This document shows, piece by piece, positions 1-64,000 of a stretch of 64,000 bases of DNA. The DNA is from TPA_inf: Saccharomyces. Lineage: Eukaryota. The translations under genes and the position numbers were made by a program. Within the stretch, counting starts at the first letter, position 1, and each line of letters opens with the position of its first letter. The stretch is from contig BK006939.2 of NCBI GenBank assembly GCA_000146045.2, forward strand, positions 64,001 to 128,000, read 5' to 3'. The notes below the pieces were generated by a model. It was not told where the DNA came from. It ran no database searches and worked only from the letters and a program-made list of their open reading frames with translations.

Positions 1-90
1 ATCACCGGTGTTCCATGGTACTCCAGCAGATTAAAGCCAGCCATTTCCAGTGCTCTATCCAAGGACGGTATCTACACTATCGCAAACTAG
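1..90 (+). CDS. PAU2: 3' end of a seripauperin (PAU family) gene; frame 1 translates ITGVPWYSSRLKPAISSALSKDGIYTIAN then stop at 88-90
   Basis: Characteristic PAU C-terminus ...SRLKPAISSALSKDGIYTIAN*. Position immediately left of TCA17/FRD1 fits YEL049W. Partial: the start is outside the window. Confidence 0.75.
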   Translation: MTGVPWYSSRLKPAISSALSKDGIYTIAN

Positions 91-708
91 AGACAAACGC
101 CAATTTAATGAAGGAAATGCTATGAAACTTAGATAATGAAATAAAAAAAAACCCTTTTTTTTTTTTTGGTAGTATAAATATCTTTATACGTACATACGTG
201 AACAATCACATCATATCTGTCAATTCTCGTTGTAACCATAACCTAGCACTTATTTCAGACTTTCCAAAGGTCGCAGTATCTTTATGACGAGCCATCCCAT
301 GTAAAAATTGCCGTGCCGGATATGAAGTGACAAAGATCAGTCTATATCTCGGAAAGCCAACAAATATCTTCATTATGAAGTAACGTATAGTGATTGCTTC
401 CACATCTGTTCAATTCGGACAATTTTCGTTAGCAGTAGAGTCAAAGCGATCGCCTTAATTGTCTCCGTATCTTATTTATTCATGAACAGCATGACAATTG
501 ACAGTCACTTGAATGAAGTAGAAAGTTTGATTGTCACGGTCATCTGAGATATACTACCGGCACCTGATCCCCGCTAATTAGGCAAGGCGAAACTGTCACC
601 AAGTTGGACATATTAGACATTAATAACTTCTCTGAATCGCTCTCACTCCAAAGCAGTGACATTAAATTTTGCTTTCATTCGTGAAAGAATCGACTAATAA
701 ATTATCAT

Positions 709-1167
709 TTATAATTCAACTTCAGTTGAAATAAACAACTCATCAAATTTTCTTTCCAAGCTTTTTATAATGGACTTTTCGTCACCGCTAACAAGTAAAG
801 GATTACATTTGACACGTATATAGATTTTTCTTACGGTTTCGAAAATCTGATTGATTGCTTCAAATTCATCATCAGCTCCACTTAGGCTTTTTTGTTCAAA
901 TCCAATGACAATCTTCAGGCCCGTCTGCTTAATCAACATAGCAAATACAGAGACACCTTCCAATTGAAAAATTGACTTCAGAAGAGGTTTGGAATCTAAA
1001 GAATGCCATTCAACCAAAGCACTTTCAAAATAATCTAACGATATGTTAGAAAGCACGTTATATTTGAGTACATCATTCATCTCATTCTCCGCCTCATTAG
1101 GGACGTAAATCAATATAGGTTTATCAGATTCATCTATCAATGATACGAAGCAAGGCCTCAAGCTCAT
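709..1167 (-). CDS. TCA17: TRAPP-associated sedlin-like protein, 152 aa
   Basis: Track ORF of 152 aa whose length and position next to FRD1 match YEL048C. The fold is small and sedlin-N-like. Confidence 0.8.
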   Translation of the reverse strand: MSLRPCFVSLIDESDKPILIYVPNEAENEMNDVLKYNVLSNISLDYFESALVEWHSLDSKPLLKSIFQLEGVSVFAMLIKQTGLKIVIGFEQKSLSGADDEFEAINQIFETVRKIYIRVKCNPLLVSGDEKSIIKSLERKFDELFISTEVEL

Positions 1168-1293
1168 AGTTTGGTGATATAAACGTACAATTTGATTTTT
1201 GGAGAGAATATTTACTCAATTTTCAACTCAATAACTTTTATGTAAAATGTTTCTTGGCCGTCGATGAGCTCTTCCGGCAGAACTTCGAAAGTG

Positions 1294-1314
1294 AAAAAAA
1301 AAAAAAAAAAAAAA
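1294..1314 (+). repeat. A21 homopolymer in the TCA17 promoter / FRD1 3' region
   Basis: Direct reading. Confidence 0.98.
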
Positions 1315-1384
1315 TAATAATAATATTAATACTACTTATATACTATTAAAAAATCGTTTAGAAATGATTCATTTATAAAATTCG

Positions 1385-2797
<1,413 letters not shown>

Positions 2798-3628
2798 TTA
2801 CAATTACGGATGAGGGGTTGTTGAAGTGAAGATAAGAAAAAAAAATGGGGTGCTATGTCAGCGTATTGTTCTCAGCTTTTATACGTGCAATAGATTAAGC
2901 TGTTCAGGAACGCGACGCGTTGCCCCCGTTACCGTTTGAAAAGAAAAAAATTTTCTTTTTCATACCTGTCTCTATTGTTTCAGTCATTCACTGCATGATG
3001 ACAAATGAAAGAAGAAAGACAATAGTAGTAAAAGCAAAAAAGGAATTAAAGTGAACGTTTTTTAGACTCTTACGCATACATATAAATATATATATATATT
3101 TGTATAAAAGGTGTACGTCGAAATCCTGTGAAGAAACCCTGCGAGAATATACATGGGTACATTCAATCTTAATACGTAGTATCGTAGAATACAAAGAAAT
3201 GTGCTTCTCCACGTGGATACGTACCGTTGTAAACTTTAATCAAGTACCAAAAAAACCAAACATATTCAGTCGATCTCTCAATGGGGAACAAAGAAAAGAG
3301 GTTCTTACCTTTTTTTCCTCCTTCCCTCAGAAAGACCACCTTCGTCCCTCCATAATAGGGTAGTTAGTCGCTAGGTGCGCTGGAAACTAACCATTGGTTC
3401 TCAAATGTGCCGACATAATTAGTTATAATTATGGTGTGAGAGTTGAAATATCCTTGAATAACAAAACAGAAAAAAGAAAAAACCCATTTGAATATAAAAA
3501 TCATTGATGCAAAAGAAAGCCGTTAAATCTACAATGCCACGAAATTATTGTAATGTATGAAAAAAAGGAAGAGGGTAGCAATCCTAAAACAAAAACCCTA
3601 ACAATACACATGATGCAACTGGAACGCA

Positions 3629-4792
3629 TCAGTATTTGTAGGTTTTTATTTCGCGGATAGCGTTGCCATCAACGTCGACCTCGGTGGATTCACTACGGTA
3701 AATCTGGGTAGGTCCGTTACAGTCGAAAGGATGTTCTTTAGCATAGTCGAAGGCCTCGGAGATGGCCAATTTGACTTTTTCCAAAGTATCTCTGGTGACT
3801 TGATAGTGGAACGAGACTCTACCACCCATTAGCTTAACGTTGTACTTCAAACCCTTCTTAACAAGGACATCTGGGTCCATTCTAGCGGCCTTCAGGTTAA
3901 TAAAGACAAAGTTGGTGTCTGCTGGAGACTCTAGCGGGATGCCCTTTGCCTCACAATATTCGGCTAATTCATGAGCCAAAGAGTGCGAGTACAGCAATTG
4001 GGACTTCCAATCGTTGTTGATGTTTACAAGAGCCATTCTAGCCATCATACCAGATTGTCTAATACCACCACCTTGTTGTTTTCTGAAATGGGTGGCCTTC
4101 TTGACAAACTTAAGGTTCCCAACCAAGACGGACCCAATAGGAGCACCCATAGACTTGGATAGACAGATGGAGATGGAGTCGAAGATTTCCCCATATTGCT
4201 TTAATGGCACGCCAGATTGTGCAGCGGCATTCCAGATTCTGGCACCGTCACAATGTAGTTTGAGACCATTTTCCATACACCAAGCTTTGATGCGGACCAG
4301 TTCTTCCAATGGATAAACAATACCGTGTAAAGTGTTTTCCAGAGAAATCAATCTGGTGGGGGCACCGTGAATATCACCGTCGTCTGGGACGTAGTGTGAC
4401 TTGATGTCTTCCAAGGTCAAGTAGTCACCGTTGGAAGGAACCACAGGAACCACCATCGCTTGAGACAAGATCGCCAGTCCAGCGGCTTCGTGAGTGTAAA
4501 CGTGAGCCCTGTAATCACATAGAATAGAGTATGGAGGTTGCATCAAGTGAGTTCTGATGGCAATCTGGTTGGACAAAGTCCCAGAGACACAGAACAAACC
4601 TGCTTCTTTGCCAGCCATGCGGGCAACGGTCTGTTCGAGCCTAACGGTGTCAACATCTTCACCGTAGACAGCGTCACCGATAGAGGCCTCTAAAGCGGCC
4701 TCCATCATCTCTGCAGTTGGAGTGGTGAATGTGTCTGACCGCAAGTCGTTAGCAGCGGTGATATATTTTGGAGGCAATTCGAATTCAGTCAT
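3629..4792 (-). CDS. GLY1: Low-specificity L-threonine aldolase (PLP-dependent), 387 aa
   Basis: The 387-aa ORF belongs to the threonine aldolase / beta-eliminating lyase family. Its position matches YEL046C. Confidence 0.92.
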   Translation of the reverse strand: MTEFELPPKYITAANDLRSDTFTTPTAEMMEAALEASIGDAVYGEDVDTVRLEQTVARMAGKEAGLFCVSGTLSNQIAIRTHLMQPPYSILCDYRAHVYTHEAAGLAILSQAMVVPVVPSNGDYLTLEDIKSHYVPDDGDIHGAPTRLISLENTLHGIVYPLEELVRIKAWCMENGLKLHCDGARIWNAAAQSGVPLKQYGEIFDSISICLSKSMGAPIGSVLVGNLKFVKKATHFRKQQGGGIRQSGMMARMALVNINNDWKSQLLYSHSLAHELAEYCEAKGIPLESPADTNFVFINLKAARMDPDVLVKKGLKYNVKLMGGRVSFHYQVTRDTLEKVKLAISEAFDYAKEHPFDCNGPTQIYRSESTEVDVDGNAIREIKTYKY

Positions 4793-5756
4793 TGTGTTTA
4801 TGTTTGCGTTTGTGTGCGGGAGTAAAAGTGAGTGTAAGCCTAGGAAAGGAGGTGGTTACGAACTAGCCAGCGGAAACAATGTACGTATATGTATGTAAGT
4901 ATTACTCTATACCAGACAGAACAAGATAGACGAGAAGGACACATGGAGGATTTGACAGGCAAGCTCAACACTTGCTTATATATATACACATATGTGCTAT
5001 TGCAAATGCAAAAAGCGTATATCCAGTGAAGAAAAAGACGAAAAAAGACGAAGAAATAAAAAGAAAAACCGGTGAACGAATATGGCAAGTGAAAAAGTGC
5101 GCAATGAGTAATACAAAGGGCGAAGCAGCGGGAAAAAAGAAACGGCGCTGCTGCCCGGAAACCGGAAGCGAAGCTTTGTGGGGTACGGGTGCATGCTCGG
5201 CTTTTTCCAGATAGGGGAAGTGCCGTCGCCAAAAAGGCAAGGGTCCGTTTCGCGTGACATTTCATAGCGGGCCAAGCGTGGGTCACGTGCTGCACAGGCC
5301 TGCCGCTGGCATGATTTGTCAGCACATATACAACAAGAAGTATTGGTTGCGTTGAAGAAAAAAAGAATAGTAATAACAATTTGGGGCCGTGTGTAAAAAA
5401 AATAGGAAACAGCTACCCCGGCGTGCCGTGTGGCTCTCTGTGCGAAGGAAGGCCCTGTCGCCGCACATATTCGATGAATATCGATGACGACGACTACCTT
5501 CTGGTTGCATAGTTTATTAGTCTGTGCCTGTTCTTCGGCGAGTGAGTAGATGAAAGAAAGAATGAGTTAGAGAGAATTCTAGGCCAGGTTCGGCTTAGTT
5601 AAGCTTAGCTTACTTTGGGTTTACTTAGCGTGCTTTTTTTCTTCCGCGCTGAGACGGTGAGGAATGGAAGTGTAAAGAAGCGAACGAGGGAAAAAAAGTT
5701 GTGACCTAGGGGAAGGTTAAAATTGTCATCATCATCAGCGTGAGAAAGTCGAAACA

Positions 5757-6257
5757 ATGAGCGGTAGTAGGGGCAATAGCAGCAATAGTAGCGTCAGTAA
5801 TAATAGTAATAATAACAATAATAATGACGGGGGCGACGAGAGATTGCTGTTTCTAAGAAGCGTGGGCGAACGCAATGAAATTGGCTTTCCCTCTAGATTC
5901 AAGTCGGCGCATTACAAGAAACCGACAAGAAGACACAAATCAGCGAGGCAGTTGATCTCGGACGAAAACAAGCGGATCAACGCCTTGTTGACCAAGGCTA
6001 ACAAAGCTGCAGAGAGTTCTACTGCTGCTAGGCGACTTGTGCCCAAAGCGACGTACTTTAGCGTGGAAGCGCCACCGTCTATCAGGCCTGCCAAGAAGTA
6101 CTGCGATGTTACTGGGTTGAAGGGCTTCTACAAGTCGCCTACGAACAACATTCGGTATCACAACGCAGAAATCTATCAGTTAATCGTAAAGCCGATGGCC
6201 CCCGGCGTCGATCAGGAGTACTTAAAATTGAGAGGGGCCAACTTCGTTCTAAAATAG
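5757..6257 (+). CDS. IES6: INO80 chromatin-remodelling complex subunit with YL1-C domain, 166 aa
   Basis: 166 aa with an N-terminal Ser/Asn-rich stretch and a C-terminal YL1_C-like region. Order matches YEL044W. Confidence 0.88.
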   Translation: MSGSRGNSSNSSVSNNSNNNNNNDGGDERLLFLRSVGERNEIGFPSRFKSAHYKKPTRRHKSARQLISDENKRINALLTKANKAAESSTAARRLVPKATYFSVEAPPSIRPAKKYCDVTGLKGFYKSPTNNIRYHNAEIYQLIVKPMAPGVDQEYLKLRGANFVLK

Positions 6258-6477
6258 GCATTGTATATGTATGTATGTATTTTAGCTTGTAGACAACCTT
6301 TCACACTTACATAGTTTGTCGCTGGTCACGTGCGACAATGCAAAATAGTGTAGAGTAAAGCTAAAAAGGACAAGATAAAGTGAAAAAAAAATAATAAAAA
6401 AAAAAAAGGAATATTGTTAATGGAAAGCGTGTAAAGACACATTACGCTCCTACCTAGGACTACCAACACATGCATGG

Positions 6478-9348
6478 ATGCCAGTCTCTGTAATAACCAC
6501 GGTTTTAGCATGTCTGTGGCTCTCTTATAGGCTCTATAAGTTTCTCACTATTCCTGTGTCCAGCATCGTCTCCACTTTGAAGATCAAAACTCCACCGGCA
6601 ACAAAAGTGTCTATCGACAAAATAGCCACGGATTCAGTGACCATTCATTGGGAGAACGAACCTGTAAAAGCGGAGGACAATGGCAGTGCGGATAGAAACT
6701 TCATTTCCCACTATTTGTTGTATCTGAATAACACACAATTGGCTATCTTCCCAAACAACCCAAACTCCCTTTACACATGCTGCTCCATCACGGGTCTCGA
6801 GGCGGAGACGCAGTACCAGTTAGATTTTATAACGATTAACAACAAGGGCTTTATCAATAAGCTACCCTCCATTTACTGTATGACGAAGGCGAGAGAGGCG
6901 AATGAAGCGTTAAAGACTAGAAAATGGAGAAGAAACACCATCACATCGTCCACAGCTATGCAGCCCAGAAACTCCAAGTCCGAACCCGCCCCGTTGCCCT
7001 CTCACTACTCCTCTGTTTCCCTGTCTACTTTCTCATCCAATATTACTAATAGCGCCACCAGCAATAATGGTTCAAATCTACCCGCTTACACATCTTTGAC
7101 TACGTTGAAGGATTTGGATTCGTTTTCCATCGATGATCTGAAAAAGATACTGATTTGCGCCCAGGAGGACTTACACGATGTGTTGTCCCAACAAACTTCG
7201 CTTTTGCAAGATTTTCAAGAATCGAAGTTAGAATTAGAACTAGAACTGGATAACTTGAAAACACATTGGTCGCACGAAATTGACTTGCGGAAATCCTTGA
7301 AATCCAATATCAAGTCATTGGAGAATTCTAAACTATTGACCGATTTGAAAATCGAAAAATTGAACAAGAAAATCGACAAATCCAAGGAAAAAATATCGAA
7401 AATGCGCAATGATATGCAGAAATGGTCTCAGGAAGATACCGAGCTGTTGTCTAAGGATACCATAAAGGAGAAATATTTCAAATTGCTAAATGAATCCAAT
7501 GCCTCTGTGGCCAATATCAACAAAGAAATTGAGTCTTTACAAAATGAAATTTCCAAGATGGAGGAGTCTAACAAGAGATTGAACGCCTCCAAAAAATCAT
7601 TGATTACTTCCATAGTGGTGAATGCCAATGTGGAAAACGATAAACCTATTGCTAGCGGAGAATTGTCGGCTGTTTTGAAGAAGCTCAATGATTTTACTTT
7701 AGAAAAAAATGGATTTTTAAGTAATGCTGGTGAAGAGTTTCTATCCAAATTGAATGCAGACTCATCATTGATTAAAATGATTAAGCAAGAGCTAAGCATT
7801 GATCAAGAATTGGAGGCCAACTGGAAATTGCAGAGGTCAAATTTGTTGAAGAAAATTAGTGCTTTAGAAAACCAATTTAATGAAATGAGCCTTAATAATC
7901 GGAATTTGAAAACAAAATTAATGGTTCAACCATATAAGAATAACGGTGATTCGCTTGCTGCCACCAATTCGAATAATTCCGCGGAAAAAAACAGAAGTTC
8001 TGGATCGATTCAATTACCATTATCCAACAACATGTCAAGAACGGGGTCCATTGATTTAATATCGAATAATAACAAAAGTATTAACAACAGTAATGCTGAT
8101 TCTGCTCCTCCGTTGAGGTTGCACAATCCAGTTTCGTACTCTCCTTCGAATGAACCCATACAACCTTCAAGCAGTCTATTGAGTCAATTGACACAGGACA
8201 CCGATAATCGATCAATGCTCTCCAATCACATCTCATCGAACAACGAAAACAAGCAACAGCCTTCTTCATATTCACATGCTTTACCTACAACTGCTACTGC
8301 TAATGCAACAGCAACAGCAACAGCAACTAATGGTCACTCAAGGTCAAATTTATGGACCACCGCACAATTCGCTCAACCTTCGCATCAACAAGTATCTACA
8401 GAATTGGATCAAGCTTTTGAATACGATAATGCAAACCACTTAATCAGTGGTTTGCAAAATATGATCTACGACGAAACAGACTATCCTGATAACATAAGCA
8501 ATTATTCCAAGGGTTTTACTACAGACGAACTTGACAATTACTGGACTAAGCAGCAACCCCAGGTGCGCAGCACAAATGAAAGTCTTTTCTCTACGACTGG
8601 AACACCTATGTCATCATATAAGGCTAACCCAGTAATATCTCCATATTCTAGTTCTCATTTGCGACAAACCTCCAACGCAACCAATACGAATCCTATGCAT
8701 CCACAGAGTCTACTCGCCGCTACATTGAATGATCCTTCATTACAAAGTTTTGTACGCAGTGGTTCTTTCTACAGTGCTCCGCAACCTGCAAACTCCTTAC
8801 AGAACAATATCAATGGCAATGAAACCGAGAACATTAGTCCAAGGATATCAAGTGACTTCAATTTATTGGTGCCAAACTTGAGCCCACGACTCTCAAACGA
8901 TGTGCCCATTGTTCCAGGCAATAACACTACTTTAACACCTTCACACTCGAACATATTAACAATGAACCATCAACCAACGGCGGATAACATTACACGAAGA
9001 TCTTTCCATGCCTCTTCACCACCTTTCAACTCCATATGGAATTCAAATACAAATCAACTTTCTCCTCCATTGGAGGAGCAGTATCACCTCGATGTGCCTG
9101 TGGGTCCAAAGGTTCCCGCTAAAGAACCAAGCCCTAAGCCTTCTCACAAGAGGAACCAAAGTAACAGCAGCATTTCTTCTGCATGGTCCAAGTTTAAGCA
9201 CAAGTCTGCATCATCACCTGCTAATGCGGACACGGATATTCAAGATTCATCAACTCCATCAACTAGTCCAAGCGGTAGAAGAATGTCAAAACTGTTGTCC
9301 AAGAGCGGTATGAATAATCTATTTAACCCGCACAGTCACGACTCATGA
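6478..9348 (+). CDS. YEL043W: Uncharacterised 956-aa protein with an N-terminal hydrophobic segment, a fibronectin-III-like region, a long coiled-coil and Asn/Ser/Thr-rich low-complexity tail
   Basis: Length and position match YEL043W. Heptad-rich central region (LELELELDNLK...). N-terminal TM-like segment VITTVLACLWLSY. Confidence 0.85.
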   Translation: MPVSVITTVLACLWLSYRLYKFLTIPVSSIVSTLKIKTPPATKVSIDKIATDSVTIHWENEPVKAEDNGSADRNFISHYLLYLNNTQLAIFPNNPNSLYTCCSITGLEAETQYQLDFITINNKGFINKLPSIYCMTKAREANEALKTRKWRRNTITSSTAMQPRNSKSEPAPLPSHYSSVSLSTFSSNITNSATSNNGSNLPAYTSLTTLKDLDSFSIDDLKKILICAQEDLHDVLSQQTSLLQDFQESKLELELELDNLKTHWSHEIDLRKSLKSNIKSLENSKLLTDLKIEKLNKKIDKSKEKISKMRNDMQKWSQEDTELLSKDTIKEKYFKLLNESNASVANINKEIESLQNEISKMEESNKRLNASKKSLITSIVVNANVENDKPIASGELSAVLKKLNDFTLEKNGFLSNAGEEFLSKLNADSSLIKMIKQELSIDQELEANWKLQRSNLLKKISALENQFNEMSLNNRNLKTKLMVQPYKNNGDSLAATNSNNSAEKNRSSGSIQLPLSNNMSRTGSIDLISNNNKSINNSNADSAPPLRLHNPVSYSPSNEPIQPSSSLLSQLTQDTDNRSMLSNHISSNNENKQQPSSYSHALPTTATANATATATATNGHSRSNLWTTAQFAQPSHQQVSTELDQAFEYDNANHLISGLQNMIYDETDYPDNISNYSKGFTTDELDNYWTKQQPQVRSTNESLFSTTGTPMSSYKANPVISPYSSSHLRQTSNATNTNPMHPQSLLAATLNDPSLQSFVRSGSFYSAPQPANSLQNNINGNETENISPRISSDFNLLVPNLSPRLSNDVPIVPGNNTTLTPSHSNILTMNHQPTADNITRRSFHASSPPFNSIWNSNTNQLSPPLEEQYHLDVPVGPKVPAKEPSPKPSHKRNQSNSSISSAWSKFKHKSASSPANADTDIQDSSTPSTSPSGRRMSKLLSKSGMNNLFNPHSHDS

Positions 9349-9770
9349 ACAATATTATAATACTTCCAGGTCGTGTATATATGTAGATATATAAATTATG
9401 AAACATAATATATGAAAGCAGTTTGAGCTTATTCTTAATCATCAATAGGGTAACGGTATTAATCTCATTTTTTCTTTTTTTTTTTCTTTTTATTTTGGCG
9501 TCTCGTCTCAATTTCATTTTTCCCATCTTTTTACAACTTCAATATGAAAAACATAACACATGAAAAATAACTGTCAACATTAATAATATTCCTTGCATAG
9601 TGCTTCGATTTTCCAAATATAAAAACAGTTTCTTTTACAAGCTTATTTAATTTTGGTTTTAAGGAGAAAGCACTAATAAAAAGGGCAAGGACTGCAATCA
9701 ACAATCTTTATTGGCGAACAGTTAAGGGTCCTCTCGAGAAGAAACATTAAGACATCATCGCACAAAAAAC

Positions 9771-11327
9771 ATGGCGCCCATCTTTAGAAATTACCGGTTC
9801 GCTATCGGTGCTTTTGCCGTTATTATGCTCATTTTGTTGATTAAAACATCTTCCATCGGTCCACCTTCTATTGCACGTACAGTTACTCCTAATGCTAGTA
9901 TTCCCAAAACTCCGGAGGACATCTCTATCTTGCCCGTCAATGATGAACCAGGTTACCTTCAAGATTCGAAGACTGAACAAAACTATCCTGAGCTTGCCGA
10001 TGCTGTGAAGTCACAAACAAGTCAAACATGCAGCGAAGAACATAAGTATGTTATCATGATCGATGCCGGCTCTACCGGTTCCCGAGTACATATATACAAG
10101 TTTGACGTCTGTACTTCCCCACCTACATTACTTGATGAAAAATTCGACATGTTAGAGCCTGGTTTATCTTCTTTCGATACCGATTCCGTTGGTGCCGCTA
10201 ACTCCCTTGACCCATTACTGAAAGTAGCAATGAACTATGTCCCTATTAAGGCAAGAAGTTGTACTCCCGTTGCGGTGAAAGCTACTGCAGGCCTAAGACT
10301 CTTGGGTGATGCCAAATCTTCAAAAATTTTGAGCGCTGTAAGGGATCATTTGGAGAAGGACTATCCTTTCCCAGTTGTCGAAGGTGATGGTGTTTCCATC
10401 ATGGGCGGTGATGAAGAAGGTGTCTTCGCCTGGATTACTACAAACTACCTATTAGGTAATATCGGTGCTAATGGCCCCAAGTTACCTACTGCTGCCGTTT
10501 TTGACTTAGGCGGAGGGTCTACACAAATTGTTTTTGAGCCTACTTTCCCAATAAATGAAAAAATGGTCGATGGTGAGCATAAATTTGATTTGAAGTTTGG
10601 TGATGAAAATTACACCTTGTACCAATTTTCTCATCTAGGTTACGGTTTGAAGGAAGGAAGAAATAAAGTTAACTCTGTTCTTGTGGAAAATGCATTAAAA
10701 GACGGCAAAATATTGAAGGGTGATAACACTAAGACTCATCAATTGTCATCTCCATGCCTACCGCCTAAAGTTAATGCCACAAATGAAAAGGTTACATTAG
10801 AATCCAAGGAAACTTATACCATTGACTTTATAGGGCCGGACGAGCCAAGTGGTGCACAATGTAGATTTCTGACTGATGAAATTTTGAATAAAGATGCTCA
10901 GTGCCAGTCTCCACCATGCTCTTTCAATGGGGTTCACCAACCTTCTTTAGTTCGTACATTCAAAGAATCGAACGATATCTATATTTTCTCTTATTTCTAC
11001 GACAGAACCCGTCCATTGGGTATGCCCTTGTCCTTTACTTTGAATGAATTGAACGATTTGGCAAGAATAGTGTGTAAAGGCGAAGAAACTTGGAATAGTG
11101 TCTTCAGTGGCATTGCGGGGTCCCTAGATGAATTGGAAAGTGACTCGCACTTCTGTTTGGACTTATCTTTTCAAGTGTCCTTATTACATACGGGATATGA
11201 CATTCCATTACAAAGAGAATTGAGAACTGGAAAGAAAATTGCCAATAAAGAAATCGGTTGGTGTTTAGGTGCGTCATTACCATTGTTGAAAGCTGATAAC
11301 TGGAAATGTAAAATTCAATCAGCTTGA
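9771..11327 (+). CDS. GDA1: Golgi guanosine diphosphatase (GDA1/CD39 apyrase family), 518 aa
   Basis: N-terminal signal-anchor followed by apyrase conserved regions ([20 protein letters not shown]). 518 aa equals GDA1 (YEL042W). Confidence 0.93.
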
Positions 11328-11943
11328 ATAAGAACATGGACACCGCTTTTCGTCCCATGTATATTAAGGAAGAGGAGATTGCGGTGATATGTATTCTGTT
11401 ATATGTCCTATTCTATAACCCTTGAACAATATGTAAACGATTTTTACGTTATGAAAATCACTATTATCCCCACAATAGTTTATTATAACACCGCCGCCAA
11501 GACAGGGGATTGAAAAGGCCTTCCGAGGTTTATCCATTTTTGGTAAAAGCCCGCCACGCCTTCAGGTGTTTGAGTATGAACTGGAAGAGTTATCTGTTAG
11601 GACCTCATAATCTTGAACATATGAGATAATTTAATATACTTTTGTTATGGATTGTTCCGTTGTTTTAAGACTATATGGCTTTGTTTTAGTTTTAGGGTGA
11701 TTGTGGATATCACACCGGTCCTCAAGAAAATCGAAAACAAAAGGATAATCGGACTTATCTGGTGATCGAAGAAACTGCATTTCAGGTCGTTTAATAAACT
11801 GCTAGCTATTGATATTATATATATAAATAAACCTACAATCAGGTTAGTGTATTCATCTCACTTCTATAGCGTTGTGAAAGGGAAATGGAAATAGTGCAAT
11901 CTCAATAAATCTGCTTACGTGACATTTTTTACTAAAAGAGAAT

Positions 11944-13431
11944 ATGAAAACTGATAGATTACTGATTAACGCTTCCCCGGAGACATGTACCAAGGGAGAT
12001 GCTGAGATGGATACTATGGATACTATTGACAGAATGACATCAGTTAAAGTTTTAGCGGAAGGCAAGGTATTAAGCAACTTCGAAGAACCGGGCTTAATGA
12101 GGTGCGGTTATCATGATGCAAAAAACTGGGTCAGAAGATTATCGAGCGAAACAATTGTCGGTGAGGACACGAGTAATTTATACCCATTTTATGTTGATAC
12201 TGCATACGATGTAAGGCGTTTGAGAAAGGATCTTATAAATGCTAAGGTTGACTTGCAGGTTGAAAACCTGATAATAATCTGCAATATTAATGATATTTCC
12301 ACTGTATTTCTCATGAGAGAAGTGGTGGAATGGATCTTACGCAATTTCCATTCAATAACTGTATATGTACAAGATATTTTTAAAAAGTCAACTCAGTTTG
12401 CTGTTGGTGACCTCTGCAAAGACAGCAATTGCAGTAAAAACAGAGTAAAGTATTGGTCAAAAGAATTTGTTAAAAAACACGATTCATTCTTTGACTTGAT
12501 GATTACACTAGGGGGTGATGGAACTGTCCTTTTTGCTTCATCTATATTCACGAAAGATGTTCCGCCGATTGTTCCATTTGCCCTTGGATCATTAGGATTT
12601 CTAACAAATTTTGAATTTCAAAATTTCAAAGAAACGTTGAAACATATCTTAACAGATGAGGTTCGTATTAATTTACGAATGAGGTTGCAATGCAAACTCT
12701 ACCGTAGAAATAAACCAGAAATTGATGCCGCAACTGGGAGAAAAATATGTTACATCGATTTCATCTCCGAACATCACGTATTGAACGAAGTAACCATAGA
12801 TAGAGGTCCAGCTCCTTGTTTATCCCTATTAGAACTCTATGGAAACGACTCACTAATGACTAAGGTTCAGGGAGATGGATTGATTGTTGCCACGCCTACG
12901 GGATCCACGGCATACTCATTGAGTGCAGGAGGCTCTTTAATATCGCCAAGCGTAAATGCCATAGCGGTGACGCCTATATGTCCTCATACTTTGAGCTTTA
13001 GGCCTATAATTTTACCAGATAGCATGGAATTAAAAGTTAGAGTAGATATGAACTCAAGAGGGACGTCGTGGGTGAATTTTGACGGAAAAGATAGAGTTGA
13101 ATTGAAACAGGGTGACTATGTTGTGATAACTGCAAGCCCCTATTCGGTACCGACTATCGAGTCATCTGCCAGTGAATTTTTTGAAAGTATCAGTAAAAAT
13201 CTTAATTGGAATGACCGCGAAGAGCAGAAGCCATTTGCACATATTCTCTCGCCAAAAAATCAAGAAAAATATAGATTAGACTCATCGAAAAATGGAAACG
13301 ACACCATAAGTAATCCCCTCGAGAGTTCATGCATAAGCTCAGATGCACAAGATGAGGAGAGGAAATCCGTAACGGAAACAGAAACAGAAATAGTTGTTGA
13401 ACGGACTCGTCAGGCTCATTTTGCAATCTAA
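11944..13431 (+). CDS. YEF1: ATP-NADH kinase, 495 aa
   Basis: NAD kinase motifs GGDGTVL and DGxxxxTPTGSTAYSLSAGG. 495 aa; position YEL041W (UTR1 paralog). Confidence 0.9.
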   Translation: MKTDRLLINASPETCTKGDAEMDTMDTIDRMTSVKVLAEGKVLSNFEEPGLMRCGYHDAKNWVRRLSSETIVGEDTSNLYPFYVDTAYDVRRLRKDLINAKVDLQVENLIIICNINDISTVFLMREVVEWILRNFHSITVYVQDIFKKSTQFAVGDLCKDSNCSKNRVKYWSKEFVKKHDSFFDLMITLGGDGTVLFASSIFTKDVPPIVPFALGSLGFLTNFEFQNFKETLKHILTDEVRINLRMRLQCKLYRRNKPEIDAATGRKICYIDFISEHHVLNEVTIDRGPAPCLSLLELYGNDSLMTKVQGDGLIVATPTGSTAYSLSAGGSLISPSVNAIAVTPICPHTLSFRPIILPDSMELKVRVDMNSRGTSWVNFDGKDRVELKQGDYVVITASPYSVPTIESSASEFFESISKNLNWNDREEQKPFAHILSPKNQEKYRLDSSKNGNDTISNPLESSCISSDAQDEERKSVTETETEIVVERTRQAHFAI

Positions 13432-14052
13432 CGATTTCCCACATCCTGCGTTTCCGTAGTCAAGGGTTCATAATGGATGATGAGCCTGTAAACAGCTTTG
13501 TATTTACCTCTTTTACTTCAAGAATGCTCTTGCGTCGTTTGCAGTGTCGAAGAAGATCCAGTAGAGCTATACAAAATGGAGAAATGAAACAGTTGAACCA
13601 GAGCGCCGCATTTGGCAGGTAGTTTCGCTAAATTTCCTCATGCGCGTTTGTAATTATGCTAGTTAACCATATGATAAGGTTGCCTAACTTGCAGTCACCG
13701 GAAGGTTATTTCCGGAATGGTGCAGAATAATTTTTAAAATAGTAGCATATATTTCGTTCCAATTCCCAAATAGGGAATTATAATTATGACAGATAAATTC
13801 CCGATTAGGAAGAAGCGCGAAAATTCTTGAAAAACTTTTTTCAACCTCGAAGAAAATCGTCGTCCTTCGAAGATTTAGTGGGAATCTTCAAGGTGGATAG
13901 TTTCCAAATTAAAACTGCAGAAGAGGCTTTTAAAACATGCCTGAGGTATAAAAAGAACAACATTCCTGGTGATTATGGTTTCTGTTGGACCCTGTTCCCT
14001 TTGTAAAACTTCTATTTATTGTCCTGCAAATAAGCTAATTATATAATTAATA

Positions 14053-15456
14053 ATGGCAATCGTTAATAGTTGGCTAATTTGTTTAGTCAGTATTTTTTCC
14101 TTCGTGGTACGTGTAGAGGCCGCTACATTTTGCAATGCAACTCAAGCATGTCCCGAAGATAAACCATGTTGCTCACAATATGGTGAATGTGGTACTGGTC
14201 AATATTGTCTGAACAACTGTGATGTAAGATATTCGTTTAGTCATGATTCATGTATGCCTGTACCTATCTGCAAGAGTTCATCCACTAAATTCAAAGATTA
14301 TTCCTCTAAGTTGGGGAATGCTAACACTTTCTTAGGAAATGTTAGTGAGGCTGATTGGTTGTATACTGGTGACGTTTTGGATTATGATGATGAAGAAAGT
14401 TTAATTTTGGCGATGCCCAAGAACAGTGGTGGTACCGTTCTTTCCTCCACGAGGGCTGTTTGGTATGGTAAGGTCAGTGCTAGAATAAAGACGTCACATC
14501 TTGCTGGTGTGGTCACTGGGTTCATTCTGTATTCCGGCGCAGGTGATGAACTTGATTACGAATTCGTCGGTGCTGATCTAGAAACTGCTCAAACCAATTT
14601 CTATTGGGAAAGTGTTTTGAACTACACGAATTCTGCCAATATTTCCACTACTGATACATTTGAAAACTACCATACTTACGAATTAGATTGGCACGAAGAT
14701 TATGTAACATGGTCCATCGATGGTGTCGTCGGTAGAACCTTGTACAAGAACGAAACTTATAACGCCACCACCCAAAAATATCAATACCCACAAACCCCAT
14801 CCAAGGTGGATATTTCCATTTGGCCAGGTGGTAATTCTACCAACGCTCCAGGAACCATTGCATGGTCTGGTGGTGAAATTAATTGGGACGCATCCGATAT
14901 CAGCAACCCAGGATATTATTATGCTATTGTCAATGAAGTTAATATCACATGTTATGATCCACCAAGCGATACCAAGAAGAATGGTACTTCTGCTTATGTG
15001 TATACTTCGTCCAGTGAATTTTTGGCCAAAGACATTGCTATTACCGATGATGAGGTCATGATGGACAGTGATGAGGGATCTGGCTTGGACCCACATAAGG
15101 GAGCTACCACATCTTCCACCCAAAAGAGTTCTTCCTCAACTGCAACCTCTTCCTCCAAAACGTCATCCGATCACAGCAGTTCAACTAAGAAGAGTAGTAA
15201 GACTAGTTCCACCGCTTCATCATCATCATCATCATCTTCTTCTTCTTCTTCTTCTTCCTCTACTGCTACTAAGAACGGAGATAAAGTCGTATCCTCCGTA
15301 TCCTCTTCCGTCACTTCCCAAACTCAAACAACATCTTCTGTAAGCGGAAGCGCCTCCAGCAGTACAAGCTCAATGAGCGGTAATAACGCAGGTGCCAACG
15401 TAGCGGCAAACTGGCGTTTGACTGTTTTATGTGTCATCCTAGGTTATGTCTTATAG
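14053..15456 (+). CDS. UTR2: GH16 chitin transglycosylase, GPI-anchored cell-wall protein, 467 aa
   Basis: Signal peptide, GH16 catalytic motif region (DELDYEF), Ser/Thr-rich stalk and a hydrophobic C-terminus (GPI signal). Matches UTR2/CRH2 (YEL040W). Confidence 0.92.
   Translation: MAIVNSWLICLVSIFSFVVRVEAATFCNATQACPEDKPCCSQYGECGTGQYCLNNCDVRYSFSHDSCMPVPICKSSSTKFKDYSSKLGNANTFLGNVSEADWLYTGDVLDYDDEESLILAMPKNSGGTVLSSTRAVWYGKVSARIKTSHLAGVVTGFILYSGAGDELDYEFVGADLETAQTNFYWESVLNYTNSANISTTDTFENYHTYELDWHEDYVTWSIDGVVGRTLYKNETYNATTQKYQYPQTPSKVDISIWPGGNSTNAPGTIAWSGGEINWDASDISNPGYYYAIVNEVNITCYDPPSDTKKNGTSAYVYTSSSEFLAKDIAITDDEVMMDSDEGSGLDPHKGATTSSTQKSSSSTATSSSKTSSDHSSSTKKSSKTSSTASSSSSSSSSSSSSSSTATKNGDKVVSSVSSSVTSQTQTTSSVSGSASSSTSSMSGNNAGANVAANWRLTVLCVILGYVL
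15217..15258 (+). repeat. (TCA)6(TCT)7 trinucleotide repeat encoding poly-Ser in the UTR2 stalk
   Basis: Direct reading: tcatcatcatcatcatcatcttcttcttcttcttcttct. Confidence 0.95.
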
Positions 15457-15635
15457 GAGGATCTGCATCTAAGAACAAATAGGCTACACAGGACTCTCAA
15501 AAAAAAATGTATTAATAAATAAAAGAACTTAAATATAGACTTTTTATTCGCATGCATATAAAAATAATTAATTAATAAATAACTGTAAAAAACTAGAATA
15601 ATAAAAGTAATAAATATCTCCTCCGACGACATAGC

Positions 15636-15977
15636 CTATTTGGCAGCCTTTGTCATATAAGTAATTAAATCGTTTCTGTCCTTTTCCTTCTTCAACCCGG
15701 CAAACGCCATCTTGGTACCAGGAATATATTTCTTTGGGTTCGTCAAGTACTCGGACATACTATCCTCATCCCATTTGACGTTCTTGTTGATGTTTGCATC
15801 TGTGTAAGAATAACCCTTTACCTGACCTGAATGTCTACCAAAAATACCATGTAAATTAGGTCCAACTTTGTTAGGACCACCCTCTTCTATTGTATGACAC
15901 TGCTGACACCTCGTTTTAAACAATGTAGCACCCTTTTTTGCAGAGCCTGGTTTGAATCCCGTACTTTCTTTAGCCAT
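15636..15977 (-). CDS. CYC7: Iso-2-cytochrome c, 113 aa
   Basis: CQQCH heme-binding motif and full identity to the remembered iso-2-cytochrome c sequence. The Hap1 UAS sits upstream (see regulatory feature). Confidence 0.97.
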
Positions 15978-16209
15978 GTTTTGTTTATGATGTAATGTAG
16001 TTTACTGAAGTTTACTTAAAGTAATGTGAATAAATGCTTGTATGTGATCTTCTTGTATAAGTCTTTGATTTTGTTTCAACCTCAACAAAAAGAGAACTAT
16101 TCTGATCTAATCTTCTCGAGCTTCACAACACGATATATATATATGTTGTGTGCCTTTGTCTTTGCCCCTTGCGGCCACTTATAGTAGTTGGAACTTGAAT
16201 AAATGCCCT

Positions 16210-16228
16210 CGCTATTATCGCTATTAGC
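16210..16228 (+). promoter_or_regulatory. Hap1 binding site / CYC7 UAS (direct CGC-N6-CGC repeat CGCTATTATCGCTATTAGC)
   Basis: Exact match to the classical CYC7 Hap1 site, about 235 bp upstream of the CYC7 ATG (minus-strand gene). Confidence 0.85.
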
Positions 16229-16461
16229 TTTGAGAAGGTGGGAAAAGACCCCTCGGCGGGGGACTGCAGACCCTTCTCAGAGAAGGCACGAAGGAAAATA
16301 ATTCAATAAGGGGCGCTATAACCCGGCTGCTGATCCATTTCTTTTTTCGTTTCTTTTTCTTCAAGCGGAATGATAATAATAATACCAACGATGACGGTGG
16401 TGAGTGGGATGAATATGGAATGGTCATTGGGCAAAAGGTCCTGCTAGCTCGTATACCAAAA

Positions 16462-17145
16462 ATGGGAGACAATTACTCGACTTACTTGCTTGATATTGAA
16501 GGGACAGTGTGCCCGATCTCGTTCGTGAAGGAGACTTTATTCCCTTATTTCACGAATAAAGTGCCGCAATTGGTTCAACAGGATACAAGGGACTCCCCGG
16601 TTTCCAACATTCTGTCGCAGTTTCACATCGACAATAAGGAGCAGTTGCAGGCGCATATTTTGGAGTTGGTGGCCAAGGATGTGAAGGATCCAATCTTGAA
16701 ACAGTTGCAAGGCTACGTCTGGGCTCACGGATACGAATCTGGGCAGATTAAGGCGCCCGTTTATGCAGATGCTATTGACTTTATCAAGAGGAAGAAGCGT
16801 GTGTTTATCTACTCTAGTGGATCTGTAAAGGCACAGAAATTGCTGTTCGGGTATGTTCAGGATCCCAACGCGCCTGCGCATGATTCGTTGGATTTGAATT
16901 CTTATATAGATGGTTATTTCGACATCAACACTTCTGGAAAGAAAACCGAAACACAGTCTTACGCCAACATCTTGCGGGATATCGGTGCGAAGGCTAGCGA
17001 GGTACTGTTCTTGAGCGATAATCCATTGGAATTGGACGCAGCGGCCGGCGTTGGAATAGCTACTGGGTTAGCTTCCCGACCTGGTAATGCACCTGTCCCC
17101 GATGGGCAAAAGTACCAGGTATACAAGAATTTTGAAACTCTTTAA
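16462..17145 (+). CDS. UTR4: Enolase-phosphatase E1 (methionine salvage, HAD superfamily), 227 aa; annotated start at the internal Met (MGDNYSTYLLDIEGT...)
   Basis: The HAD motif I DIEGT lies just after the second Met. 227 aa from that ATG matches UTR4 (YEL038W). The track ORF begins 14 codons upstream at 16420. Confidence 0.85.
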   Translation: MGDNYSTYLLDIEGTVCPISFVKETLFPYFTNKVPQLVQQDTRDSPVSNILSQFHIDNKEQLQAHILELVAKDVKDPILKQLQGYVWAHGYESGQIKAPVYADAIDFIKRKKRVFIYSSGSVKAQKLLFGYVQDPNAPAHDSLDLNSYIDGYFDINTSGKKTETQSYANILRDIGAKASEVLFLSDNPLELDAAAGVGIATGLASRPGNAPVPDGQKYQVYKNFETL

Positions 17146-17187
17146 CAAAACTGTATATATGCGCTAAAAGCAGTATAATCATTATTT

Positions 17188-17239
17188 GTTGTTGTTATTA
17201 TTATTATTATTGTTATTATTATTATTATTATTATTATTG
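17188..17239 (+). repeat. (GTT)3(ATT)n microsatellite in the convergent UTR4/RAD23 3' intergenic region
   Basis: Direct reading: gttgttgttattattattattattgttattattattattattattatt. Confidence 0.95.
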
Positions 17240-17406
17240 AGATTAATATTACCATCTCTCTGTTTTCTTTTCTTTCCCTTCTAGCATATATAAATACACA
17301 TACGTTATTGATTTCTACGTAAGCTTTTTTTTTCCCTTGGCTCAAAAATCATGCAACATTGTCGAGAATAAGTGAAGATACTTCAAGCCATAACATTACT
17401 ACAATC

Positions 17407-18603
17407 TCAGTCGGCATGATCGCTGAATAGAATATTTGCTGCAGCTTCTTCGTTTTTATCGCACGCAAAATACACCTGGATAACAAGATCTCTTTCAAAG
17501 CCCAATTCACAGAGGCGCGAAATAGCTTGATCGTCTTCGGGGGTATAGTCAACTTGGAAAGAACCTTCACCTTCACCTTGTCCCAGTCCTGCAGCAGCAG
17601 CCTCTCCTGTAACTTCTATATCCTCTCCTTCCACCATATCATCCGCACCTTCCATAACATCTTGCATATTGTCACCCACGGCTTCTAGCAACATGGACAC
17701 AAACACTTCTGGGTTTGCCATGATATGTTCACGTAATTGAGGATATCTAGCACTTATGTTTTCCAACAATGGGGCTAAAGCTTCTGGGTTACCTGAAACG
17801 ACCTGTCTCAACGATAGTAAATCTTCTACAGTGAGGCCAATGGAACCTGGAGGTCCACCTTGCGCAGCATCTGTAGCTCCTCCAGTTGTGCCAAGCGCAC
17901 CGGATGAAGCATTACCGCCTTGGGCAGCTTGTGCAAATAAGTCGTCTTCAGCCGGTTGTTCCGCAGTGGTGGCGGCTGTCGATGGTTGTTCCGCTGCGGC
18001 GGCTGTTTGTTGCTGTGGTTCCGGTTGACGCAGATTTTCTGGAATACCCATCAGTAGATATTCCACCGCTCTATCTGGATTATTAAAGGCTGCTCTCAAG
18101 GCTCGTTCGACTTCCTCTCTTTGGTAGCCCATTTCCATGATTCTCTCGATGGTCTCGTTCCTCTCGGTTCCCACCACGAATCCCGGTGTAGAGGCAGATT
18201 CAGTACGTTCTGTAGTGGCGGTTTGTTCTTCTTGCGGTTGTGAGCCTTCGGGAGCAGTGGCTGCAGGAGCTGCAGAAGCATCCGTACTGGGGGATGCTTC
18301 TGTAGAATTTTCTCTTCCGGGGGTAGTGGCGCTCTCAGGAGCAATTGGAGGTTCTGTTACTTTGGTCTTCGTGGACTTTTTTTGAGAAACCATGAAGACA
18401 ACTTGGTCCCCATCTTTTAGCCCGCATTCCGATACGGTTTTGGAATCTTGTAGCACTTTACCCGAGTAGATCAGTTTTATTTGAGATTCTTCACAAGAAA
18501 TGGATTGAGCAAGCTTGGTCTTGGTCTCTAAAATTGTGTTTGAAGGTTCCAGATCTAAAGGAACTTTTTCCTTCTTGAAATTTTTAAAGGTTAAGCTAAC
18601 CAT
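17407..18603 (-). CDS. RAD23: NER / proteasome shuttle protein with N-terminal ubiquitin-like domain and two UBA domains, 398 aa
   Basis: UBL N-terminus ([18 protein letters not shown]...), Ala/Thr/Pro-rich linkers and UBA-like segments ([28 protein letters not shown]; [30 protein letters not shown]). 398 aa. Confidence 0.95.
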
Positions 18604-19049
18604 TTTTCTATTGTATGTTGTCTTTGTGTGATCTGTGATTTAAAGGTGGAGTTAGATGCCTTTATTAAGTCTTTAGAGGAAGGAAAATTGGATGGTAGCA
18701 AGCTTGTCTGCGAACGGCCTTATCAATGGTTCAAACTTAAAAACAGGGAGAAAAACCTAAGTGTACCTTCTAGCTTTAGCTACTAGTCAATACTGGATGG
18801 GACCTTGTTCTATCATTTTTTCTTAAGTTTTGCTGTCGCTATTTCTTGCCTAGCCATAATGAAAGAGAAGAAAATAAAAAAATTTCAATTTCGCCACCGA
18901 GCCGTGTATAGTGATTGATATAACAATGGTATTGTAATTCACTCAAAGAAAAGTTAAAGACCAAAGAATAGAGGTTTGATATTATTATCGGTATATATGT
19001 ACAACTATATGAATTCGTACTTCATATGTAGGTCACTAAAAAACCGAGC

Positions 19050-19155
19050 CTAGTTTCTATCAGGGTCGAAGTCTAATGGAACTTCTTTAGGATGTTTTTT
19101 CTTGTTCTTGTCGTTGTCATCAAGAGGTTTCCCCTGCGGGTTGCCGTCGAGCTGT

Positions 19156-19193
<38 letters not shown>

Positions 19194-20552
19194 TTGTTGC
19201 TGTTGTTGTTGTTGTTGGTTGTTTGGTGAGACAAAGTCACCCTTTGAGTCCACCAGCTCCGAGCCATCTCCCTCTTCAGACCAGTCTACAGTGACTTTAT
19301 TGTTCAAAGTGGAGTCAATGTTTTTTAAGATTGAATCTCTTTCTTCGTTCCATTGGTCTCTGACATCTTCAAATCCAATCTCCCAGATCTTGTTGTAAAA
19401 TTCGCGAATTCTCTCTTCTTCTAGTTTCCGCTTCTCCTCTTCAGCCATCCAAGCCATGTGCTTTAAGTCGTCGCTGGAAGGTTCGTAGATGTGCCAGATG
19501 ACATAATGGGGCAAGCCGATGACATTGTAATTCATCCTGCGGGAGAGCCTACCGAATGCTTCTGTCTCTGCGTGCTTTTCAAAGGAGAATGCAGGAAAGT
19601 GTGAGCCTGTTCTGAATACTTTAGCTTTCGCGAGAATCGAGACCCCTCCAATACCGTCCAATTCCATTTCGTCTTCTGGATTACCGTTTGGGTCTCTCAT
19701 GTATGCCAGGTGAGGTCTCCAAGTGGCGTACTCTGGGTACCCTTCCACAATGACAGCATCTTCGTCTAGGGAATCCGCCAATTGAAGACCCCCTTCTGAT
19801 TCCTTCCATGAATTTAAATCGTAGGGTTGAATGTTTCCCAGCCAGTCTGGTAAAGGTCTCCAGACGTTGGGGACAATGACGTCCTTGTCGTGATGCATTA
19901 GATCCTCCATGATGGTAGTGGGGATGGTTTCGACATCCACGTCTCTCCAGTAAACCCAGGAGTGGTATGGTTTCAGGGCCACGGACCCAAGCCAATTACG
20001 AGCCCTGGCCATCAGCTTTCTTCTGGGGCCCTGGGCGCCAAACCCGTGACGATCAGAAAAGGACTGACCAATGATTTGGCCGAAGTCCTTCTCATAGATT
20101 TCGATGTTACCAAACCTTTTGGACTTGTCTTGTTGCGATTGCGCCATCTGTAGATTGGATAGTAACACGCCCATGGTGTTATCCGAAGAGTCACTCACCA
20201 AAAACGACAGATCAATCAGGTTGTGCGGATATGTCATGGTATTCAGATGGTTAAAAAACATGGGAAGATGCTCAGAAGCATCTCTCAGTGGCACGCAAAA
20301 CAAGATGCGGTCACCCTGTTGCCAACCATCTTTGTTGCCTTGGTAATTTCGTAGGTCGTAGAACTCTACGCTGGGAGTATTTTTAAAATCTGGAACATAG
20401 GGCTTGAAGATTCCTTGGAAAGTTACCAGCTGGAATAGCGATATCGAGAAGAACGAAAGCACGAGTCTTGTGAGAAAGAACACCGTAAGCAACGTTCCAG
20501 CGATACTTACTGTGGTAGGGTTGAACGAGAGTTTTCTGTTATTATACTTCAT
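19050..20552 (-). CDS. ANP1: Golgi mannan polymerase II subunit (type II membrane mannosyltransferase), 500 aa, with a C-terminal polyQ tract
   Basis: N-terminal signal-anchor, ANP1/MNN9/VAN1 family body and a C-terminal Q24 run encoded by a CAG/CAA repeat. 500 aa matches YEL036C. Confidence 0.93.
19152..19218 (-). repeat. (CAG/CAA)n trinucleotide repeat encoding the Q24 tract of ANP1
   Basis: The plus strand reads (TTG/CTG)n continuously across the interval. Confidence 0.95.
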
Positions 20553-21044
20553 TATGGACGTACACTTTGCATGAAAGCCACAAGGAACTGTTTAATGGAG
20601 CGAAAAAAAGATGATGAGGGTAAATCGCACCAACACTCGCCTAGCAACTGAGTGATGAATGGTTTTGCAATGCTTGCTGTCTCTACTAACAGATCTTGGC
20701 GTTTTTGAATCGTGTAGTTATTTTTATTTATTTTTTTTATTTCATGTTTTCATGATTTCATCTTACGCAATTTTTTCACGATGAGACAAGGCGGGCGACC
20801 CCACACAAGAGGAAAATTGAACACAATGCGTTGGTAAAGGGATTACGAATTGATTAAACCAACATAGTGAGACAAGAAAAGAAAAGAAAAGAAAAGGAAA
20901 ATGAAAAAAAATAAAAAAAAGAAGGCAACTAGACCAGATGAGCCCGGTTCATTTCTATTCTCTGCAGTCACTGCTATTTTCATCAACAGCGCAGGCCAAG
21001 TTGAACGAGATAGTAGCAATCGTAAAAGGAACTAGCTAACTTCA

Positions 21045-21545
21045 TCATGAAAGTTTACCCTTTCTTGCCGCTACCCTTCTCGTTTGGCTGGTATTAGAGC
21101 ACAGCGGATATATCCGGCTCAACAGTATAAGTAACGATAAGTCCTGACCATTGGCTTCGTTCTGGTGGCATTTTCTCTGAGGGGTGAGAACAGCAAAACG
21201 GGAACGGCGACTTGGAGTAGTATAACGCTGTAGCTGGACGCTGAGGGGCCAAGGCCGGTAAAATTCTGCAACACCCAGACCTTGCTGCAGTGATATCATC
21301 CACCCATACCCCTCGATGTATTCCGTAGCGTTATATCGGGTCCGTGTGAGGCGACAAGGGACCTCCCGCACCGCACATACCGCAGGAGCTAAAAGAAACG
21401 CCGTCGCCCGAAAAAAAGTTTCGAAGGTGAAGGAACAGTGGTAATAAAAATTTTTTTCGTCGTCGTCGTCGATCGGCTTTTGGCCGCGTTGATCGTCGTG
21501 TTCCACGATTATATAATGCACAAGGTTTTTGCCATATCTTGACAT
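21045..21545 (-). CDS. UTR5: Protein of unknown function, 166 aa; the ORF overlaps the upstream control region of HYP2
   Basis: Length and position match YEL035C. No recognisable domain. GC-rich with Rap1-like motifs on the opposite strand. Confidence 0.6.
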   Translation of the reverse strand: MSRYGKNLVHYIIVEHDDQRGQKPIDDDDEKNFYYHCSFTFETFFRATAFLLAPAVCAVREVPCRLTRTRYNATEYIEGYGWMISLQQGLGVAEFYRPWPLSVQLQRYTTPSRRSRFAVLTPQRKCHQNEANGQDLSLLILLSRIYPLCSNTSQTRRVAARKGKLS

Positions 21546-21675
21546 TGGAATCCCTCATTTCCTAAATTCCTCTCCTTCTATCAATTGCTTCCTTTCCTTC
21601 TTTCTAACGATTCTACTTCTGTAGCCAATTACTCATAGACTCCCAAACACACACAAATACCAACTCATATATACA

Positions 21676-22149
21676 ATGTCTGACGAAGAACATACCTTTG
21701 AAACTGCTGACGCTGGTTCCTCCGCCACCTACCCAATGCAATGTTCTGCCTTGAGAAAGAACGGTTTCGTTGTCATCAAGAGTAGACCATGTAAGATTGT
21801 CGACATGTCCACTTCTAAGACTGGTAAGCACGGTCACGCTAAAGTCCATTTGGTTGCCATTGATATCTTCACTGGTAAGAAGTTGGAAGATTTGTCTCCA
21901 TCTACTCACAACATGGAAGTTCCAGTTGTCAAGAGAAACGAATACCAATTGTTGGACATTGATGACGGTTTCTTGTCTTTGATGAACATGGACGGTGACA
22001 CTAAGGATGATGTCAAGGCTCCAGAAGGTGAATTGGGTGACAGTTTGCAAACTGCTTTTGATGAAGGTAAGGACTTGATGGTTACCATCATCTCCGCTAT
22101 GGGTGAAGAAGCCGCCATCTCCTTCAAGGAAGCTGCTAGAACCGATTAA
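21676..22149 (+). CDS. HYP2: Translation factor eIF5A (hypusine-containing), 157 aa
   Basis: The hypusination loop [12 protein letters not shown] is present, with exact eIF5A architecture; 157 aa. HYP2 rather than ANB1 by chromosomal context (YEL034W). Confidence 0.97.
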
Positions 22150-22178
22150 ACCGGTTAACATCATGGCATGGGATATAA

Positions 22179-22598
22179 ATGAAAAAAGAAAAAAAAACTC
22201 CGACGCCCCTTCCATCACATCATGTACTCTTCGCTGAACCGGGTTTTTTTCTTTGCAATTTTTTTTTCGTTCTCCTAAAGCATACACAAATAAATCCTTT
22301 TTTTTATTTTCTATTTATTTTGTTATTTATCATCTATATAGCAATAATATACTTTGTTTTTATTCGTATTTCACACTTTTCTTTTTCCTTATGCAGGCAG
22401 TGTAATTCATTGGGGAGGATGATTTTCATGTGCGCATATCTACCGGCTGCAAGCAGCCGGTCGGTGGCAAATCCGGCGCTTCCCCCTCAAAAAAAAAAAA
22501 AAAAAAAAAAAAAGGGAACTCTCAGAACGGGGGAGGTTGAAGAGCAGGCCAAGGGAAATATTAGTTTTGACCTATGTGGGAAACAGAATTTTCAATGA
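22179..22598 (+). CDS. MTC7: Annotated small ORF (139 aa) of unknown function in the HYP2 3' region. It contains an A25 tract that would encode a poly-Lys run.
   Basis: Position and length match YEL033W. Very hydrophobic, low-complexity N-terminus. Coding status is questionable (see finding). Confidence 0.45.
   Translation: MKKEKKTPTPLPSHHVLFAEPGFFLCNFFFVLLKHTQINPFFYFLFILLFIIYIAIIYFVFIRISHFSFSLCRQCNSLGRMIFMCAYLPAASSRSVANPALPPQKKKKKKKKGTLRTGEVEEQAKGNISFDLCGKQNFQ
22489..22513 (+). repeat. A25 homopolymer (inside the MTC7 ORF, upstream of tRNA-Ser)
   Basis: Direct reading; 25 consecutive A. Confidence 0.98.
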
Positions 22599-22603
22599 GT
22601 TAT

Positions 22604-22685
22604 GGCAACTTGGCCGAGTGGTTAAGGCGAAAGATTAGAAATCTTTTGGGCTTTGCCCGCGCAGGTTCGAGTCCTGCAGTTGTCG
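22604..22685 (+). tRNA. tS(AGA)E: tRNA-Ser, anticodon AGA, 82 nt with long variable arm, no intron
   Basis: GGCAACTTGGCCGAGTGGTTAAGGCGAAAGATTAGAAATCTT...GGTTCGAGTCCTGCAGTTGTCG matches the yeast tRNA-Ser(AGA) sequence. A-box TGGCCGAGTGG and B-box GGTTCGAGTCC are present; a T5 terminator follows at 22689-22693. Confidence 0.97.
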
Positions 22686-22688
22686 TTA

Positions 22689-22693
22689 TTTTT
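22689..22693 (+). terminator. Pol III oligo(dT) terminator of the tRNA-Ser gene
   Basis: TTTTT run 4 nt after the tRNA 3' end. Confidence 0.8.
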
Positions 22694-22751
22694 CTCTTTT
22701 TTTTCAATTTCCCTTGTTCGTCAGATCGAGGCGGTAGAAGAAACAATTACT

Positions 22752-22770
22752 TTTCCTAAATGGGTAAAAA
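22752..22770 (+). promoter_or_regulatory. Early cell-cycle box / Mcm1 site (TTCCTAAATGGGTAAAAA, CC(W)6GG core at 22755-22764) in the MCM3 promoter
   Basis: A CCTAAATGGG core flanked by TTTCC...TAAAA fits the ECB consensus TTtCCcnntnaGGAAA. A second TTTTAGGAAAAAAA half follows at 22777-22790. About 170 bp upstream of the MCM3 ATG. Confidence 0.7.
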
Positions 22771-22828
22771 CTCGTGTTTTAGGAAAAAAAAGAAAAATTT
22801 GGTCAAAACTCGAAAGATAGGTTCTTAA

Positions 22829-25852
<3,024 letters not shown>

Positions 25853-26257
25853 TGTCACAGGAATGTTTACTAAAAGACTTCCATTCTTGGCTTTTTTTCT
25901 TTTTGTCATTCATAATTTTCAGTTCATTTCCAGATTATTTAGTTCATTAATTGTTATTCGTGTATTAAAGAATTATGTATTAAAACGCTTATTTCCTTCT
26001 TTTGTTTGAATGTGTTGTAAGCAGTTATGGGGCACTATATCTTCTGTTAATGAATATGTGTGATACTTTGGCTTATCTTACTTGCTCATTCGTGGCTTCT
26101 TGTCACGCCATACGTTACGCGTTTCTCTTCCTCTTCGCGTGTTCTGAATAAAGCCAAGTGGCAATGTCTCTTCCACCATATAACATGAAGCTTTAGCAAG
26201 CTTTTAGCTCTAGACATAGTTGACATATCAGACCTACAGAAACATAGGAATCGGTAA

Positions 26258-29200
26258 ATGACAAAGAAATCATTTGTGAGCAGTCCTATTGTTAGGGACT
26301 CGACATTGCTGGTACCAAAGTCATTAATAGCAAAGCCGTACGTATTACCGTTTTTCCCGTTATACGCTACCTTTGCCCAACTATATTTCCAGCAATATGA
26401 TCGTTACATCAAAGGACCTGAGTGGACTTTTGTCTACTTGGGGACATTGGTATCCTTGAACATCCTAGTCATGTTAATGCCTGCTTGGAATGTCAAGATC
26501 AAGGCGAAATTCAACTACAGTACTACTAAAAATGTCAATGAAGCTACTCACATTCTCATCTACACCACTCCAAATAATGGTTCTGATGGTATCGTTGAAA
26601 TTCAGAGAGTAACTGAAGCGGGCTCTTTGCAGACTTTTTTCCAATTTCAAAAGAAAAGATTCTTGTGGCATGAAAATGAGCAGGTATTTTCTTCACCAAA
26701 GTTCCTTGTTGATGAATCCCCAAAGATCGGTGATTTCCAAAAATGTAAGGGCCATTCCGGTGACCTAACTCATTTGAAGAGACTATATGGTGAGAATAGT
26801 TTTGATATTCCTATTCCAACATTTATGGAATTATTCAAAGAGCACGCTGTTGCGCCATTGTTTGTTTTCCAAGTTTTCTGTGTTGCCTTATGGCTATTGG
26901 ATGAGTTCTGGTATTATTCTTTGTTTAACTTATTCATGATTATCTCCATGGAGGCAGCTGCAGTATTTCAAAGATTAACTGCCTTGAAGGAATTTAGAAC
27001 TATGGGTATCAAACCTTATACCATTAACGTGTTTAGAAACAAAAAATGGGTAGCATTGCAAACCAATGAATTGTTACCTATGGATTTAGTGTCTATAACA
27101 AGAACCGCCGAGGAGAGCGCAATTCCTTGCGATTTGATCTTGCTCGATGGCTCCGCTATTGTTAATGAAGCAATGCTTTCAGGTGAATCTACTCCCTTGT
27201 TAAAGGAATCCATTAAATTACGTCCTAGTGAAGATAATTTACAACTGGACGGTGTTGACAAGATTGCTGTGTTACATGGTGGTACAAAGGCATTACAAGT
27301 AACACCTCCTGAACATAAATCGGATATCCCTCCTCCACCTGATGGAGGTGCCTTAGCCATCGTCACCAAAACTGGCTTTGAAACATCTCAGGGTTCTTTA
27401 GTTCGAGTTATGATTTACTCCGCTGAACGTGTTTCCGTCGATAATAAGGAAGCGTTGATGTTCATTCTTTTCTTGTTGATTTTCGCTGTTATTGCATCCT
27501 GGTACGTTTGGGTTGAGGGTACAAAAATGGGTAGAATTCAATCCAAATTGATCTTGGACTGTATATTAATTATTACATCTGTTGTTCCTCCTGAGTTACC
27601 AATGGAATTGACCATGGCTGTCAACAGTTCTCTGGCCGCCCTTGCCAAGTTCTATGTCTATTGTACTGAACCATTTAGAATTCCATTTGCTGGTAGAATT
27701 GATGTTTGTTGTTTCGATAAAACTGGTACTTTGACCGGCGAAGATCTTGTGTTTGAAGGTCTAGCTGGTATCTCTGCGGACTCCGAAAACATTCGTCACT
27801 TGTACAGCGCTGCCGAAGCACCAGAAAGTACAATTCTTGTCATTGGTGCTGCTCACGCTTTAGTTAAATTGGAAGATGGTGATATTGTTGGTGACCCAAT
27901 GGAAAAGGCGACCTTAAAGGCTGTTGGTTGGGCTGTCGAAAGAAAAAACAGTAACTATAGAGAGGGCACCGGAAAATTGGATATTATCCGTAGATTTCAA
28001 TTTTCTTCTGCTTTAAAAAGGTCTGCTTCTATTGCTTCTCACAACGATGCCTTGTTTGCTGCTGTCAAAGGTGCACCTGAAACGATTCGTGAAAGGCTTT
28101 CTGACATTCCCAAGAATTATGACGAAATCTATAAATCCTTTACACGCTCTGGTTCAAGAGTTTTGGCTTTGGCTTCTAAGTCGTTGCCAAAAATGTCTCA
28201 GTCTAAAATTGATGATCTAAACCGTGATGATGTTGAATCTGAATTAACCTTTAATGGGTTTTTGATTTTCCATTGTCCTCTGAAGGATGACGCTATTGAA
28301 ACCATTAAAATGTTAAATGAATCCTCCCATCGTTCTATTATGATTACTGGTGATAATCCATTAACTGCTGTTCATGTGGCTAAAGAAGTTGGCATAGTTT
28401 TTGGCGAAACTTTAATCTTAGACAGAGCAGGTAAATCTGACGACAATCAGTTGCTGTTCCGTGATGTTGAAGAGACAGTTTCCATCCCATTTGATCCATC
28501 AAAAGACACTTTTGATCATTCTAAATTATTTGATAGATATGATATTGCTGTTACTGGATATGCTTTGAATGCCTTGGAAGGGCATTCTCAATTAAGGGAT
28601 CTATTACGTCACACCTGGGTTTACGCACGTGTTTCACCATCCCAAAAGGAGTTCTTGCTGAATACACTAAAGGATATGGGATATCAAACTTTAATGTGCG
28701 GTGATGGTACTAATGATGTTGGTGCTTTGAAACAAGCTCATGTTGGTATTGCATTGTTGAATGGTACCGAAGAAGGTTTGAAAAAATTGGGTGAACAACG
28801 CAGATTGGAAGGTATGAAAATGATGTATATAAAGCAAACTGAATTTATGGCTAGATGGAATCAACCACAGCCACCTGTTCCTGAACCGATTGCACACTTA
28901 TTCCCACCTGGTCCAAAAAATCCTCATTATCTGAAAGCTTTAGAAAGCAAAGGTACCGTCATTACGCCAGAAATCAGAAAAGCAGTTGAAGAAGCAAATT
29001 CCAAACCTGTTGAAGTCATCAAACCAAATGGACTATCGGAAAAAAAACCTGCTGACTTAGCTTCTTTGTTGTTGAACTCTGCTGGTGATGCCCAAGGTGA
29101 TGAAGCACCAGCTCTAAAGTTAGGAGATGCATCTTGCGCTGCCCCTTTTACCTCGAAACTGGCCAATGTTTCTGCTGTTACTAACATTATACGTCAAGGC

Positions 29201-29905
29201 CGTTGTGCTTTAGTTAACACAATTCAAATGTACAAAATCTTGGCCTTGAATTGTTTAATCAGTGCCTACTCTTTGTCCATCATTTACATGGCTGGTGTCA
29301 AATTTGGTGATGGTCAAGCCACTGTCTCCGGTTTGTTACTATCGGTTTGTTTCTTGAGTATTTCCCGTGGTAAACCTTTAGAAAAACTATCCAAGCAAAG
29401 GCCACAGTCCGGAATTTTCAATGTTTACATTATGGGATCTATTTTGTCTCAATTTGCCGTTCATATTGCCACTTTAGTTTACATCACTACAGAGATTTAT
29501 AAATTGGAACCCAGAGAGCCACAAGTTGATCTTGAAAAGGAATTTGCTCCATCATTATTGAATACGGGTATTTTCATCATTCAGTTGGTACAACAAGTCT
29601 CTACATTTGCTGTCAATTATCAAGGTGAGCCATTCAGAGAAAACATTAGGAGTAACAAAGGTATGTATTATGGTTTATTGGGTGTGACAGGTTTGGCACT
29701 TGCAAGTGCTACTGAATTTTTACCTGAGCTAAACGAAGCCATGAAGTTTGTGCCAATGACTGATGACTTTAAGATTAAGTTGACCCTAACATTATTGCTC
29801 GATTTCTTTGGTAGTTGGGGTGTCGAGCATTTTTTCAAGTTTTTCTTCATGGACGACAAACCATCAGACATTTCTGTGCAACAGGTCAAGATTGCCTCTA
29901 AATGA
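26258..29905 (+). CDS. SPF1: ER P5A-type ATPase (transmembrane helix dislocase), 1215 aa
   Basis: P-type ATPase motifs: phosphorylation site DKTGTLT, TGDN and GDGTNDVGALK. 1215 aa matches SPF1 (YEL031W). Confidence 0.95.
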   Translation: MTKKSFVSSPIVRDSTLLVPKSLIAKPYVLPFFPLYATFAQLYFQQYDRYIKGPEWTFVYLGTLVSLNILVMLMPAWNVKIKAKFNYSTTKNVNEATHILIYTTPNNGSDGIVEIQRVTEAGSLQTFFQFQKKRFLWHENEQVFSSPKFLVDESPKIGDFQKCKGHSGDLTHLKRLYGENSFDIPIPTFMELFKEHAVAPLFVFQVFCVALWLLDEFWYYSLFNLFMIISMEAAAVFQRLTALKEFRTMGIKPYTINVFRNKKWVALQTNELLPMDLVSITRTAEESAIPCDLILLDGSAIVNEAMLSGESTPLLKESIKLRPSEDNLQLDGVDKIAVLHGGTKALQVTPPEHKSDIPPPPDGGALAIVTKTGFETSQGSLVRVMIYSAERVSVDNKEALMFILFLLIFAVIASWYVWVEGTKMGRIQSKLILDCILIITSVVPPELPMELTMAVNSSLAALAKFYVYCTEPFRIPFAGRIDVCCFDKTGTLTGEDLVFEGLAGISADSENIRHLYSAAEAPESTILVIGAAHALVKLEDGDIVGDPMEKATLKAVGWAVERKNSNYREGTGKLDIIRRFQFSSALKRSASIASHNDALFAAVKGAPETIRERLSDIPKNYDEIYKSFTRSGSRVLALASKSLPKMSQSKIDDLNRDDVESELTFNGFLIFHCPLKDDAIETIKMLNESSHRSIMITGDNPLTAVHVAKEVGIVFGETLILDRAGKSDDNQLLFRDVEETVSIPFDPSKDTFDHSKLFDRYDIAVTGYALNALEGHSQLRDLLRHTWVYARVSPSQKEFLLNTLKDMGYQTLMCGDGTNDVGALKQAHVGIALLNGTEEGLKKLGEQRRLEGMKMMYIKQTEFMARWNQPQPPVPEPIAHLFPPGPKNPHYLKALESKGTVITPEIRKAVEEANSKPVEVIKPNGLSEKKPADLASLLLNSAGDAQGDEAPALKLGDASCAAPFTSKLANVSAVTNIIRQGRCALVNTIQMYKILALNCLISAYSLSIIYMAGVKFGDGQATVSGLLLSVCFLSISRGKPLEKLSKQRPQSGIFNVYIMGSILSQFAVHIATLVYITTEIYKLEPREPQVDLEKEFAPSLLNTGIFIIQLVQQVSTFAVNYQGEPFRENIRSNKGMYYGLLGVTGLALASATEFLPELNEAMKFVPMTDDFKIKLTLTLLLDFFGSWGVEHFFKFFFMDDKPSDISVQQVKIASK

Positions 29906-30643
29906 TAAATCTTTTATGTAGTACCCCTTTTTGTATTTATATACTTATATTACCCATTCATATAGATCTTTTTTAATGGGTGTATTGTTAAGTTTATGAA
30001 AGTGCTGTATTATTTGTAAAACAGCTTCTAAGTATACGAAAATTATAATAGCTTCAAGTTTATATTTTGTTGCTAGCGTTACGGTTATGTTTTTACGATA
30101 CATATCGCCTAAGCAGGTCTCTGCGCCTAAAAAAAGTAAACATATAAATTGGGAAAGCAATATAATTAAACATACTGCTATAGTAAATTCATTACTAGGC
30201 CAATTTAACCGTGCCTTATTATGATATGAAATACCAGTCAACAAGTCCCGCTTAAATGCACTCTAGTAAAGCTACAGGTGGTTAACAAAAATTAAGAAAA
30301 CAGAACAACCACGAGATTCTTTGAACACGGTCTGTCAAAGATCTTGACTTGGACTAGTTACACAATTTATTTTCCAACTGAGTGGTTTAGCACAGGAATA
30401 GTTTAATCGGGTCTTAAATTTTTACTTTGATTTTTGCAGGGGAGATGCTAAGTCAAATTGCAGCACCCTTTAAAGGGTCAGACGTAGAACATCAAAAAAA
30501 GAACAAATCTCAAAAATGATTATTTAACTAAGATTAGCAAACTTCAAAATCATGGCGATTAATTGATACCCTATTGATTTTTTTACCGAAGAGCATTTGT
30601 AACTATTTCACTGGTCATAATTAAGAACTTAAATTCAAGTAAC

Positions 30644-32578
30644 ATGTTACCATCATGGAAAGCCTTTAAAGCACATAATATACTTCGTATTCTGACCCGT
30701 TTCCAGTCAACCAAAATTCCAGATGCAGTTATCGGTATTGATTTAGGTACTACCAATTCTGCGGTAGCTATTATGGAAGGTAAAGTTCCGAGAATTATCG
30801 AAAATGCAGAAGGCTCAAGAACTACTCCGTCTGTAGTGGCTTTCACTAAAGACGGAGAACGTTTAGTTGGTGAGCCAGCCAAACGACAATCCGTCATAAA
30901 CTCAGAAAACACTTTGTTTGCTACTAAGCGTTTAATCGGCCGCCGTTTCGAGGACGCTGAAGTCCAAAGAGATATTAATCAGGTTCCTTTCAAAATCGTC
31001 AAGCATTCTAATGGAGATGCCTGGGTAGAGGCTAGAAACAGAACGTACTCCCCCGCCCAAATAGGAGGTTTTATCTTAAATAAAATGAAGGAAACAGCGG
31101 AGGCTTACTTAGCGAAGAGCGTCAAAAATGCTGTTGTCACCGTTCCTGCTTACTTCAATGATGCCCAAAGACAAGCTACTAAAGACGCAGGACAAATTAT
31201 TGGGCTTAATGTATTACGTGTTGTCAACGAACCAACAGCTGCTGCCCTAGCTTACGGTCTAGATAAATCAGAGCCAAAAGTCATTGCTGTTTTCGACTTG
31301 GGCGGTGGTACTTTCGATATTTCAATCCTGGACATCGATAACGGTATCTTTGAGGTTAAATCTACCAATGGTGACACCCATTTGGGTGGCGAAGATTTTG
31401 ACATTTATTTGTTGCAAGAAATTATTTCTCATTTCAAGAAAGAAACCGGTATCGATTTGAGTAATGACCGTATGGCTGTCCAAAGAATAAGAGAAGCCGC
31501 TGAAAAGGCTAAAATCGAACTGTCTTCTACACTCTCTACAGAAATAAACTTGCCTTTCATAACTGCTGATGCTGCAGGCCCAAAGCATATTCGTATGCCC
31601 TTTTCTAGGGTTCAGCTTGAGAATATAACCGCCCCATTGATTGATAGAACGGTTGATCCTGTCAAAAAAGCACTGAAAGACGCAAGAATTACCGCCTCAG
31701 ATATATCGGATGTTTTATTAGTTGGTGGTATGTCAAGGATGCCCAAGGTTGCAGATACTGTAAAGAAATTATTCGGTAAGGATGCATCAAAAGCTGTTAA
31801 CCCTGATGAAGCAGTCGCTTTAGGGGCCGCTATACAGGCTGCGGTCTTGTCTGGTGAAGTTACCGATGTTTTGTTGCTAGATGTCACTCCCCTATCATTG
31901 GGTATTGAAACTTTAGGAGGAGTTTTTACAAAATTAATCCCAAGAAATTCTACAATTCCCAATAAGAAATCTCAAATTTTTTCAACTGCGGCATCAGGTC
32001 AAACATCGGTGGAAGTTAAAGTTTTCCAAGGTGAGAGGGAGTTAGTCAAGGATAACAAATTAATAGGTAATTTTACTCTTGCGGGCATTCCTCCAGCTCC
32101 AAAAGGTACCCCACAAATTGAAGTCACTTTTGATATCGATGCGAACGGCATCATCAACGTTTCAGCAAAAGATCTCGCCAGCCACAAAGACTCTTCCATC
32201 ACTGTTGCCGGAGCGTCTGGGCTATCTGATACGGAGATTGATCGAATGGTTAATGAAGCGGAAAGATATAAAAATCAGGATAGAGCCAGAAGGAATGCCA
32301 TCGAAACCGCTAACAAAGCTGACCAGCTAGCTAATGACACAGAAAATTCCATTAAGGAATTCGAAGGTAAGCTAGATAAAACTGATTCTCAAAGACTAAA
32401 AGATCAAATTTCATCCTTAAGGGAATTGGTTTCTCGGAGTCAAGCTGGAGATGAGGTTAATGATGACGATGTTGGAACAAAAATTGACAATTTGCGAACT
32501 TCATCGATGAAACTTTTTGAACAGTTATACAAGAACAGTGACAATCCTGAAACTAAGAACGGGAGAGAAAATAAATAA
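30644..32578 (+). CDS. ECM10: Mitochondrial Hsp70 (SSC1 paralog), 644 aa
   Basis: Mitochondrial presequence, then Hsp70 signatures [16 protein letters not shown] and [11 protein letters not shown]. 644 aa and chromosomal position match ECM10 (YEL030W), not SSC1. Confidence 0.9.
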
Positions 32579-32857
32579 CACAAGATAATAAAAAAGATAA
32601 TATTTTCGTTTAAAATTTCAGAAATATTGCTTACATCAAACGAAATAGTAAGCGTAAACCATATATCCTTTCAACGATATGTATCATTTTTATAGTCTTT
32701 TGGCGGTATAAAAAGAATAGCCAAAGGTGGAAGTCAGGTTAAACCAAAAGAAACTACCCGCAAGGGATGTATGCATTTGAACATAAAAAACTATTCACTA
32801 TTTTACAAATGTCAACATTAATTTTCTTTGGTGAAAATATGACTCTATAAAGTTTCA

Positions 32858-33796
32858 TCACAACCTTGCGTAAATATAATCTGTTTGATGAATGTTGATT
32901 GTTTCATATATATCTCTTGATTCAATAAGACGCAATTCCATTTCTTTCATTTCCAAGGCGGAACCCATTTTTGCTTTCATTTTTCCTGAAGCATAGCTCC
33001 TAGTAATTTTCAAAACCTTCTGAATAACATTAAGAACATTATTGACTTGGTCTTCAAATTTTAATGTTGTTGTAGGGTTCGATAAGATCTTATACACTCG
33101 ATCCAATAACAAAGCAGAAAACAAATCACCAACCCCAGTGAAATACGAATCAATAAACGGCACTCTGTAAACAATGGGGGTTTTACCCTCCATTGAAGCT
33201 ACGCAATAAATAAAATCTTTGTCATCAAACATCTTACAGTCACAGGATGTGACAATGATCACTGGGATAGTTTGGTGTAATTTCTTTAAGGCCTTCTTCA
33301 AATGTTCTTTAGTCTTGATTTCCCCCCCATAAAGTATCTCCAGCTCAAATTGATTCGGAGTTATTATATCGACTAGCTGTTTTGGAGACAAAGCCAGCTT
33401 TCTATATTCTGGTATGACATCCTCACTAACATATAATTGTCCTTCGTCACCCATAACAGGATCCATAAGCCATATCATTTCTGGATTCGCCTCTTTAAAT
33501 TTAGCGTAGTATGTTCCCATACATCGAACGGAATTCTTATTGGGCAAGTAGCCTGAAAGTAAGGCTTGGTAGTCTTGGGAAAAATTATCAAAAAGACCTG
33601 ATAAGAGTTCCTTCAAATCTGTTTCCCTCGTTATAGTCCCAAACACTTTATCTAAACCATATCCGGTATGGTTGGAAAACTGAACACTGTTACAACAATC
33701 CACATCCCAGCCTAGACACTGTAAGGGAAACGTTGCAGCCTTATTTCCCACATATCCATGTACAACATGAGACTGCGTGGCCAAGAGACGAGGCAT
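32858..33796 (-). CDS. BUD16: Pyridoxal kinase, 312 aa
   Basis: Belongs to the ribokinase/pfkB-like pyridoxal kinase family. 312 aa matches YEL029C. Confidence 0.88.
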   Translation of the reverse strand: MPRLLATQSHVVHGYVGNKAATFPLQCLGWDVDCCNSVQFSNHTGYGLDKVFGTITRETDLKELLSGLFDNFSQDYQALLSGYLPNKNSVRCMGTYYAKFKEANPEMIWLMDPVMGDEGQLYVSEDVIPEYRKLALSPKQLVDIITPNQFELEILYGGEIKTKEHLKKALKKLHQTIPVIIVTSCDCKMFDDKDFIYCVASMEGKTPIVYRVPFIDSYFTGVGDLFSALLLDRVYKILSNPTTTLKFEDQVNNVLNVIQKVLKITRSYASGKMKAKMGSALEMKEMELRLIESRDIYETINIHQTDYIYARL

Positions 33797-34667
33797 TTTT
33801 TCGTAATTTTTCGATAGCTACTGCAGACCAAACTCAGGGAGATTTAGTAGTCAGTGAACTCAAATTCTTTTCAACTTTTAAATCTACGCAAACTAATAAA
33901 TTTTCGGTCGATAGTAAAGCAGTCATGATTACATCTCTTGCTTATTTTTGAAATATTTCAGTCATCGGACAATGGCGGAAATAGAATTCACATATTTCCG
34001 CCTTTGATGCAAGAAAAGGCTAAAAGGCTCATGAACTTAACTGTTACAATGTTAAATTAGCTAAAAGGCAGCCATCGCCATGTCGGAGGAAAAAAACCGT
34101 AACAATAAATTAGGTTTGGACTTTTGCAGTATTTAATGAGAGTTGGTGGCCAAGAATAATGGATGATAGCGCATCAAAAAAAGGAAGCTGATATGAACGA
34201 CTTCACATAGAACTTTGACTCTTCTACAACGTGAATGCCTTTGATAAGAATGAAATTCCAAAACAAGTAGTGTTGGGAGGTAAATTTCCTCCACTGCTAA
34301 TTCCAACTACGTGTGCATTTTTCAATAGTAATATTCCGTCACAAGAGGCTTATTTTCATTTTCTCTACCCTCATCTTTTTTTCACTTTTTTCCTTACAAT
34401 GAATACATGTGATATAGATACTTAATTGTCTGTTTTGCGAGCTTGCTTCTTCATATCTATGTAATATGGGCCAGGTCAACCCAACATCTACCAATTATCT
34501 ATATGATGAAAAATATGATTGGTAGTTACCGCCAATGCATAGATTTTAGACAACTTAATAAGGCCATGTTAAAGGGTGCATTCCCACTATCGCGCTTAGG
34601 ATTGGATGAAGCATAACTTTTCTTCACTGTCAAATTGCATCGTAGTTATATCAGATCCAAATAAAAA

Positions 34668-35129
34668 ATGAAAATAACAATAACAAGCCTTCTATTTTTT
34701 CTTGTCATGATCGTCGAGCTCGCAAGTGCGGGCACACTACTTCATAATGGTGCAAATTTGCCCTCATTACGTGATAACACCACTCTAACTGATGCTCGTA
34801 ATGTGTTAAAGTACTTACAAGTGCTTGGTTTTCCAAGCAACAAAATAGCGGCTACAGATACTGTTGGAACTTTTATCATATTTAGCAATCGTACGGAAGC
34901 TAACACTACCGCTATGACGAAGACAGTGTCATACTGTTATCGTAACTACGGGCATAGTTTCTACTTCACTCATTACAAATACGACTATTTTCCTAGCGGG
35001 ATTAGTTATATGGCAAAACTTGGCGATGCCACCGTCAACCATACGGACTTACCTCACTTTAGGAACAACAAACGGCTAACAACGCAAGAACTCAATGCCT
35101 TCCAACATCCAATTGTCGAGTTTCAGTAA
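34668..35129 (+). CDS. YEL028W: Small predicted secreted protein (signal peptide, multiple N-glycosylation sequons), 153 aa, function unknown
   Basis: Hydrophobic N-terminus ITITSLLFFLVMIVELASA with NxT/S sites. Length and position match YEL028W. Confidence 0.6.
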   Translation: MKITITSLLFFLVMIVELASAGTLLHNGANLPSLRDNTTLTDARNVLKYLQVLGFPSNKIAATDTVGTFIIFSNRTEANTTAMTKTVSYCYRNYGHSFYFTHYKYDYFPSGISYMAKLGDATVNHTDLPHFRNNKRLTTQELNAFQHPIVEFQ

Positions 35130-35296
35130 GTACTCAGGTATTACGTTATGTACATGTATGATAATTCTGATTAACATCTTTTATACACAAAGATGTATGC
35201 ATGAATGGTGCAAATATCTCGACGATGCGCAGTAAAGAAAGCAATTTACTACTAACGTCTAGCGATATCATAGATGATGACAGGATAACGATATAG

Positions 35297-35666
35297 GTTA
35301 GATGGATATTGGAGTAATTGTCAAGTCCCATTTTGATTGAAGACAACATTATTAGGCCTACAGAGTTGCTAAAATTCTCCACTAGGTCACAGGAGTTCGC
35401 AAAAGAGAATCAACAATCTACATAACCATGCACACATTTCTTCGTCCTCTACGTTATAATTTACTGCTCTAAAAGCGTCACTTCTCCTTTCATTTTATGT
35501 TTTATTGTTCATTATCCTACTGCGTTATCAATCCTTACATTTCGGCTTCCACTAAATTTAATGACTGCTTCTCATCATTTCATGTCTTCTAACGCCGTAT
35601 ATAATAATATCCCAGCAAAATATAACTGTTAGTTAGTGAATCATAACCGACTGTTACTCCTGCAAT
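35297..35666 (-). mobile_element. Diverged solo delta element (Ty1/Ty2 LTR), minus orientation, about 470 bp upstream of the tRNA-iMet gene
   Basis: Reads as a degenerate copy of the delta consensus in reverse orientation. For example CATTATCCTACTGCGTTATCAATCCTTACATTTCGGCTTCCACTAAATTTAATGACTGCTTCTCATCATTTCATGTCTTCTAACGCCGTATATAATAATAT corresponds to delta CATTATCCTATTACATTATCAATCCTTGCGTTTCAGCTTCCACTAATTTAGATGACTATTTCTCATCATTTGCGTCATCTTCTAACACCGTATATGATAATAT. Boundaries are approximate (+/- 20 bp); no intact TG...CA ends or target-site duplication could be verified by eye. Confidence 0.65.
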
Positions 35667-36132
35667 ATCCATGGGAGAAATCACCATCGGAAGGTAAACT
35701 AACACGTAGGTATTGATTCTACCGGAAATGAACAAATGTCGTACTGCCCAAATGAGCCAAATGCCATCATATACGCCTTCATAACTATATTTGAAAAATA
35801 CCTTTGCCTAAAAGACGAGTGGTATTGGAAACTTCAATTAGTGTTCAAAAATGTCCAGTGAGAGGATGAAGTTGTCGTGGTTGAAACAGCATAAACCACC
35901 TAAAATAGTATCAACTGACAACAACTGTGGAACACATGCGGTTACTTTTATAATTAACCGCAAAATACCTGAAATGAGCTAAGAAATAGTAATTATAAAC
36001 ATGCCACTACAAGTAACAGATTAAGTGATATGTTGGCGGACCTCAATATAAGCGACATGGAGAGATAGAGATAGAAGAATTTGTTATTGTGTTAATAAAT
36101 AAAGTTAACATCCAGTTCTTTCAAGTTGGCTA

Positions 36133-36204
36133 AGCGCCGTGGCGCAGTGGAAGCGCGCAGGGCTCATAACCCTGATGTCCTCGGATCGAAACCGAGCGGC
36201 GCTA
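36133..36204 (+). tRNA. IMT4: Initiator methionine tRNA (tRNA-iMet, anticodon CAT), 72 nt
   Basis: AGCGCCGTGGCGCAGTGGAAGCGCGCAGGGCTCATAACCCTGATGTCCTCGGATCGAAACCGAGCGGCGCTA is the yeast initiator tRNA sequence (A1:U72, the GGG/CCC anticodon stem, and AUCG replacing TpsiCG). A T5 terminator follows at 36206-36210. The IMT4 name is assigned by chromosome V location. Confidence 0.96.
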
Positions 36205-36205
36205 A

Positions 36206-36210
36206 TTTTT
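36206..36210 (+). terminator. Pol III oligo(dT) terminator of the tRNA-iMet gene
   Basis: TTTTT directly after the tRNA 3' end. Confidence 0.8.
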
Positions 36211-36573
36211 CATTTCTTTTTGCCCGCAACAATAACACAGATCGCAATCATTTAAGCTATAGACTATAAGCTTTAACTTCTGCGTTATTATTAATAATTG
36301 TTATTGTTTTAGTTAGGTATTTCTATCAACTTATTTTATATATTCTATATTACAGTTTTCTTTTTTTACAAATTCACCCAGCAATTATTTATTATTAATT
36401 GTACATCTTCTTTAATAATGAATTTATTATTGCACAATATTCAACTTAGGAAAGATAGAGGAACTGAATTCTTTATCAGCAATGAAATAGGCCGTCTACG
36501 GCCGTCTACGGCCTATTCCATTGCTAAAAATTTGAATCGTATAAAGGGATATTACCCGGAAAAGAAACGCATT

Positions 36574-36595
36574 AAAAAAAAAAAAAAAAAAAAAA
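36574..36595 (+). repeat. A22 homopolymer upstream of VMA3
   Basis: Direct reading. Confidence 0.98.
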
Positions 36596-36768
36596 CAGAA
36601 AAAGTGGTTAAGTGATTGACTGACCCTTGATAGTTTTGTACAATTATACACTCGTTCTGATTAAAAACTTGTTTATAAAAATCTTTTTAAAAGAAAGAGA
36701 AGATCGTGTTTATTGCTTTTCTCAAAAAGACTAATCAATTAGAATAACAAAAGAAACATATACATATA

Positions 36769-37251
36769 ATGACTGAATTGTGTCCTGTCTACGCCCCTTT
36801 CTTTGGTGCCATTGGTTGTGCCTCTGCAATTATCTTCACCTCATTAGGTGCTGCTTACGGTACTGCTAAGTCTGGTGTTGGTATCTGTGCCACTTGTGTG
36901 TTGAGACCAGACCTATTATTCAAGAACATTGTTCCTGTTATTATGGCTGGTATCATTGCCATTTACGGTTTAGTTGTTTCCGTTTTGGTTTGTTATTCGT
37001 TGGGTCAAAAGCAAGCTTTGTACACCGGTTTCATCCAATTGGGTGCCGGTCTATCAGTCGGTTTGAGTGGTCTAGCTGCTGGTTTCGCTATTGGTATTGT
37101 CGGTGATGCAGGTGTTAGAGGTTCCTCTCAACAACCAAGATTATTCGTCGGTATGATTTTGATTTTGATTTTTGCTGAAGTTTTGGGTCTATACGGTTTG
37201 ATTGTTGCTTTGTTGTTGAACTCCAGGGCTACTCAAGATGTTGTCTGTTAA
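36769..37251 (+). CDS. VMA3: V-ATPase V0 proteolipid subunit c (16 kDa), 160 aa
   Basis: Four TM helices of Gly/Ala-rich proteolipid, with the conserved Glu in helix 4 ([10 protein letters not shown]). Exact match to remembered VMA3/CUP5 (YEL027W). Confidence 0.97.
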
Positions 37252-37942
37252 GGCAGCTTCTGAATCACTAAAGCAGGAATAGAGTATACAAAAGAATCTT
37301 TTTGTGAGAAACTATGAAAACTATCAAAATTTTTCATCTTAGAGATTGTTTATAGCCCCTATTCTTACTTCATATCCAAACTACCTCATTTCAAGCTTCC
37401 TTTTTATTAGTACCATTATTATTGTTTAAAAGAGTATTACACGCTAAATATGTATATCTTAATTTTTAATGTGTATAAAATAGAAAATTTGAATATCAAG
37501 GAGCAACAAAGAGCATTATGCGTTTTAAGCTACACAATGGGTACGATGAGATCACTATACCTGTACTCTTAAAAGAGGCCCAACCTTATCAACTTCTATT
37601 GTTAAAGTAGACAATTGTATCGTTTCTTTTTCTTATCGGTTTTATCCGGGTAATAAATTCAGCATATAGAAAAATTTTTCATTTCTATTTTCTTTTTCTT
37701 TTCATTTTTCCTTTTTCTCAGAAAATTTTTTTTTCTAATGCTGGAATGAGATGAGTTAGAAAATTTTTCACTTTAAAACTGATTATTCTGGTTAATAGTG
37801 CTTATTCCTCTTAGTGTTCAAGTCCTACTTTCAAATCTTAATTTAAATCATCATTCGAGCGAGCTTTCTATACCAGGACCATACTGATTATTGCAAGGAA
37901 CTTGAATAAACCAGATTTCATACTATAAAAACTATATTAAAA

Positions 37943-38323
37943 ATGTCTGCCCCAAACCCAAAGGCTTTCCCATTAGCCGATGCTGCATTAACCCAACAAA
38001 TCTTGGATGTCGTTCAACAGGCTGCTAACTTGAGACAATTGAAGAAAGGTGCCAACGAAGCTACCAAAACTTTGAACCGTGGTATCTCCGAATTCATCAT
38101 TATGGCTGCTGACTGTGAACCTATTGAAATCCTATTGCATTTACCATTACTATGTGAAGACAAGAATGTTCCATATGTCTTTGTTCCATCTAGAGTTGCT
38201 TTAGGTAGAGCTTGTGGTGTTTCTAGACCAGTTATTGCTGCTTCTATTACCACCAACGATGCTTCTGCTATCAAGACCCAAATCTACGCTGTCAAGGACA
38301 AGATTGAAACTTTATTAATTTAA
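37943..38323 (+). CDS. SNU13: U4/U6.U5 snRNP and box C/D snoRNP 15.5K protein (L7Ae family), 126 aa
   Basis: L7Ae fold sequence (...[49 protein letters not shown]...). 126 aa; YEL026W. Confidence 0.96.
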
Positions 38324-38580
38324 GTAGATTGGATTATATCTATCAACATAGTTTTTGTACCATCTATATACTATAAAAAAGTTTTTTGCTTTCCACTAGT
38401 GCAGACGCTAATAGTGCTGTTTTGTTAGTGGTATGATATATGTCATATCTTCATTGAATAACCTACTCGAGTGCATCTGTAAATGCACAAACATGTATTA
38501 TCAATTGAGCTGTAGTAATTTAGGCATAACAAAAAGGTGCAAGATCTCATGGCACCTATTCGTTCGTAGGAGATTTATTG

Positions 38581-41500
38581 TCACCTTTTTAGTTTTACAG
38601 GATCGAAAAAATCTATGGTCTTGTATGGTGAATGATCTATATGTCTTCTCTTTGAATTTCTAGCTAGCTCATCAAAGCCGCTTTCATTTATTCCAGTCTC
38701 TTTACTCACGGAATATTGTTTAGTAACATTTCGCATGCTTTTCTCAGACCTTCGAAAAGCTCTTTTACATTCGAGCTTGATCTTTTTGTAATCATGCAAC
38801 GTTCTCATCCACAGCTCACCAATGAATTCCGATATTATATAAATTTGGCCCTCAGTACCGCAAAGTAAAAATAGAGGTATGACGCCTTCCAACCTTTGAC
38901 TATTGAAATTTGGACATATTTGAAGGTTTTGAAATCCATCTGGGATGGCCGCCAGTGAGATTATCTTATTAGGTAACCGAATTTTGAGGTATGGCATAGC
39001 CAACCCGCCCTTATCAACTGATAATTTAGAATCTTCGTATATTGTCAAGGTATTATCAATACCAATGGTGGCAACATAAGATCTATTGGAATATTTCAAC
39101 GTTGCACAAGAAAGGTCTGATAATCGACCTAATAGATAGTTCTTATCACTCGCTAAACAATCGTTTTTAGGTTCTCTTAGCTTCTTAGGAATTATTTTAG
39201 TCGCCACTTGTGTAATGCTTCCCAACCGCTTAAAACCCAAGTAGGGACATTCAGGGTACTCTGATGGATATACTATGGACGTCCTAATTGGAAAGCGGGT
39301 TCTCAAAAAATCTCTCAAGATCTCAAATTGAACCAGATAATCACCACTCATATAAGCTGGAAGACCTATATGGTTAATCGATGAAAGTGCTGGGAAGGAA
39401 TAGGCCTCTAAAATTTCCGCGCCCTCTTTTAGCATGTTTATTTTATATGCTGCTATGCCACTATCACCAGAAAATAAAACCAAGTTGCACTCATAGTATA
39501 TGAACACCGAGAATATACAATCTTCGAGATAATTCGCGTACAATTGGGTAATGTTATTGTTTCTAATTTCAAACAGCCAGAATTTTGTACGTTTTTCACC
39601 AACTCCTAAGCATACAACAAACTTATTACCATAAAAGGGTCTCTGTGATAAGTAGATTGAGTTTTGTTCTGGCCACAGTGGCTTCACAACGGCATGTAAA
39701 TACTTTTCATCCGAGAAACTGAATGTGGAAACTGCCTTCATTGAAGCATAATTGAATAGCATCAACTTATACTGCCTACTATTGCTATCGACCAAACACA
39801 CCACGGCCTGATTGAGGTTATTTGGAACAGTATAGAGCTCTACGGGAATGCTAGGGAGGTAAAAGATATGATTTTCTAATTGAGGTTTTAATGAAGTCAT
39901 CTGCTTAGTGAAACCTTCACGGTAAAACGTGCTACCAAACTCAAAGATGCTTATTCGAGAATCATAATCTAAAACACAAAGAGAGAACAGTGCTTTACCG
40001 GGTCGAATTCTCATTCGTCTTGGAACTAAGCCTAACTGTATGCAACCATAAGACATGTTTTGAAGATTTAACAAAATTATTTCCTTATCGTTGTAAAGGA
40101 AAACCAAAGGTAAGGAAGGAATCGTATCCAACAGTTCTAATTTCTGATCGTATAACGAATGAATCTCTAAATCCACTCTCAAAAAATTTGATTCTGATTT
40201 GTAGACTCTTACGCAGCCAGTGTATGATGATGCGATGACATAAATCGAGTCGTGTTTATGCTTTTTGCTTAGCCAAGATATTTTTATCAATTGATCATAG
40301 GCTATGAAAGAATAGTCTGGATGTGATGTAGCCACTTTCTTTTGATTGGCATTCCATACCGAAAACACACCGTCCAAGTAAATGACAAAAAGGTATTTCT
40401 CGGCACCATCTGAGAAACAGCTCACAATACTCTCTTTAGAATTGAGCCCATGGATAAAAAATTCTTCTTTTTTACGTAGAAAACCAGATTTTGCCTCAAG
40501 TATCGAAATCCTGAGCTTGGAGTTCTGTACGGGATAACAAAACATGGTGGAAGAGTTGTGGTTCGACTGCAAGAAATCGACCTGCCTAAATTCTCCGGTA
40601 GAACCATCCATACCGGCTTTCAAAACTTTTCCCGTCCTAGAAACAAATAGACCGTAATCATAAGGCTCATCCATTAAAAATATTCCGTTCTTATAAATCA
40701 ACCCACCTGATTCATATGCAAATTCGTCACCACCATTAAGTGCTAAATCTGTAACCCAAAAATCAGTTACATTCTCTACTAGCGCTTTGGAGGAAGTCAC
40801 TAACTTGAACAGGGTTTTGTCATATACCAAAATTTTCTTTTCTAAAAATCCTCTTCTTGAGTTAAAACTTCCACCCAAAAGCAGTGAATCAATATCTGTC
40901 CCCTTGTTTCCAATAACTTGTGATGCCAGGTAAACTTTGTTTGTATAAGCGGGACCGCTTTTCACCTTTTCTAATTTTGAACCTCGATGATCTTTCGATA
41001 TAAAATTTACTCCATTTATTCTTGTCACCGCTATATACTTTTCACGTGGGAGCTGCAAAATAACATCGCATAGATCATGTTTAGGAGGCTTGAACACTCT
41101 TTCTTTTGTCCATTGTAGTTCTTTCAGGACGTGGTCTCTATGTAACGACCTAGTGTGTATCTTGGCAGTGTATTTGTTAGCATACACGTCAGAAATTGTC
41201 AAGAGAATGACTGATCTTTCATATATCACATCATAAGAATCTTTTAGAAATTGGTAGTTTTCTACATTTGGGAGACCTTTATTATTGAAAAAAGCCCCGT
41301 TTGTAAGCCCACTTGCTTTTATATTTATTATTTGAGTGTAGTTAGTAGTCAACACTACAATGGTATGGCCGCAAACTACCTTCATATAACAAAATTCATT
41401 ATCACATATCGGCAAAAGATTGTATTGGCGGTACTCGTTTAAATCAAATTTCCTACTTCCATGCTTTCCAGCAAGATTGTATTCCTTTAAAAACAGGTTT

Positions 41501-42159
41501 TCACTATAGCAACTCTTAAGTAGGCAAAGAAAATAAACGTGTGATTTACCTGTGCATGTGGCGTCGTCAAGCAAATCCTCCCTGCTAATAAAATCAAAGG
41601 AGATAATTTCTTCGCCATCGGTGGCATAAAATCTTTCGACTATTCCTTCTCTGAAGTCAAAGGAGTAAATTGTCGTACATAACGTATGCAAATCACTATC
41701 ATATGATATGTTTTTATTGCAAGTGTATAAAACACCCTCAAAGGAAGCATTTAACCAGCTGGAAGTTAATAAAGAAATAGTATCCAGTTTCGGAGCCACA
41801 TTAGAGTCGTAGATAATTTCAAATTTGTTATTTTCGCATTTGAATCCCTTAATGGAACCGTCGTTAAACATTAGCAGGTGACAGAAGGAAGCTGACATGA
41901 ACATCGGTACAGTTGCGTAGTTAACAACGAACGGTCCATCTAAAGCGAACTCAACCTTCGCTTTCAATTCGTTGGACGTTCCGGTATACAATCCATAGCT
42001 AAAACATAAAAAGTAACTTCCTTCGTGATGAAGACAACTTACCAGCTTCTCAGCCTCATCTTTTGATCTATAAGATGTTATGCATAAAGGTAAAAAGGCC
42101 GAATTGCTATCCAATTTTTTGCAGTCCGTTTCATCTTGTCTTGCCATTTTACGTGGCAA
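38581..42159 (-). CDS. YEL025C: Large uncharacterised protein (about 1190 aa). The maximal ORF is shown; the annotated start may be the second Met, 4 codons in (giving 1188 aa, start 42147).
   Basis: Single uninterrupted minus-strand ORF of 1192 codons with yeast-like codon usage and no recognisable catalytic motif by eye. Position matches YEL025C. Confidence 0.8.
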   Translation of the reverse strand: MPRKMARQDETDCKKLDSNSAFLPLCITSYRSKDEAEKLVSCLHHEGSYFLCFSYGLYTGTSNELKAKVEFALDGPFVVNYATVPMFMSASFCHLLMFNDGSIKGFKCENNKFEIIYDSNVAPKLDTISLLTSSWLNASFEGVLYTCNKNISYDSDLHTLCTTIYSFDFREGIVERFYATDGEEIISFDFISREDLLDDATCTGKSHVYFLCLLKSCYSENLFLKEYNLAGKHGSRKFDLNEYRQYNLLPICDNEFCYMKVVCGHTIVVLTTNYTQIINIKASGLTNGAFFNNKGLPNVENYQFLKDSYDVIYERSVILLTISDVYANKYTAKIHTRSLHRDHVLKELQWTKERVFKPPKHDLCDVILQLPREKYIAVTRINGVNFISKDHRGSKLEKVKSGPAYTNKVYLASQVIGNKGTDIDSLLLGGSFNSRRGFLEKKILVYDKTLFKLVTSSKALVENVTDFWVTDLALNGGDEFAYESGGLIYKNGIFLMDEPYDYGLFVSRTGKVLKAGMDGSTGEFRQVDFLQSNHNSSTMFCYPVQNSKLRISILEAKSGFLRKKEEFFIHGLNSKESIVSCFSDGAEKYLFVIYLDGVFSVWNANQKKVATSHPDYSFIAYDQLIKISWLSKKHKHDSIYVIASSYTGCVRVYKSESNFLRVDLEIHSLYDQKLELLDTIPSLPLVFLYNDKEIILLNLQNMSYGCIQLGLVPRRMRIRPGKALFSLCVLDYDSRISIFEFGSTFYREGFTKQMTSLKPQLENHIFYLPSIPVELYTVPNNLNQAVVCLVDSNSRQYKLMLFNYASMKAVSTFSFSDEKYLHAVVKPLWPEQNSIYLSQRPFYGNKFVVCLGVGEKRTKFWLFEIRNNNITQLYANYLEDCIFSVFIYYECNLVLFSGDSGIAAYKINMLKEGAEILEAYSFPALSSINHIGLPAYMSGDYLVQFEILRDFLRTRFPIRTSIVYPSEYPECPYLGFKRLGSITQVATKIIPKKLREPKNDCLASDKNYLLGRLSDLSCATLKYSNRSYVATIGIDNTLTIYEDSKLSVDKGGLAMPYLKIRLPNKIISLAAIPDGFQNLQICPNFNSQRLEGVIPLFLLCGTEGQIYIISEFIGELWMRTLHDYKKIKLECKRAFRRSEKSMRNVTKQYSVSKETGINESGFDELARNSKRRHIDHSPYKTIDFFDPVKLKR

Positions 42160-43259
42160 TGGCTAGTGCAATATGCAATGCGCTAACGCTGACATTATAA
42201 CACAATATATTTTTCTACCCTCCCTTTCGCTGAGTTGCGACCAGAATGTCTGTTTTTCAGTCATGTATTTCTTTCCGCTTTAGGCGTTCAGGCAAGCGCG
42301 TTCAGTTGAAAGCAAATAGAACCTATAACGACGAATACGCTTAAAGGAAGTATACAGGAAATAGAAAAAGAAGCGTACTGCATGTACTAAAAACCAAAAA
42401 AAACACCACATCGGCTCTCTGGTTGTATCCATACTTTCCCTAAAATTTTGTAACTCAAGAAAATACCTACATAAAACGATAATCAGTGGATTGCACTGAT
42501 CAAGTCGAAAAACTCCGTACATGCCCGTCTATCCCTGTCTCATCCATATAAACTGAACTAGGTAGAAAAAAATACCTACCCTTTCTTTAACCGCCTGGTA
42601 TATTAAATACCATTGTCAATTGAGAAGCTAACAGCCATTGTAAGAGTTATGTCCAGTGTCCGACTAAGACAAGGTAACCATACGTTGATAGCTATGAATA
42701 CCCCAGAGGAAGATTATTCTTTCTCATAAATCCTTTTTATTGGTTTCAAAAATCCACCAATAAGTTCATATAGCTTGGGCGGCTATTCATGCGTAATATA
42801 ATGTGCATGAAGTACGACCCATCGACTCTTAGAGCAAATGCTTCCTAAATTGAAATAACTAGCCGCCTTTAATTCGAGCCTTCTTGTCATCTTGTGTATT
42901 TCATCCTTTCAACTTCTCCTGTTCCACCTTTCACTCTAAGCTTCCCTATCATTTGGCCTCTTTCAGGTTCGTCCATAGCGCATCTTTTTCCTTTTAGACA
43001 CTCCATAACGGACCAATCAGCGTTTTGCGCCATTTATCGGTCTTGGGTCACGTGCGGCGACGCGGAGGCTCCCTTATAAGGACTGGAAAAAGACCTGCAA
43101 GAACTATAGTTGGTTCTTGAATATCAAGTAATATATTACTTCTCTGTCGTAACTTTTTGTTGCTTTCAAGTTCAACGTCTTTTAAAAACCAAGAAATTAT
43201 TGAACATAAATAATATCACTCTAACACTTATTAGGAAACCGAAAGGAGCAATAACAAAC

Positions 43260-43907
43260 ATGTTAGGAATAAGATCATCTGTCAAGACCTGCTTCAAGCC
43301 AATGTCTTTAACTTCCAAAAGACTGATTTCTCAATCTTTGCTGGCTAGCAAATCCACGTACAGGACCCCAAATTTTGATGACGTTTTAAAGGAAAATAAC
43401 GATGCTGATAAAGGCCGTTCTTATGCTTACTTTATGGTCGGTGCTATGGGTCTTTTGTCATCTGCAGGTGCCAAATCAACCGTAGAAACCTTTATTTCAT
43501 CTATGACCGCTACTGCCGATGTTTTGGCTATGGCTAAAGTTGAAGTTAATTTAGCGGCTATCCCATTGGGTAAAAACGTGGTTGTCAAATGGCAAGGTAA
43601 GCCTGTGTTCATTAGACACAGAACTCCTCATGAAATTCAGGAAGCCAACAGTGTGGATATGTCCGCTTTGAAGGACCCACAGACCGATGCTGACAGAGTC
43701 AAAGACCCTCAATGGTTAATTATGCTGGGTATTTGTACTCACTTAGGTTGTGTTCCAATTGGTGAAGCCGGTGATTTTGGTGGTTGGTTCTGTCCTTGCC
43801 ATGGTTCACATTATGATATTTCCGGTAGAATCAGAAAGGGACCTGCCCCCTTAAACTTAGAAATTCCTGCTTATGAATTCGATGGTGATAAGGTCATTGT
43901 TGGTTAG
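43260..43907 (+). CDS. RIP1: Rieske iron-sulfur protein of cytochrome bc1 complex, 215 aa (start at internal Met MLGIRSS...)
   Basis: Rieske 2Fe-2S boxes CTHLGC and CPCHGSHYD, plus a mitochondrial presequence. 215 aa from the ATG at 43260. The track ORF extends 50 codons upstream. Confidence 0.96.
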   Translation: MLGIRSSVKTCFKPMSLTSKRLISQSLLASKSTYRTPNFDDVLKENNDADKGRSYAYFMVGAMGLLSSAGAKSTVETFISSMTATADVLAMAKVEVNLAAIPLGKNVVVKWQGKPVFIRHRTPHEIQEANSVDMSALKDPQTDADRVKDPQWLIMLGICTHLGCVPIGEAGDFGGWFCPCHGSHYDISGRIRKGPAPLNLEIPAYEFDGDKVIVG

Positions 43908-44503
43908 GTTTGTTTTTCGTCCTCGAAAACTACATCTTTATTGTCTATTTGTTTCACCCTTATTTTGATTTTTCATTTACTATCCATTATGTTATGAACG
44001 GGAACTATACAACTAACCTAAGAATTTTGAAATCACAACAAAAATAATCAACATCACAGTCTCGAAGGGATTACGCTCAAAAAGGAACGAAAATCACTAT
44101 ACTGTATTCCCTGTTGATTTTCCTAAGAATATATTCTTATACAATATGGAGAAAACAAAAGGATAAGAAAAGAAAGGGGAAATAAAGAAGATTTGGACCT
44201 ATTTATTACTACTTTTTTGTCTCACCATCTTCTTTTTCTATTCATAATATTTGATATTCCTTTATTTATCTGCATGTATTTATAATTAACGAAACTATTT
44301 ATCTTCCCTCGTCCTGCCTTATCCTTCTTTTCTCCAAATGTTTTACCTAAGATTGGCCTGTATTTGAATATTGATGTCCAGAAGCAGAAGATTTCACATG
44401 TTGTATAAAGTATACAAGATTGTAAAAATGATTGAAGTATTTTTATATATGTATATTACCTATAAAATTTTTTATATTACGTACCGAAGGGGTTTTTTTA
44501 ATG

Positions 44504-46552
44504 CTAAAGCGATTCATCTTGCTGTAGGTATATTTTTAAATCATCTGGAATATCTGTCCAGGAATTACTATCCCAGTCCATGAATTTCTTTTTTAATTGG
44601 GAGTATTTACTGTCAAATAATCTTGAATTGTATGTCGTTGCAAAATAACTTGCTTTTTGACCCATGTGGAGTTCCTGCCCTTCCTCATTATCAAAAAAGC
44701 CCCCATTGATTTCACTCCCGTTGCTATTATCTTGCTTATCATATTTATTTGAAACTTTATTACTTTTTAAATCAATACCTTCCAAATCTTGGAACAATTG
44801 CCTTACATATTCCGGCATATTGTCCGGTCTATACCTACGATCAAACTTAATTCTCCAATAGACTGACCAATGTAAACTGACATATTCGGGTACATAACGA
44901 GATCTTCCGAGGTTAGGTGTATGAAAATTTTGCCACTTTCCTTCTTTATTTTCCATTCGTATTCCAATGGGGAGCAGTTCCAATACCCACCACACCAATC
45001 TCATAAATTTATTTGCATGTCCACATTTAAGAGTAAAAGCATCCTTCACTTTTTCTTTTTCATCTTTCAAGCTCAATCTAGTCTCTTTTATATTTTTTAG
45101 ACAATCTTCCATTCTCTCATTTCTGCCAGATTTATCCTCTCGGGCTCCATCCTCATTATCACTCACTCCTAGTAGGGAACATTTCTTTGGTGAGTTGAAA
45201 CTAAGGTAATCATGTGTGTCTGCGAATAAAGATCCAATCGAAGTGTGTTTGGTAGCGAAATCATGTATTGCACCAGGTTTGAATTTAACACCAAATTTGA
45301 TTGCCTCTGCTAAAATCCATCGCAGCGTTAAATTTGACAAGTTCTCTTCTGTCTCACAGTCAGGCGCCCAACCTCCACCAACGTCAGAATGATCACCTGG
45401 AAACCATTTTTCAATCAAGTCGGGTGTCATAGTCATTCTACTTGATGTACCGCTGCCTTGGATAGATTGAAGTTGGAAAATGGCTTCAATTCCTCTTGTT
45501 GAACATTCTGTATCTCTCGCGTATGAATTACCTTCTAAGAATGAGTTCAGGTCCAACAGCAACTCTGTAGTTTCCTCGCTTTTGCTCGATAACAACCTTC
45601 CAGGGTTATCAGGAATGAGTGGAGAAGGATTACTAATAGAATGTGCGCCACTTTTTAAAGTGTATTTTATCAAAGGATTTTCCGGGGTTAGATCACGCAT
45701 TAATGCATTAGAAGTTGGCACCGGCGAACACTGGTCAGTTATATGATTACAATATGTCAATGAAAATAGTTTCGGAATGTACGGCATCGGAGTGAAACAT
45801 AACTGCTTGAATTTTCCACGTCTTTCATCCAAGGATACGCAATGTCGAACATGCTCAACGATATTGCTTCTCTGGGTGCAAGGAAACAACCTGTCCCTTA
45901 ATATTCCAACTGAGTTCACAGAATCGAATAAGCCTTGAAAATGTATCTTTACCTCGTAATCCCTAGAGAATGTTTTCTTGAATTCTTCAGCCAAGGTACT
46001 TGTGTACTGTAATTCATTAGGCTGCGAATCGTATTCCCATTTTTCATAGATTTGCCATGCCATTTTAACCATTTCTTCCAAACCTTTACTCAAAAGTCCG
46101 ACTCTTTCAATCATTCCAGCAAGAACTCTTGCAATAAAAGCTCCTCTAGAAAAGCCAAACATATAAATTCTATCTCCTGGTTCAAAATACTTCATCAAAA
46201 AAAGATATGCAGAACATATGTGATTGTCTAAACTGAATGCGAACATAGAATCTAATAAATTTTGTAAGTGAGAAATAGTTAACCGTCTTCTGACATCAAC
46301 AACAGCGTCAAATCCAACTGAACCAATTCCAGGTTGGTAATAACAAATTTGTTCAGAACTATCACCGTTCTCAAGAAGGTTGTACAATTTTAAAATATTA
46401 GTGAATGGCTGAGGTCCAAAATTTTCTCTTGTTCCATCAAAACAAAGAATGATATTCTTGCCAGACGATGAATGTGAGGATGGATTTATACTTCTGTCGC
46501 CTCCCGTCCCATTTTTTTTATATTTTCCATGAATATAATTGAAGCTATCCAT
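44504..46552 (-). CDS. YEL023C: Uncharacterised 682-aa protein with a DUF2235 / Tle1-like alpha/beta-hydrolase core (GFSRG nucleophile elbow, HSDVGGG motif)
   Basis: Motifs read directly from the translation: YMFGFSRGAFIARVLAGM (Ser codon at 46148-46150) and WFPGDHSDVGGGW. Length and position match YEL023C. Confidence 0.85.
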   Translation of the reverse strand: MDSFNYIHGKYKKNGTGGDRSINPSSHSSSGKNIILCFDGTRENFGPQPFTNILKLYNLLENGDSSEQICYYQPGIGSVGFDAVVDVRRRLTISHLQNLLDSMFAFSLDNHICSAYLFLMKYFEPGDRIYMFGFSRGAFIARVLAGMIERVGLLSKGLEEMVKMAWQIYEKWEYDSQPNELQYTSTLAEEFKKTFSRDYEVKIHFQGLFDSVNSVGILRDRLFPCTQRSNIVEHVRHCVSLDERRGKFKQLCFTPMPYIPKLFSLTYCNHITDQCSPVPTSNALMRDLTPENPLIKYTLKSGAHSISNPSPLIPDNPGRLLSSKSEETTELLLDLNSFLEGNSYARDTECSTRGIEAIFQLQSIQGSGTSSRMTMTPDLIEKWFPGDHSDVGGGWAPDCETEENLSNLTLRWILAEAIKFGVKFKPGAIHDFATKHTSIGSLFADTHDYLSFNSPKKCSLLGVSDNEDGAREDKSGRNERMEDCLKNIKETRLSLKDEKEKVKDAFTLKCGHANKFMRLVWWVLELLPIGIRMENKEGKWQNFHTPNLGRSRYVPEYVSLHWSVYWRIKFDRRYRPDNMPEYVRQLFQDLEGIDLKSNKVSNKYDKQDNSNGSEINGGFFDNEEGQELHMGQKASYFATTYNSRLFDSKYSQLKKKFMDWDSNSWTDIPDDLKIYLQQDESL

Positions 46553-47420
46553 CTAATGGATATTATGTTAGTGTATTATTTTTTATAAGTTACATCACCT
46601 GTTTGCTGTTATTTTACTACATCTGTCTGAAGTACATTAATTTGTGGCGGTTTAACAGTATATTGAATGTGACAAACACACCCAGACACCTCAATAGACA
46701 ACAGGAGGGCCATTACCATAATTTCATAACATTAAATATTCCAAGTAACATTTTTCAGAAGACGAAGAAAGACTAATTAACAGGATAATAAATATTAACA
46801 TTATCTTTTAAGTACCATACTTGAAGCGTCAATTGATGTATGTTTGGTTTTCCACTATTTTCCTAAAAGCATGAATCTTTTCTAGGCAAAAAATTGGAAT
46901 GACGACTCCTGATCGTTAAAATGGAAGACAAACACTAGAAGTTGACTTCAAAAAAACTTCTTTCATTAAATAAGGGAAATATCCGGCCGGCTCATACTGA
47001 TAATATACCAGCAACATTTACAGGAAACTGCAGGTTTTAGGCAGTGTGGCGAACCGCAAATAAAGTAATAAACAACAATTTCAAACGGAAAGGACTCCTC
47101 TGCTAAAGATTTGATGTTTTTAAGTTCTTTTATAGTTTATATTGGCATAAGAGGTAAACCATATTTAGCACTTATTTTCATAAAGTATTAGAAGTGTTCT
47201 TATATATTTCATTACCCGACTTGAAAAATACTACGCGGTTCATTGCGAGAACCTTCAATAAGTGTCGAAAGAGCACCTACATTGGCGTTTAAATAATAAA
47301 CACACCAACCTACATATTACGTTGAATTTAAATTCTTTCACTGCTTGTAAACCATAGACAATAAACTGATTAATTTAGTATCTAAAAAATCTTTTAAAGG
47401 GAAAGAGAAGAGGCGGAAAG

Positions 47421-50400
47421 ATGAGTGATAGGGAATTCGTCACGGTAGATCCCGTCACTATCATAATCAAAGAATGCATTAATTTATCGACAGCGATGCG
47501 GAAATACTCTAAATTTACCTCTCAATCTGGAGTGGCCGCTTTGCTGGGGGGAGGAAGTGAAATATTTAGCAATCAAGATGACTACTTGGCTCACACATTC
47601 AACAATTTGAATACCAACAAGCACAATGATCCATTTTTATCTGGATTCATTCAGTTAAGACTTATGTTGAATAAACTGAAAAATCTAGATAATATAGATT
47701 CACTAACCATATTGCAGCCATTTTTATTAATTGTGAGTACAAGTTCCATTTCTGGTTACATCACTTCCCTGGCCCTGGACTCTTTGCAGAAATTCTTTAC
47801 CTTGAATATCATCAATGAATCATCGCAAAACTATATTGGTGCACACAGGGCGACGGTAAATGCTCTAACACATTGTAGGTTTGAAGGATCTCAACAACTT
47901 TCTGATGATTCAGTTCTTTTGAAAGTCGTGTTTTTACTGCGTTCAATCGTCGACTCACCTTACGGAGATTTATTATCAAACTCTATCATATATGACGTAT
48001 TGCAAACGATTCTTTCATTGGCTTGTAATAACAGAAGGAGCGAAGTCCTTAGGAATGCTGCACAATCAACAATGATAGCCGTTACCGTAAAGATTTTCTC
48101 AAAACTAAAGACTATTGAGCCTGTTAATGTGAATCAAATATACATCAATGATGAAAGTTACACAAATGATGTATTGAAGGCCGATACAATTGGCACAAAT
48201 GTAGAATCCAAAGAAGAAGGAAGTCAAGAAGATCCCATCGGCATGAAAGTGAATAATGAGGAAGCTATTAGCGAGGACGATGGCATTGAAGAAGAGCATA
48301 TTCATTCAGAGAAGAGCACAAATGGCGCCGAACAACTAGATATTGTGCAAAAAACAACAAGATCAAATTCCAGGATCCAAGCGTATGCTGATGATAACTA
48401 TGGATTGCCCGTGGTTAGGCAATATTTAAACTTATTACTATCATTGATTGCGCCAGAAAATGAATTAAAACATTCATACTCCACTAGAATATTTGGCCTA
48501 GAGTTAATTCAAACGGCATTAGAAATTTCAGGTGATCGATTGCAGCTATACCCACGGCTTTTTACACTGATATCAGATCCTATTTTCAAAAGCATTTTGT
48601 TTATCATACAGAACACTACAAAATTATCACTACTTCAAGCTACATTGCAGCTATTTACTACTCTAGTTGTTATATTGGGCAACAACTTACAATTACAGAT
48701 CGAGCTCACTCTAACAAGAATATTTTCTATTCTTTTAGATGATGGTACCGCAAATAACTCGAGTTCTGAAAATAAGAACAAGCCATCAATAATAAAGGAA
48801 CTTCTAATTGAGCAAATATCCATCTTATGGACTAGGTCGCCATCTTTTTTTACTTCTACTTTTATCAATTTCGATTGTAATCTCGATAGGGCAGACGTTT
48901 CCATAAACTTTTTGAAGGCTTTGACTAAATTGGCCTTACCAGAATCCGCCTTAACTACCACAGAAAGTGTACCACCCATTTGCCTTGAGGGATTGGTCTC
49001 CCTAGTCGATGATATGTTCGATCACATGAAGGACATTGACAGAGAAGAATTTGGCAGGCAAAAGAATGAAATGGAAATCTTAAAAAAGAGGGACCGTAAA
49101 ACAGAGTTTATTGAATGTACCAATGCATTCAATGAAAAGCCCAAAAAGGGTATTCCGATGTTAATAGAAAAAGGTTTCATTGCTTCCGACTCCGATAAAG
49201 ATATTGCGGAGTTTCTTTTCAATAATAACAACCGTATGAATAAAAAAACAATCGGTTTGCTACTTTGCCATCCGGACAAAGTAAGCTTGTTGAATGAATA
49301 TATTCGTTTGTTTGATTTTTCAGGGTTAAGGGTCGATGAAGCTATTAGAATTTTGTTGACGAAATTTAGGTTGCCTGGTGAATCGCAACAAATTGAAAGA
49401 ATCATCGAAGCCTTCTCGTCTGCGTATTGTGAAAATCAAGATTACGATCCATCCAAAATCAGTGACAACGCGGAGGATGACATTTCTACTGTTCAACCAG
49501 ACGCTGATTCTGTTTTCATTTTAAGTTATTCAATTATTATGTTGAACACTGACCTACATAACCCTCAAGTGAAGGAACACATGTCATTTGAAGATTACTC
49601 TGGTAACTTAAAGGGATGCTGTAATCACAAAGACTTCCCATTCTGGTATTTGGATAGAATTTACTGTTCAATCAGAGATAAAGAAATTGTTATGCCTGAA
49701 GAGCACCACGGCAACGAAAAGTGGTTTGAAGATGCTTGGAATAACTTGATATCTTCAACTACTGTTATAACTGAAATAAAAAAAGACACACAATCTGTCA
49801 TGGATAAATTAACACCCTTGGAGCTTTTGAACTTTGATAGAGCAATTTTTAAACAAGTTGGCCCAAGTATTGTCAGTACTTTATTCAACATTTACGTAGT
49901 TGCATCTGATGACCATATATCTACCAGAATGATAACAAGTTTGGACAAATGTTCCTATATTTCCGCATTTTTTGACTTCAAAGATCTCTTTAATGATATA
50001 CTAAACTCCATTGCTAAGGGCACTACTTTGATTAATTCAAGCCATGACGATGAACTTTCAACTTTAGCTTTTGAATATGGCCCAATGCCACTGGTGCAAA
50101 TTAAATTCGAAGACACTAACACTGAGATCCCGGTTAGTACAGATGCTGTTAGATTTGGTAGATCATTTAAGGGTCAACTAAATACAGTTGTTTTTTTCCG
50201 GATTATTCGCAGGAACAAAGATCCTAAAATTTTCTCCAAGGAATTATGGTTAAACATTGTTAATATTATACTAACATTGTACGAAGACTTGATTTTGTCT
50301 CCTGATATTTTCCCTGATTTACAAAAAAGACTGAAATTAAGCAACTTGCCTAAGCCATCTCCTGAAATTTCTATTAACAAGAGCAAAGAAAGCAAAGGTC

Positions 50401-51800
50401 TCTTATCAACATTTGCTTCTTATTTAAAAGGTGATGAAGAACCCACAGAAGAGGAAATCAAATCCTCAAAAAAAGCGATGGAGTGCATAAAGTCGAGTAA
50501 TATTGCCGCCTCTGTCTTTGGAAATGAATCAAATATAACAGCGGATTTAATAAAAACTTTACTAGACTCCGCCAAAACTGAGAAAAACGCAGATAATTCC
50601 AGGTATTTTGAAGCAGAACTTTTATTTATCATCGAATTGACTATTGCATTATTTCTATTTTGCAAAGAGGAGAAAGAATTAGGAAAGTTCATACTTCAAA
50701 AAGTTTTCCAACTTTCTCACACGAAAGGCCTCACGAAAAGGACTGTTCGTAGAATGCTAACATACAAAATTTTGTTAATTTCGTTATGTGCGGATCAGAC
50801 GGAGTACTTGTCCAAATTAATAAACGATGAGCTGTTAAAAAAGGGGGATATTTTTACCCAAAAATTTTTTGCAACTAATCAAGGTAAGGAATTTTTGAAG
50901 AGACTATTTTCATTGACCGAATCAGAGTTTTATAGAGGATTTTTACTAGGAAATGAGAATTTTTGGAAATTTTTAAGAAAAGTTACAGCAATGAAAGAGC
51001 AGAGCGAGAGCATTTTTGAATATTTAAATGAATCGATCAAGACAGACAGCAATATTTTGACAAATGAGAACTTCATGTGGGTCCTAGGACTATTAGATGA
51101 AATTTCATCAATGGGTGCCGTTGGAAATCACTGGGAAATAGAATACAAGAAATTGACAGAAAGTGGTCATAAAATTGATAAGGAGAATCCATACAAGAAA
51201 TCGATCGAATTATCATTGAAATCCATTCAACTAACATCACACTTGCTGGAAGATAATAACGATCTGCGTAAAAACGAGATATTCGCTATTATTCAAGCTT
51301 TGGCACATCAATGCATCAATCCGTGTAAGCAGATAAGTGAATTTGCAGTGGTAACGCTAGAGCAGACGCTCATCAATAAAATCGAAATTCCAACTAATGA
51401 GATGGAATCGGTAGAAGAATTAATTGAGGGCGGATTACTACCGTTGCTAAATTCGAGTGAAACACAGGAAGACCAGAAAATCCTCATTTCATCCATATTA
51501 ACAATAATTTCAAATGTTTATTTGCATTATTTGAAACTAGGGAAGACAAGCAACGAAACGTTTTTGAAAATTTTGAGTATTTTCAATAAATTTGTAGAGG
51601 ACTCAGATATTGAAAAAAAGCTACAGCAATTAATACTTGATAAGAAGAGTATTGAGAAGGGCAACGGTTCATCATCTCATGGATCTGCACATGAACAAAC
51701 ACCAGAGTCAAACGACGTTGAAATTGAGGCTACTGCGCCAATTGATGACAATACAGACGATGATAACAAACCGAAGTTATCTGATGTAGAAAAGGATTAA
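47421..51800 (+). CDS. GEA2: Arf guanine-nucleotide exchange factor of the GBF1/Gea family (Sec7 domain), 1459 aa
   Basis: The Sec7 catalytic region includes the FRLPGESQQIERI motif with the glutamic finger. 1459 aa matches GEA2 (YEL022W). Confidence 0.93.
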   Translation: MSDREFVTVDPVTIIIKECINLSTAMRKYSKFTSQSGVAALLGGGSEIFSNQDDYLAHTFNNLNTNKHNDPFLSGFIQLRLMLNKLKNLDNIDSLTILQPFLLIVSTSSISGYITSLALDSLQKFFTLNIINESSQNYIGAHRATVNALTHCRFEGSQQLSDDSVLLKVVFLLRSIVDSPYGDLLSNSIIYDVLQTILSLACNNRRSEVLRNAAQSTMIAVTVKIFSKLKTIEPVNVNQIYINDESYTNDVLKADTIGTNVESKEEGSQEDPIGMKVNNEEAISEDDGIEEEHIHSEKSTNGAEQLDIVQKTTRSNSRIQAYADDNYGLPVVRQYLNLLLSLIAPENELKHSYSTRIFGLELIQTALEISGDRLQLYPRLFTLISDPIFKSILFIIQNTTKLSLLQATLQLFTTLVVILGNNLQLQIELTLTRIFSILLDDGTANNSSSENKNKPSIIKELLIEQISILWTRSPSFFTSTFINFDCNLDRADVSINFLKALTKLALPESALTTTESVPPICLEGLVSLVDDMFDHMKDIDREEFGRQKNEMEILKKRDRKTEFIECTNAFNEKPKKGIPMLIEKGFIASDSDKDIAEFLFNNNNRMNKKTIGLLLCHPDKVSLLNEYIRLFDFSGLRVDEAIRILLTKFRLPGESQQIERIIEAFSSAYCENQDYDPSKISDNAEDDISTVQPDADSVFILSYSIIMLNTDLHNPQVKEHMSFEDYSGNLKGCCNHKDFPFWYLDRIYCSIRDKEIVMPEEHHGNEKWFEDAWNNLISSTTVITEIKKDTQSVMDKLTPLELLNFDRAIFKQVGPSIVSTLFNIYVVASDDHISTRMITSLDKCSYISAFFDFKDLFNDILNSIAKGTTLINSSHDDELSTLAFEYGPMPLVQIKFEDTNTEIPVSTDAVRFGRSFKGQLNTVVFFRIIRRNKDPKIFSKELWLNIVNIILTLYEDLILSPDIFPDLQKRLKLSNLPKPSPEISINKSKESKGLLSTFASYLKGDEEPTEEEIKSSKKAMECIKSSNIAASVFGNESNITADLIKTLLDSAKTEKNADNSRYFEAELLFIIELTIALFLFCKEEKELGKFILQKVFQLSHTKGLTKRTVRRMLTYKILLISLCADQTEYLSKLINDELLKKGDIFTQKFFATNQGKEFLKRLFSLTESEFYRGFLLGNENFWKFLRKVTAMKEQSESIFEYLNESIKTDSNILTNENFMWVLGLLDEISSMGAVGNHWEIEYKKLTESGHKIDKENPYKKSIELSLKSIQLTSHLLEDNNDLRKNEIFAIIQALAHQCINPCKQISEFAVVTLEQTLINKIEIPTNEMESVEELIEGGLLPLLNSSETQEDQKILISSILTIISNVYLHYLKLGKTSNETFLKILSIFNKFVEDSDIEKKLQQLILDKKSIEKGNGSSSHGSAHEQTPESNDVEIEATAPIDDNTDDDNKPKLSDVEKD

Positions 51801-52166
51801 AGATGCTAAGAGATAGTGATGATATTTCATAAATAATGTAATTCTATATATGTTAATTACCTTTTTTGCGAGGCATATTTATGGTGAAGGATAAGTTTTG
51901 ACCATCAAAGAAGGTTAATGTGGCTGTGGTTTCAGGGTCCATAAAGCTTTTCAATTCATCTTTTTTTTTTTTGTTCTTTTTTTTGATTCCGGTTTCTTTG
52001 AAATTTTTTTGATTCGGTAATCTCCGAGCAGAAGGAAGAACGAAGGAAGGAGCACAGACTTAGATTGGTATATATACGCATATGTGGTGTTGAAGAAACA
52101 TGAAATTGCCCAGTATTCTTAACCCAACTGCACAGAACAAAAACCTGCAGGAAACGAAGATAAATC

Positions 52167-52970
52167 ATGTCGAAAGCTACATATAAGGAACGTGCTGCTA
52201 CTCATCCTAGTCCTGTTGCTGCCAAGCTATTTAATATCATGCACGAAAAGCAAACAAACTTGTGTGCTTCATTGGATGTTCGTACCACCAAGGAATTACT
52301 GGAGTTAGTTGAAGCATTAGGTCCCAAAATTTGTTTACTAAAAACACATGTGGATATCTTGACTGATTTTTCCATGGAGGGCACAGTTAAGCCGCTAAAG
52401 GCATTATCCGCCAAGTACAATTTTTTACTCTTCGAAGACAGAAAATTTGCTGACATTGGTAATACAGTCAAATTGCAGTACTCTGCGGGTGTATACAGAA
52501 TAGCAGAATGGGCAGACATTACGAATGCACACGGTGTGGTGGGCCCAGGTATTGTTAGCGGTTTGAAGCAGGCGGCGGAAGAAGTAACAAAGGAACCTAG
52601 AGGCCTTTTGATGTTAGCAGAATTGTCATGCAAGGGCTCCCTAGCTACTGGAGAATATACTAAGGGTACTGTTGACATTGCGAAGAGCGACAAAGATTTT
52701 GTTATCGGCTTTATTGCTCAAAGAGACATGGGTGGAAGAGATGAAGGTTACGATTGGTTGATTATGACACCCGGTGTGGGTTTAGATGACAAGGGAGACG
52801 CATTGGGTCAACAGTATAGAACCGTGGATGATGTGGTCTCTACAGGATCTGACATTATTATTGTTGGAAGAGGACTATTTGCAAAGGGAAGGGATGCTAA
52901 GGTAGAGGGTGAACGTTACAGAAAAGCAGGCTGGGAAGCATATTTGAGAAGATGCGGCCAGCAAAACTAA
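52167..52970 (+). CDS. URA3: Orotidine-5'-phosphate decarboxylase, 267 aa
   Basis: Exact remembered URA3 protein ([38 protein letters not shown]...; catalytic [11 protein letters not shown]). Confidence 0.99.
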
Positions 52971-53210
52971 AAAACTGTATTATAAGTAAATGCATGTATA
53001 CTAAACTCACAAATTAGAGCTTCAATTTAATTATATCAGTTATTACCCGGGAATCTCGGTCGTAATGATTTCTATAATGACGAAAAAAAAAAAATTGGAA
53101 AGAAAAAGCTTCATGGCCTTTATAAAAAGGAACTATCCAATACCTCGCCAGAACCAAGTAACAGTATTTTACGGGGCACAAATCAAGAACAATAAGACAG
53201 GACTGTAAAG

Positions 53211-53474
53211 ATGGACGCATTGAACTCCAAAGAACAACAAGAGTTCCAAAAAGTAGTGGAACAAAAGCAAATGAAGGATTTCATGCGTTTGTACTCTAAT
53301 CTGGTAGAAAGATGTTTCACAGACTGTGTCAATGACTTCACAACATCAAAGCTAACCAATAAGGAACAAACATGCATCATGAAGTGCTCAGAAAAGTTCT
53401 TGAAGCATAGCGAACGTGTAGGGCAGCGTTTCCAAGAACAAAACGCTGCCTTGGGACAAGGCTTGGGCCGATAA
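53211..53474 (+). CDS. TIM9: Mitochondrial intermembrane-space small Tim chaperone, 87 aa
   Basis: Twin CX3C motif (CFTDC ... CIMKC). 87 aa; YEL020W-A. Confidence 0.96.
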
Positions 53475-53632
53475 GGTGTACTGGCGTATATATATCTAAT
53501 TATGTATCTCTGGTGTAGCCCATTTTTAGCATGTAAATATAAAGAGAAACCATATCTAATCTAACCAAATCCAAACAAAATTCAATAGTTACTATCGCTT
53601 TTTTCTTTCTGTATCGCAAATAAGTGAAAATT

Positions 53633-53638
53633 AAAAAA
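53633..53638 (-). terminator. Pol III oligo(dT) terminator of RPR1 (TTTTTT on the minus strand, about 28 nt past the mature 3' end)
   Basis: A6 run on the plus strand equals T6 on the transcribed strand, positioned after the 3' trailer. Confidence 0.65.
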
Positions 53639-53666
53639 GAAAGATTAAATTGGAAGTTGGATATGG

Positions 53667-54035
53667 GCTGGAACAGCAGCAGTAATCGGTATCGGGTTCG
53701 CCACTAATGACGTCCTACGATTGCACTCAACAGACCTTGACGCTCACGCCGTAGCGGGCGACAAGTCAAACGGAACAACCGTTGCCGTTCCCATCGGAGT
53801 CCGACCTAGGCCGAACTCCGTGAATTTCTGATAACAACGGTCGGTAAAGACTGGTTCCCCAGTATATTTCTTCTCTCAGGAGCAGGGGCCAATGCCAAAA
53901 GCGACATTAACCCGGAGGACAAGGCTCCACTGTGTTCCACCGAATTTCCCACCTGATAATATCTGATAACCCGCCCATAGGTGGGGATCCTTCTGTAAAC
54001 AGGTTTCTTAATCGTAGGAATTACCACTGTTCCAC
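53667..54035 (-). ncRNA. RPR1: RNase P RNA (nuclear), mature ~369 nt; ends +/- a few nt
   Basis: The minus strand reads GTGGAACAGTGGTAATTCCTACGATTAAGAAACCTGTTTACAGAAGGATCCCCACCTATGGGCGGGTTATCAGATATTATCAGGTGGGAAATTCGGTGGAACACAGTGGAGCC..., the remembered RPR1 sequence. The P1 helix closes with ...CUGUUCCAGCC. This GC-rich block lies in an AT-rich intergenic region. Confidence 0.9.
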
Positions 54036-54119
54036 TGCCAATCGCAGCTCCCAGAGTTTCGTTCCCAGCCGCGAGCACCACAGCGTACCATGTGCGCCAC
54101 GAGGCCTCAAACGTAAAAC
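54036..54119 (-). promoter_or_regulatory. RPR1 5' leader (~84 nt) carrying the internal-type pol III promoter (A-box-like GTGGCGCACATGG, B-box-like GGGAACGAAACTC)
   Basis: Known architecture: the RPR1 promoter lies in the transcribed leader, which is removed during maturation. The motifs are read on the minus strand. Confidence 0.7.
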
Positions 54120-54577
54120 AATCGAAACGAAAAGAAACAGACTATAGGGGAGTATAGAGACAGCCGGCCAATAAGAAGAGGAAAAAGAAATACTAGCGTT
54201 TATCAATGTGGGTCGTTAACATATCCTGTTGACAATGATTACAGGTTAAAAGGTAGCGTAAGTGAATATTAACTATGGATATTCTTATACTTAGATAAGA
54301 GACATATAAAACACACGATGATTGATTGATTTTTATGACCAATATATGTAATTCGTAATTCAGATAGTTTTTATACTTTTAATGTGTGCCGAACCATATT
54401 ACTAGTATATGTAACTACCATGTTATGTTCAATTGGCAGATCTTTAACTCGGCTTTAGTTATCCAAGTTACTTGCAATATTTCCTTCTGCGAGAGTACAT
54501 TTGCCCTTAAACGTATACGAGGTATTCATTAATGTGTGTTGTAAGTATTTAGATTGACATCTATAAGAGAGATGAAC

Positions 54578-54604
54578 ATATATATATATATATATATATA
54601 TATA
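54578..54604 (+). repeat. (TA)13 dinucleotide repeat just downstream of the PXP1 stop
   Basis: Direct reading. Confidence 0.95.
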
Positions 54605-54616
54605 CATGCATATTTA

Positions 54617-56299
54617 CTATAAACGCGGTTTATTCTGCCAGGCAAAGGCAATTTGCTTTTGTTCGCCAGGCTCAATGATAACGTTGATGACACTTGTTTC
54701 TCTTTTAGTCCGAGAAAGCTGCACGGCTTGTTGGAAGCATCTGCTCAGTTCGCTTATTGTGTTGACAAAAAAATCATTGGCACCCAGTCCTTTGCCTACG
54801 AGATCGTAACGGCAGTTCTTGCTTAGTGCCGTTGGAGGTAAATCACCCTCTATATCCTTTTCTCCATGGTAAATACCGCTATTGTTCATCACAACGATGA
54901 CCAATGCCAGCTGACACCTTACTGCCGTTTCAATTTCCATGGCAGAGAATCCAAATGCGGAATCACCCTGAATCAGCACCACATCGAGTTCCGGATGAGA
55001 TGCCTTGCATGCAAGAGCATATCCGAGCCCAATCCCCATAGTCGCGTTGGTCCCTGCGTCTAAACGGCGCCTTGGAGCGTCTGTAGGGAATGAAATACGC
55101 GCAATATCCATAGTATTTGCTCCCTCCGTCACAAGTATTGTCCTGTAATCATCGATAAGAGGCCTCAATGTTCCATAAACCTGGTTGTAATTCAATTGTG
55201 CCCCTCTAGTCTTCTCTTTCCTCAATAGACGAGTTTGATTCAGTTGAATTTTCTCTCGTATTTCTTGCTTAACACCACTATACTTCCAGCAGGAATCTTG
55301 GCGAGTCAATTCCTCAACTAAAGCGGTTACGCTCAAGCCTATATCTCCCCATATGGAAAGGTCAGCACCAGGTGAGACATTGTTATCCCCCAAGGTTTCG
55401 GGATTGGAATCGAACTGGATGAATATGGATTCTGAGTTCCATTTGGGTGAAGTACCAAAATGCAATATCCAGTTTAATCTTGCCCCGAGAACAAGAACAA
55501 TATCCGCTATTTTCAATGCTTGAGATCTTGCAGATGAAACGTTCAGTGGAGAAGAGTCTGGGACAATTCCCTTAGCCATTGGGGTGGGTAAAAATGGTAG
55601 ATTGAACGTATTTACTAGTCTGCGGATTTCGTGTGAGTTTTTTACCGCACCCTTTCCAATAACAATCAGAATATTTTTATTTTTATGTTGCAAAATAAGC
55701 TGTACGACTTTTTTGATCTTCGACGGATCAGGGCCACATATGTTTGGAGTTAATATCATCGGTAATTCATTTCCTGTACGGTCGTTTCCTTCTAAGGGTT
55801 TTTCATACTCAATAAAATCTGCAGGGACGTCTATGTAAGAAACCCCTGCAGTGCCTTGTATACAGTAATTCAAAGCCTTCTGAGTAATCATGTCAATATT
55901 GTCAGGGGTTAACTTTCCGGTAAACTTCAAAAATGGGGACAAAAGACTAACTTGATCCAACTCTTGAAACCCGCCTTTATGTATATCACTTTGAGAAGAA
56001 CTCCCTGCAATTACTAGAAGAGGCCACCTATTACTCATTGAGTTGTATATACCAGCCAGTGCGTGGATTAAACCGGGGCCCCCGACAATAAGTAACACGC
56101 CGGGCTTATCACTAATATAACCATAAGCAGAGGCTGCATATGAGGCAGCCTGTTCGTTCCTGCATGGAATGAATTTGATACCGTTGGCAACCATCGTATC
56201 CGCTAGTTGGACAATAGGGATGCCCACAATTCCAAAGACTGTGTCGATGCCATATTTTTGTAAAAGTTGAGCGAAGTGTTGGGTAGCGGTCGTGGTCAT
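54617..56299 (-). CDS. PXP1: Peroxisomal thiamine-pyrophosphate enzyme (2-hydroxyacyl-CoA lyase-like), 560 aa; start at internal Met MTTTATQHF...
   Basis: TPP-enzyme family layout (an N-terminal pyrimidine-binding domain, a C-terminal GDSAFGFSAMEIETA TPP-binding region). 560 aa from the ATG at 56299 matches YEL020C. The track ORF runs 42 codons further upstream. Confidence 0.85.
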   Translation of the reverse strand: MTTTATQHFAQLLQKYGIDTVFGIVGIPIVQLADTMVANGIKFIPCRNEQAASYAASAYGYISDKPGVLLIVGGPGLIHALAGIYNSMSNRWPLLVIAGSSSQSDIHKGGFQELDQVSLLSPFLKFTGKLTPDNIDMITQKALNYCIQGTAGVSYIDVPADFIEYEKPLEGNDRTGNELPMILTPNICGPDPSKIKKVVQLILQHKNKNILIVIGKGAVKNSHEIRRLVNTFNLPFLPTPMAKGIVPDSSPLNVSSARSQALKIADIVLVLGARLNWILHFGTSPKWNSESIFIQFDSNPETLGDNNVSPGADLSIWGDIGLSVTALVEELTRQDSCWKYSGVKQEIREKIQLNQTRLLRKEKTRGAQLNYNQVYGTLRPLIDDYRTILVTEGANTMDIARISFPTDAPRRRLDAGTNATMGIGLGYALACKASHPELDVVLIQGDSAFGFSAMEIETAVRCQLALVIVVMNNSGIYHGEKDIEGDLPPTALSKNCRYDLVGKGLGANDFFVNTISELSRCFQQAVQLSRTKRETSVINVIIEPGEQKQIAFAWQNKPRL

Positions 56300-56497
56300 A
56301 TTGATGGATGGTTGTGACGGTTTGAATGTAGAGAGTATATTCTTCTTATCACATAAAAGTAACCAATGCCTTTTTTTTCCTTTATATATAATGTGGTTAT
56401 ATACCAACCTTTTGTAAATTTCCAACTTTTTTCTTTAGTTAGCTTTGCTTGAACTTCGGGCCGAAGGGCTCGGATAAGAGAAACAATAATTTTGTTT

Positions 56498-57301
56498 TCA
56501 TAAAACATCGATGGCTTGACTACTTCTTTTATCCTGTTCCTGAGATTCTTTCATCTTGGCGATCTTACACCTTAGTTCCATAATAGGGTCTCTTACAAAA
56601 TCCCTCATTGAAACGACTTGAGAACACGCTGCTTGCGGGCAATCTCTTGTCGTGTATCCTTGTAAATAGTTTTGAATGCCGTCTCTATCGAAGACGTGAT
56701 TACATTTTCTTGATATCAATGGTGCTTCGTAAGGTTTGCAGGTGATAGGACAAGTCAATTCAATTTTACCACCTTCTATTTGTAGATCGTCTTCGTCTGC
56801 GGGGTTTTGCAGATCCGGTATTACACAAGTTGGATCATTCCATATGTACGGCAACACTTTTAGTATCTTGAGTGTATCTGTGTTATTAACCATGGTTGCA
56901 GGCTCTGGTGTGGGCATATTTAGATATAATTCAGATAATTTGGGAGCGGTGAGTTCTCCGGTACGATATTTATCCCAGGTAGAAAGGTCGATTTGCGGAC
57001 AGGCATCTGAGGATTGTTTGAAATTTTTTTTTAAATCTTTAATATGTTCGTCAAATGAGTTGGATTCCGATTCGTATGTCGAGAGGAGTTTGTAGGTGCT
57101 AGTAATATCTGCGACCTGCTCTTCAATGCCGATGGTGGAAGGAGATGTAGAATCCACTAATTGATTTATGGTCTCATCAATTTGTTTGTAGCATTGTTGA
57201 TATATATTTGATAAGTCTCGGGCATGTAAATTATGGAAGTACTTACCTGATTTTGGGTGTAGAGGAACTGACTTGGGTATAGGATTATCGTTCAAGGCCA
57301 T
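56498..57301 (-). CDS. MMS21: SUMO E3 ligase subunit of the Smc5/6 complex (SP-RING), 267 aa; start at internal Met MALNDNPIP...
   Basis: C-terminal SP-RING cysteines/histidine (CPITCKPYEAPLISRKCNHVFDRDGIQNY...CPQAAC). 267 aa from 57301 matches YEL019C. Confidence 0.88.
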   Translation of the reverse strand: MALNDNPIPKSVPLHPKSGKYFHNLHARDLSNIYQQCYKQIDETINQLVDSTSPSTIGIEEQVADITSTYKLLSTYESESNSFDEHIKDLKKNFKQSSDACPQIDLSTWDKYRTGELTAPKLSELYLNMPTPEPATMVNNTDTLKILKVLPYIWNDPTCVIPDLQNPADEDDLQIEGGKIELTCPITCKPYEAPLISRKCNHVFDRDGIQNYLQGYTTRDCPQAACSQVVSMRDFVRDPIMELRCKIAKMKESQEQDKRSSQAIDVL

Positions 57302-57470
57302 TTTTAAAGTTATTCTTTTTTTATATAGTCTTGCCTTGGTTTCTTTAACTGACACGATTATTTTAGCAAGTTTTTTTCTACACAGGAAAAGAGGAAGAAA
57401 ATAACCAGAGAAGCACTGGTAAAAAGATACTTCTGCGTGCCGGAGTAACCAGAATCAAAGGAACGCATAG

Positions 57471-58310
57471 ATGGATAAAGAGGTAAGTGAATTGGTAGTG
57501 TTGCAGCTAATACACACTTTAATTTCCAACAAGAATGAAGAACTGGTTAGGAACGGGGGAGGAATCAACATGATTGGGAATAATCTTCGAATATCGCTAG
57601 TCAAGTTGACTAACGAAATACAAAACAATTTGCTAATCAACGAGCTGACAAATTTAAGAAGGCAAAGCAACGTGGCAAATGGAAACAGGAAACTGGGCAT
57701 CAACGATATCCTGACCATAGTTAAGAATTTATTCCCAGAGTACAGAACAACACTAAACGATGGACAACTTAGTCTACACGGTTTGGAAATGCATGATATC
57801 GAGAAGCTCCTTGACGAAAAGTACGATCGATTCAAGAAAACGCAGGTCGAACAAATAAGGATGATGGAGGATGAGATATTGAAGAACGGTATAAAGACCG
57901 GTGCATCGCAACTGCAACCACATGCAAATGCTGGCAAAAGTGGATCTGCTGGTACCAGTGCTACTATAACTACGACTACGCCACACATGGCGCATTCAAT
58001 GGACCCAAAAAGAGAAAAACTATTGAAATTATACAGAGATACCGTTCTGAATAAATTGGAAAGTAAAACTGGGAATTTTCAGAAGCTATTCAAGAGTCCC
58101 GATGGTAGCATTATCAAGAATGAGATAAATTACGAAGACATAAAGAACGAAACGCCCGGCAGCGTTCATGAACTGCAGCTGATTCTTCAAAAGAGCATAA
58201 CGGACGGTGTAATGCGAAAGGTCATTGGTACGGACGACTGGAAATTGGCTAGACAAGTGCAGTTTGAATTGGATGATACGGTGCAGTTCATGAGAAGAGC
58301 ACTAGAGTAA
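57471..58310 (+). CDS. EAF5: NuA4 histone acetyltransferase complex non-essential subunit, 279 aa
   Basis: Length and position match YEL018W. No catalytic motif. The identification is partly from gene order. Confidence 0.8.
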   Translation: MDKEVSELVVLQLIHTLISNKNEELVRNGGGINMIGNNLRISLVKLTNEIQNNLLINELTNLRRQSNVANGNRKLGINDILTIVKNLFPEYRTTLNDGQLSLHGLEMHDIEKLLDEKYDRFKKTQVEQIRMMEDEILKNGIKTGASQLQPHANAGKSGSAGTSATITTTTPHMAHSMDPKREKLLKLYRDTVLNKLESKTGNFQKLFKSPDGSIIKNEINYEDIKNETPGSVHELQLILQKSITDGVMRKVIGTDDWKLARQVQFELDDTVQFMRRALE

Positions 58311-58797
58311 GGAGATAGTAGGCGACACTTCGAAAATCTAAAGTCTTGTAACATTACTATTATATACTATTTTATTAAAAAAATACACACACAATTCTTT
58401 AACAGAACAATATATAACAAATGAAGCGACATGTTTCTCAAAAAAAAACATAGTAGGTAGGTAAAAATGGGAAAGAACGGGACAAACAAAACGAAGAGCA
58501 GGGTGTATTTGCCCACACACGGCAAACAACATCCATTCACGCCCGCATGCCCAAAACTTTTTTGCGATAAAACGCCCACGCAAATCACATCGTTCCAACA
58601 GAGGAATCGAACAGCACAGATACAAAGTAGGAATATAGCACACACACAGGAAAAATTAATTAATTATTAGAAATTAAAAGGGTTGGGGAGAAAAGAGGTC
58701 TAATTTATTCATTAATATTCAGTAATTGAAAAAAAAAAAAAAAAGAGGATAACTAAGAGAAAACAACATCAAGCTCGTTTGGCTTGCTAGTGATCGC

Positions 58798-58929
58798 TTA
58801 GAATCTTTGTAAACCTCTTTGTCTAGCTTGCCATTTTCTGTAGATAATGGTAGAAATGATGGCGATACAAGCCAAACCGACTAGAATAAAAACTAAGATA
58901 ACACCACCTGGTAACGTGCTCATCAACAT
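58798..58929 (-). CDS. PMP2: Plasma-membrane H+-ATPase (Pma1) regulatory proteolipid, 43 aa. It is absent from the supplied ORF track (below its size cut-off).
   Basis: The minus strand translates MLMSTLPGGVILVFILVGLACIAIISTIIYRKWQARQRGLQRF*, a single-TM proteolipid. It was found by manually translating the gap between EAF5 and GTT3. Confidence 0.9.
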   Translation of the reverse strand: MLMSTLPGGVILVFILVGLACIAIISTIIYRKWQARQRGLQRF

Positions 58930-59656
58930 CTTTGTATAATTGTTATTGTACTATTTATTGTTTTGTATGTATACGATGGAGAAAAAGAGAAAGGAAGAAG
59001 GAAGGACGAAAGAGAAAAAACTGGAAGGGAAGAAGAATTGATTTTATATTAACCAAGAGGAAGGAAAGGAAATTGAGTTGTGATTACGGAATTTTAGTTT
59101 TTTTCACTGTTTATTTAAACCAAAAGGTGTGGAAGAGAAAGAGAGAAAAAAGTTCTGTAATTCGTTAAGGAAATTAAGTATCCGCGCCGGAAAAATAGCG
59201 AGAGGTTTTTTTTGATGCAAAAGCTAGGGAGGGCTGCGGACGGATTTCGAAAACAGCTCAACAGCGTGGTGACGAGTTGCGTCAGGGTGTTGGCCAGTGC
59301 TACCGCGGGCGGCGCTGCACAGGGAGTAAGCAGAGCGGGCTAGAGCGCGGTTTTGGAGAGGGCCCGGGCTGCTGTGGTCGTAGGATTGCGGTAATTTAGT
59401 GGCTCGCCCTCGTTTGTCGTGCTTTTTCCGAGTTCCGAAACTCTTTCCCGAGCTGTTAATGTGCTAAAAGTGGTAAATCGTATATGATGATATACGTATA
59501 TGATGATAATTTCCTGCGCGCTACTTGCGTGCATTCGTCACTCATAACAAAAAGAACTACACAATACGTAAACAACGTGCGAAAATATCTATATACAAGG
59601 GGAGAAAACAAAAGTGAAAGTGCATTACAGCCCATCACAGATCATTATAATACAAT

Positions 59657-60670
59657 ATGCCGACCAAGTCAACTTTTAGTCGCTGGAAGAAGGCGGACCT
59701 AATTGACCTGGCCAACAAGCTGGAAATTGACGGCTTCCCCAATTATGCCAAGAAGAGTGATATGATCGATTACCTCGAATCGCACTTGAATCATCTTGAG
59801 AAACCTGTGGATTTTAAAGACGACTACCCGGAACTAAGGTCCTTTTATGAGTCGATGACAGTGGACCAGTCAAAGGATGAACGGAACGAATACGGATCCG
59901 GATCTGGAAACGGGTCTGGGTCTGGATCCTGTGACACCGCCACAAATGATTCCGATCTGGAGAAAGCGTACATCAAGGAGGATGATGATGAGAAACCGCA
60001 ATCAGGCGATGAAACAAGCGCGACAAAGCCGCTTTCCAGCAGGAATGCAAATTCAAACGCCAAAACGAACTTCAATTTGTTGGATTTTAGCACAGATAAC
60101 GACTCGTCCACCTCTGCGTTTACTAAGTTCAAGTTTAACTTTCAGGAATACCTCTCCGATATTAGATACCAAACGCAGAAATTGAATGAAAATGTTCAGG
60201 ACTATCTTTCCACTATTTCCGCCGTCGATACGATTTTTTCCTTGTTGGAATTCTCTTTTCTGGTGAGAAACATATTAGCCGCCGGGCAGCCAACTTCTTC
60301 TTCTTCGCTCGCATCGTCGCTGGAAGCCGCCGTTGCCGCCCATAATAAATATCAATACACGCTCGATTTCTGTTTACCAATACTCACGTGGCTGCTCTTC
60401 TTTAGGGGTATTCCAACGTTAGTGTCATACTACATCAACTTCATCCGCTACGACCTGAACATCGAGTTGGACCCGATGACTTTCAATCTCACGAAATTCT
60501 TGATTTCTTTGGCAATCTTCAAAACTTGTAATAATAAAAACATAGATTTCCATTCTTTTCGATGTGTTAACCAACTATGGACACAACTCTGTACAGTGAA
60601 CCGTTCCCTTGGTATGGTACCTCTAGTATTCTCCATGGTTAGTTGTCTCCTCACTCTATACGTATTATAG
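59657..60670 (+). CDS. GTT3: Protein of unknown function (possible role in glutathione metabolism), 337 aa, with C-terminal hydrophobic segments
   Basis: Length and position match YEL017W. Internal (GS)n linker encoded by GGATCYGG repeats. Confidence 0.8.
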   Translation: MPTKSTFSRWKKADLIDLANKLEIDGFPNYAKKSDMIDYLESHLNHLEKPVDFKDDYPELRSFYESMTVDQSKDERNEYGSGSGNGSGSGSCDTATNDSDLEKAYIKEDDDEKPQSGDETSATKPLSSRNANSNAKTNFNLLDFSTDNDSSTSAFTKFKFNFQEYLSDIRYQTQKLNENVQDYLSTISAVDTIFSLLEFSFLVRNILAAGQPTSSSSLASSLEAAVAAHNKYQYTLDFCLPILTWLLFFRGIPTLVSYYINFIRYDLNIELDPMTFNLTKFLISLAIFKTCNNKNIDFHSFRCVNQLWTQLCTVNRSLGMVPLVFSMVSCLLTLYVL

Positions 60671-60736
60671 TATATTTTCTTACATACGTATACACACGCG
60701 TACGTAAGCCGCGAAGTGTGTATTTACTACTCTGTA

Positions 60737-62218
60737 TTATTGTAATAAACTCTTCTCCTTCTTTGTCTTTTCTTCTCCCAAAAGCGCACTTGCCTTGATC
60801 AGCATATTGTATACTTCGATGTTTTCAAATGGAGGTACGACTTCATTGTTGAACATCGGACCCATTCCAATGAATATAGATGCCATATCACTACAGTTGT
60901 TAAAGTTGTATCCATGTGTGCCCATAATGCCGATAGGCACATCACCCATTTCTTTTACAATGGCGTAGTATTCATCTGCGAGAATCCAGATATCGCCGAC
61001 CCTATCGTCATATCTGTGCTTTCTGTTATCGTATTGGAAATATTTCCAGCTCGGGTCGAAATCTTCTTTCAGGATCACGTGAAACTTCCTCGATATTTCA
61101 TCTCCATATGCTTTCTCTAACTGAGCTTCAATCAAGTCACAAATCCATTGCTTGTCTCGAGGGTTTTTCAAACATACCATCATCATGGGGCCCTCGTTAT
61201 AAAGATGCGAAATAAATGCGCTCATTGCGTCGGCCGGGAACACCCTTTCCCACACAACAACATGCTCACCGTCATTCGCGTTGACATTGCTCATGCCATG
61301 GTCACTAACAATCATAACATTGCTAATTTTCAACAAGTTTCTTTTTTGCAGGCCTTCAATCAAATCGAGAAAGAATCCATCGACTTCACCGATCAGCTTT
61401 TGTAGCCGCTTATCTCGTAAATCGTATCCAAAACTGTGTCCGTACGAATCAACATTGGGTATATAACTTATGACCAATTCTGGCCTATCTTTAAGCTGAG
61501 GCATATCTATGTATCGGAAAATTTGAGCTAATTTATCTTGAAGTTTTTCCCATTGATTGAATTTCCCAAAATAAAATGGCATTCTTTCCCTAGGTACATC
61601 CCCGTGGTCCTCATACACAACCTCACTTCCAGGCCACATATGCGTGGCCACTTTATATTCGCCTTGCGATTCAGTTTGCAGTAGTTGCCAAATAGGGTCA
61701 GCCGTGTTGCTCCAAATTCTTGCGTCGAGGTTATTTGGTCTAAATTCGCTACTCGTGAAATTATCCCAGAATATATTGGAAACAATACCGTGCTCAATGG
61801 GATATTTTCCCGTTACCATGCTCCAGTGGTTGGGAAATGTCTGAGTGGGAAAACTTGGGATCATATACGGTGCAGTCGTGATATTCATATCGTACGGGGA
61901 CCGCAAATTGTGCAAGTTGTAAAGAAATGGCGTGTATTTTGCATCTATCAATCTCGGATGGAACCCATCGATAGATATCAATATCGTTAACGTCTTGAAA
62001 TCATGTGTGCCGTTGAAGTAAGTATTTGATCTATTCGCAATTGTCCGGGGCCCATTATCAATAGGTTTTGGGCACTTCGAATATAAAAGCAACTCAATGA
62101 GTATTATACCGCAAAGCAAAAGTTTCAATAAAAAATGTCGTGATATTGCGAAAGGTTTTATGTTCGTATCATCTTCATTATTTTTTTCAAGGTCAACAGG
62201 TTGCTCGAAAAGAAGCAT
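60737..62218 (-). CDS. NPP2: Nucleotide pyrophosphatase/phosphodiesterase (type I phosphodiesterase family), 493 aa
   Basis: N-terminal TM anchor and alkaline-phosphatase-superfamily core of the NPP/ENPP fold. 493 aa matches YEL016C. Confidence 0.88.
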   Translation of the reverse strand: MLLFEQPVDLEKNNEDDTNIKPFAISRHFLLKLLLCGIILIELLLYSKCPKPIDNGPRTIANRSNTYFNGTHDFKTLTILISIDGFHPRLIDAKYTPFLYNLHNLRSPYDMNITTAPYMIPSFPTQTFPNHWSMVTGKYPIEHGIVSNIFWDNFTSSEFRPNNLDARIWSNTADPIWQLLQTESQGEYKVATHMWPGSEVVYEDHGDVPRERMPFYFGKFNQWEKLQDKLAQIFRYIDMPQLKDRPELVISYIPNVDSYGHSFGYDLRDKRLQKLIGEVDGFFLDLIEGLQKRNLLKISNVMIVSDHGMSNVNANDGEHVVVWERVFPADAMSAFISHLYNEGPMMMVCLKNPRDKQWICDLIEAQLEKAYGDEISRKFHVILKEDFDPSWKYFQYDNRKHRYDDRVGDIWILADEYYAIVKEMGDVPIGIMGTHGYNFNNCSDMASIFIGMGPMFNNEVVPPFENIEVYNMLIKASALLGEEKTKKEKSLLQ

Positions 62219-62628
62219 ATCGTAAGCACACTTCGAAATGGCCTTCTTTGTTATTTCGAAACTGTTTTGTGGCCTGCGTGTTTAATGAACCCTGGTATCA
62301 AGCGTCACAGTCATATAAAGCCTTAAATTATCTTCCATCAACGCACAGTAAACCGTCTAATTGATAGAAAAACTCTCAACCCAGTTATCGAGTGTCGCTA
62401 CACTCTATTGTAATTAGCTGCAATCATCTTGTTTATTAATTATGTCATTTTATTACCCTGGATTTGAAGCCCGTCTCTTTTTCCGCTTGTTTTTTTTTTT
62501 TCAATCGCTGAGAAATAGAAAGAAAACATAGTTAGCTCGAATAGTTTAGTCAAAAGGCCTACTATTGACTGCTTTTTCTGCAAATCCATGCTCTCAAGAC
62601 AATACAGTAATTCGTAAAAGAAACCATA

Positions 62629-64000
62629 ATGTCACAATTTGTTGGTTTCGGAGTACAAGTGGAGCTAAAAGATGGGAAGCTCATTCAGGGGAAAATTGCC
62701 AAAGCAACCTCAAAAGGATTGACTTTAAATGACGTTCAATTCGGCGATGGTGGTAAATCTCAAGCTTTCAAAGTGAGGGCGTCAAGGCTAAAGGACTTAA
62801 AGGTTCTAACTGTTGCCTCTCAATCCGGGAAAAGGAAGCAGCAAAGACAACAGCAGCAACAAAACGATTATAATCAAAATCGCGGTGAACATATTGATTG
62901 GCAAGATGATGATGTTAGTAAGATAAAACAACAGGAAGATTTCGATTTCCAAAGAAATTTGGGCATGTTTAACAAAAAAGACGTCTTCGCACAATTAAAG
63001 CAAAATGACGATATATTACCGGAGAATAGATTACAGGGACATAACAGAAAGCAAACCCAATTGCAGCAAAATAATTATCAAAATGATGAATTGGTTATTC
63101 CAGATGCAAAGAAAGATTCATGGAACAAGATTTCTTCAAGAAATGAGCAAAGCACACACCAATCTCAGCCGCAACAAGATGCTCAAGATGATCTGGTTTT
63201 GGAAGATGATGAACATGAATACGATGTCGATGATATCGATGATCCCAAATACCTACCAATAACTCAGTCTTTGAATATTACACATTTAATTCACTCTGCA
63301 ACTAACTCTCCATCCATAAATGATAAAACGAAAGGTACAGTTATAAATGATAAGGATCAGGTACTAGCTAAATTAGGCCAGATGATCATCAGCCAGTCAA
63401 GATCCAACTCAACATCCTTGCCAGCTGCAAATAAACAAACAACCATCAGATCAAAGAACACTAAGCAGAACATTCCTATGGCTACACCAGTACAACTACT
63501 AGAAATGGAGAGCATCACGTCCGAATTTTTCAGTATTAACTCGGCAGGGCTACTAGAAAATTTTGCTGTAAACGCATCGTTCTTCTTAAAGCAGAAACTA
63601 GGTGGCCGTGCACGTTTACGTTTACAAAATTCTAATCCGGAACCTTTAGTAGTAATACTAGCCTCAGATTCCAACAGATCTGGTGCGAAAGCTCTGGCGT
63701 TGGGTAGACATCTTTGCCAAACGGGGCATATCCGTGTCATAACATTATTTACATGTTCTCAAAATGAACTACAGGATTCCATGGTCAAAAAGCAAACAGA
63801 TATTTACAAGAAGTGTGGCGGAAAAATTGTTAATAGTGTATCGTCGCTGGAATCTGCTATGGAAACATTAAATAGCCCTGTAGAAATAGTCATCGATGCC
63901 ATGCAGGGATATGACTGTACATTGAGCGATCTGGCGGGGACGTCGGAAGTTATTGAAAGCAGAATTAAAAGCATGATATCATGGTGTAACAAACAGCGAG
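62629..64000 (+). CDS. EDC3: Enhancer of mRNA decapping 3 (LSm-FDF-YjeF_N protein), N-terminal ~457 codons; runs off the window end
   Basis: Translation from 62629 gives MSQFVGFGVQVELKDGKLIQGKIAKATSKGLTLNDVQF... (LSm domain), open to the end of the window. It is not in the ORF track because no stop codon lies inside the window. Confidence 0.88.
   Translation, partial: MSQFVGFGVQVELKDGKLIQGKIAKATSKGLTLNDVQFGDGGKSQAFKVRASRLKDLKVLTVASQSGKRKQQRQQQQQNDYNQNRGEHIDWQDDDVSKIKQQEDFDFQRNLGMFNKKDVFAQLKQNDDILPENRLQGHNRKQTQLQQNNYQNDELVIPDAKKDSWNKISSRNEQSTHQSQPQQDAQDDLVLEDDEHEYDVDDIDDPKYLPITQSLNITHLIHSATNSPSINDKTKGTVINDKDQVLAKLGQMIISQSRSNSTSLPAANKQTTIRSKNTKQNIPMATPVQLLEMESITSEFFSINSAGLLENFAVNASFFLKQKLGGRARLRLQNSNPEPLVVILASDSNRSGAKALALGRHLCQTGHIRVITLFTCSQNELQDSMVKKQTDIYKKCGGKIVNSVSSLESAMETLNSPVEIVIDAMQGYDCTLSDLAGTSEVIESRIKSMISWCNKQR

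Follow-up and report, generated by a model that had tools for sequence, protein, structure and literature searches.

YEL023C of Saccharomyces cerevisiae: an apparent serine hydrolase of the DUF2235/Tle1-like family with a conserved fungal C-terminal module and a candidate role in sporulation

What does the yeast protein YEL023C do, given that its sequence carries the hallmarks of a hydrolase family best known from bacterial toxins? The gene lies on the minus strand of the window, the whole 64,000-nucleotide stretch of DNA that was analysed:

44504..46552, minus strand: coding sequence of YEL023C, with an ATG start, 682 amino acids and a stop codon, from the ORF list and translation.

Span, strand and length are as originally predicted, and the product is 100% identical to YEC3_YEAST, the YEL023C protein of S. 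cerevisiae S288C, which bears the source name "uncharacterized protein". The original statement that no function had been assigned is borne out by a 2025 paper that still terms the gene functionally uncharacterized, and YEL023C is one of the S. cerevisiae genes that still lack a function. A literature search found no assay of activity, substrate or localisation for YEL023C or for any eukaryotic member of Pfam family PF09994, whose characterised members are all bacterial toxins that attack membranes. A substrate for YEL023C would give a function to the family across ascomycetes and basidiomycetes.

Family membership is readily established. The Pfam search returned one full-length domain:

45305..46459, minus strand: PF09994 (DUF2235 / T6SS_Tle1-like_cat) alpha/beta-hydrolase domain, residues 32-416, with a variable insert inside.

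The match scores 283.6 bits (E=2.2e-84) against a cut-off of 27 and covers positions 1-287 of the 287 in the profile, so the DUF2235/Tle1-like assignment proposed from two motifs stands; GFSRG and HSDVGGGW are not chance occurrences; both fall inside a full-length match. The predicted structure agrees. Its nearest neighbours are Tle1-family structures (Foldseek best 4o5p, 4m0m and 9j3f), followed beyond that family by thioesterases, monoacylglycerol lipases, carboxylesterases and palmitoyl-protein thioesterases, and the catalytic domain with the Tle1 fold consists of residues 32-258 together with residues 376-450. Identity to the bacterial enzymes in the core is 24-26%. A search of PDB sequences with YEL023C by itself gave nothing better than E=0.16, to 4o5p; with a profile of orthologs instead, the search gave E=1e-10 and 2e-9. 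NCBIfam and PADLOC searches gave zero matches. None of this makes the family assignment new. PF09994 is precomputed for YEL023C, its orthologs are already named [quoted passage not shown], and fungal members were listed by Zhang et al. 2012, where the family is called Tox-ABhydrolase-1; the assignment is public in Pfam, UniRef and UniProt as well, and by itself adds nothing beyond Pfam and UniProt.

Whether the protein retains the means of catalysis was judged from four motif blocks, all of which align between the YEL023C ortholog profile and TleB, Tle1 and EAEC Tle1:

46430..46444, minus strand: CFDGT motif, the "DG" signature element, residues 37-41 (Asp39-Gly40), followed by Thr51-Asn52.
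46142..46156, minus strand: nucleophile elbow GFSRG, residues 133-137, with the proposed catalytic Ser135.
45905..45931, minus strand: LFDSVNSVG block, residues 208-216, with the proposed catalytic Asp210 (codon 45923-45925).
45368..45400, minus strand: PGDHSDVGGGW block, the GxHxD signature, residues 385-395, with the proposed catalytic His388.

The N-terminal block contains the DG(T) and [ST]N elements of the family (Asp39-Gly40-Thr41 and Thr51-Asn52), aligns with FDGT(N)N of TleB and Tle1, and keeps Asp39 in 32 of 32 sequences of the yeast-ortholog alignment; both elements belong to the family signature listed by Zhang et al. 2012. The elbow lies within YMFGFSRGAFIARV, which spans residues 130-143, and its serine codon, TCT at 46148-46150 on the minus strand, is exactly where the original prediction had placed it. 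Ser135 aligns with Ser240 of TleB (chain residue 276), within fGfSRGa, and with the GFSRG serine of Pseudomonas aeruginosa Tle1, and it is kept in every sequence that covers the site, in yeasts (34/34) and in distant Dikarya (37/37). A catalytic aspartate and histidine, which had been left to be found, can both be placed. Asp210 aligns with TleB Asp280 (chain residue 316), in a block that matches GiFDtVaSVG of TleB and GLFDTV of Tle1, and is kept in 36/36 yeasts and 46/46 distant Dikarya. HSDVGGGW, noted at the outset, occupies residues 388-395, and its histidine, His388, is encoded at 45389-45391 on the minus strand; His388 aligns with TleB His347 (chain residue 383) in PGvHSDVGGG, the same block occurs in Tle1 and EAEC Tle1, and the residue is kept in 36/36 yeasts and in 50 of 52 distant Dikarya, two sequences having no histidine there. 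All three residues, then, are invariant in the yeast orthologs that cover them. In TleB the triad is Ser240/Asp280/His347, and UPLC assays compared the wild type with S240A and H347A; the toxicity of Tle1 likewise needs its Ser-Asp-His triad. The alignments thus show in YEL023C a complete, conserved Ser135-Asp210-His388 triad matching validated bacterial triads. With omega at 0.01-0.06 across the catalytic core in the Saccharomyces comparison, a triad so intact and so strongly constrained makes YEL023C almost certainly an enzyme, and apparently an active serine hydrolase.

The regions around this core are less like the bacterial enzymes. One lies between the catalytic aspartate and histidine:

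45428..45778, minus strand: variable insert, residues 259-375, with predicted disorder over most of its length and a single helix at residues 322-341.

The insert makes this stretch about 100 residues longer than in bacterial enzymes; compared with TleB, about 110 residues are added between the aspartate and the histidine. Column conservation in the insert is low, and most of it has pLDDT under 50 in the predicted model; within Saccharomyces it is nonetheless constrained, with omega of 0.10-0.13. The other region follows the hydrolase domain:

44807..45016, minus strand: conserved fungal C-terminal module, residues 513-582.
44507..44587, minus strand: conserved C-terminal end, residues 656-682, the end of a long helix and then W...(I/V)PDDL.

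The C-terminal extension had been put at about 250 residues without obvious homology. The length is about right, at 266 residues beyond PF09994, but the second part of the claim is refuted by the strongly conserved module that the extension contains. In order, the module comprises a WWxLExxP helix, a beta-hairpin, a PNxGRxR loop, an HWS helix and YRPxN; W521, E525, N547, R552, H561, Y574 and P576 are invariant, and residues 513-582 are constrained as strongly as the catalytic core. At the extreme C-terminus, P669 and D670 are each kept in 35 of 36 sequences of the yeast-ortholog alignment, with pLDDT of about 88-93 in the full-length model. Homologues of the module were sought by exhaustive HMMER search; a word-indexed protein search with an 83-residue module profile, a method unsuited to short divergent profiles, returned only a self-fragment. 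All 15 named carriers are fungal, every long carrier tested also has PF09994, and the combined architecture, PF09994 followed by WWxLExxP...PNxGRxR...HWS, occurs in Saccharomycotina, Pezizomycotina, Agaricomycotina and Pucciniomycotina. The module is Dikarya-wide and, among the proteins examined, confined to fungi. The case for its absence from bacteria is indirect, consisting of the 15/15 fungal matches, the lack of a match to any Tle1 chain in the PDB and the lack of one in NCBIfam. Comparison with Pfam families and solved structures gave no match to the module; a ubiquitin-like match obtained from Pfam with the C-terminal 265 and 175 residues was sub-threshold (E=0.13) and was dismissed. 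The segment WWVLELLPIGI was considered and rejected as a transmembrane helix, as the highest 19-residue Kyte-Doolittle mean in YEL023C is 1.28 and is located elsewhere. An interfacial, amphipathic role for the segment is possible.

Comparison with characterised relatives sets out what is shared and what is not. P. aeruginosa Tle1 (PA3290; PDB 4o5p) is a type VI secretion phospholipase A2, and resembles YEL023C closely at the catalytic blocks: RIYMFGFSRGA of YEL023C corresponds to RLYIYGFSRGA, FQGLFDSV to FLGLFDTV, and PGDHSDVGGG to PGVHSDVGGG. Tle1 continues into a membrane-anchoring module of about 430 residues (D2-D4), and its site of action is the target bacterium's periplasm, whereas the C-terminal region of YEL023C, which is fungal-specific and about 230 residues long, has neither sequence nor fold similarity to that of Tle1. 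Xanthomonas oryzae TleB (PDB 9j3f), a T6SS phospholipase with both PLA1 and PLA2 activity, shares PF09994 with YEL023C, and its "shovel-like" C-terminal domain likewise has no counterpart detected in the yeast protein. With neither D2-D4 nor the shovel found in YEL023C, the alignments show the fungal module replacing the membrane-anchoring domains of bacterial Tle1, without detectable similarity to them. The remaining structural neighbour, Legionella pneumophila lpg2422 (PDB 4m0m; 17% identity), is a bacterial protein without assigned activity and so adds nothing on function. Further relatives are the fungal DUF2235 proteins, all uncharacterised, which have the same two-part architecture and triad. 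Orthologs in Saccharomycetaceae are longer than the others, with a larger insert and linker regions, and some filamentous fungi and basidiomycetes carry duplicated or tandem copies (Tulasnella P0116, Collybiopsis P0158), in contrast to the one syntenic gene of Saccharomyces.

Upstream of the gene, two short blocks are conserved:

46640..46649, minus strand: CGCCACAAAT, candidate middle sporulation element (MSE; Ndt80/Sum1-type), about 90 nt upstream of the ATG.
46666..46684, minus strand: second conserved block, TGGGTGT(g/a)TTTG(t/a)CACATT, invariant at 17 of 19 positions in four Saccharomyces species.

Within the first, GCCACAAAT at 46640-46648 (minus strand) fits DNCRCAAAW, the MSE consensus. 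The pattern by itself is common, with 27 matches in the window against 47.5 expected, and enrichment was rejected as evidence; conservation between species is the sole evidence for the site. CGCCACAAAT reads the same in S. cerevisiae, S. paradoxus, S. arboricola and S. eubayanus, and the columns of the surrounding region average 70% identity.

The published genetics point the same way. According to SGD curation, as quoted in PMC3567487, expression of YEL023C rises during sporulation. Lin et al. found that dityrosine fluorescence was lost in 3/3 replicates when yel023c was combined with lds2, gat4, pes4, osw6 or osw4, and in 2/3 replicates when it was combined with api2, hul4, osw3 or dtr1. This link to the spore wall comes from one study and from a very dense network, in which most genes tested interacted, and YEL023c entered that study on "unpublished results" as primary evidence. 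Sporulation induction and the outer-spore-wall interactions are published functional leads that the original prediction had not included.

The conserved Ndt80-type site, taken with the loss of dityrosine fluorescence in double mutants, points to a sporulation-induced lipid hydrolase that acts in building the outer spore wall. On balance, we think it somewhat probable that YEL023C is an intracellular DUF2235/Tle1-like hydrolase with a glycerophospholipid-type substrate, driven by the MSE and serving lipid remodelling for that wall. The conserved MSE would drive transcription in mid-sporulation. His388 and Asp210 would activate Ser135 for attack on an acyl-ester bond, and homology with Tle1 (PLA2) and TleB (PLA1 and PLA2) makes a glycerophospholipid or similar lipid the most likely substrate. 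Through its WWxLExxP helix, which is aromatic and amphipathic, and its unvarying polar residues, the C-terminal module may engage membranes or lipid droplets or act as a lid over the active site. The enzyme would remodel lipids for the outer, dityrosine-containing layer as part of a highly redundant gene network. Weighing against the proposal, some natural isolates carry alleles truncated after residue 361, so that YEL023C is dispensable in at least some backgrounds. The conserved Ndt80-type site, the double-mutant dityrosine phenotypes and the conserved C-terminal module give three handles on this hypothesis.

Identity to the bacterial enzymes of only 24-26% in the core counts against the proposal. 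So does the fact that caps and lids set substrate specificity in alpha/beta hydrolases, since those of YEL023C differ from the bacterial ones, with a 100-residue insert and an unrelated C-terminal module. The protein could instead be an active Ser-Asp-His hydrolase or acyltransferase for something other than glycerophospholipid, such as neutral lipids, sterol esters, acyl-CoA or acyl-protein thioesters, or an ester or amide in a spore-wall precursor. We regard this as an appreciable but lesser prospect. In its favour, the fold neighbours that come after the Tle1 family are the thioesterases, lipases and esterases named above, the regions that usually set specificity (the insert at residues 259-375 and the C-terminal module) are unlike those of bacterial phospholipases, and the genetic partners include several factors of lipid droplets or the spore wall, not enzymes of phospholipids. 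Against it, every biochemically characterised PF09994 member found in the literature is a phospholipase A1 or A2, and lipases were the closest relatives of the family in the profile-profile comparison of Zhang et al. 2012.

The preferred reading, a glycerophospholipid hydrolase of sporulation, can be extended into an evolutionary one, which we offer tentatively and think rather doubtful: fungi may have domesticated a bacterial toxin-type phospholipase and joined to it the fungal module, which would direct the enzyme to membranes or lipid droplets or govern entry to its active site, the yeast protein having become an Ndt80-driven lipid remodeller that is redundantly required for the dityrosine layer. 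If true, this would be the first function defined for DUF2235 proteins of eukaryotes.

That YEL023C instead keeps an ancestral conflict role, as a lipase used against competitors or other cells in the manner of Tle1, is very improbable. The family is best known for T6SS and polymorphic toxin domains, homologs are up-regulated in Trichoderma harzianum under simulated mycoparasitism and in Armillaria facing Trichoderma, and expression of a Botrytis DUF2235 gene varies with the host plant. YEL023C, however, has neither a signal peptide nor a transmembrane segment, nor any domain associated with secretion, and a soluble intracellular protein is predicted. The gene for TleB, a secreted toxin, has VgrG, DUF4123 chaperone and Tli immunity genes next to it; YEL023C sits on a eukaryotic chromosome between GEA2 (a Sec7-domain ARF-GEF) and RIP1 (the Rieske protein), with no vgrG, hcp, PAAR or adaptor gene as a neighbour and no Tli-like immunity ORF in its flanks. 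It is not a T6SS effector. The order GEA2-YEL023C-RIP1 is conserved in four species, the gene is single-copy, and dN/dS of about 0.09 overall against three other Saccharomyces species indicates strong purifying selection, rather than the fast divergence that conflict genes usually show; its regulation and genetics, too, point to sporulation. That YEL023C is a pseudoenzyme, a scaffold without catalysis whose fold is retained for binding only, is scarcely credible: activity has never been demonstrated and a two-hybrid interaction with Zds2 is reported, but a typical pseudoenzyme has lost one or more of its catalytic residues, while here the triad and the DGT, GFSRG, FDxV and GxHxDxGGG motifs are unchanged in all yeast orthologs that cover them, and in distant fungi apart from the two sequences without the histidine, and the core has the low omega given above.

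One further feature occupies the 5' leader:

46553..46820, minus strand: 5'-UTR "protointron" (Talkish et al. 2019, PMC6726248).

The 5' splice site, GTATGG at 46820-46815, is not kept in the other Saccharomyces species compared. The branch point, CACTAACA, lies at 46573-46566 and the 3' splice site, TAG at 46555-46553, directly abuts the YEL023C ATG; all three elements agree with the table in PMC6726248.

YEL023C retains an intact catalytic triad in a Tle1 fold, is under strong constraint, and carries a conserved accessory module. A Pfam search matched the protein to PF09994 (T6SS_Tle1-like_cat, formerly DUF2235) at E=2.2e-84 and 283.6 bits (cut-off, 27 bits) over residues 32-416 and the whole profile (positions 1-287 of 287), as expected from the original prediction of a DUF2235/Tle1 relative. 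A single-sequence search of PDB sequences was weak (E=0.16 to P. aeruginosa Tle1, 4o5p) with three motif blocks already aligned; with 36 fungal orthologs combined into a profile, the search reached the Xanthomonas oryzae T6SS phospholipase TleB (9j3f) at E=1.1e-10, 4o5p at E=2e-9, and EAEC Tle1 (6sjl) at E=6e-4. The TleB paper, in which wild type, S240A and H347A were assayed by UPLC, gives the triad as Ser240-Asp280-His347, residues 276, 316 and 383 of the deposited chain (offset 36); toxicity of P. aeruginosa Tle1 requires a Ser-Asp-His triad. In the profile alignment the TleB triad columns coincide with YEL023C Ser135, the residue proposed beforehand as nucleophile, Asp210 (LFDSV) and His388 (GDHSDVGGG). 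These positions are near-invariant, both in the 36 orthologs from yeasts and other fungi (Ser in 34/34 of those covering the column, Asp in 36/36, His in 36/36) and in 52 distant Dikarya homologs (37/37, 46/46 and 50/52). YEL023C also has the N-terminal DG(T) and TN residues, part of the family signature published by Zhang et al. 2012. The profile match and the aligned, conserved triad therefore answer every doubt attached to the original prediction, namely a missing family match or a triad that could not be aligned or that varied among fungal orthologs.

The ORF, motif positions and serine codon predicted earlier all proved exact when the translation was re-checked. The translated sequence matches S288C YEL023C (YEC3_YEAST) of S. 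cerevisiae residue for residue; all sources label this protein uncharacterised. YMFGFSRGAFIARV is its residues 130-143, with GFSRG at 133-137.

Features of the YEL023C locus
44504-46552, minus strand: YEL023C, 682 codons (ORF list and translation)
46148-46150, minus strand: Ser135 codon, TCT (located in translation)
YEL023C residues 388-395, minus strand: HSDVGGGW (located in translation)
47421-51800, plus strand: Sec7-domain neighbour, consistent with GEA2
43110-43907, plus strand: Rieske/UCR_TM-domain neighbour, consistent with RIP1
38581-42159, minus strand: neighbouring ORF of 1192 aa, with TTG as its listed start
46640-46649, minus strand: CGCCACAAAT, about 90 nt before the ATG
46666-46684, minus strand: second conserved block, TGGGTGT(g/a)TTTG(t/a)CACATT, about 15 nt upstream of the first
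46553-46820, minus strand: protointron, reported elements found in sequence
46820-46815, 46573-46566 and 46555-46553, minus strand: protointron elements GTATGG, CACTAACA, and TAG abutting the ATG

Gene order at the locus is unchanged in S. paradoxus, S. arboricola and S. eubayanus. By that order the 1192-aa ORF, for which Pfam gave nothing at E<=1e-5, is probably YEL025C, which likewise lacks a recognisable domain. The listed RIP1 ORF begins at TTG and has 265 aa; its ortholog calls in three species have 215 aa, which places the real start at an internal ATG.

Regions of the protein were delimited by column conservation and pLDDT.

Anatomy of YEL023C
Residues 1-31: N-tail, variable
Residues 32-258: core, first part
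Residues 259-375: insert between the Asp and His strands, variable, mostly disordered
Residues 376-450: core, second part, running on after the Pfam match to an HDxL (447-450) that hardly varies
Residues 451-512: linker, variable
Residues 513-582: C-terminal module, conserved
Residues 583-655: variable stretch
Residues 656-682: C-terminal end, conserved, W...(I/V)PDDL

Within Saccharomyces, dN/dS is 0.09 overall, 0.01-0.06 in the core, 0.03-0.08 in the module, 0.10-0.13 in the insert and 0.17-0.25 in the linkers. The module runs WWxLExxP, beta-hairpin, PNxGRxR, HWS, YRPxN, with W521, E525, N547, R552, H561, Y574 and P576 invariant among orthologs and the W, E and R residues present in 52/52 of the distant Dikarya set. 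In an exhaustive HMMER search, the module by itself matched 550 cluster representatives at E<=1e-3, 68 of them at E<=1e-10. PF09994 was also present in 52/52 long matches tested, and 15/15 named clusters were fungal (Saccharomycotina, Pezizomycotina, Agaricomycotina, Pucciniomycotina). Some basidiomycete homologs tandemly duplicate the whole hydrolase-plus-module unit: in the ortholog alignment a second LCFDGT...GFSRG copy starts in the 827-aa Tulasnella calospora protein, and the 1033-aa Collybiopsis confluens protein matches the module profile twice.

From its sequence, YEL023C is very probably an active serine hydrolase of the PF09994 family. By analogy with characterised relatives, a phospholipid or other lipid is somewhat favored as substrate; homology to PLA1/PLA2 enzymes would imply acyl-ester hydrolysis, and the C-terminal module might serve as a lid or in membrane engagement. 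A different ester or a thioester is a less likely substrate. YEL023C belongs to the domain family, not to the T6SS effector class: the locus, with its conserved eukaryotic synteny, has no vgrG-like, adaptor or immunity neighbours, the protein lacks both signal peptide and transmembrane segment (highest 19-residue hydropathy mean, 1.28), and NCBIfam and PADLOC searches matched no model. Retention of a toxin role, for which the sole hint is that homologs in other fungi change expression when antagonism or infection is under way, is very improbable, and a pseudoenzyme, against which the conservation speaks, is less probable still.

The family assignment is already public, in the precomputed Pfam annotation (PF09994), in a UniRef ortholog name ([quoted passage not shown]) and in the NCBI name of the N. 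glabratus ortholog ("Uncharacterized alpha/beta hydrolase domain (DUF2235)"); members from ascomycetes and basidiomycetes had been catalogued by Zhang et al. 2012. A literature search, most subscription journals aside, found no paper characterising a eukaryotic PF09994 member. As an enzyme-discovery lead the finding is correct and reasonable, though no surprise; new here are the residue-level mapping of the triad, the definition of the fungal module, a conserved upstream site, and the link of YEL023C to published spore-wall genetics.

That putative site, CGCCACAAAT, fits the middle sporulation element (MSE). Four Saccharomyces species share it unchanged, within a region whose columns average 70% identity; the MSE pattern is not enriched across the window as a whole, so the only evidence for the site is its conservation. 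The second block is invariant at 17/19 positions in the same four species, and its GGTGTnTGGGTGT stretch is similar to a Rap1-type site, from which it differs by one mismatch. YEL023C expression increases during sporulation (SGD curation, quoted in PMC3567487) and may be Ndt80-driven. Talkish et al. 2019 reported the 5'-UTR protointron. Its many upstream ATGs and the conserved MSE inside it suggest a pair of transcripts: in vegetative cells a long one that contains the intron, in meiosis a short one starting downstream of the MSE.

A role in the spore wall, perhaps lipid remodelling for the outer layer, is a tentative proposal. In Table S1 of Lin et al., dityrosine fluorescence was reduced in 3/3 replicates when yel023c was combined with lds2, gat4, pes4, osw6 or osw4, and in 2/3 with api2, hul4, osw3 or dtr1, in a network so dense that the specificity of the link is limited. 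Other reports include a two-hybrid match with Zds2, a hit in a stationary-phase minisatellite screen, and a single YEL023C SNP linked to 10 phenotypes by a GWAS that covered 1011 S. cerevisiae isolates (PMC12583546). Some natural S. cerevisiae isolates (among homolog entries P0010, P0015, P0007 and P0005) encode 361-aa proteins that stop after residue 361 and therefore lack His388 and the module; other gene models run to 202 aa and 675 aa. The shortened versions look like natural loss-of-function alleles.
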